A DNA stretch of 55,979 nucleotides from Caldilineae bacterium (GTDB lineage: Bacteria; Chloroflexota; Anaerolineae; DTLA01): NCBI GenBank assembly GCA_037446815.1, contig JBBIHX010000006.1, positions 1 to 55,979 of the forward strand, in the 5' to 3' direction. The translations under genes were made by a program, and so were the position numbers. Each line of letters opens with the position of its first letter. Positions within the stretch are counted from its first letter, which is position 1. The notes below the pieces were generated by a model. It did not search any database and had not been told where the DNA came from. It was given only the letters and a program-made list of their open reading frames with translations. Of this stretch, positions 1 to 55,979 are shown piece by piece.

Positions 1-27
1 AGCCCCCTCCCGAAGGGCGAGGGCGTA

Positions 28-99
28 TCGCCTTCGGCTCAGCATGACAGAGCGGGGAAGCGGCGTGCGGGTCAGACCAACACAAGATGGAACCGAGTC
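28..99. repeat. Right part of MITE/REP-like element, probably truncated by the window edge
   Basis: 65/72 nt identical to 50910-50981 by manual alignment; ends in TIR ...TGGAACCGAGTC. Confidence 0.8.
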
Positions 100-182
100 G
101 GGGGAGATGGCAGGGGGTTACAGGTGGTGCGGCGGCGCAATCGGGCCTGGGTGTGCCGACACCCAGGAGGGCGTCCTCCGCC

Positions 183-410
183 CTAGGCTGCGGGCGGGCT
201 GAACACGATCATGAAGGGGCGGCGGATGGCCTCGGTGGGGCAGACCTCCTCGCAATTGCCGCAGTACTCGCACACGATGGATGTGTCCAAAAAAGGCAGG
301 CCACCCACCAGCGACAGGGCGTGGTGAGGACAGACCTCCACGCAAGCGCCGCAGGCCGTGCACAGTTCTGGAATGATGATGGGACGCACAGGTTCTTCCA
401 TGTTTGCCAT
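183..410 (-). CDS. 2x[4Fe-4S] ferredoxin
   Basis: CTACGACVEVCP and CEYCGNCEEVCP motifs. Confidence 0.85.
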   Translation of the reverse strand: MANMEEPVRPIIIPELCTACGACVEVCPHHALSLVGGLPFLDTSIVCEYCGNCEEVCPTEAIRRPFMIVFSPPAA

Positions 411-413
411 GCC

Positions 414-671
414 TTACGATGCCTTCTTCAGCGTTGGCTGCTTCCCGGTAACCTTGGCATACAGTTCTGGCCCCACGCACTCCAGCGCTGCGGGGCACCA
501 TTCCACGCAGGAGGGCGGGAGGTCGCGGGTCGTAACCGTGCCGCAGGCCCGGCATCGGACTTTGACCTCGTCGCTCCAGATTTCCAGGACGCGCCCGCAT
601 CCTGCGCAGGTGATTTCTTCGGGTGTGGGTTGTTTCAGTCCCATGCTGCCTGGGCAGAATTTGTTCAGCAT
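414..671 (-). CDS. Small Cys-rich zinc-ribbon-like protein
   Basis: FCPG, CAGCG-EIWSDE-CRACG, SCVEWCPAALEC; AAGGAG SD upstream. Confidence 0.75.
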   Translation of the reverse strand: MLNKFCPGSMGLKQPTPEEITCAGCGRVLEIWSDEVKVRCRACGTVTTRDLPPSCVEWCPAALECVGPELYAKVTGKQPTLKKAS

Positions 672-704
672 CTCGGTCTCCTTCCGGCGCGTGTTTACAG
701 GATA

Positions 705-747
705 AGTTTAGCACGGAAGGAGCGGGCCGTATGTGATTTAGGTCTCA
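705..747 (-). promoter_or_regulatory. CRP-type site centred at -41.5 of an extended -10 (class II promoter)
   Basis: TGTGA-N6-TCTCA at 732-747; minus-strand TGcTAAACT at 713-705. Confidence 0.65.
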
Positions 748-1413
748 TTGTTCCAGGCCGGCCTTCCTCCTGAGCCCTGCCGCATCGGTGATAACAATGC
801 GGTGGCCCTCCACGCGGATAAGCCCCTCGTCTGCCAAAGCGCGCAGCGATCGGCCCACCACCTCGCGCACAGTTCCGAGGCGCGCGGCCATCTCGTGCTG
901 GGTCAACTGTCCCGCGATGTTGGCCTGTTCCAACAGGAGTTTGGCCAGGCGCTGGGGCACCGTGCGCAGCGTGAGGTCCGACGCGAGTTCCACCAGTTGG
1001 CGAAGCCGCGCCGCGAAGGCTACAAGCATGGCCCTGCTAATCTGCGGGTATCGGTCCAGCAGGCGCGAGAAGTCAGCGCGCGACACGGTGTATACCGTGC
1101 ACTCGGTCATCGCCTCCGCGGATGCGGGGTTGGGGCCGCCATCCACGGCCGGGACCTCGTTGAACGAGTGCCCTGGCCCTACGATGGCGAGGGTCTGGGT
1201 GCGGCCATCTTCCGACGAGCGCAGGATCTTGACGACTCCCCGCTGGACGAAGTACACGCCGCAGTCCAGGTCGCCTTCCATGAGGATGATTTCCCCGCGG
1301 TGAAAGGTGCGCGCTCTGAAGTAACACGCGACCTCTTCCAGCGCGTTGCGGCTCATGCCTTTGAAAAACGGGTGGTTGCCGAGAAGTTCGGTAATCGTCG
1401 GATTGGATCTCAC
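745..1413 (-). CDS. Crp/Fnr family transcriptional regulator
   Basis: cNMP-binding domain plus HTH (LTQHEMAARLGTVREVVGRSL); probable GTG start at 1413. Confidence 0.9.
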   Translation of the reverse strand: MRSNPTITELLGNHPFFKGMSRNALEEVACYFRARTFHRGEIILMEGDLDCGVYFVQRGVVKILRSSEDGRTQTLAIVGPGHSFNEVPAVDGGPNPASAEAMTECTVYTVSRADFSRLLDRYPQISRAMLVAFAARLRQLVELASDLTLRTVPQRLAKLLLEQANIAGQLTQHEMAARLGTVREVVGRSLRALADEGLIRVEGHRIVITDAAGLRRKAGLEQ

Positions 1414-1420
1414 GTCGCAA

Positions 1421-3571
1421 CTACCACGGATAGTCTTTGATGGCTTCCCACTGCTCGTCGTCCGTATGCTGCCATGACCAGAAACAGGCGCCCAGGAGGC
1501 CGCGATTCTCCACCTCGGTGAGGAAGCGCGACAGGTCTTGCTGCGAGGGCCGCTTGCCGGGCACCATCTCGTAGCACGCGCCAACCGGCAGGATAGGGCG
1601 GCCAAATCGGATGTGCTGCGTCAGGCTGATGCGAAGGGCTTCCACCGGGTCTTTCTTGTACCAGTACACCTGGGGCATGTTCAAGTCGCAATGGGCGAGG
1701 AACTCGCGCCACGGGAAGGTGGGGTGCATTTCGGGCCAGTAGAAGGAACTCAGGGCGATGGGCACCCCGGGCAGCAGCCCGCGCAACGTGCTGGCGTAGC
1801 GGGTAGCGCGGTCGGGCTTGCCCTCGTATTCCGTTTCCGCGTCAATCACAAACCCTGCCAGGCCGAATTTCTTGAAGCGTTCCGCAGCATACTGCGCTTC
1901 CTGTTCGGGCTTGTCGCCGTAGGTGTACTGCCAACCCCAGACGGCGACCCCCGCCTCTCGGAGCGCGTTGACGAGGGTTGTGATGTCGCCGTTGTAGGGG
2001 TCGGTGCCGTCGGCGATCTTGATGAGCACGAAGTCCAGGCCCACATCCTGGGCGCGGCTCACGATGCGCTGGGTATCTCCGCCATCGCAGCGGTCCACTT
2101 GCCAGATGTACATGCCTTTGCCCCAGAGTTCCAACTCGGCGGGGGCCGGCTCGGTGGGAAGGGCGGCCTTCACGAGTCGCTTCTCGTCGGCGGTGAGGTT
2201 GGGCAACTGGTCTATGGGTGGGCCTGTGTACGGGCCGTCGCGATCGGCTATCAGCGCGTCCAGGCTCAGACCCGCCTTGACGAGCAGTGTCCAGGACTTG
2301 TTGCCCGCTCTCCAGAAGGCATTGATGATCTGCTGGTTGGTGTACGTGAGCGGTGGCTTGAGGGTGATTTGATACTTGCCGGGGACGAGTTGGTCCGGCG
2401 GGCCGATTTGCTCCTGCACCAACGCGAGGAGGGAGGGGAGTTCGGATTGCGGTACGCCTTGGGCAGCGAGCACCTGCTGTACCGAGGGGATTTCAAAGGC
2501 CAGCACTTGGGGCGCCTTGGTGGAAGCGAGGTCTTTGTAGACCGCGTGTGCCCTTTTCCGATTCTCTGTCGTGAGAGGCCCCGCGTTGTACAACCCCCAG
2601 GTGTTGTCGGGGCCGAAGTCTTGCAGGCAGAACCAGACGGCAGCGCGGACACGCCAGTCGGGGATGAGCGTCTCGTAGGCGGCGCGGAGGCTCGCGGCCT
2701 GGAATTCCTGGCCGCAGGACAGGGACTGCCAGCCCATCTCGGAGATGTAGAGGCCCTTTTCCTCCAGGACCTCGCCCTCAAAGGCGAAGGCCGTGTCCCA
2801 CAGGGTCTGAACGCGGGCGGCGACGGACGCGCGTATGGAGTCGGGGGTGGCCTGGCAGTCCTGCTTGACATAAAGATGGAATCCGATGCCGTCCAGCGGG
2901 TAGCGGCCGTGGTTGAGCCGCACGAGTTCCCACTGGAGGGCGTGAATGCCCTGGGTGTAGGTGTCGGCTAGGTATTGCGCGCCGGTATCGGCGTCGTGGG
3001 TGAGGAGGGGGCCGGACACCAAGGTAACGTCCAGGCCGCGGCGGAGCTTGACCTCGTCGTAGATTTCCTGGAGCATGCGGGCGAACCAATAGGGGTGAAT
3101 CCAGGCCTGGGTCCAGGCGGGCCCGCCGGGCACGCGGTGCCAGTCGTTGGGTTCGTTGAAGGATTCGTACACGTAAATGCGGCCGCGGAAATGCTCGGCG
3201 ATGATGCCGAAGTTGGCCACGTACTCGTCCAGCCAGGATTCGGCGGCGCTGCTAGGCGCGGCGCTGCGGAAGGCGTTGGCGTCGGCGGCGGGGTTGCGGA
3301 CGGCCTCGGCGCCCACCAGCGCGTAGATGCGCAACCCCTGGGATAGGTAGCGATCCACGATGTGGTCGTAGGTTTCCAGCCAGGTGCGGCCCGCGTGCTT
3401 TGTCGCGTCGGTTGGGGATGCCCAGGGGCCGAGGATGAAGTTAACGCGCACCCATTTGGCGCCAGCCCACGCGGGCAGGCGCGAGTCGGAGACCGCGGGC
3501 GAGATTTCGCCCGTGATGGGGTCCATGGGACGATTCACATCCAAGCCCATTTTCCGATTGTCGCGGTACAT
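1421..3571 (-). CDS. Two-domain putative glycoside hydrolase (GH-A-like N-terminal, GH25/GH18-like C-terminal)
   Basis: FNEPN and ISEMGW motifs; C-terminal FVLIKIADG, GFVIDAETEYE, MPQVYW; SD GAGGAG before ATG at 3571. Confidence 0.65.
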   Translation of the reverse strand: MYRDNRKMGLDVNRPMDPITGEISPAVSDSRLPAWAGAKWVRVNFILGPWASPTDATKHAGRTWLETYDHIVDRYLSQGLRIYALVGAEAVRNPAADANAFRSAAPSSAAESWLDEYVANFGIIAEHFRGRIYVYESFNEPNDWHRVPGGPAWTQAWIHPYWFARMLQEIYDEVKLRRGLDVTLVSGPLLTHDADTGAQYLADTYTQGIHALQWELVRLNHGRYPLDGIGFHLYVKQDCQATPDSIRASVAARVQTLWDTAFAFEGEVLEEKGLYISEMGWQSLSCGQEFQAASLRAAYETLIPDWRVRAAVWFCLQDFGPDNTWGLYNAGPLTTENRKRAHAVYKDLASTKAPQVLAFEIPSVQQVLAAQGVPQSELPSLLALVQEQIGPPDQLVPGKYQITLKPPLTYTNQQIINAFWRAGNKSWTLLVKAGLSLDALIADRDGPYTGPPIDQLPNLTADEKRLVKAALPTEPAPAELELWGKGMYIWQVDRCDGGDTQRIVSRAQDVGLDFVLIKIADGTDPYNGDITTLVNALREAGVAVWGWQYTYGDKPEQEAQYAAERFKKFGLAGFVIDAETEYEGKPDRATRYASTLRGLLPGVPIALSSFYWPEMHPTFPWREFLAHCDLNMPQVYWYKKDPVEALRISLTQHIRFGRPILPVGACYEMVPGKRPSQQDLSRFLTEVENRGLLGACFWSWQHTDDEQWEAIKDYPW

Positions 3572-3854
3572 GATTCTCTCCTCAGCCGAGCATTGGGCGG
3601 GTCGGCTGCCCGCTTCAGAGACCGGCACCGTGCGGCAAAGCGTGTGTGATGCGGGGACATTGTACCTTATGGGGATGAGAGGCGCAAGTGCGATGGCGGA
3701 GGGTCATCGTACGCTCGTTCTTCGCCGAGGCGCGGGATGCCTGGCCCGAAGCACAGGATGGGGCGAGCACTCTATTCGCGCGGCACAGAGTGCGTTCTGT
3801 TGACAACGACGGCACATTTGTGGTATCTCCTACGCAAACCTTCTGAGGAGGTGC

Positions 3855-4820
3855 ATGATGGGGTTTCGTTACGCTGTCGTGGGTGCAGGGCGGCAGGGTG
3901 TGGCCGCGGCCTACGATTTGGCGCGGCTTGGGGATGCGGAGCAGGTCTTGATCGTGGACGTGTCGCGGGAGGCTGCCGGCGCGGGGGCAAGGCGGGTGAA
4001 CGAACTGCTGGGCGCGGAGGTGGCGAAGGGAGTGGTTGGCGATGCGGCGCGCCCGGAAGACCTCAGGGGGTGCTGGCCGGTGTGGATGCCGTCGTAAGCA
4101 CTGTGCCCTACCGGTATAACCTGGGGCTGACACGGCTGGCAGTGGGGGCCGGTTTTCATTTGTGCGACTTGGGCGGCAACACGGAGGTTGCGCGGCAGCA
4201 ATTGGCACTCGGAGAAGATGCCGAGCGGGCGGGCGTCTCCATTGTGCCGGATTGCGGGATGCGGCCTGGGCTCAATGTCTCGCTCGGAGTGTACGCGATG
4301 TCGCTGTTGGATGAGCCTCAAGATGTGTACATCTACGATGATGGCGTGGACATTTGAGGGGCGGTTGCGGACGCTGGAGGACAAGACGCTGCGGTATCCC
4401 GGGCACTGGGCGCAGATGCAAGCGTACGCGCAGTTGGGATTGCTGGATATGGAGCCGATTCGCGTGGGCGACGCGATGGTTGTGCCGCGCGAAGTGTTCC
4501 ATGCGCTGCTGGAGCCGAAGATTACCGATGCCGAGGCCAAGGATATCTGCGTCATCTACGTGCGGTGCACGGGGCGCAAGGGTGGGCAGCCGGCGGAGGC
4601 GGTTGTGCATCTCGTGGACCAGTACGATGAGCAGACCGGATTTCGCGCCATGGAGCGGCTGACGGGCTGGCACGCATCCATCATGGCGATTCTCGCGGCG
4701 CGCGGCGCCGTGCCCCGAGGCGCGATTCCCGTGGAGCGGGCAGCGCCCGGGGATGTGATTGTGGCTGAGGTTCGTTTGCGTGGGTTGGAGGTGCGTAGCG
4801 AAGTGCGTCGTTTGTCCTGA
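3855..4820 (+). pseudogene. Saccharopine dehydrogenase/lysine 6-dehydrogenase family, disrupted
   Basis: GAGRQG Rossmann motif, CDLGG, PDCG.PG and KTLRYPGH..AMERLTG lie in three separate ORF segments; frameshift in G run 4066-4070 and an apparent deletion near 4340. Confidence 0.8.
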
Positions 4821-4847
4821 GCGTAGCCCCGGCCGTGTGCCGCTGGG

Positions 4848-4906
4848 ATAACTTGTTATAACTTGCAATATCGTTATTTGACACGCAGTGGCGCTTGTGC
4901 TATAAT
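4848..4906 (+). promoter_or_regulatory. Consensus sigma70 promoter with upstream ATAACTTG direct repeats
   Basis: TTGACA 4878-4883, 17 bp, TGcTATAAT 4898-4906; ATAACTTG at 4848 and 4858. Confidence 0.8.
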
Positions 4907-4953
4907 GCACATGGTCGGAGGGACGAACCCTCCACGTACGGTTGGGGCTTGCG

Positions 4954-5718
4954 GTGAGTGAACTGCTGACAACGCGTGAACTTCAGAATCTCCTCAAGGT
5001 GGATCGCATTACGATCTACCGCATGTTGGAACAGGGCCGCCTGCCCGGGTTCAAGGTAGGCGGCCAGTGGCGGTTCTCCCGCCGCGAGATTGAGGAGTGG
5101 CTGGAGGCCCAGCGCGATGTTCTCTCGCTGGCGGAGGATGCCGCCAACGCCTCCGTGCCTTCTGCCGTTCCCTTGCCTCTCCACTGCGTCCAGAACGTGC
5201 AGGACGTGTTCGCCGAAGCCCTGGACGTTGCGGCCGTAACGACCGACCTCAACGGCAACCCTCTGACCCGAATCAGCCACACATGCCCCTTCTGCGACCT
5301 AATCCTATCTGCGCCCGAGGGCCGCAGGCGCTGCATGGAGACCTGGAAGGCCAGTGCTGCGGCTGCAGCGCGAGAGCCGACCGCGAAGGCGTGCCACGCG
5401 GGCCTGTCGTGCATGGGTGCGCTGGTGCGGGTCGGCGGCAATCCGGTGGCCGTGTTCTCGGCGTGCCAGTTTGTGCTGGCAGGTCGGGAAGGTGTCCCCG
5501 AAGCGGATGAGAGCGTGCGACAGTTGGCGCGGGATTTGGGCATTGACGAGGGCACTCTGGTGGCCTTGCGCAGAAGTGTGCCGGTGCTTGCGGACGCCGA
5601 GGCGTCGCGGCTGTCCCGCCTTGTGCAGCGCGTGTCGGTAACGCTGTCGGAGATTGGCGATGAGCGGCTTGCACTGTTGAGCCGCTTGGAGCGCATTGCG
5701 GAAATGACCCGAGTCTAG
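4954..5718 (+). CDS. Excisionase-like HTH (HTH_17) plus PocR-type sensor regulator
   Basis: LLTTRELQNLLKVDRITIYRM..GFKVGGQWRF; PocR-like CPFCDLI..RRRC..CHAGL; probable GTG start. Confidence 0.8.
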   Translation: MSELLTTRELQNLLKVDRITIYRMLEQGRLPGFKVGGQWRFSRREIEEWLEAQRDVLSLAEDAANASVPSAVPLPLHCVQNVQDVFAEALDVAAVTTDLNGNPLTRISHTCPFCDLILSAPEGRRRCMETWKASAAAAAREPTAKACHAGLSCMGALVRVGGNPVAVFSACQFVLAGREGVPEADESVRQLARDLGIDEGTLVALRRSVPVLADAEASRLSRLVQRVSVTLSEIGDERLALLSRLERIAEMTRV

Positions 5719-5749
5719 ACCACAAAATTCACAGAAAGGAGAGATTCAG

Positions 5750-6229
5750 ATGGGCGAGGAGAAAAAGAAGGCATCCATGGTCGTCTTCAGCGGGGACATG
5801 GACAAGGTGATGGCGGCATTCATTATCGCCACCGGAGCCGCGGCTATGGGCTATGAGACCACAATGTTCTTCACGTTCTGGGGGCTGAAGGCCATCCAGA
5901 AGGGCAACCTCACCGGCAAAGGCCTCTTCGGCAGGATGCTGGGCCTCATGAACCGCGGCGGGATTGATCGGATCGGGCCTTCGCGGTTCAATTTCGGGGG
6001 GATTGGCCGCTGGATGTTCAAGAAGATGATGCGGGACAAAGGCGTAACGCCATTGGCCCAACTTCGCCAAACCGCCATTGACCTCGGTGTGAAACTGCTG
6101 GCCTGCCAGATGAGCATGGACGTGATGGAGATTTCCCGCGAAGACCTCATTGATGAGGTAACTGATGTCGTCGGCGTCGCGGCATTTATCGGCGAGGCCG
6201 GCGACTCGCAGATTAACCTGTTTATCTAA
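5750..6229 (+). CDS. DsrE/DsrE2-like sulfur-relay protein
   Basis: FSGDMDK, FFTFWGL and LACQMSMD motifs. Confidence 0.88.
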   Translation: MGEEKKKASMVVFSGDMDKVMAAFIIATGAAAMGYETTMFFTFWGLKAIQKGNLTGKGLFGRMLGLMNRGGIDRIGPSRFNFGGIGRWMFKKMMRDKGVTPLAQLRQTAIDLGVKLLACQMSMDVMEISREDLIDEVTDVVGVAAFIGEAGDSQINLFI

Positions 6230-6253
6230 TCTCACAAGGAAGGAGAATTTCCA

Positions 6254-6496
6254 ATGTCTGAAACGATCAAGGCCGATTTGGAACTGAATCTGCAAGGGCT
6301 GATGTGCCCGCTGCCGGTGGTGAAGATTAGCCAGGCGATCAAGAATGTGCCCGTTGGCGGCGTCATTGAGGCGACGGCGACGGACCCGGGCGTCATGGCC
6401 GACATTCCGGCTTGGGCGAAGAGCACCGGCAACGAGATGCTCAAAGTTGAAAAAGAGGGGAAGGTTATTCGTTTCTGGGTGAAGCGACTGAAGTAG
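6254..6496 (+). CDS. TusA/SirA family sulfur carrier
   Basis: GLMCPLPV, TDPG..DIPAW. Confidence 0.9.
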   Translation: MSETIKADLELNLQGLMCPLPVVKISQAIKNVPVGGVIEATATDPGVMADIPAWAKSTGNEMLKVEKEGKVIRFWVKRLK

Positions 6497-6504
6497 GGGG
6501 AGGC

Positions 6505-7152
6505 ATGGAAGATCGTTTCCTGGAGTTCGTGAAGTTTGACCTGCAGATCATCGCCCTGTCGGTGTTTGCTCTGCTGTACGCGCTGAAGGTGTACCAGTTG
6601 ATGAAACTGCCCTGGCCCAAGGAGAGGGGGCCGCGGCGCGGGAGCGAGGAACTGGGCGTAGTGTATTCCTTCGCTTGGCTCTTCTTCCCGTGGTCTATGA
6701 GCAGCACGACGCAGCACATCGGGCGATGGGTGGAATTCGCGCTGTACCACCTGGGCGCGGGGGCTGCGATCCTGGGCACCTTCACCATCCCGTTCTGGCC
6801 GGCGATTATGACACGTCCGGTTAGCCTGACCATGGCAGCGCTGGTCATCGGCGGCTTCATCGTGGGGGCCATCAAACTGGCGCGGCGGATTGTCGCTCCT
6901 GAACTGCGCGTAGTCAGTACGCCGGACGACTACTTCTCGCTGGCGGCCGTTGAGGTGTTTTTCTTCTTCACGGCGATGGCGCTGATCACGGAAGCCAGAG
7001 GGTGGATGATCGCCTACTTCCTGATTACGGCGGCGTTCCTGTTCTACGTGCCGTTCAGCAAGATTTCCCACTACGTGTATTGGTTCTTCGCCCGTGTGTT
7101 CTTCGGCCTGCGCTACGGACGACGCGGCATCATCGCTGGAAAGAGGGCCTAG
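6505..7152 (+). CDS. NarI/DsrM/HdrE-like membrane cytochrome b subunit
   Basis: About 5 hydrophobic helices; YHLG, R.ST.DDY, PFSKISH. Confidence 0.75.
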   Translation: MEDRFLEFVKFDLQIIALSVFALLYALKVYQLMKLPWPKERGPRRGSEELGVVYSFAWLFFPWSMSSTTQHIGRWVEFALYHLGAGAAILGTFTIPFWPAIMTRPVSLTMAALVIGGFIVGAIKLARRIVAPELRVVSTPDDYFSLAAVEVFFFFTAMALITEARGWMIAYFLITAAFLFYVPFSKISHYVYWFFARVFFGLRYGRRGIIAGKRA

Positions 7153-7155
7153 ACT

Positions 7156-8445
7156 ATGGAAGAGCAGAAGACTGTCGTTGAGCAGGCGAAAGAGGAACTG
7201 GAGAAACGCTTCTCGCGCACGCTGGCTGTGGCGGCATCCAACCTGTGCGTGCACTGCGGGTTGTGCGTGGATCAGTGCCACTACTTCGTGGCTACCCGCG
7301 ATCCCAACATCAGCCCTGTGGCCAAGGCCGAGCAGGTGCGCCGCGTGGTGAAGGGGGAGCACGACTGGCTGCGGCGCATCTTCCCCTGGTGGACGGGGGC
7401 AAAGGAACTGACCGAGGAGGACCTGGACAAGTGGGTTGAGGCGGCCTATCGCAATTGCTCCATGTGTCAGCGGTGTGTGGTGAACTGCCCGCTGGGCGTG
7501 GATACGCCGCTGGTCCTGGCCACCGCGCGCGGCGTGCTGACCGCCATCGGCAAGGCTCCGGAGATTCTGGTGCAGTTGGCAGATGCGGCCATTGCGCGCG
7601 AGGAGAACCTGGAGTTCTTCAAGGACTTCTACCTGGAGCAAATCAAGGAACTGGAAGCCGAGTTGCAGAAGAAGGTGGGCGACCCCGAGGCGCGGATTCC
7701 GGTTGAGGTGGAGGGTGCGCGGTTCCTGTACGTGCCGCTGTCGGGCGCGCATACGATTATGCCCGCGGCCGAGATCTTCTACCATGCGGGTGAATCGTGG
7801 ACGCTGAGCATGTTTGAGGCGGCGAACTACGGCATCTTCTTGAACGACCCGGTGCGCGCCAAGCGCATCACGGAACGCATCATCCGCGAGGCGGAGCGGC
7901 TCAAGGTGCAGGAGATTATCATCACCGAATGCGGCCACGCCTATGCGGTGTCTCGGTGGGAGGCGCCCAAGTGGTTCAACGATCGGCAGTGGACGTTCAA
8001 GGTCCGCAGCATCCTTGAGGTCATGGATGAGTACATCCAGACCGGGCGCATCCAGGTGGACCCTGCGCGCAATCCGTTCTCGGTTACCTACCACGATTCG
8101 TGCAACCTAGGGCGCAATAGCGGCCTGTTTGATGAGCCGAGGCGCATCCTTGCGGCGTGCGTGGAGGATTTCCGGGAGATGACGCCGAATCGCGAGCGCA
8201 ACTACTGTTGCGGCGGCGGGGGCGGCCTGGTGGCCATCCCCGAGTGGCAGGATATCCGCCTGCAGGCTGGCAAGCCGAAGGCCGAGCAAATCCGTGCGAC
8301 GGGCGCGTCTGCGGTTGTGGCGTCGTGCGACAACTGCCGGCACCAGTTGGGCGAGATCAACGAGCACTATGGGCTCAATGTGCGGGTGATGGGCATGGCC
8401 GAGTTGGTGGCCAACGCCATCGTCCCGAAGAACGGCAAGAAATAG
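7156..8445 (+). CDS. DsrK/HdrD/TmcB-like Fe-S oxidoreductase with CCG domain
   Basis: CVHCGLCVDQC, CSMCQRCVVNCP, EAANYG, TECGH, YHDSC, CCGGGGG, SCDNC. Confidence 0.88.
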   Translation: MEEQKTVVEQAKEELEKRFSRTLAVAASNLCVHCGLCVDQCHYFVATRDPNISPVAKAEQVRRVVKGEHDWLRRIFPWWTGAKELTEEDLDKWVEAAYRNCSMCQRCVVNCPLGVDTPLVLATARGVLTAIGKAPEILVQLADAAIAREENLEFFKDFYLEQIKELEAELQKKVGDPEARIPVEVEGARFLYVPLSGAHTIMPAAEIFYHAGESWTLSMFEAANYGIFLNDPVRAKRITERIIREAERLKVQEIIITECGHAYAVSRWEAPKWFNDRQWTFKVRSILEVMDEYIQTGRIQVDPARNPFSVTYHDSCNLGRNSGLFDEPRRILAACVEDFREMTPNRERNYCCGGGGGLVAIPEWQDIRLQAGKPKAEQIRATGASAVVASCDNCRHQLGEINEHYGLNVRVMGMAELVANAIVPKNGKK

Positions 8446-8466
8446 GCTGCGTGCTGTTGCGACAAG

Positions 8467-8501
8467 ACGTGCGGTTCGCCATGGCGGGCCGCACGTTTTT
8501 T
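8467..8501 (+). terminator. Intrinsic terminator
   Basis: GC stem ACGTGCGG..CCGCACGT followed by a T tract. Confidence 0.8.
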
Positions 8502-8603
8502 GTACGGCAGACTTTGACAGTTCGTGTTGGGCATGGTAGAAAAGACTAACCCGACAGCATTACGCGCATTTGGGAATCTGGGGAAGGCAAAGGAGAGCGC
8601 TCT

Positions 8604-9089
8604 ATGAACAAGGCTGCGTTGGAGGCGATTTACCGAGGCATACGCGAAGAGTGGAGCCGAGACAGGATCCTGGAAGGGGTCGTGGACGCGCTCCACCGGT
8701 CAAATCCCAAGTACCACTGGGTCGGCATCTACCTGCTGATGGGCGATACGCTGGTGCTCGGGCCATATCGCGGGAAGCCGACCATCCACACACGCATTCC
8801 CATCGGCGAGGGGATTTGTGGGCTGGCGGCCCGCACCAAGGAGACGGTGAACGTTCCCGATGTGCGGCAGGATCCGCGGTACATTGCGTGCAGTCTGGAG
8901 ACGCGCTCGGAGATCGTTGTGCCGATCCTGGATGGCGATTGCGTGTACGGTGAAATAGACATTGACAGCGACGACGAAGCGGCGTTTGATGACGCGGACC
9001 GCGAGCAATTGGAGCAGGTTGCGCGCCTCCTGGTGCCCATCTTGGCGAAGCCCGGCTGCGGAAAGGAGGGCGCCCGTGCGGATTCTTGA
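8604..9089 (+). CDS. msrC: GAF-domain free methionine-R-sulfoxide reductase-like protein
   Basis: WVGIY, LGPY.G, GEGICG, YIAC..SEIVVP, IDIDS. Confidence 0.7.
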   Translation: MNKAALEAIYRGIREEWSRDRILEGVVDALHRSNPKYHWVGIYLLMGDTLVLGPYRGKPTIHTRIPIGEGICGLAARTKETVNVPDVRQDPRYIACSLETRSEIVVPILDGDCVYGEIDIDSDDEAAFDDADREQLEQVARLLVPILAKPGCGKEGARADS

Positions 9090-9705
9090 CGTTACGCTGC
9101 CCATTCGGCCCGACATGGTGGTGTGGCCAGGGGACGCGGCGGTGCGCGTGGAGCAGGTGCGGAGCCAGGCCGAGGGCGACCGCGCCAACGTCTCGGCCAT
9201 CCACATGGGCCTGCACACGGGGACGCACGTGGACGCGCCGTGCCACTTCATTGACGGCGCGGCAAGCGTGGATTCCCTGGCGTTGGACGCGCTCATCGGG
9301 CCGGCGTGGGTGGCAGACCTGGGAGCGGCAGGGGCGATTGCGGCGGAGGATTTGGCGCGCGCCGCGATACCCGAGAATGCGCAGCGGCTTCTTCTGAAGA
9401 CGCGCAATGGCCGCCTGTGGGCCGAGGACGCGTTTCGCGCCGATTTTGCCCATCTCACGCCGGACGCGGCCCGCTGGGTCGTAGACCACGGGATTCGCCT
9501 GGTTGGAGTGGATTACCTGTCGGTGGAAGCCTTTGGGGGCGACGGGGCTACTCACGAGATTCTGTTGGGGGCGGGTGTCGTCGTGGTTGAGGGGCTGAAC
9601 CTCTCCGAAGCGGCGCAGGGCTGGTATGGTTTGTACTGCCTGCCGCTGAAGGTGCTGGGCGGCGACGGCGCGCCTGCTCGCGTTGTGCTGATTTCCGAGG
9701 ACTGA
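9076..9705 (+). CDS. Cyclase/kynurenine formamidase family
   Basis: HTGTHVDAP.H, GVDYLSVE, VEGLNL; GTG after GGAGG. Confidence 0.88.
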   Translation: MRILDVTLPIRPDMVVWPGDAAVRVEQVRSQAEGDRANVSAIHMGLHTGTHVDAPCHFIDGAASVDSLALDALIGPAWVADLGAAGAIAAEDLARAAIPENAQRLLLKTRNGRLWAEDAFRADFAHLTPDAARWVVDHGIRLVGVDYLSVEAFGGDGATHEILLGAGVVVVEGLNLSEAAQGWYGLYCLPLKVLGGDGAPARVVLISED

Positions 9706-9735
9706 CCAAAGGTTGATTCCAGGGGGTGTGTCAAT

Positions 9736-10296
9736 ATGAAGCAAAACCGCGTACCGCCCGGGCAACGGGTTACCGATCGCTTCCCTGTGCTGCACTACGG
9801 CACGGTGCCGCGCTTTGATTTGGCCACGTGGACGCTCAGGGTGTTTGGGTTGGTGGAGCGAGAGAGGGTGTTCCGCTATGAGGAGTTCACGGCGCTGCCC
9901 ACAACCCGCATCGTGGCCGATATCCACTGCGTAACGGGCTGGAGCAAACTGGACACGGTGTGGGAAGGGGTGCTGTTCCGCGACCTGGCGGCGTTGGTGG
10001 TGCCGAAGCCAGACGCTCGCTACGTCATGTTCCACTGCGAACAGGGCTTCACGGCGAACCTGCCGCTGGAAGTCGCGATGGATGATGACGTACTCCTGGC
10101 ATGGCGATACGACGACAAGCCGCTGACGACGGAGCACGGCTACCCGCTGAGGGCGGTGGTGCCCAAGCGCTACTTCTGGAAAAGCGCCAAGTGGGTACGG
10201 GGCGTGGAGTTCATGGCGCAGGATAGGCTGGGGTTCTGGGAGCAGTACGGGTACAACAACAGCGCCGACCCATGGAAGGAAGAGCGGTACGCCTGA
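9736..10296 (+). CDS. Sulfite oxidase-like Moco oxidoreductase (YuiH/MsrP-like, no signal peptide)
   Basis: [30 protein letters not shown]. Confidence 0.88.
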
Positions 10297-10313
10297 GGCC
10301 GGCGGGACGCGGG

Positions 10314-10862
10314 TTAGCGCGGGGCATCGGCGGCGGACAAGGCCCGGCGGATGCAGGCAGCGGCCCATGCAGGGACGGCGTCGCGCGATTGTGGCGTTAC
10401 GATGCGGAGTTCGGCGCCGGGCGTTCGCTTGATTTCGTCGGCCACGGGATGCGGCTTCAGCATGATGGTGGCCAGGACGGGCTTCGGCGAGGCGATGGCG
10501 GCCTGTACGGCGTCGCGAAAGGCCGATGAGAAGAGTTCCATCTTGCCGATTTCATCAATGACTACAAAGTCGGCGACGCGGAGGGCTTCGCGAATGGACG
10601 CGACGCCTGTCTGCTCCAGGGCGTGAAGATTCACGCCGTACTTCCCGACGCGGAAGGGCGACTGTATCGCGACATGGGCCAGCACGGCCGTTTCGCCGCT
10701 CGTGGTGCGGAGTTCAAACCCCATGCGGATGCCGGCGGCGTCGCGTATCTCCCGAGTTGTGAAGCCGCCTGATCTCAGGTCTGCCAGAGCCTCTAGCGTT
10801 CGCTGCACAACGGTGGTTTTGCCCGACCCGGGGAGGCCGGTGAGCAGGATGAGTTTTCCCAT
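10314..10862 (-). CDS. THEP1-like nucleoside triphosphatase
   Basis: GLPGSGKT, GGFTT.E, VGKY.V, IDEIGKME. Confidence 0.9.
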   Translation of the reverse strand: MGKLILLTGLPGSGKTTVVQRTLEALADLRSGGFTTREIRDAAGIRMGFELRTTSGETAVLAHVAIQSPFRVGKYGVNLHALEQTGVASIREALRVADFVVIDEIGKMELFSSAFRDAVQAAIASPKPVLATIMLKPHPVADEIKRTPGAELRIVTPQSRDAVPAWAAACIRRALSAADAPR

Positions 10863-10897
10863 GACGTGCTCCGAAGGCTATGAGTGCGCCGGCGCCG

Positions 10898-11044
10898 GAC
10901 TCGGTTGCATTGTGTTGGTCGGCCAGTGCGCCGGCTCTCCCTTTGGCATGTTGAGCGGAAGGCGAAGCCTCTCGGTTGCCGAGATTCTTCGCCCTTCGCC
11001 GCTCAGAATGACGGCAGACACCGACAGACTGCTGGTACGGGTTG
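10898..11044. repeat. Degenerate inverted copy of the MITE/REP family
   Basis: GACTCGGTTGCATTGTGTTGGTC left end; core CGAGATTCTTCGC..GCTCAGAATGAC. Confidence 0.7.
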
Positions 11045-11108
11045 CATCCTACGCCGACGTCAAGTATACTGCCTGTGTTCGCGGCAATTGTCAAGCAACG
11101 AGGGCGAT

Positions 11109-11714
11109 ATGCGGGAGATATCCTGCGCGGTGCTTGCCGGAGGGACGAGTTCTCGCTTCGGCAGGGACAAGGCGCTGCTGCAAGTCGGCAACCAGACGCT
11201 GATTCAGCGGGTTGTGGATCGGCTGAGCAGAATCTCTGACGACGTGATGATCGTGGGCAACAACCTCGGCCGCTTTGATGGCACGGGCGCGCGCCTGGTT
11301 GAGGACTTGGTGAAAGGCGCAGGCGCGCTGGGCGGCGTGTACACGGCGGTGGAGGCTTGCCGATATCCGCGCGTGTTCTGCGCCGCCTGCGACATGCCTT
11401 TTCTGGATTTGAACCTGATTCGCTACATGATTCTCCTGTCGCCTGGGCATGATGTTGTCATGCCCTACGTGCGGGGGGAGCCCGAGCCCCTGCACGCCAT
11501 CTACGGCAAGACCTGCGCGCGAGCGATGAAGGCCGCGCTGGAGGCGGGCGAGCGGCGGATTATCTCGTTCTTGCCACAGGTGCGCGTGCGGACTGTCGGC
11601 GAGGATGAAATCCGAATTCTGGACCCGGAGTTCCGCTCCTTTTTCAACCTCAATGTCCCGGACGACTGGAATCGGCTGCTGGTGCTTCTTCAGGAAGGCA
11701 AAACCGAAGGATAA
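11109..11714 (+). CDS. mobA: Molybdenum cofactor guanylyltransferase
   Basis: LAGG.SSRFG.DKA, ACDMPF, EPLHAIY, FFNLN. Confidence 0.9.
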   Translation: MREISCAVLAGGTSSRFGRDKALLQVGNQTLIQRVVDRLSRISDDVMIVGNNLGRFDGTGARLVEDLVKGAGALGGVYTAVEACRYPRVFCAACDMPFLDLNLIRYMILLSPGHDVVMPYVRGEPEPLHAIYGKTCARAMKAALEAGERRIISFLPQVRVRTVGEDEIRILDPEFRSFFNLNVPDDWNRLLVLLQEGKTEG

Positions 11715-11731
11715 CATACAAGGAGGCTGTC

Positions 11732-12151
11732 ATGGCAAAAGAGGCCAAAGTTCGTTGGGTGAGCGGGATGCAATTCGTGGGGGAGACCGGTTCAGGCCAT
11801 GCGATTGTACTGGATGCGCCGACACCCGGAGGGCGAAACACCGGGGCGAGTCCCATGGAGTTGCTCCTGGTGGGGTTGGCGGGCTGCACGGCGATGGATG
11901 TGGTGAACATCCTGAGCAAGAAACGCCAGCCCTTCCACGGGGTGGAGGTTCACGCCCACGGCGTGCAGCGGGATGAACCGCCGAATTACTACACCGACAT
12001 CCATCTGGAATACGTAGTGTACGGAAAGGGCGTGTCGGAAAAGGCTGTGGAACAGGCCATTGCGCTATCGGAGGAGAAATACTGTTCCGCGGCGGCGATG
12101 ATGAACAAGGTGGCCAACATCACGACATCTTTTCGCATCGTTGAGGAGTAG
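11732..12151 (+). CDS. OsmC/YhfA family protein
   Basis: SPMELLL.GLAGCTAMDV, EKYCS. Confidence 0.88.
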   Translation: MAKEAKVRWVSGMQFVGETGSGHAIVLDAPTPGGRNTGASPMELLLVGLAGCTAMDVVNILSKKRQPFHGVEVHAHGVQRDEPPNYYTDIHLEYVVYGKGVSEKAVEQAIALSEEKYCSAAAMMNKVANITTSFRIVEE

Positions 12152-12166
12152 GGCAGAGGTAGTGCA

Positions 12167-14926
12167 ATGCCACAAGTGAATCTGCAAGTCAACGGCGACT
12201 GGCGTGTGATTGACGTTGGCGAGAAGGAATCCCTGCTGGACGTGCTCCGAGAGCGGCTGCGCCTGACCGGCACGAAAAACGGGTGCGGCGAAGGGCATTG
12301 CGGGGCGTGCACGGTGATTGTGGACGGCAAGGCCCGCCGCGCCTGCATCGCCCGCGCCGCAAGGCTGGATGGGAGCACTGTTTGGACGGTTGAAGGGCTG
12401 GCCCAACAGGGGCATCTCCACCCGGTGCAGCAGGCTTTCGTGGCAACCGGGGCCATCCAGTGCGGGTTCTGCACGCCGGGCATGATCATGGCCGCCAAGG
12501 CGCTCCTGGACGAGAATCCGCATCCGACGCGGGACGAGATACGAGAGGCGCTGAAGAACAATCTGTGCCGGTGCACGGGCTATGTGAAAATCGTTGAGGC
12601 GGTGGAACTGGCGGCAGAACTGATGGCGGGGCAACGCGCTGTGGAACAGGTCGGCGGTTCGGGCGTGGGCCGGTCGGTCGCGCGCCCAGATGCCGTCGCT
12701 AAGGCGCGGGGCGAGGCCCGATACGCAGCCGATTTGTTCTTTGAGGGGATGCTGCACGGTGCGGTCTTGCGGAGCGAATACCCGCATGCGCGGCTTGTTC
12801 GGGTGGACGTGAGCGAGGCGCGCGCCATGCCCGGCGTGCACGCGGTCCTGACGGCAGACGATGTGCCCGGACGCAAGAGCCATGGGCTGGTGGTGGAGGA
12901 TTGGCCGGTATTCGCGTGGGATAAGGTGCGGTATGTGGGCGATGCCATCGCTGCCGTTGCCGCGGAGACGCCCGAGATCGCACGCGCGGCGCTTGGACGC
13001 ATCCGCGTTGAGTACGAGCCGCTGCCCGTGGTTACCGATCCCGTGGAGGCGCTGGAGGAAGGCGCGCCGAACGTGCACGAGAAGGGCAACCTGGTCTCCG
13101 AGGCGCGCGTCCTACGGGGGGACGTAGCGCAGGCGTTCCGAGAGGCCGCGGTCGTGGTGGAGCAGACCTATGAGACGCCGTTCAACGAGCACGCTTTCTT
13201 GGAGCCGGAGACATCCGTGGCGGTGCCCCGCGAGGATGGCGGAATCACGATCTACGTGGGCTCGCAGATTCCATTCTCGGACCAGGCGCAGGTCGCCGCG
13301 TCGCTGGCGTTGCCGATGGAGAAGGTGCGCATCATCCAGACGGCGGTGGGGGGCGCGTTTGGGGGCAAGGAGGATATCAGCACGCAGATTCACGCGGCGC
13401 TGTTGGCCCAGGCAACGGGTAGGCCCGTGAAATTGACCCTGTCGCGGCGCGAGTCCATTCGGGTGCATCCAAAGCGCCATGCGACACGCATCTGGCTGAA
13501 GACCGCGGCGGCGGCGGATGGGCGCTTGCTGGCCGTCCAGGCGCGGATTTGGGGGGACACCGGCGCGTATGCATCCTTGGGGCCCCATGTGATTCGCCGC
13601 GCGGCTACGCACGTCTCTGGCCCGTATGCGATTCCGAATGCGGATATCGTCTCGTACACGGTGTACACGAACAACCCGCCGGCCGGCGCGTTCCGAGGGT
13701 TCGGGGCGACGCAGGCCCATTTCGCGGCCGAGTGCCAGATGGACATCCTCGCCGAGCGGCTTGGCATGTCGCCGCTGGAGATTCGGCGGAGAAACGCGCT
13801 TCGGGTGGGCGCTACAACGGCGACGGGGCAGGTCTTGCGAGAGAGCGTGGGGCTGCCGGCCACAATAGAGCGCGCGGTGACTGCAATCCCCGAGGCCCGG
13901 ACACTGGGCGATGCGCGACGGGCATGGGAGCGTGGCGGCCCGCAAGGGCAGAAGGCGCGCGGCTGGGGTATGGCGTGCGCGTTCAAGAACGTGGGTCTCG
14001 GGGGAGGAGTGGCGGACTCGGCCGGGGCCGAAGTGGAACTGTGCAGCGACGGCGCGCTGGAGGTGCGCATCGGCGCGGCAGAGGTCGGGCAGGGGCTCGT
14101 GTCCGTTGCCAGCCAAATCGCGGGTGAGGTGCTGGGGGCACGGCCGGATGAGATTCGCGTAGTGATAGGGGATACAGATTTGACGCCCGATGGCGGCGCA
14201 ACCACCGCATCCCGGCAGACGTTCATCACCGGGAACGCCGTTCGCCTTGCGGCCCTGGACCTGAAGGCGATGCTGGCGCAGACGGCGGCGGAGATGCTGG
14301 ACGTGGCGCCGGATGCCGTGGAATTTGCGGATGGACACGCGGAAGGCGGGGGGCGGCGCGTGAGTTTGGCAGCCCTCGCGGAGGCGGCGGCGCGCGAGGG
14401 CCGTCGGCTCGTTGTGCGACGGGTGTACACGCCGCCTCGGACGGTGCCGCTGGGTCAGGAGGGCGACGTGCACTTCGCGTATGGGTATGCGACGCAGGTT
14501 GCCGAGGTGGAAGTGGATTTGGAGACCGGCGAGGTTCGCGTGTTGCGCATCGTCGCGGCGCACGATGTGGGCAAGGCGATCAATCCGAGGGCAGTGGAGG
14601 GCCAGATTGAGGGCGGCGTGGTGATGGGAGTCGGCCTTGCGTTGAAGGAGGAACTTGTCTTGGAGCAGGGGAGGGTGATTTCGGACACGCTCGCCAAGTA
14701 CAGGATCCCGACGGTGCATGATGTTCCCGAAGTCATGCCCATTCTTGTTGAGTCGCCGGCGGCGGAGGGGCCGTTCGGGGCGAAGGGCGTGGGCGAGATT
14801 CCTTCCATCGCGACGGTGCCCGCCATCGTGAATGCCATCTACGACGCCACGGGCGTGCGGCTGACGCGAATCCCGATTCGCAGCGAGCAGTTGCGCGAGG
14901 CGATTCGGGCAAGGCAGGGCCGGTGA
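12167..14926 (+). CDS. Xanthine dehydrogenase/aldehyde oxidoreductase family, fused 2Fe-2S and Mo subunit
   Basis: GCGEGHCGAC, QCGFC, NLCRCTGY, GGAFGGKE, AFRGFG, AKGVGE. Confidence 0.92.
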   Translation: MPQVNLQVNGDWRVIDVGEKESLLDVLRERLRLTGTKNGCGEGHCGACTVIVDGKARRACIARAARLDGSTVWTVEGLAQQGHLHPVQQAFVATGAIQCGFCTPGMIMAAKALLDENPHPTRDEIREALKNNLCRCTGYVKIVEAVELAAELMAGQRAVEQVGGSGVGRSVARPDAVAKARGEARYAADLFFEGMLHGAVLRSEYPHARLVRVDVSEARAMPGVHAVLTADDVPGRKSHGLVVEDWPVFAWDKVRYVGDAIAAVAAETPEIARAALGRIRVEYEPLPVVTDPVEALEEGAPNVHEKGNLVSEARVLRGDVAQAFREAAVVVEQTYETPFNEHAFLEPETSVAVPREDGGITIYVGSQIPFSDQAQVAASLALPMEKVRIIQTAVGGAFGGKEDISTQIHAALLAQATGRPVKLTLSRRESIRVHPKRHATRIWLKTAAAADGRLLAVQARIWGDTGAYASLGPHVIRRAATHVSGPYAIPNADIVSYTVYTNNPPAGAFRGFGATQAHFAAECQMDILAERLGMSPLEIRRRNALRVGATTATGQVLRESVGLPATIERAVTAIPEARTLGDARRAWERGGPQGQKARGWGMACAFKNVGLGGGVADSAGAEVELCSDGALEVRIGAAEVGQGLVSVASQIAGEVLGARPDEIRVVIGDTDLTPDGGATTASRQTFITGNAVRLAALDLKAMLAQTAAEMLDVAPDAVEFADGHAEGGGRRVSLAALAEAAAREGRRLVVRRVYTPPRTVPLGQEGDVHFAYGYATQVAEVEVDLETGEVRVLRIVAAHDVGKAINPRAVEGQIEGGVVMGVGLALKEELVLEQGRVISDTLAKYRIPTVHDVPEVMPILVESPAAEGPFGAKGVGEIPSIATVPAIVNAIYDATGVRLTRIPIRSEQLREAIRARQGR

Positions 14927-14961
14927 TGTCGCGGAGTCCGATACACTCTTGGGGGTACGAG

Positions 14962-16215
14962 ATGATCACGGTAGAAGAAGCGTATGAACGAATCCTGCAG
15001 GCGTTCCATCCTTTGGAGCCGGAGCCTGTGCCCTTGCTGGAGGGCCTTGGCCGGGTTCTCGCAGAAGATGTGTATGCAGATGTGAACATCCCGCCTTTCG
15101 CGAATTCGGCGATGGACGGATACGCGGTGCGGGCAGCCGATACGGCGGGCGCGAGCCGCGAGAATCCCGTTCGGCTGAAGGTGAAGGGGACGCTGGCCGC
15201 GGGGCAAGCGCCCGTGGAGGCCGTGGAACCGGGGACGGCCATCCGCATCATGACAGGCGCGCCCATGCCGCCCGGCGCCGACGCGGTCGTGCGATTTGAG
15301 AATACCTCCGAGGGGGAGGGGAATGCGCGAATGATCGGCGCGGCCCACGAGGAGGAGGTGGCGATCTACGTGCCGGTCGCCGTGCACGAGAACGTGCGCC
15401 CGGCGGGGGAAGACATCCACGCCGGTGAGAAGGTGCTCGCTGCCGGGACGGAGATGCGCCCCGCGGAACTCGGGGTGCTGGCGTCGGTGGGCCGGACGCA
15501 GTTCATGGCGTATCGCCGGCCGAGGGTGGCCGTGCTGGCGACCGGCGACGAACTGGTGGAACCGGATGAGCCGTTGACTCCAGGGAAGATTCGCAACTCC
15601 AACGCGTACACGAACGCGGCTCTGGTGCGGAAATACGGGGGCATTCCTATCGTGCTCGGCATCGCCCGCGACACTGTGGCAGCCCTGACGGCGAAATTGC
15701 AGCAGGCCGTGGACTTGAAGGTGGACCTGATTCTGACGTCCGCGGGCGTGTCCGTTGGCGAGTACGACGTCGTCAAAGATGTGCTGAACGCGCTGGGCCA
15801 AATTGACTTCTGGCAGGTGCGCATGAAGCCGGGCAAGCCGCTGGCTTTCGGCCATATTCAGGGGATTCCTCTCATCGGGTTTCCGGGGAACCCCGTGTCA
15901 TCCATGGTGTCGTTTGAGCGGTTCGCCCGACCCGCGATTCTCAAGATGCAGGGCCGACGCAAACTCCGCAAGCCCGTCATCCGCGCGGTCCTTCGTGAGG
16001 ATGTGAAGGGGGGCGACCGCCGTGAGTTCAAACGGGCGATTGTGGAAAGAGCGGGTAACGTCTATTATGCGCGTTTGACGGGCGACCAGGGTTCTGGAAT
16101 CCTTACGTCCATGGTGAAGGCAAACGGGCTGGCGATTGTCCCTGAGGGCACCAAGGTTCTCCGCGCTGGGGAGGAGATTGCGGTAGAAATGTTGGACTGG
16201 CCGGAGGAGGAATAG
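14962..16215 (+). CDS. moeA: Molybdopterin molybdotransferase
   Basis: NSAMDGYA, IMTGAP.P, TGDEL, KPGKP, PGNPVS. Confidence 0.93.
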   Translation: MITVEEAYERILQAFHPLEPEPVPLLEGLGRVLAEDVYADVNIPPFANSAMDGYAVRAADTAGASRENPVRLKVKGTLAAGQAPVEAVEPGTAIRIMTGAPMPPGADAVVRFENTSEGEGNARMIGAAHEEEVAIYVPVAVHENVRPAGEDIHAGEKVLAAGTEMRPAELGVLASVGRTQFMAYRRPRVAVLATGDELVEPDEPLTPGKIRNSNAYTNAALVRKYGGIPIVLGIARDTVAALTAKLQQAVDLKVDLILTSAGVSVGEYDVVKDVLNALGQIDFWQVRMKPGKPLAFGHIQGIPLIGFPGNPVSSMVSFERFARPAILKMQGRRKLRKPVIRAVLREDVKGGDRREFKRAIVERAGNVYYARLTGDQGSGILTSMVKANGLAIVPEGTKVLRAGEEIAVEMLDWPEEE

Positions 16216-16216
16216 C

Positions 16217-16738
16217 ATGTCTAGGCCGCCGATCGTGTCGGTTGTGGGGATTTCCAATGTGGGCAAGACGACGCTGGTGGTGAAGTTGGTTCGTGAACTG
16301 AAGGCGCGCGGGTACCGGGTGGCTACCATCAAGCACGATGTGCACGGGTTTCAGATGGACACGCCGGGCAAGGATTCCTGGAAGCATGCGGAGGCGGGCA
16401 GCGATTGTGTCGTTGTCGCTTCTCCGGATAGGCTCGCGATGATCCGCCGCCTGGATCGCGAGTTGACAGTGGATGAGATCGTGGCTACCCTTCCGGATGT
16501 GGATATCGTCTTGACCGAGGGCTACAAGCGCGGGGATAAGCCGAAGATTGAGGTTTCGCGGGCGGCAAAGGGCAAGACGTTGCTGTGCTCGGAGGATGAA
16601 CTCATCGCCCTGGCGACCGACCAGCCCCACGATGTCAATGTGCCGCAGTTTGATTTGGATGATGCATCGGGGATTGTGGACCTTCTTGAGCGACTTTACC
16701 TTCGGCAACGGAGGCAAACGACAGGAGGTGCAACATGA
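16217..16738 (+). CDS. mobB: Molybdopterin-guanine dinucleotide biosynthesis protein B
   Basis: GISNVGKTT, IKHD.H, PGKDS, EGYK. Confidence 0.9.
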   Translation: MSRPPIVSVVGISNVGKTTLVVKLVRELKARGYRVATIKHDVHGFQMDTPGKDSWKHAEAGSDCVVVASPDRLAMIRRLDRELTVDEIVATLPDVDIVLTEGYKRGDKPKIEVSRAAKGKTLLCSEDELIALATDQPHDVNVPQFDLDDASGIVDLLERLYLRQRRQTTGGAT

Positions 16739-16956
16739 CAAGGGTGCGATGTCTGAACCGCAGGTGCACACTGAACGAGCGGGGGACGTGCAGCGCAACG
16801 GAGATTGACCTGGACCACGACGGGCAATGCGAGACAGCCGAGGAGATTCTGGAGGACGACGAAGAACTGGAGTCGCCTCTGGATGAGGAAGACCTGGACG
16901 ATTGGGACGAGGAAGAGGAGGAGGAAGAAGAAGACTGGCAGGACGAACCTTTCTAG
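16735..16956 (+). CDS. Small 4-Cys protein (DUF1540-like) with strongly acidic tail
   Basis: CLNRRCTLN..CSA..C then D/E run; SD GGAGG; ATGA overlap with mobB. Confidence 0.7.
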   Translation: MTRVRCLNRRCTLNERGTCSATEIDLDHDGQCETAEEILEDDEELESPLDEEDLDDWDEEEEEEEEDWQDEPF

Positions 16957-17004
16957 GGGGAACCCGCAGTTCGGTGGCGAGTAACTTGCTGGAGGAGAAC
17001 GCTC

Positions 17005-18966
17005 ATGGATGCGGATACGCTTTTCGCCGGCGGCACCGTGATTACGATGGACGCGCAACGGAGGGTAGTTCGGGATGGGGCCGTGGCTGTGCGGGACGGC
17101 CGGATTGTCGCCGTCGGGAAGTTGGACGATGTCCGCACCCACTGGGCGGCGCGAGAGGTGAGAGACTGCGGCGGCTGCATCATCATGCCGGGGCTGGTGA
17201 ATACACACACGCATCTGCCCATGAGCCTGTTGCGCGGGCTGGTGGATGACCTGCGGCTGGACGTGTGGCTCTACGGATACATGCTTCCGGTGGAGCGAGA
17301 GTTTGTAAACGAGCACTTCTGCCGCGTGGGAACATTGCTTTCGTGCGCGGAACTCATCCGCTCGGGGGTTACGTGCCTGGCCGACATGTACTACTACGAG
17401 GACACCATCGCGGAGACGGTGGCCGAGGTCGGGCTGCGGGGCGTCTGCGCCGAGACCATCATGAAGATTCCCACCCCCGACGCGGGGAGTTACGACGAGA
17501 GCCTGGACTACGCCCAGCGGTACGTGGAGAAGTGGCGGGGCAATCCGCTGATTACGCCTGCGTTTGGGCCTCATTCGGTATACCTTTGCACGCCCGAGAT
17601 TCTTCACGCGATTTCCATGTTGAGCCTGAAGTACGACGTTCCGCAACTGATCCACATTGCCGAGACCGAGTTGGAAGTGCGGGAACTGATGGAGAAACTG
17701 GGCGAGCTGCCCGTGGTGTGGATGCAGAAACAAGGGCTTCTCGTGGGCAAGATGCTGGTGGCGCACGGGGTTCACCTCGCGGATGCGGAGATGCGCCTGC
17801 TGGCAGAGCGACACATCGGCGTCGCGCACAACCCCACGAGCAACCTGAAACTGGCCAGCGGGGTTGCGCGGGTTACCGCGCTGCGGCAGGCCGGGGTTGC
17901 CGTGGGGCTGGGCACCGACGGCTGCGCCAGCAACAACGACTTGGACATGTTTGAGGAGATGCGGCTGGCTGCGTTGCTGCCCAAGGGCGTTTCCGGCGAC
18001 CCCACCGCGGTGCCGGCCCTCACGGCTGTGGAGATGGCCACCATAGAGGGCGCGCGGACTCTGTACCTGGATTCGGAGATTGGGTCGCTGGAGCCGGGGA
18101 AGTGGGCGGATGTCGTTGTGGTGAGCCTGGGCGGGGTGCACGAGACGCCGAAGTTCGCGTTGTCGGACAGCAACGCGTATTCGCAGTTGGTGTACGCGGC
18201 GAAGAGTTCCGACGTGCGGGATGTGGCCGTGGCGGGGCGGTTCCTGATGCGAGATGGCGAGTTGCTGACTGTGGATGTGGCCACGGTGCAGGCGGAGGCG
18301 GAGACCATCGCGGAGCGCATAGGCCGATTCCTGGCCGCGCGCGAGGAGAACCTGGTGGACAAGATCGTCGCAATCGGCGGCGTGGAGCAACAGGAGACCT
18401 TTGAGGTGCAGGTCAAGATTCGCATGCCCGATGAGAGCGCGCTGCGCCATCTGCTGGGCCACAAGGATGTCAGCGTCATCCGGGAGAGCGTGCGTCGTCA
18501 GTACGACACGTACTTCCTGTTTGACGACAGGGCCAAGGGCCACGTGCGGTATCGCGAGGACAACATGATTCAGCCGGATGGGTCGCTTGTGCCGCGTTAC
18601 GGGCTGACGTTGCGAGGGCCCACGGTGGAGCGCACCTACGAGAACTCGGTCATCCTATCGCGCTCTCGCTTCAGCGCCGTCGCCGACCGTTCCCTACGCT
18701 TCTATCGGGAATACTTCCAGCCTGACCGCATCAAGGAAGTCAACAAGGAGCGCAGGCGTTGGCGGATTCTGTACAAGGGCGTGGAATTTGAGGTGAACGC
18801 GGATCGCCTTTTCAAGCCCGTGTATGAAGATCTCTTCCTTGAAGTCAAGAGCCGCACCTGGTCGGCCAAGGATGCTTTGGTGAAGGCTGGGCTTATCGGC
18901 GAGATGCTGGAGATCATGGGCGTGACGCCCGAGCAGATCGTGCGCAAGGAGTACGTGGATTTCTGA
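17005..18966 (+). CDS. MTA/SAH-deaminase-like amidohydrolase fused to C-terminal CYTH domain
   Basis: NTHTH, HIAET, HGVH, SNLKLASG, GTDG; C-terminal EVQVK, QYDTYF, RYRE, KERRRW, FLEVK. Confidence 0.82.
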   Translation: MDADTLFAGGTVITMDAQRRVVRDGAVAVRDGRIVAVGKLDDVRTHWAAREVRDCGGCIIMPGLVNTHTHLPMSLLRGLVDDLRLDVWLYGYMLPVEREFVNEHFCRVGTLLSCAELIRSGVTCLADMYYYEDTIAETVAEVGLRGVCAETIMKIPTPDAGSYDESLDYAQRYVEKWRGNPLITPAFGPHSVYLCTPEILHAISMLSLKYDVPQLIHIAETELEVRELMEKLGELPVVWMQKQGLLVGKMLVAHGVHLADAEMRLLAERHIGVAHNPTSNLKLASGVARVTALRQAGVAVGLGTDGCASNNDLDMFEEMRLAALLPKGVSGDPTAVPALTAVEMATIEGARTLYLDSEIGSLEPGKWADVVVVSLGGVHETPKFALSDSNAYSQLVYAAKSSDVRDVAVAGRFLMRDGELLTVDVATVQAEAETIAERIGRFLAAREENLVDKIVAIGGVEQQETFEVQVKIRMPDESALRHLLGHKDVSVIRESVRRQYDTYFLFDDRAKGHVRYREDNMIQPDGSLVPRYGLTLRGPTVERTYENSVILSRSRFSAVADRSLRFYREYFQPDRIKEVNKERRRWRILYKGVEFEVNADRLFKPVYEDLFLEVKSRTWSAKDALVKAGLIGEMLEIMGVTPEQIVRKEYVDF

Positions 18967-18990
18967 CGCTCCGGTGGCGAAAGGTAGCGC

Positions 18991-19025
18991 AGAGGCCCTT
19001 CCGTCGGGGAAGGGCCTCTCTGTTT
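18991..19025. terminator. Hairpin between convergent genes
   Basis: AGAGGCCCTTCC..GGAAGGGCCTCT. Confidence 0.7.
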
Positions 19026-19079
19026 GTGTGCGTAGGTCGTGCTGCCTGGTTCGTCGGCGCGATTGGGATGGCGCCTGCG

Positions 19080-19943
19080 CTACTTCAGGTACTTGTCCAG
19101 GAACAGGGCGAGTTTCTGGCGAGTCTCGGCCGGAATCTTGGCCGGGTTGGTGATGATGGCGTTCTCCAGAGCGTGGGGGCAGGGGCACGTTTCAGGCGCG
19201 CCCAGCGTGGGCACGGCCAATCGGATGATTTTCTTGGCCATCTCCACATTGCGTTGGAGGTTCTGCACGATCATCTCCACGGTTACAGGCTCCTCGGATT
19301 CGTGCCACACGTCGTAGTCGGTAACGAGAGCGAGGGTGGCGTAGCAGATCTCGGCCTCGCGCGCCAGTTTCGCCTCGGGGAGCGCGGTCATGCCGATGAC
19401 GTCCACCCCCCAGGAGCGGTAGATGCGAGACTCGGCCTTGGTGGAGAACTGCGGCCCCTCCATTACGACCATCGTCCCGTCCCTGTGGACGGTGGCGCCG
19501 GCCTTGAGCGCGGCAACGTAGAGTTTCTCGCGCATGTCGGGGCAGAACGGCTCGGCAAAGCCGATGTGGACGACGACGCCGTCGCCGAAGAAGGTGCTGG
19601 GCCTCGCTTTTGTGCGGTCAAAGATTTGGTCTGGGATGACGATGTGGAGCGGAGCGATTTCCTGCTTCATACTCCCGCAGGCGCTGATGGCGATGATTCG
19701 CTGGACGCCCAGGCTCTTGAGCGCGTAGATGTTGGCGCGCGCGGGCAGTTCGGATGGGGAGATGTAATGGCCGCGACCGTGCCGGGGCAGGAACGCAACA
19801 CGCACCCCTTCCAGCGTGCCGACGATGATCGCGTCGCTGGGGTCTCCGAACGGGGTCTTGATGCGAACCTCCTCAACGTTGGTGAGGCCTTCCATTTCGT
19901 AGACGCCGCTTCCGCCGATGACTCCGATAGGTACGGGCTCCAT
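19080..19943 (-). CDS. mtnP: S-methyl-5'-thioadenosine phosphorylase
   Basis: GVIGGSG, FLPRHG, EGPQFST.AES, GMT..PEAKLARE, VTDYD. Confidence 0.92.
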   Translation of the reverse strand: MEPVPIGVIGGSGVYEMEGLTNVEEVRIKTPFGDPSDAIIVGTLEGVRVAFLPRHGRGHYISPSELPARANIYALKSLGVQRIIAISACGSMKQEIAPLHIVIPDQIFDRTKARPSTFFGDGVVVHIGFAEPFCPDMREKLYVAALKAGATVHRDGTMVVMEGPQFSTKAESRIYRSWGVDVIGMTALPEAKLAREAEICYATLALVTDYDVWHESEEPVTVEMIVQNLQRNVEMAKKIIRLAVPTLGAPETCPCPHALENAIITNPAKIPAETRQKLALFLDKYLK

Positions 19944-20024
19944 ACGCTTGCCTCCTGACGTGATCACGAGGGCATTATATATGCTCTTGCGCGTCTTGCC
20001 AACTCTTGACCGCAGGGGTCTATG

Positions 20025-20124
20025 NNNNNNNNNNNNNNNNNNNNNNNNNNNNNNNNNNNNNNNNNNNNNNNNNNNNNNNNNNNNNNNNNNNNNNNNNNNN
20101 NNNNNNNNNNNNNNNNNNNNNNNN
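20025..20124. other. Assembly gap (100 N)
   Basis: N run. Confidence 1.
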
Positions 20125-20158
20125 CGCAGGTGCGTTGCACGTTGTGTGGGGCGCCGAC

Positions 20159-20214
20159 TTGACGGTTGTCGGTTGCCAGAATACAATACAGTTGCCTTAC
20201 TTACCGGTCGGTAA
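20159..20214 (+). promoter_or_regulatory. Sigma70 promoter and putative TetR operator
   Basis: TTGACG-17-TACAAT (20159-20187); palindrome TTACCG-GT-CGGTAA at 20201-20214. Confidence 0.7.
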
Positions 20215-20237
20215 ACATTTCAAGGCGGGGACGGCGT

Positions 20238-20840
20238 ATGGAAGGCACGAAGATACGCATCCTGCAGAAGGCCGGAGAACTGTTCGCCGCGCGCGGCTAC
20301 CGAGAGATCTCCATGCGCGAGATCGCCGCTGAGTGCGGCATCACCAAACCCGCTATCTACCACTACTTCCGCGACAAGAAGCACCTGTACCTGGAGGTGC
20401 TAGATCGCGAACTGGAGCGACTGGTGCTGGCTCTAGACGAGGCTGGCGGGGGCTCAGGCGAGGCGGCCGATCGCCTGGCTCGCCTTGTGCGATGCTACCT
20501 GGAATCCCTCCAGCAACGCCTGTCGCTCATCCAGTTACTTCTCCGCGATGTGGGCGCGATTGAGCGCGAGGTACCGGGCGTGGCTGCCAAGCGCAGCGAG
20601 GACATCTTGCGTCCCTTCGTCGCTGTGATTCAGGAGGGCATCGCACGCGGCGAGTTCCGGCCGGTGGATGCGACACGGGCCGCGCTGTCGCTGGCGGGCA
20701 TGATGAATGTGTTTGTAACGCGCACGCTGCTGCGGCCCGACCTTCCCATACGGGACGAAGACATCGTGCACACGGTGGACATGGCGCTGAGGGGCTTGCT
20801 TCCCCGGGAGCAGACTCGGATAGCAGACTCAAGGAGGTGA
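20238..20840 (+). CDS. TetR/AcrR family regulator
   Basis: ELFAARGY..SMREIA..GITKPAIYHYF.DK. Confidence 0.92.
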   Translation: MEGTKIRILQKAGELFAARGYREISMREIAAECGITKPAIYHYFRDKKHLYLEVLDRELERLVLALDEAGGGSGEAADRLARLVRCYLESLQQRLSLIQLLLRDVGAIEREVPGVAAKRSEDILRPFVAVIQEGIARGEFRPVDATRAALSLAGMMNVFVTRTLLRPDLPIRDEDIVHTVDMALRGLLPREQTRIADSRR

Positions 20841-20844
20841 GAAG

Positions 20845-23800
20845 ATGTACAGGATGCTGGCTAGTTTTGCTTTCCGGCAACGCTGGGTTGTGATCGGCAT
20901 TTGGGTGCTCTTGGCCGTGGTTATGGCGGTGTGGGCGCCGCCGCTGCAGAAGGTGGGAATCACCGACCAGGAGTCGTTTCTGCCGTCGGGCGCGCCGTCG
21001 GTGAAGGCGGGGCAGGTGATTGCCGAGAAGTTCCCCACAGACTCAGCGGTTGGGGACACCATTGTGTTCTTCCGCGCTACCGGCCTTACCGATGATGACA
21101 TGGCGTATGCGCGCAGCGTGGAGGATTGGCTTGCATCTGCCGATGCTCCCGATGAGGTCTCCAGGGTCGTGTCGGTGTTCTCCAACCCGGAACTGGCGCC
21201 GATGCTGAAGAGCAGCGACGGCACCGCCATGCTCATGAGTGTGGAATTCTCCACAGCCGTATCCTCGGCACCTACTCACGAGGCGGTGAATCGTATTCGC
21301 GCGCACTTGCAGGATCACCCATCTGGGCTTGAAGTGTACACGGCCGGGTCGGCGTCGGTAGCCCGCGACACGCTGGAGACGGTGAAGCGCAGCCTGGATC
21401 GGACGACGTGGGCGACGATCGCGCTGGTCGTGGTGATCCTGCTGGTGATCTATCGCTCTCCCGTGGCAGCGGTGGTTCCCCTGGCGACGATTGGCATGGC
21501 CTATCTGGTTTCCACGGGGGTGCTGGGTTTCCTGGCCCGCGCGGGTGTGAAGATGTCCACGCAAATGGAGATTTTTGCGGTCGTTGTCATCTTCGGCGTG
21601 GGGACGGACTACTGTCTGTTCATCGTTTCGCGCTTCCGCGAGGAATTGCATCGCCAGAGCACGCGATTTGAGGCCGGTATGCGGACGATGGAGAAGATCG
21701 GCGCGGTCATCGCGGCCAGCGCGACGGTGGTCATCCTTGCGTTCTTGTTCCTAAATGTGGCGCGATTTGGGCTGTCCCGGACGCTGGGGACCGGGCTCGC
21801 GGTATGCATCTTCATCACGCTACTGGCGGGCCTGACGCTGACACCCGCTCTGCTGTCGGTGATGGGGACGCGGCTGTTCTGGCCGTTTGCGAATGAGGTT
21901 GAGCACCGCGAGCGGGGGTTCTGGCATGGCTTGGCCCATGGGGTCAGCCGCAATGCCCGGTGGGTGGTTCCCGTGGTGATTGTGGCACTGCTTGTCCCAT
22001 ACGCAGCGTTGCCCAAGATGGTCCGCAGTTTTGACATTTTGGCGGACATACCGGCGGACATGGATTCGGTGAAAGGTTTTGAAACGCTGAAAGGGCACTT
22101 TGACTCGGGCGAAATCTTCCCGACGCACGTTATGCTGCTTACGCAGGATGGGGACGTTCGCGATGAGTTGGCGGCCGTGGCTACGCTTGCAGAGCGGCTG
22201 CGGCAAATCCCTGGCGTGGTGCGGGTGAGGAGTCTGCTCACGCCCACCGGAGATGCCGAGCAGGCGGGCTTGTTCACGGTGGACGGGCAACTGGGCCTTC
22301 TCTCGGAGGGGCTAAGCCGTGCGACCGCGGCGTTCGCGGGTGGCCAATCGGCCCCTGCTACTCCCGCTGACCCCGTTGCGCTTGTAACGGCTTTGAACGC
22401 CTACCTGCAACAACTTGGCGACGCCTACCCGGAGGTCAAAGCCACTCCCGCATACAGCGGTGCTGTGGCTGATGCGCGGGCTTTGCAGGGCCAGATGGCG
22501 CGGTTGCAGCAGCAACTGCTGGTAACGGGGCAACTGGAGACCATCGCGGAGCAGGTGGGCACGCTGGCGGTCGGGTTGCGCAGCCCGATGATAACTGCCG
22601 CGCCGGATGCGCTTGGGCAGTATGCGGGCACCCTGCAGGCTTTGAAGGATTATTTGACCGATTTGGGCGCCGCGTTCCCGTTTGCCAAGGATGAGGCAAG
22701 TTACACAAAGGCGCTGGCTAGCCTGGAGCAGATCGCATCGGTTTGGGCACAGGTGCAGAAGGGACTGTTCGTCTCGGGGCAGATTGGCATTATTGCCGAC
22801 GGGATGGACATGCTGGCCAAGCAACTGGAGAATCCGGCTTCGCTGATGAAGGTGGATGCCGCAGGCCAATTGGCGGCGCTGCAGAGTTACCTGGCCGAGT
22901 TGGCGGAACGGTACCCCTGGGTTGCGGCCGAGCCTTCCTTCGCGGCGGCTGGCGAGCATTTTGCCAAGATGGCAGAGATGGCGGCCAAACTCCAGGGTGG
23001 CCAGGTTCCGATGAGTGATTTGCCGAGCGCGTTGGCGGCTCTGAAGTCCGACGTTACCGGCATGGCGGAGGCCCTGCGCGTTCTCTCGGACGCTTTCGTG
23101 GCGCGCGACCCGAAGGCCAGTTTTGTGCCCAAGAACATGCCGGCGGGGATGATGCGGCCAGCGGACTTGGCGAACAAGGTGGAGGAGTTCGGGCTTGCGC
23201 TGCTGGAATTGCGCGCGGCGTTTGAAGCCAAGGCGCCCGATGCGCGCTACGTGCCCACGGGGCAGTTCGCGAGTTCAGGTTTGCTTGCGGGCACGGCTAC
23301 GCAAGATGCCGCGGCGCTGGTTACCACGGTGAAGTCGCTGGCGGGAAATCTGGGCGAATTGCGGCGCGGGTTTGAGGGCAGGACGGCATACCTGTATCCC
23401 ACGGCGCTGTTGGCGCTGATCCCCGAGGCGCAATCGCTGGAAAAGGCGTTTGTATCGGCCGACGGGTCGGCGACGCGGATGTACGTCATCCTGGCGCCCG
23501 AGCCGTACTCCAACGAGGCGCTGAACTTGAGCCTGGAGGTGCGGAAGGCAGCATCTCAGGTTGGGACGGAGATCGGCAGGGAAGTTTACATAACGGGGAG
23601 TTCTGCGGCTTTCGCCGACATCCGCCAGGTGTCCAACGAAGACTTCGTCAAGGTGCTGGTTCTGATTGCCATCGGCGTCTTCGTGGTCATGATTGCCCTG
23701 TTGCGCGCCATCGTGGCACCGGCGTACCTGGTGTTGACCGTGCTGTTGAGTTATGGATCTACCCTGGGCCTGACCGTGTTTGTGTTCCAGATGCTGATGG

Positions 23801-24156
23801 GGCAGGAGGGGGTGAACCTGCTCATTCCCACGATTGTGCTGGTCTTGCTGGTGGCGCTTGGCGCTGACTACAATATCTTCCTCATGTCGCGCGTGCGCGA
23901 AGAAACCGCGTCGGCCGAGTTTGTGGAGGGCCTGGTCGCGGCCACGTCCCGAACGGGCGCCATCATCACCTCGTGCGGCATCGTGCTGGCGGGGACGTTC
24001 GCCACGATGATGTTGTCGCCGATGACGATGTTGTTCCAGGTGGGCGCGAGCGTGGCCTTTGGCGTGCTCCTGGATACCTTCGTGATTCGCGGGATTCTGG
24101 TGCCGGGCATCGCGCGCCTGCTGCGCGAACGGAACTGGTGGCCCGCCAAGAAGTAG
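20845..24156 (+). CDS. MMPL (RND) transporter with long repetitive insert
   Basis: GVGTDY.LF..RFREE and GADYNIFL.SR motifs; about 12 hydrophobic helices. Confidence 0.9.
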   Translation: MYRMLASFAFRQRWVVIGIWVLLAVVMAVWAPPLQKVGITDQESFLPSGAPSVKAGQVIAEKFPTDSAVGDTIVFFRATGLTDDDMAYARSVEDWLASADAPDEVSRVVSVFSNPELAPMLKSSDGTAMLMSVEFSTAVSSAPTHEAVNRIRAHLQDHPSGLEVYTAGSASVARDTLETVKRSLDRTTWATIALVVVILLVIYRSPVAAVVPLATIGMAYLVSTGVLGFLARAGVKMSTQMEIFAVVVIFGVGTDYCLFIVSRFREELHRQSTRFEAGMRTMEKIGAVIAASATVVILAFLFLNVARFGLSRTLGTGLAVCIFITLLAGLTLTPALLSVMGTRLFWPFANEVEHRERGFWHGLAHGVSRNARWVVPVVIVALLVPYAALPKMVRSFDILADIPADMDSVKGFETLKGHFDSGEIFPTHVMLLTQDGDVRDELAAVATLAERLRQIPGVVRVRSLLTPTGDAEQAGLFTVDGQLGLLSEGLSRATAAFAGGQSAPATPADPVALVTALNAYLQQLGDAYPEVKATPAYSGAVADARALQGQMARLQQQLLVTGQLETIAEQVGTLAVGLRSPMITAAPDALGQYAGTLQALKDYLTDLGAAFPFAKDEASYTKALASLEQIASVWAQVQKGLFVSGQIGIIADGMDMLAKQLENPASLMKVDAAGQLAALQSYLAELAERYPWVAAEPSFAAAGEHFAKMAEMAAKLQGGQVPMSDLPSALAALKSDVTGMAEALRVLSDAFVARDPKASFVPKNMPAGMMRPADLANKVEEFGLALLELRAAFEAKAPDARYVPTGQFASSGLLAGTATQDAAALVTTVKSLAGNLGELRRGFEGRTAYLYPTALLALIPEAQSLEKAFVSADGSATRMYVILAPEPYSNEALNLSLEVRKAASQVGTEIGREVYITGSSAAFADIRQVSNEDFVKVLVLIAIGVFVVMIALLRAIVAPAYLVLTVLLSYGSTLGLTVFVFQMLMGQEGVNLLIPTIVLVLLVALGADYNIFLMSRVREETASAEFVEGLVAATSRTGAIITSCGIVLAGTFATMMLSPMTMLFQVGASVAFGVLLDTFVIRGILVPGIARLLRERNWWPAKK

Positions 24157-24169
24157 CATTCTGCGCATA

Positions 24170-24200
24170 CGGGGGAACACGCAGTGAGGGTGTTCCCCCG
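24170..24200. terminator. Hairpin between convergent genes
   Basis: CGGGGGAACAC..GTGTTCCCCCG. Confidence 0.6.
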
Positions 24201-24211
24201 CGACTCCACAC

Positions 24212-24814
24212 TCACACCGTGGGGGCGTCCGCGGTGTCGGCTGCGGCCTTAGGATCCTCAAGGTGCGGCTCGGGCAGGTCCAGCGGCGGGAGGTCGTCCA
24301 GGGATTTGAGGCCGAAGTACTGGAGGAATTCAAAGGTCGTACCGTAGAGAATGGGCCTGCCCACCTGCTCCAACCTGCCTACTTCTTCCACCAGCCCCCT
24401 GGAGACCAGCGTGCGCAGGACGCCATCGCAGTTGACGCCGCGAATGGCTTCCAGCGCCGCGCGTGTGATGGGCTGGCGGTACGCGATGATGGCCAGGGTC
24501 TCCAGGGCGGGTTGGGTGAGCCTGCCGCTCAGTTCCAGCCCCAGGAACTTCTGAATATAGGGGGCGGCCTCGGGCATGGACACGAGTTGCACTTGCGTCC
24601 CCTTGCGCTGAAGGCGAATGCCGCGCTCGGACAGGCGCTGCTCCAGGGCGGCGAGCGCCTGTTCAACAGCCTGCGTGTCCGCCCCGAGGATTTGAGCGAT
24701 GGCGTCAATTCCCGTCGGGCGATCTGCAACGAAGAGCAGGCTTTCAATGAGCGCCGAGAGGTCAGGCGCAGTGTCTTGCATCGCGGGGAGTGTCTCTGGG
24801 TTTGTCAGGGTCAT
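24212..24814 (-). CDS. scpB: SMC-Scp complex subunit ScpB
   Basis: IESLLF, ALETLAIIAYRQPITR, IRGV, GRP.LYGTT.FL.YFGL; start uncertain. Confidence 0.92.
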   Translation of the reverse strand: MTLTNPETLPAMQDTAPDLSALIESLLFVADRPTGIDAIAQILGADTQAVEQALAALEQRLSERGIRLQRKGTQVQLVSMPEAAPYIQKFLGLELSGRLTQPALETLAIIAYRQPITRAALEAIRGVNCDGVLRTLVSRGLVEEVGRLEQVGRPILYGTTFEFLQYFGLKSLDDLPPLDLPEPHLEDPKAAADTADAPTV

Positions 24815-24845
24815 GCCTCCGTGATATGATGGGTCATCGGTTGTC

Positions 24846-25409
24846 ATGGAGCGAGTCGCCGTGCGAAGACTGACCGTCGTGCTGTTGGCGTTGGCTGTGG
24901 CCCTTGTCGGGTGCAGGCCCCAAGCCGATGCCGTCGCCAGGTGCGGGCCACCGCCTCAAATCCAATATTCCGAAGAACTGGCGCAGTCGTTGGATGCGCG
25001 GTTGCTGCCCTACTTGCAAGGTCAGACACGTCGGTTTGTCTTGCAGACGACATCGCAAGAACTCACGTCGTGGATCGCGTACTCGGCCTTGCGCTGGCCG
25101 GGGATACCGATCCGAGATGCGGTTGTTTGGTTTTCACCGGAACGGGTGCACTTCAGCGGCGTCCTTACCCGCGTGTTCCTCTTTTCGCTTCGGTTGCAGG
25201 TGCACGCGAGGGTATGGCTTGACGGCGAGACGCTGCAGGTCTCGGTGGAAGAGGCCTGCGTGGGTCGCATGGCGCTCCCTCGCTGGGCCAGGAATCTGGC
25301 AAGCCGCATCATCACCGACACGATTACGGACACAGGCCCCTACGTCCGATTGGACTCGCTGGAAATCGCCGACGGATACCTTCGGGTCGGCGGGTGGCTT
25401 GGGCGCTAG
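24846..25409 (+). CDS. Putative lipoprotein (possibly LmeA/DUF2993-like)
   Basis: Lipobox LVGC after a hydrophobic signal. Confidence 0.6.
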   Translation: MERVAVRRLTVVLLALAVALVGCRPQADAVARCGPPPQIQYSEELAQSLDARLLPYLQGQTRRFVLQTTSQELTSWIAYSALRWPGIPIRDAVVWFSPERVHFSGVLTRVFLFSLRLQVHARVWLDGETLQVSVEEACVGRMALPRWARNLASRIITDTITDTGPYVRLDSLEIADGYLRVGGWLGR

Positions 25410-26041
25410 GGTTGCGGCGGCTGCGATTCCGGCGGCGGGGCCGCTGGAGTGAGCGGTTCAGGCCCGGCCGCAGGTGGCATCGGAGTTGGGACCGGCGCGC
25501 GCCCTGCCGGCGAAGGCATCGCCGCGTGTCGGACGGATACAATCATCTTGCCGAGCCGCAGGCCCATCTGCTCCTCTATGACCGCGCGAGTGATTTGGCT
25601 CAGTTCCTCCGTCTTGGCCGGGATGTTGACATCGTTCGTTGTCTCAATATCCAGCGTGATATCCACCCGTTTGCCCCTCGCGGACACGTGCGGCTTGACG
25701 GACAGAATCTGCGGCAACTGGTCCAGGTTGTACTGCAGTCGTCGGGCTACGGACTCCACGGCCACTCGGGCCTCGCCGCCGCTGATTTTCTCCACGCGGA
25801 CCGTCTTGGAGACGGGGCGGCGCACCTCAAGCCACAGCAGAACCAGGCTGAGGGCGATTAGACCCAGCAGGGCGATGGTCATGAGCACCCAGCCCTGGAA
25901 CGTGGAGATGTACGAATCCAATGCCCCGACGAATTCACCGGCCACAGAGAGCGCTTGCTTCGGCAGGACGATCACCGCGGCGCTGACCAGGATAAGCGCA
26001 ATAAGGAGCAGCACAACGATGACGCGGTTGAACAGGTTCAT
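25406..26041 (-). CDS. AmaP/Asp23-like membrane anchor
   Basis: Two N-terminal TM helices, Asp23-like domain (E.MGL), Pro-rich tail. Confidence 0.7.
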   Translation of the reverse strand: MNLFNRVIVVLLLIALILVSAAVIVLPKQALSVAGEFVGALDSYISTFQGWVLMTIALLGLIALSLVLLWLEVRRPVSKTVRVEKISGGEARVAVESVARRLQYNLDQLPQILSVKPHVSARGKRVDITLDIETTNDVNIPAKTEELSQITRAVIEEQMGLRLGKMIVSVRHAAMPSPAGRAPVPTPMPPAAGPEPLTPAAPPPESQPPQP

Positions 26042-26144
26042 GGTAATTCCCCCTTTCCGTGTGCGGGCGTCTGCGCCGCAGCGGTTGCGTCCGCATTATA
26101 CCGCCGTCGCGGCTGTTGTCAATCGTGGGCCTATTCCCCGCCGG

Positions 26145-27194
26145 TTACCGCCCGATGAGCGGCTCGCCCTCGGAGAAGGAGAAGCCCATGATTTCAGCGA
26201 AACGCCTGGCGATGCGATTCTGAGCGGACGTCGGGCTCCCGTTGAGGCGAAGGCGTCCGCCCGCGGCCTGTCCGTGTCCGCCGGCGCTACCATTCCCCTC
26301 CACGAGTCGCTGGATGACCTTGCCCGCATTGAGGCTTGGGTCGCTTGCGCGTAGGGACAAGATGACCTCATCGCCCGAGATGGCGACGCTGAGGACCCAG
26401 ACGGCCCCTTGCAAGCGGGCCAGGAGATCGGCCACTTCCGCCGCCATGTCGGGGTGCTGGACCACGCCCAGCGTCGTGATGACGATATTGCCGTACACCC
26501 GCGCACGCCGCAGCGCGCGTTCCATCACGGTGAAATAGCCGCGCGACAATTGCGCTCGTTCTATCGCGCCAAGGATGGGCAGGTCGGCACGCTCGTGCAG
26601 GTACAGGTAGGCGACCGCATCGGCGCGGCTCGCTTCTCGGCTGAGGCCCAGCGTGTCGCTCTTGATGCCGTAGAACAGGGCAGTGGCCAGCGCGGGGTGC
26701 GGCTCCACGGACATGGCCCAGAGGTAGCGGGTAACCAGCGTCGCCGTCGCCGCGATGCGGGTCTGCACGTCCCGGAACGGGGCGCGGATGGAATTGGCGA
26801 CAGGCGGGTGGTGGTCAATCACGGCGATGGGGACCACGGACGCGGGCAGAAGGTTGTTCCCCATGCCGGGCTGCGTATCCACGAGAAGGATGGGCTGCGC
26901 CGTCTGAAGTTCAGAAGGTGTGGCCGGCTTGAGCGGAATCTGCAGGAGTTCCACCATGGCGCGGTTTTCGGCCCTTCCGATCATGCCGCCGTACCGGATG
27001 CTGGCTCGGATACGCAGCGTGGATTCCAAGAGCCAGGCAAGCCCCCAAGCCGACGAGATGCTGTCGGGGTCGGGGTCGTTGTGCGTTAGGATGGTTACTT
27101 CCTTGTAACCACGCAGCAGGTTCAGCAGTCGTTCCGCGCGGCGGCGAACCGTGGTGTAGCGTACCGCCTCTCGGTTGGCCGTGAGCCTCCGCAT
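26145..27194 (-). CDS. DHH/DHHA1 phosphoesterase
   Basis: HNDPDPD, VDTQ, IDHH, SDT, AGGHG.AAGG. Confidence 0.88.
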   Translation of the reverse strand: MRRLTANREAVRYTTVRRRAERLLNLLRGYKEVTILTHNDPDPDSISSAWGLAWLLESTLRIRASIRYGGMIGRAENRAMVELLQIPLKPATPSELQTAQPILLVDTQPGMGNNLLPASVVPIAVIDHHPPVANSIRAPFRDVQTRIAATATLVTRYLWAMSVEPHPALATALFYGIKSDTLGLSREASRADAVAYLYLHERADLPILGAIERAQLSRGYFTVMERALRRARVYGNIVITTLGVVQHPDMAAEVADLLARLQGAVWVLSVAISGDEVILSLRASDPSLNAGKVIQRLVEGNGSAGGHGQAAGGRLRLNGSPTSAQNRIARRFAEIMGFSFSEGEPLIGR

Positions 27195-27274
27195 TGTCTT
27201 GCTCCTGTGGCGCGTTGCGTAAGGGATTATAGTGCCTCCCGGCGGGGGCGTCAAAGGCGAAGGCGAGGTTTGTC

Positions 27275-27332
27275 ATGCTTCGCCTTCGGCTCAACATGGC
27301 CGTAAGCGCCAGCAGTCTGTTGAAATCGTGTC
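27275..27332. repeat. Remnant of the MITE/REP family
   Basis: ATGCTTCGCCTTCGGCTCAACATGGC matches 50905-50930; degenerate end TGAAATCGTGTC. Confidence 0.6.
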
Positions 27333-27347
27333 TCATTGCGCGGAGAG

Positions 27348-27376
27348 TTGACCGTAAGGCCCTGTGTGGCTACAAT
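27348..27376 (+). promoter_or_regulatory. Sigma70 promoter of the rluB operon
   Basis: TTGACC-17-TACAAT. Confidence 0.65.
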
Positions 27377-27411
27377 GGAAACGGACCCTGTTATCGGTGG
27401 AACGGATTCAC

Positions 27412-28203
27412 ATGCCGCACGAGCGCATTCAGAAAATCCTAGCCCAGGCCGGCTACGGGTCTCGTCGCGGGTGCGAGGAACTTATCGTGGAGGGCCGCGT
27501 TCGCGTGGACGGTGTCGTGGCTGTGCTTGGGCAGAAGGCGGACCCTGCTCGCCAGGTCATTACCGTGGATGGCGAGCGTGTTCGGCTGCCCGAGGCACGG
27601 GTGTACCTGGCGCTGAACAAGCCCCGCGGCGTGCTGTCGGATACCGAAGACGCCCGCGGGCGCACGACCGTGCTGGACCTGGTGCCGCACACAGGACACC
27701 TTTTCGCCGTGGGCAGGTTGGACCTGACAAGCGAGGGGCTGGTTCTGTTGACGAACGACGGGGATTTGGCGAACCGTCTGCTGCATCCGCGCTACGGGCA
27801 CGAGCGCGAGTACCATGTGCGGGTGGCTGGGCGCCCCTCGGAAGATGTCATCCGCGCGTGGTGCCGGGGGATTGTGCTGGACGGCGAGAAGACGCGCCCG
27901 GCGCAGGTGAAAGTGCTGAGAGCCGAGGGTAGCGATACGTGGCTGCAAGTGATCATGCAGGAGGGCAAGAAGCGCCAGATACGGCGTGTGGCGGCGGCGC
28001 TGGGACATCCGGTGCGCACCCTCATCCGCGTGCGGATCGGCCCCATTCGCTTGGGCAGATTGGCCCCGGGCGAGTGGCGACCGCTGACGCCCCGAGAGGT
28101 GCAGGCGCTGCAGGCGGCGGCAAGGAACGGCGGCCCTCGCAACGGCAGTGCGGCCCAGAGCCGCCCGAAGCGCGGCCCCCGTGCCGGGAGCCGCAACGTG
28201 TAA
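27412..28203 (+). CDS. rluB: 23S rRNA pseudouridine synthase (RluB/RsuA family)
   Basis: S4 domain, NKPRG, VGRLD, EGKKRQIRR. Confidence 0.88.
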   Translation: MPHERIQKILAQAGYGSRRGCEELIVEGRVRVDGVVAVLGQKADPARQVITVDGERVRLPEARVYLALNKPRGVLSDTEDARGRTTVLDLVPHTGHLFAVGRLDLTSEGLVLLTNDGDLANRLLHPRYGHEREYHVRVAGRPSEDVIRAWCRGIVLDGEKTRPAQVKVLRAEGSDTWLQVIMQEGKKRQIRRVAAALGHPVRTLIRVRIGPIRLGRLAPGEWRPLTPREVQALQAAARNGGPRNGSAAQSRPKRGPRAGSRNV

Positions 28204-28230
28204 CCGAAATCTGTGTTGTGGGGAGTGAAA

Positions 28231-28941
28231 GTGCCGACACCGTCTATCATCGCGATTGATGGGACCTCTGCTTCAGGGAAAAGCACGATAGGAGGACTTC
28301 TAGCAGAACGCCTGGGATACGTGTTTTTTGATTCCGGAGTGATGTACCGCGCGGTAACGTGGGTTGCCCTTTCCCGCGGCATTGCTGTATCGGACGAGGA
28401 GGCGACGACTCGGCTTGCCGAGGAGGTGGTGATAAGCGTTGAGCGGCCCGATGTTGACGATGGCCGTCAGTACACTATTCGGGCGGATGGGCAGGATATT
28501 ACCTGGGAGATTCGCAGCCCTCAGGTGGACGCGGCGGTTTCGCCGGTCTCTGCTTACCCCGGCGTTCGCGCAGCGCTGACCGCGCAGCAGCGCCGAATCG
28601 GGCGACAGGGGCGCATCGTCATGGTGGGCCGCGACATCGGTACTGTGGTGCTGCCGGAGGCGGATCTTAAGATATTCATGGATGCCACACCGGAGGAGCG
28701 CGCCCGACGACGGATGCTGGAACTCCACGCCCGTGGCGCGAATGCGAAATACGAAGACGTGCTTTCTGCCATCCTCCGGCGCGACAAGTACGACAGCGAG
28801 CGTGCGATCGCTCCGCTGACCAAGGCCGACGACGCCATCTATCTGGACACGACCGATTTGACGGTGGAGCAAGTCCTGGAGCGAGTGCTGGCGCTGGTGG
28901 AGAATCAGGATTGCGAGGAGAGCGAAGCGGATGTGGACTAG
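28231..28941 (+). CDS. cmk: Cytidylate kinase
   Basis: IAIDG.SASGKST, DSG.MYRA, GRDIGTVV. Confidence 0.93.
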   Translation: MPTPSIIAIDGTSASGKSTIGGLLAERLGYVFFDSGVMYRAVTWVALSRGIAVSDEEATTRLAEEVVISVERPDVDDGRQYTIRADGQDITWEIRSPQVDAAVSPVSAYPGVRAALTAQQRRIGRQGRIVMVGRDIGTVVLPEADLKIFMDATPEERARRRMLELHARGANAKYEDVLSAILRRDKYDSERAIAPLTKADDAIYLDTTDLTVEQVLERVLALVENQDCEESEADVD

Positions 28942-29635
28942 GCGCGCCCTGAACTGGCTGCTTCGGCTTGCGTTTCGGCTCCTGACGCGACTAGACGTGC
29001 AGGGGCTTGAAAACGTTCCCCTTCAAGGCCGCCAAATCCTCATGTTCAACCACGTCAACTTCCTGGACGCGCCGCTGGCGGCGGCCTTTTGGCCTCGTGA
29101 GGTGGAGGTGCTGACCAAAGTTGAGAATCTGCGGTCGTGGCTTCTGGGGCCGTTCATGCGGCTGTACGGCGCGTTTCCGGTCAACCGCGGCGAAGTGGAC
29201 CGGCGCGCGCTGACGCGGGCGACGTGGGTGCTGGAGAGCGAGCGGGTGCTTCTCATCTCCCCGGAGGGGACCCGGAGCAGGGGGAGGGGGCTGGGAAAAG
29301 CAAAGGACGGCATGGCGCTCCTCGCGGTCCGCACGAAGTCTCCCATCGTTCCGGTGGCGATCTGGGGTCAGGAGCAGGTGATCCCAAGCCTGCTGCGCCT
29401 GAGGCGTGCAGAATTGCACATGGTGGTGGGGAAGCCGTTTCGTTTCCGGTACGAGATGTCGGGCAAGATAGACCGCGATGCGATTCGCCAGATGACGGCC
29501 GAGGCCATGTACATCCTCGCGGCGATGCTGCCGGAGCGGTATCGCGGGGTCTACAGCAATCTCGCCGAGGCCACAACGCGGTATGTTGAGTATGACACCG
29601 AGCAGGATGTGCTGAGGCAGCACACGGCGGCATGA
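28931..29635 (+). CDS. plsC: 1-acyl-sn-glycerol-3-phosphate acyltransferase
   Basis: NH.NFLD and PEGTRS motifs. Confidence 0.85.
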   Translation: MWTRRALNWLLRLAFRLLTRLDVQGLENVPLQGRQILMFNHVNFLDAPLAAAFWPREVEVLTKVENLRSWLLGPFMRLYGAFPVNRGEVDRRALTRATWVLESERVLLISPEGTRSRGRGLGKAKDGMALLAVRTKSPIVPVAIWGQEQVIPSLLRLRRAELHMVVGKPFRFRYEMSGKIDRDAIRQMTAEAMYILAAMLPERYRGVYSNLAEATTRYVEYDTEQDVLRQHTAA

Positions 29636-30939
29636 GCACACAGGCGGTTTGCGGTCGGATCGTGGGCGTTGAGCCGAATAGCGTTGCCGGGCGTATGGGA
29701 TTGGCGCCCGGCGATTGCTTGATGGCCGTGAACGGTGTGCAGGTGCGCGATGTGATTGACGTACAGTTCTACTGCTCGGAAGAGGAACTGACGTTTGATT
29801 TCTTGCGCGACGGGCGCGTTCATACGGTTAGGGGTAGGCGCGACTACGGCGAGGAACTGGGCCTGGAGTTTGAGACCCCCCTCTTTGACGGCATCCGCAC
29901 GTGTCGTAACCGCTGCGAGTTCTGCTTCGTTGCACAGATGCCCCCAGGGTTGCGCAAGAGCCTGTACTTGCGCGATGACGATTACCGCCTATCCTTCCTG
30001 ACGGGCAGTTTTGTTACGCTCACAAACCTCACGGAGGCCGACTGGGAGCGCATCGGGACTCAGGGGTTGAGCCCTCTGTACGTCTCCGTCCATGCAACGG
30101 ATGCAGCGATCCGCGCCAGGCTGCTCGGCCGGACTCGCCTCCCGGACATTCGCGAGCAACTGGGACGCCTGGCCGCTCTCGGCGTGGAGGTTCACACGCA
30201 GGTGGTGCTGGTTCCCGGCGTGAACGACGGGGCGGTGCTGGAGCGGACGGTCGCAGACCTGGCGGCCCTGTATCCTTCGGTGGCGTCAGTCTCCCTAGTG
30301 CCGGTGGGTTTGACCCAGTTTCAGCGCGCGCCGATACGCCGGTATGCGCCCGATGAGGCGAGGGCACTTCTCGCGCAGATGAAGCCGTGGCGAGAGCAGT
30401 TCAGGCGCGAATGGGGGGTGAACTTCGTGTATCCGTCGGACGAGTTCTACCTCCTGTCCGGCGTAGGAGTGCCGAGAGCATTGGAGTATGACGGCTTCCC
30501 GCAGATTGAGAACGGCGTGGGACTCGTGCGGGTGTTTCTGGACGACTGGGACAAGGTGCGGCGTAGGCTGGCGAAGGGCAAAGAGTCCTTGCCGCGGGCC
30601 ATGACATGGGTTACGGGAAGCCTGTTCGCGCCCGTGCTCCAGCGGGTTGCCAAATGGCTAGGCGACGAATTGGACGTGCGGGTGGATGTCGTTTCTGTTC
30701 CCAACTGCTTCTTCGGGGAGATGGTTACCGTCGCGGGCCTGCTGACGGCGGCGGATGTGGTGGCGGCGCTCCGAGGGCATCGGCTAGGGGAGTGCGTTGT
30801 GTTGCCCAGGGCGATGCTGGATCACGAGGGCGCGCTGACCCTGGATGACCGCTCGCCGCAGTGGCTGGAGCAGGCGCTGGGGGTGCCGGTGGCATTTGCG
30901 GATGTTGTCAGGGATGTGGTGGCGGTGAGTTCGGCCTAG
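29632..30939 (+). CDS. PDZ-like plus radical SAM-like DUF512 protein
   Basis: CRNRCEFCFV.Q.P, DDDYRLSFL, QIENGVG, TVAGLL. Confidence 0.85.
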   Translation: MSTQAVCGRIVGVEPNSVAGRMGLAPGDCLMAVNGVQVRDVIDVQFYCSEEELTFDFLRDGRVHTVRGRRDYGEELGLEFETPLFDGIRTCRNRCEFCFVAQMPPGLRKSLYLRDDDYRLSFLTGSFVTLTNLTEADWERIGTQGLSPLYVSVHATDAAIRARLLGRTRLPDIREQLGRLAALGVEVHTQVVLVPGVNDGAVLERTVADLAALYPSVASVSLVPVGLTQFQRAPIRRYAPDEARALLAQMKPWREQFRREWGVNFVYPSDEFYLLSGVGVPRALEYDGFPQIENGVGLVRVFLDDWDKVRRRLAKGKESLPRAMTWVTGSLFAPVLQRVAKWLGDELDVRVDVVSVPNCFFGEMVTVAGLLTAADVVAALRGHRLGECVVLPRAMLDHEGALTLDDRSPQWLEQALGVPVAFADVVRDVVAVSSA

Positions 30940-31649
30940 CCTCTTTTCTGGAAAACCCTGGCTACAAATCCCGGACCCAAGCCCGGGACTTTGGAGCAAT
31001 CCTCCTCGTAGACTTGCTCCAGACCGAGCGACTGGAAAACTCGCCGATAGTTCCTTGGGAAATGCCTCCATGAGATGTGCTCTTCGTCCTCTACTGTGAT
31101 GAGTGTCTGTTTGGTAACGCGGACAATCTCACGAAACACCCACTCGCTATCAGAGTGTATGTGCTCAAGCACGGCCATCGTAAAGACGAGGTCAAACGAG
31201 TCTGTGGGCATATGCGGAAGTACATCTTCGGCTGCAACATTGTAAGTTCGTATATGTTGCGCCATCTCCGGAAACGTCGCCTTTAGCAGGCGAAGCGCAT
31301 CCTCGCTGATCTCAATGCCCGTGAGATTCGTGAATCCTGCGGAGAAGAGGCGATGTAGGTTCCGGCCCACGTTGCAGCCGATTTCAAGCACGGATGCGTC
31401 GGTGTCAGTATGTTGACGGACAAGGCGCAGTAGCAATTCGCTTCTTTCCTGCCCTTCCAAGTAGGTTTCTGGTGCATTGCGTCCGTCCCACGGGGACTTC
31501 CAATACTCTAGGAGCCTGTCGCGGCTCAGCGGCCTGTGGCGAACTGCGCGGTAGATGGGCCACCGCCGAAAGGCTCTGTACAGGCGTACAAGAACTTTCT
31601 TTACACGCGGGGGAATCACCTTCTTGAGCGACGCAAAGCGAAGATTCAT
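30936..31649 (-). CDS. Class I SAM-dependent methyltransferase
   Basis: VLEIGCNVG, GIEIS, FDLVFTMAVLEH. Confidence 0.82.
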   Translation of the reverse strand: MNLRFASLKKVIPPRVKKVLVRLYRAFRRWPIYRAVRHRPLSRDRLLEYWKSPWDGRNAPETYLEGQERSELLLRLVRQHTDTDASVLEIGCNVGRNLHRLFSAGFTNLTGIEISEDALRLLKATFPEMAQHIRTYNVAAEDVLPHMPTDSFDLVFTMAVLEHIHSDSEWVFREIVRVTKQTLITVEDEEHISWRHFPRNYRRVFQSLGLEQVYEEDCSKVPGLGPGFVARVFQKRG

Positions 31650-31825
31650 GTCCGGTTGCCTCCGAAATTTACGGTGCTGGGTGCGTGTTCCAGCCGCGCG
31701 GCAATCTTCTCGCAACTGAACATTCGGCATACGGCACGCGATGGCGAGGCCCTCTGCGCACCTTGTCGGGCCAGTAGTGCCTATTGTATGGGTGGCGCAT
31801 CGGCTGTCAAGATTCTGGCGGAACC

Positions 31826-31976
31826 GACTCGGCTCCAAATTCTGTTGGTATTTTGTCATTGCAAGGGCGCGGAGCGCCCGAAGCAATCCCCGGGGTGTGG
31901 GATTGCTTCACTTCGTTCGCAATGACACACGAGGAGAGTGCGTCTACGGTTCACCAACGCAGTTTGAAACCGAATC
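31826..31976. mobile_element. 151-bp MITE-like element with 8-bp target duplication
   Basis: TIRs GACTCGGCTCCAAATTCTGTTGGT / ACCAACGCAGTTTGAAACCGAATC; GCGGAACC at 31818-31825 and 31977-31984; palindromic core GTCATTGC..GCAATGAC. Confidence 0.8.
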
Positions 31977-32000
31977 GCGGAACCGTCGCACGGTATCAAG

Positions 32001-32043
32001 CAACAAAGGCGAGAGCCAGTGCTCATGGAGCCTGGCTCTCGCC
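32001..32043 (-). terminator. Intrinsic terminator
   Basis: GGCGAGAGCCAG/CTGGCTCTCGCC stem followed by TTTGTTG on the minus strand. Confidence 0.7.
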
Positions 32044-32068
32044 GGTTACATGTTTTTGGACGTCGGGT

Positions 32069-34513
32069 TTAGGGGGTGATTTGGATGGAACCCGCGTAAC
32101 GCCAGGAATCAATCCAGTCAAACACATCTTGCGCGTACAGGTAAACGTTCTTGGTGGTGTTGGCCATGGGCGACTTGAATTCCAGGTTCCAGGTTACACT
32201 GATTTGGTCGCCGATCTTGCTCACCGAGCAGCCCTGCCCGTGCACTATGACCCAGCTGTTCTCCAGGTCTTGGGCCGCACCAGGCGTGATTGGCCCAATC
32301 CACGCACCTGAGTCGTTCTTGATCCTGATCTGGTTGGCTGATACATGATAGTATCCATAGAGTGACTGGGTTGTCCCAGCAGGAGTGGATGCAATGTTTA
32401 GGAACACGTACTTGATACCCGCCCAACCCTCGGGATCGGTATACGTAACCGTGTACGAGTAGGGTGTCCCAACGGCCTGGACGTTGCTGGAGGGCGTTAC
32501 TCCACCGGTTCCCGGCCACATGTTGACCCTATGCCAGCCCTTTTCTACCCAGCCTGTGTCGTTGCCCGCGTCATCGGTGGCTCTCACGAAAATGCGGTAG
32601 TGTTGGCTCTGGCCCAATCCTTTGAAGATGATCTCGGGATACAAGTCCAGGTAGTTCCCTGAATAGGGCGCTGCCCGTGTCTTGGATACGTCCAGGGTGC
32701 CGTTCTTGTTGGAAATCTTGACACTGGTCCCAGGGGTGTAGCCCCCAAGCCATACGGTGTCGTCAGAATCGCGGAGGTAGACGCGGTTCGTATCCTGGTC
32801 GTAGCGCACGTAAATGGCATTTTGCGTAGAGCCCGTCATGCTAAAGAGGACGTAGATTTGGGATAGGTGAGCGTATCCAGATGGGTCGCTGACCTGCGCG
32901 CGGAAGTTCCATCCCCAGCCGGGTGCCCGGTTACCCTGAGCCGGAGCGAACGTCCCGATGGTGGGCATCGCATTCGGAGAGGGAAGCCGATTCACACCTG
33001 GCCTGCGTGGAGGCATGGAGGTCGGGCTCCCCTCGTCATCATCGGTCGGGACCAGGGCGACGTTGGTGTACGATGGTAGTTTGTCAGGAGCGACCATCCC
33101 ACTCAGAGGGGAGTCGGGATCCATGTCCGGTGTTCGGTAGATGGGCCTGAAGTCGGGGCCTGCATCCAGCGGGATGGGCGCTTCTGGCTCGGGGCCGACC
33201 CCCTGTGGCAGGGACATCGCGCTGCCTGATCCGACGGTCCACTGTCCGATAAGAACAAAGCCATCCTGGAAGTTCTGATTGTCATACACGTATCCCCAGA
33301 TGTCCTTGACGCCTTCGGTTCCCGGCTTGAACGTAATGTTCCAGTTGACCGTCAAGACTTTCGCAGTCTGGGATGCCGAGGATGCGCCAACGTTGAGGAT
33401 CGCATATGGCGTTTCTATGGTTCCGGGCGTTCCTATCACCAAACCGCCTATCCAGGAACTGCCGTTGTAGACGTACACCTTGCCAGTGCTCACCTGGTAG
33501 TATGCTCTGAAATGCTCTGTGTACGGTGATGTCTGCATCGTGGCACGAATGAAGGCAGTCTTGAGCGTGTTCGCGCCGTCTTCGTCAGAGTAGGTAATTG
33601 TGAATGTCTGGGGCGTGTTTACCGCCACCGTGCCCGATGCCGGCGTGAGGCCACCCACGTTCGGGAACATGTTGACGCGCCACGTTCCCAGATTCACCCA
33701 GCCTGTGGACTGGGAAAGGGAGTCCACTGCCTTGAGGTATGCCTTCCAGTTGACCGAAGTCGCGGGCTGTTTGGGGATGAGTCCCCAGTTCACGCGAACT
33801 TGCGTGGTCGTCGTAACGACAGTGGTCTGAGAGACATCCAGGGTAAGGTTTGTGTTGGAGAGTTGCACGTCCGTGCCAGGCGCGAAACCGCCTACCCAAT
33901 CTGTATTCGTGTCATTCCGTATGTAAAGCTTGCGTTCAAGCACACTGTACCGGCACTGCTGGATATTGTCAGTGGCGCTCGTGTTCCACATGAAATACAC
34001 ATCGCGCAAGTCTCCAGAGCCGTTGGGATCTTCGTACACGGCCTGAAAGGAGCGGAAGAAGTCCGGCATACTTGTGTAGCCCGAGGGACTCACAGAAACC
34101 GCCGACGGTGGTAGGTTCACCGTCAGATTGATCTCCACGTCTGTGCCCTCGTGCCAGGTGCCGGTTTGGTCCGTTAGGGCGCCACCGACCTTGAACACGA
34201 TGGTATCCCCCTCGTTGCCACCCTCTATGGTGCCGGGCGTGGACGGGTCGTCGCCGGGCACGGTGATGGTGTACACCGAGACTTGCTGAGAGTTGATGGT
34301 GGTCATGAAGGTGGTGGTCTCGGCATATTTGACCCCGTTGATCCAGGCGGACAGAAGGGTACCGTTAGGAACGTTCTGCCCATTCTGGGTTACCGTGCCG
34401 TAGAACGCCGACGGCAACCGGGGAGGCTGATCGGCTGCGACGGGGAGGATGACGGACAGCATCAGGAAAAGCGCGAGGACAAGTCCAAGTCTGGATCGTT
34501 TTTGTGCCATCAT
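32069..34513 (-). CDS. Secreted/surface protein with four ~150-aa beta-rich repeats
   Basis: Signal peptide ending PVAA; recurring D(P/E).G...L, W.G...(P/I)G and W..G.W motifs. Confidence 0.8.
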   Translation of the reverse strand: MMAQKRSRLGLVLALFLMLSVILPVAADQPPRLPSAFYGTVTQNGQNVPNGTLLSAWINGVKYAETTTFMTTINSQQVSVYTITVPGDDPSTPGTIEGGNEGDTIVFKVGGALTDQTGTWHEGTDVEINLTVNLPPSAVSVSPSGYTSMPDFFRSFQAVYEDPNGSGDLRDVYFMWNTSATDNIQQCRYSVLERKLYIRNDTNTDWVGGFAPGTDVQLSNTNLTLDVSQTTVVTTTTQVRVNWGLIPKQPATSVNWKAYLKAVDSLSQSTGWVNLGTWRVNMFPNVGGLTPASGTVAVNTPQTFTITYSDEDGANTLKTAFIRATMQTSPYTEHFRAYYQVSTGKVYVYNGSSWIGGLVIGTPGTIETPYAILNVGASSASQTAKVLTVNWNITFKPGTEGVKDIWGYVYDNQNFQDGFVLIGQWTVGSGSAMSLPQGVGPEPEAPIPLDAGPDFRPIYRTPDMDPDSPLSGMVAPDKLPSYTNVALVPTDDDEGSPTSMPPRRPGVNRLPSPNAMPTIGTFAPAQGNRAPGWGWNFRAQVSDPSGYAHLSQIYVLFSMTGSTQNAIYVRYDQDTNRVYLRDSDDTVWLGGYTPGTSVKISNKNGTLDVSKTRAAPYSGNYLDLYPEIIFKGLGQSQHYRIFVRATDDAGNDTGWVEKGWHRVNMWPGTGGVTPSSNVQAVGTPYSYTVTYTDPEGWAGIKYVFLNIASTPAGTTQSLYGYYHVSANQIRIKNDSGAWIGPITPGAAQDLENSWVIVHGQGCSVSKIGDQISVTWNLEFKSPMANTTKNVYLYAQDVFDWIDSWRYAGSIQITP

Positions 34514-34582
34514 AGGAGGGCTCCTCAACCAACATGATATTGCGCAGGCAAGCACGGCCTGCAATCTGCCAGATTCACTGAC

Positions 34583-34611
34583 AGTATAACTTCGCCTTAG
34601 CCAGTCTTCAA
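34583..34611 (-). promoter_or_regulatory. Sigma70 promoter
   Basis: TTGAAG-17-TATACT on the minus strand. Confidence 0.6.
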
Positions 34612-34671
34612 TAGGAAAATGGTACCGCGAACTCTGTAAAGGAAAACTGGTCGGGAAGCGAAAAGATACGG

Positions 34672-35538
34672 TTAGGATGAGTCCCCGTTCCTGTCCGCTG
34701 GGGACTCCGACGGCGTCAGGATGGGGCCCGCAAGTTCGTAGTGGCCGAAGGGCGGCATGACGCACACTCCGTGGAAACGCAACTGTCGCGCCGCCAGCAC
34801 CAGGCCGCGCGCAATGGATATGCCCTCGCGCACGGCGTCATCGGCGTTCACCATGCGTCGCCGAATGGACTCTTGGATGCTGATGCCCGGCACGTTGTTG
34901 TGCAGGTAGTTGGCGTGAGCGGCTGAATAGAGCGGTAGGACGCCCACGATCACCGGCACCGCGTGTGCGGTCATCAGCGGGCTCATGTCGGCCAGCACGT
35001 CGGGGCTGAATATGGGCTGGGTGATGATAAAGGCCGCGCCTGCCGCAATCTTGCGCTCCAGTTTCCGCAACTCGGCAGTACGCACGCCGGGCAGAGGGTC
35101 AAAGACGGCTCCCACAACCTGGCCCATCTCCACGCACAGCCGGATGAGGTCCGGCACCGACATGTCCTTCACCGGTTTCGCAGCCGCCCGGTCCGAAAAC
35201 TGGACTGGATCTCCCGACACCGCGAGGTGATGGCGGATGCCGACGGCCTTTGCCCCCAGGATGTCGGATTCCAGAGCGATTCGGTTCCGATCCCGCACGG
35301 TGAGATGTACGATGGCGTCCAGGCCCGTCGTTGCGCGGAGAACGGATGCCAGTATGGTCGGACTCATGCGCGGTCGCGCCATGGGCGAGTCGGCGATGTT
35401 GAGGAAGTGAACCACGTTGGGCGGGAGGGCCTGCAATCGTTCTACGATACGGGAGGGGTTATGCCCTCTAGGCGGGAGCACCTCCAGGCAGTGCACGAAG
35501 GTGCTCGCCGCCAACTGGGGTAGTGTTCGCATAGGCAT
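34672..35538 (-). CDS. Methylenetetrahydrofolate reductase-like (YitJ C-terminal type)
   Basis: IADSPMA.PRMS, HLT.RDRN, SGDP, AGA.FIITQP, LHN.VPGI. Confidence 0.82.
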   Translation of the reverse strand: MPMRTLPQLAASTFVHCLEVLPPRGHNPSRIVERLQALPPNVVHFLNIADSPMARPRMSPTILASVLRATTGLDAIVHLTVRDRNRIALESDILGAKAVGIRHHLAVSGDPVQFSDRAAAKPVKDMSVPDLIRLCVEMGQVVGAVFDPLPGVRTAELRKLERKIAAGAAFIITQPIFSPDVLADMSPLMTAHAVPVIVGVLPLYSAAHANYLHNNVPGISIQESIRRRMVNADDAVREGISIARGLVLAARQLRFHGVCVMPPFGHYELAGPILTPSESPADRNGDSS

Positions 35539-35552
35539 GTGCAGGGCCGGGT

Positions 35553-36767
35553 TTACAATAGAGACTTCAGGTCAAAGTCATCGCGGAGCATCTGTTCCGC
35601 GGCGGACTCCACCGGGGCCGCGCGGTTCACAAGCCGGGTCATGATGGTTACGCTCTTTCGGTCTCCCAGCAGGATCGCCCCTACCAGGTTCCCATCCTTG
35701 AAGACGAGTTTCTTGTACAAACCTTGCGCTGGGTCTTCGCGGCGATAGGCGGTGTAGCCCGGTTCCTCTGGGTTCACGAGGCCAATGGAGGTCAGGTCTA
35801 CGCCCATGACCTTGAGCGTATTGATAGGAGTCGTCCCTGTGTAGGTTTGGCTCTGGGGCTGAACCATGTTCGCAGCGGCGACCCGCGCCTGTTCTATGGC
35901 TGCAGGTATGATGCCGTAGATGCGCTCGCGGAACTCGGCGACGTCGCCCGCAACATAGATGTGCGGGTCGCTGGTCTGCATGTATTCGTTGGCCAGGACC
36001 CCGCGATTCACGGTCAGACCGGCATCCTTCGCCAACTGAAGTTTGGGGCGAATGCCGGCAGAAAACAGGGCCATGTCGCAGGGGATGGTCCTCCCTTCTT
36101 TGAGTTGCACGCCCTCGGCACTCTCGGCACCAACGATGGCTTCAACGGTGGCGCCTGTGATGACCGAGATGCCCATCCGCTCAATCAGTTGTGTAAGAAT
36201 CGCGGCACCTTCGGCATCCAGTTGGCGGGGGAGGAGGCGCGGGAACACCTCAATGACGGTTACGTGAAGGCCCAAAGCACTGAGGCCGCGCGCGCTCTCT
36301 AGGCCGAGTAACCCGCCTCCGATAACAACTGCGGCCCGTTTGTCTTTCGCATAGTTACGGATGGCGACTGCGTCATCAAGGGTACGGAGGGTGAAACATC
36401 CTCTAACAGCGGCGTTGGCGATGGGCGGAACGAACGAGTATCCGCCGCAGGCCAACAGCAGGGCATCGTACGGAACTTCTTCGCCCGACTCCAATGCGAT
36501 CGCCTTGCGCGCCGGCAGAATCTGCCTCACGCCCGCGTCCAGGTGCACTTCAATGCCGCGCTTCGTGTACCACGATTCGGAGTAGGGGTAGAGTTCTTCC
36601 TGGCTGTATCTTCCGGCTAGGAAGTCGGGAAGCCATGGGCGGCGATAGTAGGGATATTTCTCATCGGTGTAGACGCTGATGTGCGCGCCTGGATCATTCT
36701 CCGCCAGCGTGGCCGCTGCGCTTACGCCGGCGATGCCGTTGCCGATAATGACGTACTGCCGAGTCAT
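35553..36767 (-). CDS. NAD(P)/FAD oxidoreductase (NADH:rubredoxin reductase/NirB N-terminal-like)
   Basis: IGNGIAG, IGGGLLGLE, AGDVAE, TLKV.G.DL.SIG. Confidence 0.88.
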   Translation of the reverse strand: MTRQYVIIGNGIAGVSAAATLAENDPGAHISVYTDEKYPYYRRPWLPDFLAGRYSQEELYPYSESWYTKRGIEVHLDAGVRQILPARKAIALESGEEVPYDALLLACGGYSFVPPIANAAVRGCFTLRTLDDAVAIRNYAKDKRAAVVIGGGLLGLESARGLSALGLHVTVIEVFPRLLPRQLDAEGAAILTQLIERMGISVITGATVEAIVGAESAEGVQLKEGRTIPCDMALFSAGIRPKLQLAKDAGLTVNRGVLANEYMQTSDPHIYVAGDVAEFRERIYGIIPAAIEQARVAAANMVQPQSQTYTGTTPINTLKVMGVDLTSIGLVNPEEPGYTAYRREDPAQGLYKKLVFKDGNLVGAILLGDRKSVTIMTRLVNRAAPVESAAEQMLRDDFDLKSLL

Positions 36768-36886
36768 GCCCTTCCTCCGCGGTGGGATTTCGGTGAAGCG
36801 TGCCGTGAGTGTACCATGGGGATACGGGCCTGTCAACCTTGTCCCGAGCGGGCGTGCATGGTATACTTGTTTGGGAGGTTGGGTCA

Positions 36887-38242
36887 ATGAGACCAGATGT
36901 GGTTACTGTGGTGGGTGCGGGCCTCGCGGGGTCAGAGGCGGCGTGGCAACTCGCCCGTCGCGGCATCAGGGTGCGCCTCTATGAGATGCGCCCCACAGTC
37001 ATGACCCCCGCGCATCGCACGGACAAGTTCGCCGAGTTGGTGTGTAGCAACTCGCTGGGGTCGGACCTGCCGGATCGCGCCCTGGGGTTGCTCAAGCGCG
37101 AACTGGAGATGCTGGGCTCCCTCATCATCCGCTGCGCGCGGGAGACGGCGGTGCCCGCCGGCGGCGCGCTGGCCGTTGGCAGGGAGGAGTTCTCCGCCAG
37201 GGTTACCGAGGCTGTGCAAACGCACCGTCTGGTAGAAGTGGTGCGCGAGGAAGTGCGGGAGATACCGCAGGGGGTAACCATCACCGCGACAGGCCCGCTC
37301 ACGAGCGATGCGTTGGCGCGCCGGATCGCCGAGGTTGTGGGCGCGGCGCAGTTGAGTTTCTTTGACGCGATGGCGCCCATTGTAGCAGCGGATTCTATTG
37401 ACATGTCGGTGGCCTTTGCGGCCTCGCGGTATGGGCGCGGGGATGACGATTACATCAACTGCCCCATGACGAAAGAGGAGTACGACCGTTTCGTGGAGGC
37501 CCTGGTGTCGGCGGAGACCATCCCCCTGCGGGATTTTGAGGCTGCGGACAAGCGGTTCTTTGAAGCCTGCTTGCCTGTAGAGGAAATCGCGCGTCGGGGG
37601 CATGACGCGCTGGCGTTCGGCCCGCTCCGACCGGTAGGGCTGAAGGATCCGCGCACGGGGCGGAGGCCCTATGCGGTGGTGCAATTGCGCCAGGACGATC
37701 TGGCAGCCACGTTGTACAACATCGTCGGGTTCCAGACGAACCTGCGCTGGCCCGAGCAGGAGCGGGTGTTCCGGATGATCCCGGGGCTTGAGCATGCGCG
37801 GTTTGTGCGCTATGGGCAGATGCATCGGAATACCTTTCTGAATTCGCCGGCGGTGTTGAAGGCGACGCTGCAGAGCAGGGTGAGGGGGGATTTGTTCTTC
37901 GCGGGTCAAATCACGGGAACCGAGGGATACGTGGGGTCTACGGCCTCCGGCCTTGTGGCGGGGATGAACGCTGCGCGATACGTGCGGGGTGAGCCGTTGT
38001 TGGAGTTCCCTCCCGACACGATGGTGGGGGCGTTGCTGCGCTACATCTCCACTCCCGCTGCACAGGAGTTCCAGCCGATGAAGGCGAACTTCGGATTGCT
38101 GCCGCCGCTGGAGGGCGCGATGGGGAAGCGCCTGCGCTACCGCGAATACGCGGCGAGGGCGCTGGCGTCGCTGCAGGCGTATCTTGCAGCCAGCGGCGAG
38201 GATGTCTGCGCGGTTACCGTCGAGCCTCAGAGGGTTGAGTAG
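36887..38242 (+). CDS. trmFO: Folate-dependent tRNA m5U54 methyltransferase
   Basis: [39 protein letters not shown]. Confidence 0.95.
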
Positions 38243-39211
38243 ATGACTTCGCATAGTCATAGCCGAGGCAGAATTAGGCTCCACGGCGGATTGTTCTTGA
38301 AACGGGTCAAGTGCTATGCGAAGTCTGTGGGACTGGTTTGGGGTCTTGCGTGGCTTGTGCTGGTGAGCGTGGCGTGTCAGGGTAGGACCGGGGTTCACCC
38401 GAATGCCCAGTTTGATGGGGCGAGGGCCTACAACCACGTCCGGGCGCAGGTGGCGCTGGGGCCGCGGCCCGTGGGTAGCGAATCACTTGTCAAGACAGCC
38501 GAGTACATTGAATCCTATCTGGCCTCGGTGGGTTGGCGCCCGACGAGGGTGGTGGGGGAGTTCCGAGGGACTACGATCCTGAACATCCTGGCAGAACCGG
38601 CCGAGCGCAAGGAAGCGACCGCCGGGAAGATTCTCATCGGCGCGCACTACGATACGCGACCTGTGGCGGATCGCGATCCGGTTGCGGCTCGGCGCAACGA
38701 GCCTATTCTGGGAGCGAATGACGGGGCAAGCGGCGTTGCGGTTCTTTTGGAGTTGGCGCGTGTGTATGACCCTGCGCGTAGCCGCTACGATGTGGTGCTG
38801 GCGTTCTTTGACGGCGAAGACAGAGGGGGCATAGAGGGCTGGCCTTTCTCGGTAGGCGCCGAGATTGTGGCGGACCGATTGGCCCCGACGCTGTCGGCGA
38901 TGATTCTCGTGGATATGGTCGGCGATAGCGACCTCCGGATTTTCTACGAGGGCAACTCGGATCCACGACTTATGGCGGAGATATGGGAGGTCGCCCGCCA
39001 ACTTGGATACGGGGACTGGTTCGTCCCAGAGGTGCGGTATACCCTCATGGATGACCACGTTCCGTTCGTGCGGCGCGGCGTGCCTGCAGTAGACCTCATT
39101 GACTTTGACTACGCCTACTGGCACACCACGGCAGATACGGCGGACAAGGTCGCGCCGCCGAGTTTGGAGATCGTTGGGAGAGTCCTGCTACAGCACCTAT
39201 ATGCGCGTTAG
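38243..39211 (+). CDS. M28 peptidase/glutaminyl cyclase-like lipoprotein
   Basis: SVAC lipobox, AHYDTR, GANDGASG, FDGED, DDH.PF, WHT. Confidence 0.82.
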   Translation: MTSHSHSRGRIRLHGGLFLKRVKCYAKSVGLVWGLAWLVLVSVACQGRTGVHPNAQFDGARAYNHVRAQVALGPRPVGSESLVKTAEYIESYLASVGWRPTRVVGEFRGTTILNILAEPAERKEATAGKILIGAHYDTRPVADRDPVAARRNEPILGANDGASGVAVLLELARVYDPARSRYDVVLAFFDGEDRGGIEGWPFSVGAEIVADRLAPTLSAMILVDMVGDSDLRIFYEGNSDPRLMAEIWEVARQLGYGDWFVPEVRYTLMDDHVPFVRRGVPAVDLIDFDYAYWHTTADTADKVAPPSLEIVGRVLLQHLYAR

Positions 39212-39218
39212 GGTTGCG

Positions 39219-39683
39219 CTAGAATTCCTCGCCTCGGCCTTTGAGGGCGCGGCGAATGGCGCGTTCTGAGTCCCGCTTCGCGATGGAGTCCCGCTTGTCG
39301 TACAGTTTCTTGCCTTTCGCCAGGGCGATTTCCACCTTGGCGCGTCTGGCTTTGATGTACATGCGAAGGGGCACGAGGGTGTACCCGCGCTCTTGGGCCT
39401 TGCTCTGAAGGCGCAGGATTTCGCGTTTGTGCATGAGCAATTTGCGCGGGCGCTTCGGGTCATGGTTGGCGCGGTTGCCGTGTTCATAGGGGCTGATGTG
39501 GGCATTCTGCAGCCAGAGTTCGCCGTCCTTGATTTGGGCGAAACTGTCGCGCAGGTTGACGCGACCCGCACGCACAGACTTGATCTCCGTGCCGGTGAGG
39601 GCAATGCCTGCCTCAAACGTTTCCTCTATGAAGTAGTCGTGGTAGGCTTTTCGGTTTGTCGCAACAGTCTTGGTATCTTCCAT
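39219..39683 (-). CDS. smpB: SsrA-binding protein
   Basis: [29 protein letters not shown]. Confidence 0.96.
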
Positions 39684-39805
39684 GGGGGCGGGTGCTGCCG
39701 TAACTTTACATAACACAACCGCGTGATGCATCGCGTTGTGTCTGTCGGATAATGGTTTATGTTAGGGCGAACATGGGCATTGTACCATAGGAAGCGTGGA
39801 GCACC

Positions 39806-39948
39806 AAACCCGTGCGTCCCGGAGAGAGCAGTTGTGTAACCAGAGGGTCGGACGTTCCTACGATGGCATCGCTGCGGCGATCTCATGGCTGGCAACTTGG
39901 GGCATGGCGCTGCGGCTCACGCACGCTACGCGCTGTAACACGGGACAT
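39806..39948 (+). ncRNA. ssrS: Candidate 6S RNA
   Basis: Manual fold gives a rod: CCCGTG/CACGGG closing stem, GAGC..CCA/TGG..GCTC stem, central bubble, apical ATCGC/GCGAT hairpin; not confirmed with a covariance model. Confidence 0.5.
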
Positions 39949-40147
39949 AGCGTTACCATGCGATGCTACAGTGCCTTGCGATAACAGGGACTTGCGACAA
40001 CAAGCTTGCTGCGTGAGATTGGTGAATAGTGCATCACGCGGTGAATCCGAGAGGGGTGCGTCTCTTGATGAGAAGTTGTTTTCTAGGACGATCCAGTATC
40101 ATTATGTCAAGTAAATGCCACCTAGAGAGCGGTTTGTAGACATAATA

Positions 40148-40247
40148 NNNNNNNNNNNNNNNNNNNNNNNNNNNNNNNNNNNNNNNNNNNNNNNNNNNNN
40201 NNNNNNNNNNNNNNNNNNNNNNNNNNNNNNNNNNNNNNNNNNNNNNN
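40148..40247. other. Assembly gap (100 N)
   Basis: N run. Confidence 1.
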
Positions 40248-40375
40248 CGAGCCCCCCACCCTTCCGGGTTCACAAGCACGAGCAGAAAATTCAGCGTAAT
40301 CAGCCCGATGGCTACGAGCACCGGGACGCCCTTATGATTGGCGAGCCAGTCAAAGAATCTCAGCATAACCTTCAT
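40248..40375 (-). CDS. Small membrane protein, 3' end lost in gap
   Basis: MKVMLRFFDWLANHKGVPVLVAIGLITLNFLL; GGAG SD; follows hflX. Confidence 0.6.
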
Positions 40376-40403
40376 GGCATGTGTTCTCCAGTCGCTGGGA
40401 TCG

Positions 40404-41708
40404 TCACAGGTAAGGTCTGATGGACGCAAGGAGCCACCTGGGTATTCGCCCCACGATGTGCGTACCGGTGGTGCGGTGCTCCTCGTGTTCTACCACGCCG
40501 CGCTCGTGAAACAGTGCGACAATGTCGCCCTCCGTATACGGGATATTGGCCTCTACGATAACCCACTCCTGAGCCAGCATGCGCCCGATGGCTTGCAGCA
40601 ACTCTCCTATACCTTGCCCCGTGATCGCGGAGATGGGAATTGCGTTCGGGTACTCAGCGCGAAGGGCCCGTGCAATCCCCGGATCGTTGAGCCGGTCAAT
40701 CTTGTTCAGGGCCGTCAGCACGGGGATTTGATGCGCTCCGATCTCCCGCAGGGTGGTCTCCACTTCACGCAGGTGCTCCTGGACATTCTTGTGTGATATG
40801 TCCACGACGTGCAAGAGTAAGTCAGCCTCGGAGATCTCTTCCAACGTCGCCCGGAACGCCGCTATAACCGTCGTGGGGAGTTTGCGGATAAATCCCACGG
40901 TGTCGGTGAGAAGCACGGTTTGCCCTCCGGGGAGTTCAATGCGCCGAGTTGTGGGGTCAAGGGTTGCAAAGAGTTTGTCCTCCGCAAGCAAATCCGTTCC
41001 GGCCAGGGTGTTGAGCAGAGTGGACTTGCCTGCATTGGTGTAGCCTACGAGGGCGACCACCGGCAAGTTCGCGTGTTCGCGCCGCCTGCGGTACTGCTCG
41101 CGATGCGTCCTCACGGCGTCCAGTTCGCTTTTGAGTTGCGTGATGCGGCGCTGAATCTCGCGACGGTCTACCTCCAACTGCGTTTCGCCGGGCCCGCGAA
41201 GCCCCACGCCGCCGATCCCGCCCCGCCCGGCCGAGCCTCCTACCTGGCGCGCCAGGTGGGTCCAGGCGCGTGTCAGCCGCGGCAAGCGGTACTGATACTG
41301 GGCCAGTGCCACTTGGAGCCGCCCCTCGTGAGTGCGAGCCCGCGCCGCGAAGATGTCCAGGATGAGGGATGTGCGATCCAGAATCTTGACGTCCAGAGCC
41401 TCTTCCAACTCGCGCAGTTGTCGGGGTGAAAGTTCATCGTCAAAGATGACGACGTTATAGCCCAAAGTCTCGCGCAGGGAGCGTATTTCGTCAACCTTGC
41501 CACCTCCGATATAGGTTGCCGGGTTGATGGCGTCCAGGTACTGATAGGTGCGTCCGACAACTTCTATGCCTGCGGTGTTCGCCAGGAGTTCTAACTCGTC
41601 CAGGCAGTCGCTAATGTCCCAGTCGTCTCTCTGGGCCTTCAGTTGTGCGCCAACCAGGAAGCCTTGCTCTTTCGGTTCCACAACCTCGTACAAACGTAGA
41701 TTCGCGAT
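40404..41708 (-). CDS. hflX: GTPase HflX
   Basis: GPGETQLE, GYTNAGKST, LFATLDPT, DTVGF, NKID; start is either ATC 41708 or TTG 41693. Confidence 0.95.
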   Translation of the reverse strand: MANLRLYEVVEPKEQGFLVGAQLKAQRDDWDISDCLDELELLANTAGIEVVGRTYQYLDAINPATYIGGGKVDEIRSLRETLGYNVVIFDDELSPRQLRELEEALDVKILDRTSLILDIFAARARTHEGRLQVALAQYQYRLPRLTRAWTHLARQVGGSAGRGGIGGVGLRGPGETQLEVDRREIQRRITQLKSELDAVRTHREQYRRRREHANLPVVALVGYTNAGKSTLLNTLAGTDLLAEDKLFATLDPTTRRIELPGGQTVLLTDTVGFIRKLPTTVIAAFRATLEEISEADLLLHVVDISHKNVQEHLREVETTLREIGAHQIPVLTALNKIDRLNDPGIARALRAEYPNAIPISAITGQGIGELLQAIGRMLAQEWVIVEANIPYTEGDIVALFHERGVVEHEEHRTTGTHIVGRIPRWLLASIRPYL

Positions 41709-41787
41709 AGTTTCACCTCCTATCTAGCGAAGAATGATACCACCTCAGATGTGGCGTGGCAAGTCCGAGGCGCGCCTCCTGCGGCGA

Positions 41788-41821
41788 GAAAACGAGAAAA
41801 GGGTCAGGCAGCCTGACCCTT
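41788..41821 (-). terminator. acpP intrinsic terminator
   Basis: AGGGTCAGG/CCTGACCCT stem followed by TTTTCTCGTTTT on the minus strand. Confidence 0.75.
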
Positions 41822-41856
41822 ATGGTAGCGTTTTCGGTTGTACCGTGCAGGCCGCG

Positions 41857-42093
41857 CTACTGAGCGCCGTGCTGCTCCAGGAATGCGACCGCATCTCCCA
41901 CCGTCTGGATCTTGCGGGCGTCGTCGTCGGAGATTCGTCCGCCGAACTCATCCTCAAAAGCCATGATGAGTTCCACCAGGTCCAGGGAGTCTGCGCCGAG
42001 GTCCTCCCGGAACCGAGCCTCTGGGACTACCTTCTCCTCTGGGACGCCTAGCTGCTCTACAATGATCTTCTTGACGCGCTCAAAGATGGTCAT
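41857..42093 (-). CDS. acpP: Acyl carrier protein
   Basis: [14 protein letters not shown]. Confidence 0.96.
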
Positions 42094-42236
42094 CTCACCG
42101 CCTCCTTAAGTGTAGAGAGTTGCAGTTCCGTACCGGTCGCGGGGCATTGTACCACACTCACCCCTGCATTGACAAGCACGGATTTCGCGACTAATATACT
42201 CGTCAGCAGAAACACCTTGTTACGGAGTAAGTTGCG

Positions 42237-43277
42237 CTGTCCAGAGACATTCACGAGCAGAGAAAAGCGGAGCATCTGAGGATCGCTCTTGAAGAGACGG
42301 TTTCTCCTGGTTATGTAAAGTCTGGCTTTGAGCGATACCGATTCCTGCATCAGGCCTTGCCCGAAATAGACCTGGATGAGGTGTCCACGGCCTGCTCTTT
42401 CTTGGGCCACGATCTTGCTGCTCCCCTGCTCATCTCCAGCATGACCGGAGGCACCCCGGCAGCGGGCGAGATCAACCAGCGACTGGCATGTGTTGCCCAG
42501 GAATTCGGGCTCGCCCTGGCGCTTGGTTCGGTTCGTGCAGCGATTGAAGACGCGCGCCTCGCTGCGACGTTCCAGGTTCGCCGATGGGCGCCGGATGTGT
42601 TCTTGCTGTGCAATCTAGGTGCGGTGCAACTGAACTACGGCTATGGCCCCGATGAATGCATGCGCGCCGTGGAGATGACCGAGGCCGATGCCCTGGTGCT
42701 TCATCTCAACCCTTTGCAGGAGGCCTTCCAGCCTGCAGGCAACACGCGATTCGCAGGCTTGCTCAAGGCGATAGAAACAGTTGTGCGTGATGTCCCCGTG
42801 CCAGTCATCGTCAAAGAGGTGGGCTGGGGCATTTCCGGCGACGTTGCTCGGCGCCTCGTGGATTGCGGCGTGTCCGCGATTGATGTCGCCGGCGCGGGCG
42901 GAACGTCCTGGAGCGAGATAGAGGGGTTTCGCATGGCTCCGGATGACGTGCAGCGTGAGGTGGCCAAGGACTTCCGCGACTGGGGCATCCCTACCGCCGA
43001 GGCCATCCGCCAGGTGCGCAGGGAGTGCCCCGAGGTGCCTCTTATCGGAAGTGGGGGCCTCCGAACGGGGATAGACCTTGCCAAGGCCCTGGCGCTCGGC
43101 GCAGATATCGGCGGTATTGCCCTGCCTTTCCTCAAGGCTGCCGTAACCTCGGAACAGGCTCTGCGCGACGAGGTCGTCCGGGTGCTTTCTGGCCTGCGCC
43201 TGGCGATGTTCTGCATCGGCGCGAAGGATGTCCCGTCTCTGCGTGCCACGGACCGCCTATACCACGAAGGGGGATGA
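42237..43277 (+). CDS. fni: Type 2 isopentenyl-diphosphate isomerase
   Basis: RKAEH, HQALPE, SSMTGG, HLNPLQE, KEVG.G, GGTSW; start inferred at CTG 42237. Confidence 0.92.
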   Translation: MSRDIHEQRKAEHLRIALEETVSPGYVKSGFERYRFLHQALPEIDLDEVSTACSFLGHDLAAPLLISSMTGGTPAAGEINQRLACVAQEFGLALALGSVRAAIEDARLAATFQVRRWAPDVFLLCNLGAVQLNYGYGPDECMRAVEMTEADALVLHLNPLQEAFQPAGNTRFAGLLKAIETVVRDVPVPVIVKEVGWGISGDVARRLVDCGVSAIDVAGAGGTSWSEIEGFRMAPDDVQREVAKDFRDWGIPTAEAIRQVRRECPEVPLIGSGGLRTGIDLAKALALGADIGGIALPFLKAAVTSEQALRDEVVRVLSGLRLAMFCIGAKDVPSLRATDRLYHEGG

Positions 43278-43281
43278 CACA

Positions 43282-44343
43282 TTGAGCGAGGGGCCCAATC
43301 ACGCGCAACTGCTCAACCTGGTGGACGCTGCGCTGCGCGATGCGCTTGCCGTGCCGCACCCTGCCCTAGCGCCGTTCTACGGCATGATGCAATACCATCT
43401 GGGCTGGGTGGACCGCAACCTCCGAGAGAACCCGTCCTACAAGGGCGGCAAGCGGTTGCGCCCCCTTCTGACGCTCCTCTCGTGTGAATCCGCGGGTGGA
43501 GATGTGAAGCAGGCTCTGCCGGCCGCCGTGGCCGTGGAGTTGGTTCACAGTTTCTCGCTTGTCCATGATGACATAGAGGATCGCAGCGAGTTCCGACGAC
43601 ATCGCGAGACTGTCTGGCGTCTGTGGGGAGATGCGCATGCCATCAACGTGGGAGATGGATTGTTCGCGCTTGCTCGTCTGCACCTCGGGCGATTGTTGGA
43701 CGCGGGCATCCCTGCGCTGCGCGTTGCTAGCGTGTTTCACGTGCTGGACGCGGCCTGCATTGCGCTCACCGAGGGGCAGTTTCTGGACATGCAGTTTGAG
43801 AGGACCGACTCGGTCTCGCTTGATGACTACTTCTGGATGATTCGCGGCAAGACGGCTGCCCTCATGGCGTGCGCTTGCGAAATGGGCGCCATGATCGCCA
43901 CAGATGAAGCGGGCGTCATGAAAGCCCTGCATGATTTCGGTTACAATTTGGGGATGGCGTTCCAGATAGCGGATGACATCCTCGGCATTTGGGGCGAACC
44001 TGCTGTTACGGGGAAACCGGCCGGGGATGACATCCTGAACCGCAAGAAGACGCTGCCCATAGTATACGTGCTGGAGACTGGCCAGCAGCCCGACGCCCCA
44101 CCCCAGTTGAGGAGCGCCGCCGAGGCGATCCGGCAGGTATTCCGGTCAGATCGGGTGTCCGATAGCGATCTGCGGCGCGTGCTCGCAGCGTTGGAGGCCG
44201 GGCAGGCCAAGGAGTATTGCACGCAGTTGGCTGAAGAATACACGCAGCAGGCTCTTACTGCCCTTTTGGCCCCGGGGCTGCTGCCGCGCCCTCGGGAGAG
44301 TTTGCGTCGGTTGGCAGAATCGCTGCTGGGACGCGAAACGTAG
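43282..44343 (+). CDS. Polyprenyl (GGPP-type) synthetase
   Basis: GKRLRP, SLVHDDIED, GQFLD, GKTA, FQIADD. Confidence 0.92.
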   Translation: MSEGPNHAQLLNLVDAALRDALAVPHPALAPFYGMMQYHLGWVDRNLRENPSYKGGKRLRPLLTLLSCESAGGDVKQALPAAVAVELVHSFSLVHDDIEDRSEFRRHRETVWRLWGDAHAINVGDGLFALARLHLGRLLDAGIPALRVASVFHVLDAACIALTEGQFLDMQFERTDSVSLDDYFWMIRGKTAALMACACEMGAMIATDEAGVMKALHDFGYNLGMAFQIADDILGIWGEPAVTGKPAGDDILNRKKTLPIVYVLETGQQPDAPPQLRSAAEAIRQVFRSDRVSDSDLRRVLAALEAGQAKEYCTQLAEEYTQQALTALLAPGLLPRPRESLRRLAESLLGRET

Positions 44344-44420
44344 TCCTGCTCCTTCGGCTCAGCCCATTAGCACCGCGGCGCAAGTTTCCACCCTACACAG
44401 GCACCCAACAAGCCGCGACT

Positions 44421-44513
44421 TGCCATAAGACTTCGCATAGCGCAATCTCTCGTTTCGGCACCTTTCCCAGCCGCCAACCTTGGGGCTTCTATGACTACGC
44501 GAAGTCCATGGCA
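44421..44513. repeat. 93-bp segment bounded by imperfect inverted repeats
   Basis: TGCCATAAGACTTCGCATAG / CTACGCGAAGTCCATGGCA. Confidence 0.5.
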
Positions 44514-44533
44514 TTAGCAAATTGTGTCTTCTC

Positions 44534-45316
44534 CTAGCCCTTGCTCCCTTGTTGCCCGCGCTCCCGCCCTAGCAGGGCCGCGCCGAGGGCGCCAACCAGT
44601 TGACAGTCCGTCGGCACGCTAATCGGCATGCCCAGCAAACCCTCCAGGCGCGCCACAACCCCCCGATTCAGCGCCACACCACCCGTCATCACAACACGCG
44701 GTTGGATTCCCACCTGCCGCGCCAGCCCGGCCACCCGCGCTGCGATCGCGTCCAGAAGGCCCGCCACAACATCCTCCATCCTCCGCCCCGCGGACAGATG
44801 CCCGACCACCTCCGACTCGGCGAACACGGTGCAGGTGCTGCTGATGGGCACCGGCTTTCTCGCCTGCCCCGCCAAATCGTCCAGGTCTGACACCGAAACA
44901 TCCAGCGTGCGGGCCATAACTTCCAGAAAGCGCCCCGTGCCCGCCGCGCATCGGTCGTTCATCGCGAACTGCACCACCCGACCGCCCTGCTCCACGCGCA
45001 GCACTTTGCTGTCCTGGCCGCCCACATCAATCACGGTGCGGACATCCGCAAACAGATGCGCTGCGCCCCGCGCGTGGCACGTGATTTCCGAGACCTCCAT
45101 GTCTGCGCCATCCATGCAGACGCGCCCGTAACCGGTAACGACCACAAACCGAGGGGCCTCGGGAATCTCCCCCAACAACGCGGATGCCGCCTGGACGCCC
45201 GAGCGTCCCGACGGCACCACCTTCGCGAAGATGCGGCTGCCCTCATCATTCAGCACCACGATCTTAACCGTAAGCGAGCCGATGTCCAGACCCACCCATT
45301 GCGTGTCGGCAGCCAT
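44534..45316 (-). CDS. 2-hydroxyacyl-CoA dehydratase activase (HgdC/BadF-like ASKHA ATPase)
   Basis: GLDIGS, TGYGR, DVGGQDSK, MNDRCAAGTGRF, STCTVFAESE. Confidence 0.9.
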   Translation of the reverse strand: MAADTQWVGLDIGSLTVKIVVLNDEGSRIFAKVVPSGRSGVQAASALLGEIPEAPRFVVVTGYGRVCMDGADMEVSEITCHARGAAHLFADVRTVIDVGGQDSKVLRVEQGGRVVQFAMNDRCAAGTGRFLEVMARTLDVSVSDLDDLAGQARKPVPISSTCTVFAESEVVGHLSAGRRMEDVVAGLLDAIAARVAGLARQVGIQPRVVMTGGVALNRGVVARLEGLLGMPISVPTDCQLVGALGAALLGRERGQQGSKG

Positions 45317-45317
45317 G

Positions 45318-45983
45318 TTACGCCACGCCCTCCAAGCGGAACCCGTGGCCGCGAACCGTTACAATCACGCCGCCTGCCCCATACGGGGCAAGCCGCTCCT
45401 TCAATCGCCGTACTAGCGCATCAATGGCTTGCTCGCTGACCCCCTCGGCGCTGTCTTCCGCCCAGACCGCCGTAACGATCTCCTCACGGCTTACGACCCG
45501 CCCGCGCGCCGTCCACAGGAGGTGCAAGAGCCGAAATTGCGCGGGGGACAGCGGTGGGTTCACCTCCTCGCCCCTTACCCACACGCGCCGCGATGCGGCA
45601 TCCAAAGACAGAAGATGTGCATCCCTCGCCGCTTGCGCGGTGGCCTCGCCGATGGACAGCGGCGTTGTCGCACCAGGGCCCACGAACACCATTTGGCAGC
45701 ACAAGGCAACCTGAATCTCATCCCCGTCATGCAATCGCCGCTCCTGGACGACCCTCTCGCCATTGACGAACGTACCGTTCTTGCTTTCGCAATCCCGCAG
45801 AACGAACTCCGAGCCAACCCTGACAATCTCGGCGTGACGCCTGGACACGCGGCGATCCGGGATCACAATGTCATTCCCATCATCGCGGCCAATCGTCAGC
45901 CGTTCGGCCACGAGCGGATACCGCGACGACACCGGGCCGAGCAACACGAGCATGGCCACATCCTCTTCGGGAATATCAGCCAT
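45318..45983 (-). CDS. FHA plus OmpR-type winged-helix regulator
   Basis: IGR..D, VSRRHA, SKNGTFVNG; VRRLKERL, TVRGHGF. Confidence 0.88.
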   Translation of the reverse strand: MADIPEEDVAMLVLLGPVSSRYPLVAERLTIGRDDGNDIVIPDRRVSRRHAEIVRVGSEFVLRDCESKNGTFVNGERVVQERRLHDGDEIQVALCCQMVFVGPGATTPLSIGEATAQAARDAHLLSLDAASRRVWVRGEEVNPPLSPAQFRLLHLLWTARGRVVSREEIVTAVWAEDSAEGVSEQAIDALVRRLKERLAPYGAGGVIVTVRGHGFRLEGVA

Positions 45984-46005
45984 ACCGGCACTCCCACAAA
46001 TCCGC

Positions 46006-46446
46006 TCAGCGGGATAGATGGGCAATGAGCGCCTCAATCCCCCACAGGTAACTGCGCCACCCAAAGCCCACAATGCTCCCAACGCAGACCGGCGCAATCA
46101 CCAGGTTGTGGCGAAAACTCTCCCGCGCGTGGATGTTTGACAGGTGAACTTCCACCACCGGAAGGTTCACGCTGGAAATCGCGTCACGAATGGCGATGCT
46201 GTAATGCGAGTATGCCCCAGGGTTGAGCACGATGCCATCCGCCCACGTGCGCGCCTGGTGAATGTGCTCAGCGATCTCGCCCTCACAGTTGGCTTGGTGA
46301 AACCGCAGTTCCACATCCCTGCCGGCGAAATGCTCCTCCAACCGCCGCTGGATGTCTTGCAGCGTATCGCGGCCATAGATCTCGGGCTGGCGCGTGCCTA
46401 GCAGGTTCAGGTTCACCCCGTTCAGTACAAGAATTCGCGTCGTCAT
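46006..46446 (-). CDS. aroQ: Type II 3-dehydroquinate dehydratase
   Basis: LNG.NLNLLG.R.P.IYG, NPGA..H.S, EVHLSNI.ARE.FRH. Confidence 0.93.
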   Translation of the reverse strand: MTTRILVLNGVNLNLLGTRQPEIYGRDTLQDIQRRLEEHFAGRDVELRFHQANCEGEIAEHIHQARTWADGIVLNPGAYSHYSIAIRDAISSVNLPVVEVHLSNIHARESFRHNLVIAPVCVGSIVGFGWRSYLWGIEALIAHLSR

Positions 46447-46467
46447 CCTTGCCTCCCGCCGTAATGA

Positions 46468-47268
46468 CTATGCGATGCGTCCGCCTGGAAGAGGCGGCCC
46501 GCCCGCGTACACCTCCTGCACGCTAACTATGCCGACCCCTCCGCGTTTCTGCCAGCGCCCCTTCAATTGATACGAGATGGCTTCAAATGTCAAGATGTTG
46601 CAGGCCACCGGGTCGCCATCCGCAGGCCACCCAAGCGGACCCTGGACGGCTCGGTGCACCATTTTGCCCGGCCCGGCAGGCTGTAGAGATAGCGCAGGTG
46701 CAATGCGCGGGTATCCATCCCCGCCGATCCACGCCAACACTTTCACCGCCACCATCTTCGCGAATTCCGCGCGCACCGGCATGGGCACAACAATGGTGTC
46801 CCCCACGCCATTGCGCGCCCGCGCGGCCGCAAGCCTTGTGCGCAGATAGTCCGCCGCCACGTTCATCCGACCAATGGCAAACTCACCCAGGAGCGACTTC
46901 ACGCGGAGGATGCCCGCGTTCCGCACGCCCGTATAGGCATTGTACCGAAGCAGCGAACTGTTCATCTGGCGCTCCACGTAGGGCCCTGTGCGCTGGAACT
47001 CCACAAAATCCGCCAGGAGGACCCACCCCTTCAATTCTGGCGTGATGACCAGCACACATACGCGCGCATCCTCTTGCAGGTTCTGTATGCTTTTCCGCAA
47101 CAGAAAATTGCCGAAGAACAGCGTGTCCGTCTCGTCCTCCGAGGGCAGTATGGAGACCACGGGCACGACATTGGGTACACCTGCCGCGCTCCGAGTGGCA
47201 AGGAACTTCGGCGTCATCTCTCCCCGCAGGGCGTCTAGCAGCCCTGGAGTGCGCTCCAAAATGCTCAT
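46468..47268 (-). CDS. Pyridoxamine-5'-phosphate-oxidase-like split-barrel protein, apparently tandem
   Basis: PKFLAT....GVPNV..KS..NL, then VKVLAW....GYP.I and SYQLKG. Confidence 0.6.
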   Translation of the reverse strand: MSILERTPGLLDALRGEMTPKFLATRSAAGVPNVVPVVSILPSEDETDTLFFGNFLLRKSIQNLQEDARVCVLVITPELKGWVLLADFVEFQRTGPYVERQMNSSLLRYNAYTGVRNAGILRVKSLLGEFAIGRMNVAADYLRTRLAAARARNGVGDTIVVPMPVRAEFAKMVAVKVLAWIGGDGYPRIAPALSLQPAGPGKMVHRAVQGPLGWPADGDPVACNILTFEAISYQLKGRWQKRGGVGIVSVQEVYAGGPPLPGGRIA

Positions 47269-47279
47269 TTCTCCCTCCA

Positions 47280-48218
47280 CTAATCGCGAGTTGCGCCAGA
47301 CCACTGGGCCACGGGCACATGCGCTACCGCCATGTGCCAGACGGCTTCCATCTCTTGCCGCGTCATGAGAGGCACGGAATCCAAGGCATAGTGCAAATCC
47401 AGCCGGTGGTACTTGGGTTTGCCCAGGTTCGTGTATGCGAGCAAATCCCAACGCTCCACGTTGGACAAATGCCCGCGGATGAACTCCCCTATGGCGGTGA
47501 TGTTATCCGCATCATCGGTGTAGCCGGGTATGACCGGAGTGCGAACCCACATAGGCTTGCCCATGGCCGCAAGATGGCGTGCGTTGGCAAGCACATTCTC
47601 ATTGCTCATGCCCGTTGCAGCCTTATGGCGCGCCGTGTCCATGATCTTCAAGTCCAACAGCACCAGGTCCACGAATGGCAGTATCCTCCCATAAACCTCC
47701 CACGGCATGACGCCGCTCGTGTCCAGCGCCACGTGAATGTCCTCCTCCTTGCAGCGCCGTGCCATGTCAGTTACGAACGCGGCCTGCATCATCGGTTCGC
47801 CGCCGCTGAAGGTTACGCCGCCGCCCGACGTTTCGTAGAACACCTTGTCCTTGAGGATTTCGGCCATCAGCCCTTCCGCGGTCCATCGTTGCCCGATGAC
47901 TTCCAGCGCCGAGGCAGGACAAGCCTGCACGCAGAGGCCGCACACCGTGCACCGCTGTCGGTCAATCCGCATGCCCTGCGGCGTCAACTGCAGCGCCGCC
48001 TCCGGGCACGCGCGAAGACAGTCCTGCGCCGCGATGCAGCGCGTGTCGTGCCACACCAAGTCGGGCTGGCTCCGCAGCCCTTCCGGGTTATGACACCAAA
48101 CGCATCGCAGCGGGCACCCCTTCATGAACACCGTGGTGCGGATTCCCGGCCCGTCCTCGGTGCTGAACTGCTGAATGTTGAACGTAACACCGGTGATTGC
48201 CATAACCTTTCCCGCCAA
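47280..48218 (-). CDS. Glycyl-radical enzyme activating enzyme
   Basis: DGPGIRT, GCPLRC.WCHNPE, ferredoxin-like insert, GGVTFSGGEP. Confidence 0.93.
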   Translation of the reverse strand: MAGKVMAITGVTFNIQQFSTEDGPGIRTTVFMKGCPLRCVWCHNPEGLRSQPDLVWHDTRCIAAQDCLRACPEAALQLTPQGMRIDRQRCTVCGLCVQACPASALEVIGQRWTAEGLMAEILKDKVFYETSGGGVTFSGGEPMMQAAFVTDMARRCKEEDIHVALDTSGVMPWEVYGRILPFVDLVLLDLKIMDTARHKAATGMSNENVLANARHLAAMGKPMWVRTPVIPGYTDDADNITAIGEFIRGHLSNVERWDLLAYTNLGKPKYHRLDLHYALDSVPLMTRQEMEAVWHMAVAHVPVAQWSGATRD

Positions 48219-48230
48219 TCTCCAAGGCTC

Positions 48231-50636
48231 CTACAGTGCGTGGCTCTCCCTTGCGATGATTTCGTCCTGAATCTCCTTGCCCAACCCCACGAAGTACGCG
48301 TTGTAGCCGGTAACACGCACCAGGAGATTGCGGTACTCGTCGGGATGCTTCTGCGCCTCGCGCAGGGTCTCGGGGCTGATGACGTTGATTTGCAGACACG
48401 TGCCCCCGACCTTGCCGTAGGCCCGCAAGAGTGCGGCCAGTTTCTGCCTCTGCTCCGCGCTCCTCAACAGCGACGGGCTGAAACTCATCGTGTGGCTTGC
48501 TCCGTTGGGTGCCGTCTCCAACCCAAGATGGCCGACGCTCTTGATCACCGCCGTCGGCCCCTTGCGGTCAGCCCCGTTGACAGGACAAACGGCGTTGGAG
48601 AGGTACTGGCCTCGCTTGCGTCCATCCGGCGTCGCCGCTGTAGTCGGGGCATAGGCAATCCAGTAGTTCCACGACAGATAACCGCCCCGATAGCGCTTCC
48701 CCGTTGGCGATACATGCTTGAATGCTTCCTCTGTCCAGAAACGACTCACTTCACGCGCAACATCGTCAACATAGGGATCATCGTTCCCATACTTGGGCGC
48801 CTTGCTCAGCAGCATCTGCCGCAGGGATTCGTGCCCTTCAAAGTTGGCCCTGACAGCCGCGAGTAGGTCCCCCATGCGAACCTGCTTGTCCTCAAAGACC
48901 AGTTTCTTCACAGCCGCCAGGCTATCGGCTGCGGTCGCCAGGGCAACGCCTTCTACCGTGAGGAAGTTGAACTCCGCGCCGCCGGCATTGCTGTCCTTTC
49001 CGCTCTGCAGGCAGCCATCCACCAATGCGCTCATGTACGGCACCGGCTCCCAACGCGCCCGCCCGGCATCGGCCATGTCATTGACCCGAATAATCCACTC
49101 TACCAGGTGCTTCAGTTGCGTTCGGAATGCGGCGTAGAATTCGTCAAAGGTACGAAAGTCGCGCGCATCCCCAGTCTTCGGCCCGATCTGCTTCCCCCTG
49201 GCCATGTCTCGCCCGTCGTTCAGCGCGAGTTCCACGGCCTTCGCTAGGTTCAAGTTCACGTCCACCGTGCCCGAGCGGTCACACCCTTGCAGCGTGTTCT
49301 CCAGACACCCCACCGGCGCGTAGTCCCATAATCGGTCCTCGGGCAGCCCCTGCCATCGCAGTCCCGCCATGGAGTTCTCGTCAAAGTTGATGAGAAACGC
49401 TGAGCCCTGCGTCTTGGACAGCATTTCCACGAGACGATTCAGCAGCCGATCGGGAGTCCGCGCATGAACACGCACGTTCGGCTTCGGCTCCAACAGGTTG
49501 ATCTCCTCTATCACATCCAGCATGAGGTACGTGAGATCGTTGGAAGCGTCGCTCCCGTCCGCGTTCATCCCCGCAAGCGTAATCAACTGCCCGAAAGAGG
49601 AGTTGATGCCCTGATTCGTCCCCACCCAGCCCTGGTAGTCATACACATAGTTGTGCTTGATCCACCAGCACTCCAGCCACTCCTTGGCCTGCTCGCGGGT
49701 CAGCCTGCCCGATTGGATGTCGGCCTCGTAGTAGGGGTACAGGTACTGATCCACCCGCCCGGGCGACACGCCAGGCCCTGGATAGCTCTCCGCGGCCATG
49801 AGCAGCATGTGAGTCGTCCACAGCGCCTGCAGGGCCTCTGGGAATGTCTCTGCGGGCAACCAGGGCACTTTGCGGCAGATGCGCGCTATCTCCAGCAACT
49901 CTGACCGGCGGTTCGCGTCGGCCTCATCCTGGGCAAGGCGCTCGGCCTCCCTCGCGTACCGCTCCATGAACTCCGGCACCGCCTCTGCGCAAATGACCAC
50001 CGCCCGCGCCAAATCTCGCTGCTCGGGCGTGCTGGCGGGGTCATCGGCAATCGCCTGCGCCTCATCCCGAATGCCTTTCCAGCCCATGCGCAACGCTTTG
50101 GGGTAGTTCGGAATCAGATGCCCGGGCACTGCGCCACAGTTGCCCACGCCTGTGCTGTTCAGTTTCTCCCACTCGCGGAAGAACGCCTCTTCTTCGCGAT
50201 CGCGCTTTTTCGCCTCGTCGCGCTTCAGACACCGCGACAGGGCCGTGTTGAAATGCGAGCCAACGATGAGTTCGCCTTCCCGTATCTGCACCGGCAGGTG
50301 TTGGCGCAGCACTTCCCTAAAGAACAGTGCCCGCCGCACCACCAAGGGTTCCTCCCAGAATCCAGCGGGGAGCGCTACGGGCGTTGCCGCGGCCAACAGG
50401 TAACTACGGTACCCCCGCTGGAACATCGCAACCTCGGGCACATTCGTCCAGTTCCAGATGGAATACACGACATCCCAGGGCGTTCCCGTCGTGTAGGCGC
50501 GCACCTCATTGGTGAAATCGCGTGTGTAGAAGGACCAATACTCATCGCGCAGCCGTCTGATGCGAGGCGATAGGGTGTCAGAGGCGCACCAAATCTGGGC
50601 TGGGGATACTACGGTACAGGTTTCCGAAGTGCTCAT
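48231..50636 (-). CDS. Glycyl radical enzyme, unassigned class
   Basis: GRVDQYLYP, GCLE Cys loop, PKYGND, ATPDGR, LLVRVTGY Gly loop; SD GGAGG before ATG 50636. Confidence 0.92.
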   Translation of the reverse strand: MSTSETCTVVSPAQIWCASDTLSPRIRRLRDEYWSFYTRDFTNEVRAYTTGTPWDVVYSIWNWTNVPEVAMFQRGYRSYLLAAATPVALPAGFWEEPLVVRRALFFREVLRQHLPVQIREGELIVGSHFNTALSRCLKRDEAKKRDREEEAFFREWEKLNSTGVGNCGAVPGHLIPNYPKALRMGWKGIRDEAQAIADDPASTPEQRDLARAVVICAEAVPEFMERYAREAERLAQDEADANRRSELLEIARICRKVPWLPAETFPEALQALWTTHMLLMAAESYPGPGVSPGRVDQYLYPYYEADIQSGRLTREQAKEWLECWWIKHNYVYDYQGWVGTNQGINSSFGQLITLAGMNADGSDASNDLTYLMLDVIEEINLLEPKPNVRVHARTPDRLLNRLVEMLSKTQGSAFLINFDENSMAGLRWQGLPEDRLWDYAPVGCLENTLQGCDRSGTVDVNLNLAKAVELALNDGRDMARGKQIGPKTGDARDFRTFDEFYAAFRTQLKHLVEWIIRVNDMADAGRARWEPVPYMSALVDGCLQSGKDSNAGGAEFNFLTVEGVALATAADSLAAVKKLVFEDKQVRMGDLLAAVRANFEGHESLRQMLLSKAPKYGNDDPYVDDVAREVSRFWTEEAFKHVSPTGKRYRGGYLSWNYWIAYAPTTAATPDGRKRGQYLSNAVCPVNGADRKGPTAVIKSVGHLGLETAPNGASHTMSFSPSLLRSAEQRQKLAALLRAYGKVGGTCLQINVISPETLREAQKHPDEYRNLLVRVTGYNAYFVGLGKEIQDEIIARESHAL

Positions 50637-50732
50637 GAAGTCTACCTCCCGATCCGCAATTGGACAGCAGACACTCCGAACGCCGAGAGTATACCGCAAC
50701 ACCCCACACCCTGCAAAGTCGGCGCCGCCGGC

Positions 50733-50836
50733 GATTCGGTTCCGAACTACGTTATGTCCACTGTCATTCTGAGCGGCGAAGCCGCGAAGAATCTCGGTAG
50801 CCGATAGGCCTCGCCTACGGCTCAGGCCAGCACGGC
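50733..50836. repeat. Truncated copy of the MITE/REP family
   Basis: GATTCGGTTCCGAA end; 50760-50796 is identical to 50859-50895. Confidence 0.7.
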
Positions 50837-50981
50837 GAGTCGGTTCCAAAGTCTGTCTACTGTCATTCTGAGCGGCGAAGCCGCGAAGAATCTCGCTGAC
50901 CGAGATGCTTCGCCTTCGGCTCAGCATGACAGAGTGGGGAGGCGGCGCGCGGGACAGACCAACACAGTTTGGAACCGAGTC
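50837..50981. mobile_element. 145-bp MITE-like element with 10-bp target duplication
   Basis: TIRs GAGTCGGTTCCAAA / TTTGGAACCGAGTC; CCAGCACGGC at 50827-50836 and 50982-50991. Confidence 0.85.
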
Positions 50982-51077
50982 CCAGCACGGCCTCGTTCTT
51001 GCCCATCATCCGCCCGCGTGATATACTGACGACCAGCGCATGCACATCAGCACGAATACACGCGAGAGGTTGAGCCC

Positions 51078-51791
51078 ATGGAACACCCACTCCCCCACCC
51101 TCTTGAACAGACCCTACATTACCGGTTTCACCAGCCGGCGCTGCTTCAACAGGCGCTGACGCACTCATCTTATGTCAACGAAAATCGCGACGCCGGGCTC
51201 CAGGACAACGAGCGTCTGGAATATCTCGGCGACGCCGTGCTGGATTTTGTCGTCGCAGAGTGGCTCTTTCGGGAGTTTCCGACACTGGCCGAAGGGGACA
51301 TGACCAACCTCCGCGCGCGACTGGTGCGCGAGGACACGCTAGCTCGTCTGGCGCAGCGCATCAACCTGGGCGAGCACCTCCTCCTCGGCAAGGGCGAGGC
51401 CGAAAGCGGCGGCCGTTCCCGCCCGCACAACCTGTGCGCCGCGTTTGAGGCCCTTGTCGGAGCCGTGTATTTGGATGCTGGCCTGGAGGGTGTGCGCGCC
51501 ACCTTTCGTCCGCTCATGGAACCGGAACTCCACCGCGCGCTGCGGGATCAGTCCATCCGCGACCCCAAGAGCCTGCTCCAGGAATGGGTGCAGGCGCGTT
51601 ACCACCTTACCCCAACCTACGACACCGTATCCGAAGAAGGCCCGGACCACGCGAAAGCCTTCACCGTTCACGTTCTCGTCAACGGGCGCGTCGTTGGCGT
51701 CGGCACCGGACCCAGCAAGCAGGCGGCGGCCCAGCAGGCTGCGGCGGTCGCCCTGCACCGACTGCAGACCGAAGATTCAACCACCTCTTGA
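51078..51791 (+). CDS. rnc: Ribonuclease III
   Basis: ALTHSSY, NERLEYLGDAVL, FEALVGA.YLD, dsRBD. Confidence 0.95.
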   Translation: MEHPLPHPLEQTLHYRFHQPALLQQALTHSSYVNENRDAGLQDNERLEYLGDAVLDFVVAEWLFREFPTLAEGDMTNLRARLVREDTLARLAQRINLGEHLLLGKGEAESGGRSRPHNLCAAFEALVGAVYLDAGLEGVRATFRPLMEPELHRALRDQSIRDPKSLLQEWVQARYHLTPTYDTVSEEGPDHAKAFTVHVLVNGRVVGVGTGPSKQAAAQQAAAVALHRLQTEDSTTS

Positions 51792-51817
51792 CATTCTCGC
51801 ACATGACACGCTATACT
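51788..51817 (+). promoter_or_regulatory. Sigma70 promoter for the acyl-CoA ligase
   Basis: TTGACA-18-TATACT. Confidence 0.6.
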
Positions 51818-51956
51818 GTACCTGCGAAGCACCCTCACCGCGGGCTTACATCCCTGGTCTCGTTCTAGAAACCGGCATCTCGGCCGCTGCTGCGGCAGGT
51901 CAGTTTTATCCGCCGAGGGCCAATGACCGGCCCCCACAGCACAAGGAGGAGACCGA

Positions 51957-53639
51957 ATGGAAAGACCCTGGCTAAAGTTCTATGAACCTGGAGTCCCCGC
52001 GAGCATCCCCTACCCTGACATCCCGCTCCACCAGAACCTTGCGGATGCCGCGCGCGACTACCCCCAAAGCCCCGCTACCATATTCTTTGACGCCACACTC
52101 ACCTACCAGGAGTTGGACGCCCTGGCCAACCGTTTCGCGGCTGGGCTGCAACGACTCGGCGTCAAGAAAGGCGACCGCGTGGCGATCTACCTACCCAACT
52201 GTCCCCAGTTCATCATCGCCTACTACGGCACCCTGCGGGCAGGTGGGATCGTCGTCCCCTGCAACCCGCTCTACGTCGCCCGCGAGTTGGAACACCAACT
52301 CAACGACTCCGGCTCCGAGACCATCGTCGCCCTGAGCAAGTTGTATCCGGTCGTCAAAGCCCTTCGCGACCGCACGCCGCTGAAGCGTGTCATCGTAGCC
52401 AGCATCAAAGAGTACTTCCCTCCCGTCCTTCGCCTCCTTTTCACGCTTTTGAAGGAGAAAAAGGAGGGACATGCCGTAGACATCTCCAAAGATGCCGATA
52501 CGTTTTGGTTCCAGGATTTCCTCCGCAGCGCGCCAGCAAGACCTGAGCCCGTCCAGGTAGAGCCTCAAGACACCGCCTGCCTTCTGTACACCGGCGGCAC
52601 CACGGGAGTACCCAAGGCAGCCGAACTGAGCCACAGAAACTTGGTGGCCAATGCTGTCCAGTGCTCGGTATGGTGCTCAGGTCGCCGGGGACAGGAGCGA
52701 TTCCTCGCCGCGTTGCCACTCTTCCATAGTTACGGAATGACCACGTGCATGAACGCAGGTATCTACATGGCCTCGCCCGTCATCCTTCTCCCGCAGTTCA
52801 AACTCAAAGATGTCCTGGAGGCCATCAACAAGCACCAACCCACCATCTTTCCGGGCGTGCCCACCATGTACGTAGCCATCAACAACTACCCTGACATAAA
52901 GGACTACAACCTGCGCTCCATCCGGGCTTGCATCAGCGGCGCAGCAGGTCTGCCCGTGGAAGTACAACAGAAGTTCCAACAACTGACCGGTGGACGGCTC
53001 GTGGAAGGCTACGGCCTTAGCGAAGCCTCGCCCGTTACCCACGGCAACCCCGTCTTCGGCGACTGCCGCATTGGCACCATCGGCGTGCCCTTCCCCGACA
53101 CCGATGCGAAAATCGTTGACCTGGAAACCGGCACGCAAGAGTTGCCCCCAGGCGAGGCTGGCGAACTCATCATCAAAGGCCCGCAAGTGATGAAGGGATA
53201 TTGGAACCGCCCCGACGAAACGGCGCTGGTCCTTCGCGAAGGCTGGCTCTACACTGGGGACATCGCCCGCCGCGATGCCGACGGATACTTCCAGATTGTT
53301 GACCGCAAGAAGGATATGATCATCGCCGGCGGGTTCAACATCTATCCGCGCGACGTTGAGGAAGTCCTGTACCAACATCCCAAGGTCAAAGAAGCCGTCG
53401 TCGCGGGCGTCCCCGATGAGTATCTGGGCGAAGTGGTGAAGGCCTACATCGTGCTCAAGGAGGGCGAGACGGCAACCGAGCAGGAAATCATTGAGTTCTG
53501 CCGCCAGAACTTGGCCAAGTACAAAGTCCCCCGCATCGTGGAATTCCGCAAGGAACTCCCCAAGACCATGGTGGGCAAAATCCTTCGCCGCGTGCTCGTG
53601 GAGGAAGAGCGCGCCAAACTAGCCAAAGGCAAGTCATAG
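51957..53639 (+). CDS. Long-chain fatty acid-CoA ligase (FadD/LcfA family)
   Basis: YTGGTTG.PK, EGYGLSE, TGD, DRKKD, GKILRR. Confidence 0.92.
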   Translation: MERPWLKFYEPGVPASIPYPDIPLHQNLADAARDYPQSPATIFFDATLTYQELDALANRFAAGLQRLGVKKGDRVAIYLPNCPQFIIAYYGTLRAGGIVVPCNPLYVARELEHQLNDSGSETIVALSKLYPVVKALRDRTPLKRVIVASIKEYFPPVLRLLFTLLKEKKEGHAVDISKDADTFWFQDFLRSAPARPEPVQVEPQDTACLLYTGGTTGVPKAAELSHRNLVANAVQCSVWCSGRRGQERFLAALPLFHSYGMTTCMNAGIYMASPVILLPQFKLKDVLEAINKHQPTIFPGVPTMYVAINNYPDIKDYNLRSIRACISGAAGLPVEVQQKFQQLTGGRLVEGYGLSEASPVTHGNPVFGDCRIGTIGVPFPDTDAKIVDLETGTQELPPGEAGELIIKGPQVMKGYWNRPDETALVLREGWLYTGDIARRDADGYFQIVDRKKDMIIAGGFNIYPRDVEEVLYQHPKVKEAVVAGVPDEYLGEVVKAYIVLKEGETATEQEIIEFCRQNLAKYKVPRIVEFRKELPKTMVGKILRRVLVEEERAKLAKGKS

Positions 53640-53650
53640 CCCTCGCAAAT

Positions 53651-53690
53651 GAAGCGGCAACTCGGTCGGGGGAACCGAGTTGCCGCTTCT
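53651..53690 (+). terminator. Intrinsic terminator hairpin
   Basis: 16-bp stem GAAGCGGCAACTCGGT/ACCGAGTTGCCGCTTC. Confidence 0.7.
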
Positions 53691-53849
53691 GCCTGAGGAG
53701 GGCTATAGGTGAGAAGTTGTAGAAATCAGACTTCTCTAGTCGTATTTTACCACACTCTCTATCGTTTGTCAACATTGTGCAAGAATTCACGGCGTGCTGG
53801 GGCACGCACCGCCGCGCAACCACACGCCGCGAAAGAAAGCGAGGTTGCC

Positions 53850-54644
53850 ATGGGAATATCCTGTTCACGAGCAACGGCAATCGGCCTGCTCCTCCTGTGC
53901 CTGATGCTAGGCGCATGTGCGCAGGCCACTTCGCCTGCGGCGACCCCTGTTCGGCCGACGACCGCCGCGCCCACACGCCCCGCGCCCACGCCAACACCCA
54001 CGCGTACCCCCGCGCCGAGCCCCACTCCCCCGCCGCCCACGTCAACGCCGGAGCCGACGCCCACCCCCACGCGCACGCCCATGCTCACGCTCCTTGAGCG
54101 GCTCCCAACCGCCAGGAATCAGGAGTTCGTGCTGACATTGACCGACGCGGAACTGAGTGAACTCATCGCTCTGGCTACAAAGGACGCAAAGGATCCCGAA
54201 ATCTACTGGCCCGAGGCCCACATCCACCCCGACGACATCGTCATCAACGCACGCCTGGTCGCCACCGGCCGTGCGCTCGTCATTGACGCCGAAGTGCGCG
54301 GCAACATCGTCCTCAAGTCTGGCATCCCCCGCTTCCAACTCAACGACATGAAAACCTGGATTCTGTGCTATCTCTGCTTTGAGGTCATCAACGGCGAGCC
54401 TCGGCTACGCATCACGCCCGCCCCAACTGCCCCGGGCGACATGCCACGCGAACCGCTGGACCCGAAAAGTTTCGCAGAAATAGGCGGAGGTGCGAACTGG
54501 TACGCCATGGCCGAGGGCATGGTGAACAATGCGCTGTGGTATGTGGATCCGTCCAGACCCAAGACCGTAAACCTCGGCGCGTTCACAATCACCGAGGTCA
54601 AACAGGAAGACGGCCTTCTCACGCTGCGAGGCCGCACCCAGTAA
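53850..54644 (+). CDS. Lipoprotein with Pro/Thr linker
   Basis: Lipobox LGAC, PT-rich linker; GAGG SD. Confidence 0.72.
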   Translation: MGISCSRATAIGLLLLCLMLGACAQATSPAATPVRPTTAAPTRPAPTPTPTRTPAPSPTPPPPTSTPEPTPTPTRTPMLTLLERLPTARNQEFVLTLTDAELSELIALATKDAKDPEIYWPEAHIHPDDIVINARLVATGRALVIDAEVRGNIVLKSGIPRFQLNDMKTWILCYLCFEVINGEPRLRITPAPTAPGDMPREPLDPKSFAEIGGGANWYAMAEGMVNNALWYVDPSRPKTVNLGAFTITEVKQEDGLLTLRGRTQ

Positions 54645-54725
54645 CGCCTACCCTAGCCCGCCCTGGCCGTTGTGCGGCATTCGGCACGCGCCTGGCGCGT
54701 TCGCACTGGTCTCCCGCGCAACAGG

Positions 54726-54755
54726 AAGCCCCCGCGACACGTTTGCGGGGGCTTT
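54726..54755. terminator. Hairpin between convergent genes
   Basis: AAGCCCCCGC..GCGGGGGCTT. Confidence 0.65.
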
Positions 54756-54790
54756 GCCCGTCCTACGACCCCGGGGTACTGCGCCCGGAA

Positions 54791-55979
54791 TCACCACCCC
54801 TGCGGCACGAGAAAGCGCTCCTCATCCGCTCCACTCCACCACAGCCCGCGCGAAACCAACGGAAGGAACGCCCGGCGCGCAACCGGCCTCGGCGTGGCCG
54901 TCGCAGTCCGCGTCGGCGTCGCCGTAGGCGTCCGTGTTGCCGTGGCAGTCGCCTGGGGCGTGGACGTGGGGGTGCGCGTCCGCGTTGGCGTGTGGGTGTG
55001 TGTCGGCGTGCTCGTTGGCAAACCGGTAACCGTAGGCACAGGCGTGAACGTCGGCGTGAGAGTCGGCGTCGCCGTTGGCCCAGGCCAGACGATGACGACA
55101 ATCGTGGCGTCGCCGGGTGCTGGTGTGTCTGGGTCATCGCTGGCGCTCACCAGCGAACCGACGTACAGGATTGCCTGGTTCACCGCATTCCCCTGCCCCG
55201 ACGGCCGCACCCGCAGGTCAAGGGTGATCACTGCCGTCGCTCCGGCGTTCAGCGTGTCTATGTAGACCTGCAGCGGGTTGTAGGTCAGTACGACGCCGTG
55301 GGACAGGGACAGACTCCCCACGATGTACTCTAACTGCGGCGGGAGGGCGTCCACAACCAGCAACCCGTAGGTTGCCGTCGGCAGGTTGTTAATCAACGTC
55401 AGCGTGTACCGCACTGTATCCCCGGGCGATGCCACGCCGTTGAGGTCGGCGTCGTTCACCAACGCCGCCCTCTTCCAGAACAGCCCCTGCCAGCCCGGGC
55501 CAGGCGTCGGTGTAGACGTCGGCGTTGGCGTGTGCGTGGCTGTGGGTGTTGGAGTCCGCGAAGGCGTCGGCGTTGGCGATGGCGGCGGCGACGGGTATAC
55601 GTCGGTGCACGTCGCGTCGTCCAGCGGCGTGTCGGGGTCGTCGGTCAGTTCGTCGCAGACGCACTGCTCCTCCTGGCAGCGAACGGCAACCAGGCCCCTG
55701 TTGCAAATCCGATCCACGCCCTCCAGAATGACGACGCGGAACCGAATCGTTACGCCCTGGTATGGATCCAACTCGGCGCGGCAGACGATGGGTATCTCGC
55801 TCACAACCTCGCCCACCGGCTCAACGGAGAGACTGCCGGGAACCAGCAGCGTGCCATCCGGAATCTGATCCGTGAACGTCATGACCAACGGCAACGAAAG
55901 GTTGTTCTGCACCAGAATCTCATACTCAATCGTGTCCCCGGGCGAAGGCAAGCCATCCCCGTCGCCGTCCACAACGAGC
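54791..55979 (-). CDS. Surface protein with DUF11-like repeats and PT linkers (5' partial)
   Basis: Two D.D..G..SPGDT..Y.....NN..DDPDTP domains, PT runs, C-terminal AFLPLVSR. Confidence 0.78.
   Translation of the reverse strand, partial: LVVDGDGDGLPSPGDTIEYEILVQNNLSLPLVMTFTDQIPDGTLLVPGSLSVEPVGEVVSEIPIVCRAELDPYQGVTIRFRVVILEGVDRICNRGLVAVRCQEEQCVCDELTDDPDTPLDDATCTDVYPSPPPSPTPTPSRTPTPTATHTPTPTSTPTPGPGWQGLFWKRAALVNDADLNGVASPGDTVRYTLTLINNLPTATYGLLVVDALPPQLEYIVGSLSLSHGVVLTYNPLQVYIDTLNAGATAVITLDLRVRPSGQGNAVNQAILYVGSLVSASDDPDTPAPGDATIVVIVWPGPTATPTLTPTFTPVPTVTGLPTSTPTHTHTPTRTRTPTSTPQATATATRTPTATPTRTATATPRPVARRAFLPLVSRGLWWSGADEERFLVPQGW

Follow-up and report, generated by a model that had tools for sequence, protein, structure and literature searches.

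Organization of the locus

The window analysed in this study is a stretch of 55,979 nucleotides from a Caldilineae bacterium (assembly GCA_037446815.1, contig JBBIHX010000006.1), and it carries three consecutive minus-strand genes. Their products are an oxygen-sensitive glycyl radical enzyme (GRE), the radical-SAM activase of this GRE, and a protein made of two tandem split-barrel domains, referred to here as the partner. Table 1 compiles the positions of these genes and of the features discussed below. According to the ORF listing and the translations, the genes are separated by 12 nt (GRE/activase) and 11 nt (activase/partner), in agreement with the tight GRE-activase-PNPOx-like cluster described in a previous sequence-only reading of this DNA, and a GGAGG Shine-Dalgarno sequence is found in the second gap. 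Besides its TTG start, the activase ORF has an ATG available at codon 6. An 898-aa version of the GRE ORF (48231-50927) was rejected as an artefact caused by read-through of an upstream 71-nt repeat. The three genes are real, and chance ORFs were rejected. All the motifs previously quoted for the GRE were located, including the aromatic-rich N-terminus TGTPWDVVYSIWNWTNVPE, which corresponds to residues 49-67.

Table 1. Genes and sequence features of the locus, with their positions in the window.
Feature	Positions	Strand	Description
GRE gene	48231..50636	minus	801 aa, ATG start
GRE-activating radical-SAM enzyme	47280..48218	minus	312 aa, TTG start; two-cluster ferredoxin insert
Tandem split-barrel (PNPOx/HupZ-like) partner	46468..47268	minus	266 aa, ATG start
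GRE N-terminal insert, residues 44-83	50388..50507	minus	family-specific, includes WNWTNVPE; predicted main partner-docking surface (profile and complex model)
GRE His173	50118..50120	minus	at the general-acid His position of glycerol dehydratase (H164) and HypD (alignment)
GRE Cys loop YAPVGCLENT, residues 439-448	49293..49322	minus	catalytic C444 and base E446 (CXE); aligns to GCVE of glycerol dehydratase, HypD and CutC
GRE Gly loop RVTGY, residues 774-778	48303..48317	minus	radical-bearing G777; aligns to glycerol dehydratase G763; invariant
Partner RYNAY loop, residues 108-112	46933..46947	minus	R108, Y109, N110 and Y112 invariant, A111 at least 90% (33 sequences)
Partner C-terminal tail, residues 253-266	46471..46512	minus	PPLPG motif; P258 and P259 invariant, G262 nearly

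The activase belongs to NCBIfam TIGR02494 (346 bits, cut-off 174), with all equivalog models under their cut-offs, and shows matches to the Radical_SAM and Fer4 families of Pfam. It is present in 71 of the 80 related loci that we compared.

The GRE belongs to the CXE class and matches no characterised enzyme

The Pfam PFL-like (E = 9.3e-148, from residue 150) and Gly_radical (E = 4.5e-28, residues 681-783) families both match the GRE. The protein has the Gly loop of the superfamily (RVTGY, following the pattern RVxG[FWY]), a catalytic Cys in a PFL-like barrel and a cognate radical-SAM activase, and C444-L445-E446 constitutes its CXE motif. In an alignment of C. butyricum glycerol dehydratase (GD), Cetobacterium HypD, P. 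mirabilis CutC and 72 members of the family, C444, E446, G777 and H173 correspond to C433, E435, G763 and H164 of GD, and C444 also to C435 of HypD and C785 of CutC. Together with L445, these four residues are invariant in 72/72 family sequences, which bears out the eliminase-like character previously proposed from the Cys-x-Glu and adds to it the His at the GD H164/HypD position.

Pfam and NCBIfam together place the GRE in the PFL2/glycerol-dehydratase group, under every equivalog cut-off. Pyruvate formate-lyase was rejected as an identity, given the single Cys of the Cys loop (VGCLE), where the sequence-only reading had correctly found one Cys instead of a Cys-Cys pair, and given the score obtained with TIGR01255 (115 bits against 994). 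The glycerol dehydratase model, TIGR01774, gives 539 against 678, and of the substrate-binding residues of GD (H164 together with H281, S282, Y339, D447 and Y640) only H164 is kept, as H173; H281/S282 are replaced by P288/G289, Y339 by G349, D447 by V458 and Y640 by L654. Choline TMA-lyase was likewise discarded: TIGR04394 (CutC) gives 416 against 1050, and P. mirabilis CutC has an Asp, which serves the trimethylammonium group, where the GRE family has the His. The remaining six candidate identities also missed their cut-offs: HypD (479 against 1100), HpsG (462 against 1000), HpfG (421 against 1000), the PflD-type model (370 bits against 1109), IAD (300 bits against 1100) and HPAD (266 bits against 1150). 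The best PDB matches were CutC (9f3w, E = 8.4e-134) and glycerol dehydratase (1r8w, E = 1.8e-126), and the comparison with the PDB revealed no close solved structure. The GRE thus remains unassigned to any characterised enzyme, as first suggested.

The GRE shares its fold with glycerol dehydratase DhaB1/DhaB2 (C. butyricum, 1r8w), propanediol dehydratase, HypD, HpfG, HpyG and HpzG, and, like these C-O-cleaving eliminases, combines a Gly loop and a lone catalytic Cys with the CXE motif and a general-acid His; as in the GD-type enzymes, the adjacent activase is of the ferredoxin-insert type. However, the identity with GD is about 36% and extends only over residues 172-801, while the N-terminal 170 residues are unalignable, all the equivalog cut-offs are missed about 2-fold (TIGR01774 as given above), and these 1,2-eliminases have no accessory subunit, whereas this locus has the split-barrel partner. 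Other GREs match the family profile only from about position 169, and GREs that lack the partner show no match to its N-terminal 168 residues. For the GRE monomer, the AF2 model, based on a shallow alignment, is poor at residues 339-348, 660-701 and 779-801.

The isomerases YbiW, PflD and HplG also have the CXE motif, with the Glu hydrogen-bonded to a substrate hydroxyl, and cleave C-O or C-N bonds without net elimination. The gene neighbourhoods of the related loci revealed no consistent pathway, and a self-contained locus, in which neither a transporter nor a downstream enzyme is conserved, would be compatible with an isomerase whose substrate is a metabolite inside the cell. Nevertheless, the PDB matches to isomerases are weaker than those to GD and CutC (8id7 and 8id0, E about 1e-98 to 1e-101; 7vua, 7e-79), and these enzymes have no partner subunit.

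The partner is a tandem split-barrel protein

PNPOx_N (PF01243) matches the partner with E = 2.5e-5 and 25.1 bits, just below the cut-off of 28.1 bits, and matches all 28 aligned partner orthologues (28/28, best E = 5.4e-12). With the AF2 model (pLDDT 90.1) as query, Foldseek retrieves as top matches HupZ, FMN-binding and F420-binding proteins, each spanning roughly half the query (E = 1e-7 to 1e-4, probability 1.0, target TM 0.7-0.8). The AF2 model, Foldseek and PF01243 in the orthologues all indicate the split-barrel fold. By sequence profile, the nearest solved relatives are the haem-associated HupZ/HutZ (E = 3.8e-4 for HupZ) and also FMN-binding proteins, while phmmer with the partner alone found no match in the PDB and consequently no solved complex of this kind. 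The alignment of 33 partner sequences shows no invariant His that would serve haem, and the protein has two Cys and no Fe-S motif. In the monomer model, the pLDDT of the RYNAY loop falls below 50.

Each half of the partner has the fold of HupZ/HutZ, the D. vulgaris FMN-binding protein, the F420-binding FDORs and the prFMN maturase PhdC. In contrast to these single-domain homodimers, the partner is a tandem fusion that forms a pseudo-dimer in one chain, and its conserved residues are located largely at a predicted protein-protein interface.

The GRE and the partner occur together

The GRE, activase and partner genes are syntenic in 61 of the 80 related loci, which come from several phyla, and in 60 of these 61 the partner lies downstream on the same strand. 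Among the 19 loci without an adjacent partner, 15 have less than 2.3 kb of DNA beyond the GRE, another (L068) stops just past the activase, and the three true exceptions (L005, L022 and L028) have the partner elsewhere in the genome (E = 1e-110 to 1e-116). Within 151 genomes of the class, the partner was found in 21/21 that have an orthologue of this GRE and was absent from 44/45 that have only other GREs. The sequence-only reading had named two findings that would count against it, high identity with a characterised GRE and a split-barrel gene that does not accompany the homologues; since NCBIfam and the PDB yielded no such identity and the partner does co-occur with the GRE, neither was observed.

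The partner diverges much faster than the GRE, with about 30% against about 60% identity in the most distant pairs. Pairwise identities of the two proteins are correlated (r = 0.94, a value reached by 0/2000 permutations), a relation that, like the covariation presented below, is confounded by shared descent and includes few independent changes. A search for fused GRE-partner or activase-partner proteins found none, which is weak evidence against binding.

A predicted complex places the partner next to the active site

The complex prediction for the GRE and the partner reached a score of 0.89, compared with 0.00 for the best of three controls. Among solved complexes, 116 of 157 attain this level, as do 2 of 215 mismatched pairs, although these counts hold only roughly here, since custom alignments were used. 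The runs share at least 82% of their contacts, and the pLDDT of the partner is at least 87. Because of a limit of 1000 residues, the GRE was folded as residues 21-754, which leaves out the glycyl radical domain (about 755-801), so the predicted contacts near the active-site loops could partly fill the space of this domain or of a second protomer. The model supports the binding of the two proteins and does not show it.

The predicted interface comprises residues 108-116, 253, 255-263 and 265-266 of the partner, and residues 44-45, 53, 68-83, 286, 334-346, 656-664 and 676 of the GRE. Invariant residues of the partner are enriched at the interface (6/35 versus 11/231 elsewhere, Fisher p = 0.014), while in the GRE, itself very conserved, conservation is no higher at the interface than elsewhere (9/34 versus 184/700, p = 0.56). 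Two contact pairs covary, with the reservation on shared descent made above: GRE residue 78 and partner residue 168 are S-E in 29 of 51 pairs and D/E with K/R in 14, an acidic residue at GRE 78 never being paired with an acidic one at partner 168; for GRE residue 337 and partner residue 58, 34 pairs are W-R and 17 combine R/K with V, I, W or D. Based on the complex prediction, the invariant residues at the interface and the covarying contact pairs, the partner is probably a bound accessory subunit and not only a downstream enzyme.

Proposed function and alternative explanations

We consider it rather probable that the locus encodes a heteromeric GRE of the CXE (1,2-eliminase/isomerase) class, in which the N-terminal insert is the docking site of a split-barrel accessory subunit that gates the substrate entrance or completes it. 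According to a 2026 review, CXE is retained by all characterised eliminases and isomerases, His164 of GD, which it names along with C433 and E435, protonates the leaving hydroxyl, and the C-S lyases IslA, IseG and HpsG anchor the sulfonate with two Arg and one Gln. As suggested by the conserved residues, the activase would generate a radical on G777 that would then move to C444; the thiyl radical would abstract a hydrogen atom from the carbinol carbon of the substrate, E446 would take the proton of the hydroxyl on that carbon, H173 would protonate the adjacent leaving group, most likely cleaving a C-O bond, and the product radical would recover the hydrogen from C444. Compared with that of GD, the pocket appears wider and richer in hydrophobic or aromatic character, and its substrate would therefore be larger than glycerol. 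In the model, the RYNAY loop and the C-terminal tail of the partner would rest against the loops flanking the active-site positions, and from this arrangement the partner is predicted to gate or complete the substrate entrance.

The sequence-only reading proposed instead that the split-barrel protein takes care of the product or redox step of the GRE. On this view the partner would be a free-standing FMN- or F420-dependent flavoenzyme that reduces or oxidises the product of the GRE without a stable complex, comparable to DhaT in the case of glycerol dehydratase and to P5C reductase in that of HypD. The resemblance to FMN- and F420-binding split barrels, PNPOx_N in every aligned orthologue and the faster divergence of the partner all agree with that proposal, as does the fact that characterised GRE operons encode the next enzyme (dhaT after the C. 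butyricum GD, proC after hypD). We nonetheless regard it as unlikely, given the contrast between the complex score and its controls, the clustering of the partner invariants at an interface with covarying contacts, and the association of the partner with the GRE-specific N-terminal insert; moreover, HupZ/HutZ, its closest sequence relatives in the PDB, are not flavoproteins. The bound subunit is thus favoured over the separate enzyme, while a redox role is possible.

A connection with radical handling, with the partner as a low-potential electron donor for the activase cluster or as a factor for installing or quenching the glycyl radical, seems to us improbable. The partner gene directly follows that of the activase (the 11-nt gap), GRE activases require a one-electron donor, one structural neighbour of the partner, the D. 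vulgaris FMN-binding protein, is an electron carrier, and BSS-beta and MASS-delta regulate how the glycyl radical domain moves; however, the predicted interface, in a fold of the GRE with the partner that lacked the radical domain, involves the N-terminal insert and the active-site-flanking loops of the GRE and not the activase. Less probable still is a GRE of another class, a decarboxylase or an X-succinate synthase, the label given to unassigned GREs in some sediment genome papers. Genome surveys report the difficulty of separating pflD and assA from the remaining GREs and list sediment GREs without an assignment, and genes for acyl-CoA ligase, enoyl-CoA hydratase, acyl-CoA dehydrogenase-like and MaoC proteins lie near some loci, although each of these beta-oxidation neighbours is found in fewer than 10 of 80. 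Against such an assignment are the invariant CXE and GD-type His, the low scores of the decarboxylase models (IAD and HPAD, above), and the weaker structure matches of BSS and MASS (E = 1.5e-69 and 1.5e-77, versus 1e-126 for GD). In addition, neither the module in the window nor the conserved neighbours contain genes for HiPIP-like or rubredoxin-like small subunits, consistent with the lack of a small Fe-S subunit previously noted.

Comparison with known accessory subunits

BSS-beta, MASS-beta, HPAD-gamma, BSS-gamma, MASS-gamma and MASS-delta are encoded alongside their GREs and bind to the surface of the enzyme, as is predicted for the partner of the heteromeric enzyme proposed here. In BSS-beta or MASS-beta, turnover depends on a loop that is inserted over the substrate channel, and the invariant loop and tail of the partner are similarly predicted to lie against the active-site-flanking loops. 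The partner would be placed at the entrance to the active site and act like the Fe-S subunits BSS-beta or MASS-beta, to which it is unrelated. The known accessory subunits are all HiPIP-like [4Fe-4S] or rubredoxin-like proteins from X-succinate synthases or HPAD, unlike this 266-aa tandem split barrel on a CXE-type GRE, outside those families. The only printed case that we found of a PNPOx-type gene within a GRE operon is LssP, a PNPOx-family protein of the limonenylsuccinate synthase operon that is expressed (Lonsing et al. 2025, PMC12583861); the GRE that it accompanies is an X-succinate synthase with beta and gamma subunits.

These results point to a kind of helper subunit not described before for GREs, a split-barrel protein predicted to act as a clamp beside the active site. 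We also see a modest chance that the partner holds a flavin or F420 where the GRE active site opens, or that its RYNAY loop supplies substrate-binding residues. The former, if true, would couple glycyl/thiyl-radical chemistry to electron transfer and, apart from ribonucleotide reduction, would represent a GRE reaction that is reductive or oxidative overall, such as one in which a C-O bond of an abundant compound from sediment or membranes is cleaved reductively; the latter, if true, would be the first composite GRE active site formed by two subunits.

The three-gene locus and its surroundings

The glycyl radical enzyme (GRE), the adjoining radical-SAM activase and the tandem split-barrel partner are encoded in tight succession, with a gap of 12 nt between the first two genes and of 11 nt, containing a GGAGG ribosome-binding site, between the activase and the partner. 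Every motif quoted by the sequence-only reading is present. The longest open reading frame, which extends up to position 50927 (898 aa), was rejected as the GRE gene, its 97 extra residues being a read-through of a direct repeat; this spurious N-terminal extension contains a repeated peptide that stems from the 71-nt repeats. Rfam gave no match to a riboswitch or other RNA at the gathering score across the whole window, nor at E values up to 1 in the region 50500-51200.

Coordinates of the features discussed (nucleotides, or residues for the predicted interfaces).
Feature	Position	Strand	Remarks
GRE, 801 aa	48231-50636	minus	Pfam PFL-like E 9.3e-148, Gly_radical E 4.5e-28
Activase, 312 aa	47280-48218	minus	Pfam Radical_SAM and several 4Fe-4S ferredoxin families
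Partner, 266 aa	46468-47268	minus	Pfam PNPOx_N 25.1 bits, below the cut-off of 28.1
Direct repeat, 71 nt, two copies	50755-50825, 50854-50924		89% identical, 99 nt apart; just upstream of the GRE start
Inverted repeat, 20 nt	50837-50856 / 50962-50981		overlaps the 71-nt direct repeats
aroQ (type II 3-dehydroquinate dehydratase)	46006-46446	minus	21 nt downstream of the partner
Acyl-CoA dehydratase activase-type ATPase (BcrAD_BadFG; TIGR00241 260 bits) and FHA protein	44534-45316 and 45318-46097	minus	
FMN_dh-type protein and polyprenyl synthetase	42357-43277, 43228-44343	plus	50-nt overlap; few kb from the module
Neighbours in the Actinomycetota branch (examples)	L066:6769-7893, L066:7945-9504, L072:5121-6323		
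Partner, predicted interface	54-58, 106, 108-116, 162-168, 229-233, 253-266		108-116 RYNAY loop; 253-266 C-terminal tail
GRE, predicted interface	44-45, 53, 68-83, P286, 334-346, 656-664, 676		

This is the only PFL-like GRE of the source genome (3.19 Mb in 265 contigs, 93.6% complete), and the module is surrounded there by housekeeping genes: aroQ, an FHA/winged-helix regulator and an orphan HgdC-type ATPase downstream; RNase III and an acyl-CoA ligase upstream and divergent; and, farther away, type-2 IPP isomerase-like, polyprenyl synthase and HflX genes. The aroQ gene is possibly co-transcribed with the partner. It was rejected as a part of the module because the adjacency, seen in just the three closest of the related loci (L001, L002, L006), is a local arrangement; among the 80 loci, the wider gene arrangement is likewise common to the three closest alone. 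The BcrAD_BadFG ATPase has no adjoining dehydratase or reductase subunits, and the FHA-domain protein that precedes it carries a fused OmpR-type winged-helix DNA-binding domain but no receiver domain. The FMN_dh-type protein is possibly a type-2 IPP isomerase.

A new clade of glycyl radical enzymes

Compared model by model, the GRE scores below all curated NCBIfam cut-offs, and its matches in the PDB (37 distinct sequences) are none of them close, with alignments that start only around residue 170; the strongest are to the long CutC 9f3w (E 8.4e-134) and to glycerol dehydratase (GD) 1r8w (E 1.8e-126). The proposal that the enzyme belongs to no characterised GRE thus holds, and we regard it as a new clade of a known superfamily.

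Scores of the GRE against curated NCBIfam models, in bits.
Model	GRE score	Cut-off
TIGR01774 (PFL2/glycerol dehydratase subfamily)	539	678
HypD	479	1100
HpsG	462	1000
HpfG	421	1000
CutC	416	1050
PflD-type	370	1109
IAD	300	1100
HPAD	266	1150
PFL	115	994

The clade is large and strongly conserved. A protein search with the GRE gave 4762 matches at E <= 0.001 among 8000 scored candidates, other GREs included, and the best 120 of these are 76-92% identical and 776-821 aa long. Their labels, "formate C-acetyltransferase", "PFL/glycerol dehydratase family" and, twice, "trans-4-hydroxy-L-proline dehydratase", are generic or probably wrong. A pattern scan with one genome per species found a relative in 235 genomes; the best 80 of these 235 loci come from metagenome-assembled genomes (MAGs) labelled as Chloroflexota/Anaerolineae, Dehalococcoidia, Thermodesulfobacteriota/Deltaproteobacteria, Actinomycetota, Acidobacteriota, Riflebacteria and others, and the habitats of phyla with the clade are anoxic sediments, groundwater and peat. 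Between phyla, members of the family share 60-80% identity, with 152 of the 801 positions invariant in 72 sequences. One GRE cluster (P0054), 79% identical, is labelled Candidatus Bathyarchaeia. According to the available sections of a superfamily review, entire GRE clades remain without function and no archaeal PFL-like GRE has an assigned one (PMC13450708); the accessible part of a sediment genome survey also describes GREs that group with no characterised enzyme.

For the active site, 72 family members (59-94% identity) were aligned with reference GREs from plasmid records of C. butyricum, Cetobacterium somerae (annotated hypD) and Proteus mirabilis (1142 aa, unannotated in its record, which we take to be a long CutC). 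The C. butyricum protein, 787 aa like 1r8w, adjoins its activase and an iron alcohol dehydrogenase, and we infer that it is DhaB1. All 72 members keep G777 (GD G763), C444 (GD C433), E446 (GD E435) and H173 (GD H164), the last being His also in HypD and Asp in CutC. The GD residues that we take to bind glycerol are replaced in the family, and the replacements are invariant: H281/S282 to P288/G289, Y339 to G349, D447 to V458 (with D459 directly beside it) and Y640 to L654.

The sections of the review that we could draw on confirm GD H164, C433 and E435, describe His164 as the proton source for the leaving hydroxyl, and place Cys-x-Glu (CXE) in all characterised eliminases and isomerases, with the Glu hydrogen-bonded to the substrate hydroxyl (PMC13450708, June 2026). 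Given this account and the conserved residues, the GRE would follow a CXE-type mechanism in which the C444 thiyl radical abstracts hydrogen, E446 deprotonates and H173 acts as the acid catalyst. The substrate would be a hydroxylated compound bigger than glycerol, since two pocket positions became Gly. The CXE motif and the GD-type His sustain the eliminase-like character proposed earlier. An AlphaFold2 monomer of the full GRE (33 sequences) has a mean pLDDT of 80, with the Gly loop region drawn as a helix and residues 660-701 poorly modelled; it was set aside as a guide to active-site geometry.

The partner has a tandem split-barrel fold

Single-sequence phmmer of the partner against the PDB gave no match even at E 10. 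The AlphaFold2 model (pLDDT 90.1, pTM 0.89) has two beta-barrel halves linked by a helix, and with Foldseek each half matches small split-barrel proteins at E 1e-7 to 1e-4 and target TM of about 0.7-0.8, among them HupZ, the Syntrophomonas and D. vulgaris FMN-binding proteins, F420-binding proteins and the prFMN maturase PhdC. By sequence profile, the partner is linked to HupZ (E 3.8e-4), to HutZ and to the FMN-binding protein 3in6. The model and these matches together indicate a tandem, pseudo-dimeric member of the PNPOx-like fold, in agreement with the split-barrel nature first proposed. In a protein language-model atlas, the partner falls, as a lead only, among PNPOx-type clusters without names; the known phyla most frequent in these clusters are Chloroflexota, Actinomycetota and an Asgard phylum.

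In a 28-sequence alignment, the invariant residues are K21, F22, A24, P32, N33, F52, K59, N63, G95, R108, Y109, N110, Y112, P187, Q234, K236, P258, P259 and G262; 17 of them are retained in the 33-sequence paired alignment. The sole stretch with pLDDT below 50, residues 108-112, is the invariant RYNAY loop. Since the protein has just two Cys and no invariant His, an Fe-S cluster or a His-ligated haem is unlikely. A flavin would be plausible.

The partner accompanies the GRE

Searched by tblastn with the window's proteins, 71 of the 80 related loci contain the activase and 61 the partner, which lies downstream on the same strand in 60 and upstream on the same strand in one; the tight GRE-activase-partner order is found in 39, and the genes inserted among the three vary by locus. 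Of the 19 partner-less loci, 15 extend less than 2.3 kb beyond the GRE, and L068 stops directly past the activase; in three (L005, L022, L028) a full-length partner is encoded elsewhere in the genome (E 1e-110 to 1e-116).

In 151 genomes of the window's class, searched with partner and GRE profiles, orthologues of the GRE (at least 968 bits, profile match starting at 3-18) are separated by a clean gap from other GREs (at most 580 bits, starting at profile position 88 at the earliest and mostly around 169). An orthologue is present in 21 genomes, a count that includes three (G117, G053, G150) in which it is cut by a contig end or split, and all 21 have the partner. The partner occurs in 23 genomes; the two without an orthologue are G075 (88% complete, a partner fragment at a contig edge) and G145 (64% complete, the partner in two pieces). 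It is absent from 44 of the 45 genomes having only other GREs. The split-barrel gene thus co-occurs with homologues of the GRE, as the sequence-only reading had it. Pairwise identities of the two proteins correlate with r = 0.94 over 51 paired loci (none of 2000 label permutations was as high), which, though confounded by shared descent, shows inheritance or transfer as a unit. No longer protein (467-2000 aa) containing the partner was found, which is weak evidence regarding fused forms.

Some partner or GRE genes appear elongated (406 aa, L007:7862-9082), shortened (147-149 aa) or in two adjacent pieces. These odd-length copies, which also include L023:13036-13479, L026:10359-10808 and cases in genomes G033, G044, G145 and G053, may be MAG assembly frameshifts or decaying copies.

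Neighbouring genes in related loci

When the ORFs of the 80 loci were clustered, the broadly shared clusters were GRE, activase and partner only; a fourth big cluster, of antisense ORFs over the GRE, was discarded as an artefact of crude ORF calling in GC-rich DNA. Pfam, run on 33 neighbour representatives, identified ABC and MFS transporters, acyl-CoA dehydrogenase-like proteins, AMP-ligase, enoyl-CoA hydratase, MaoC, patatin, SCP2, arabinofuranosidase, aminotransferase, peptidases, adenosine deaminase and amylase. None of these reaches 10 of the 80 loci, and a lipid- or sugar-related substrate was set aside as a guess that such a context does not support.

An acyl-CoA-dehydrogenase-like gene directly follows the partner in eight loci, six of the Actinomycetota branch (L062-L077) together with L025 and L058. 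That branch also has an alpha-L-arabinofuranosidase-like gene in six loci and a weakly prenyltransferase/terpene-cyclase-like gene just upstream in eight, and an MFS transporter and a CCG/Fer4 protein recur as well. A patatin-like phospholipase gene is upstream of the GRE in L026, L027, L046, L048, L052 and L074, four of them from MAGs labelled as delta proteobacteria. Acyl-CoA ligase (seven loci), enoyl-CoA hydratase (five), MaoC-like (four) and SCP2 genes appear in other loci. The lipid flavour of some neighbourhoods is faint and could be chance.

Predicted binding of the partner to the GRE

Paired alignments from the same 32 loci and the window were used to fold the full-length partner together with GRE residues 21-754; the glycyl radical domain and the first 20 residues, which are unconserved (mean conservation 0.29), were removed. 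The complex scored 0.89, compared with 0.00 for the best of three controls. Among solved complexes 116 of 157 reach this mark, and among mismatched pairs 2 of 215, counts that are rough with alignments of our own. Three runs agreed in at least 82% of contacts, with a partner pLDDT of at least 87. The score is unlikely to reflect a structure already known to the predictor, since no protein resembling the partner has been solved in complex with a GRE. The model favours binding, short of demonstrating it.

On the GRE side, residues 68-83 of the predicted interface lie in the family-specific N-terminal insert, directly past WNWTNVPE; P286 sits in the ESYPGPG loop, which takes the place of GD H281/S282; and residues 656-664 lie within the SWNYWIAYAP segment, which starts one residue past L654, the counterpart of GD Y640. 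The best-determined contacts are on the insert (GRE 74-83 with partner 162-168, 229-233 and 253-260), and those near the active-site loops may be overstated because the radical domain was absent from the fold. GREs without a partner, among the 151 genomes, also lack the N-terminal part of the family profile.

Invariant partner residues are enriched at the predicted interface (6/35 against 11/231 elsewhere, Fisher p = 0.014), as are invariant and nearly invariant residues together (11/35 against 26/231, p = 0.003). The GRE interface has no such enrichment (9/34 against 184/700, p = 0.56), a comparison that is uninformative because the whole GRE is so conserved. Two predicted contacts covary across 51 pairs. 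At GRE 78-partner 168 (expected error 0.8 A), 29 pairs have S-E and 14 have D/E with K/R, with no acid-acid pair; at GRE 337-partner 58, W-R is found in 34, and where GRE 337 is R/K, residue 58 is V/I (12), W (3) or D (2), never R. The changes follow clades, so independent events are few. Low confidence in the monomer models is located at partner 108-112 and GRE 339-348 and 660-701; this would fit an ordering of these loops on binding, to which we give little weight, the GRE model being shallow.

A putative gating subunit and its implications

In the predicted geometry, the partner would clamp onto the clade-specific N-terminal insert, with its invariant loop and tail laid against loops lining the GRE active-site entrance. 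Precedents are found in the available text of the superfamily review, where the BSS-beta hairpin loop and the MASS-beta loop cover the substrate channel, and BSS-beta is required for turnover and triggers thiyl radical formation (PMC13450708). From this geometry and these precedents, we favour, with moderate confidence, a heteromeric GRE of the CXE type in which the split-barrel subunit would gate or complete the substrate site; the predicted idea is functionally the same as for BSS-beta and MASS-beta, but the fold is unrelated.

As far as the same sections go, GRE accessory subunits are known in HPAD, BSS and MASS only, and all are Fe-S or rubredoxin-like (PMC13450708). The partner, probably no Fe-S protein and predicted to bind a CXE-type GRE, would represent a new type of accessory subunit for GREs. 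The literature searched, in which subscription journals are thinly covered, contained no description of this clade or of a split-barrel GRE partner, and that on GREs in Anaerolineae, Chloroflexota and Asgard had nothing on this family. The nearest printed item, in the part of the source available, is LssP, an expressed PNPOx-type protein, role not known, in a limonenylsuccinate synthase operon (PMC12583861).

Should the partner prove to be a true subunit, attempts to produce the GRE by itself in a heterologous host may fail, which matters for the assignment of function. A gating subunit that is not an Fe-S protein, on a GRE of the CXE type, would broaden the known GRE architectures. With public labels of "formate C-acetyltransferase" or "hydroxyproline dehydratase", metabolic reconstructions of the organisms that carry this clade are probably wrong at this point.
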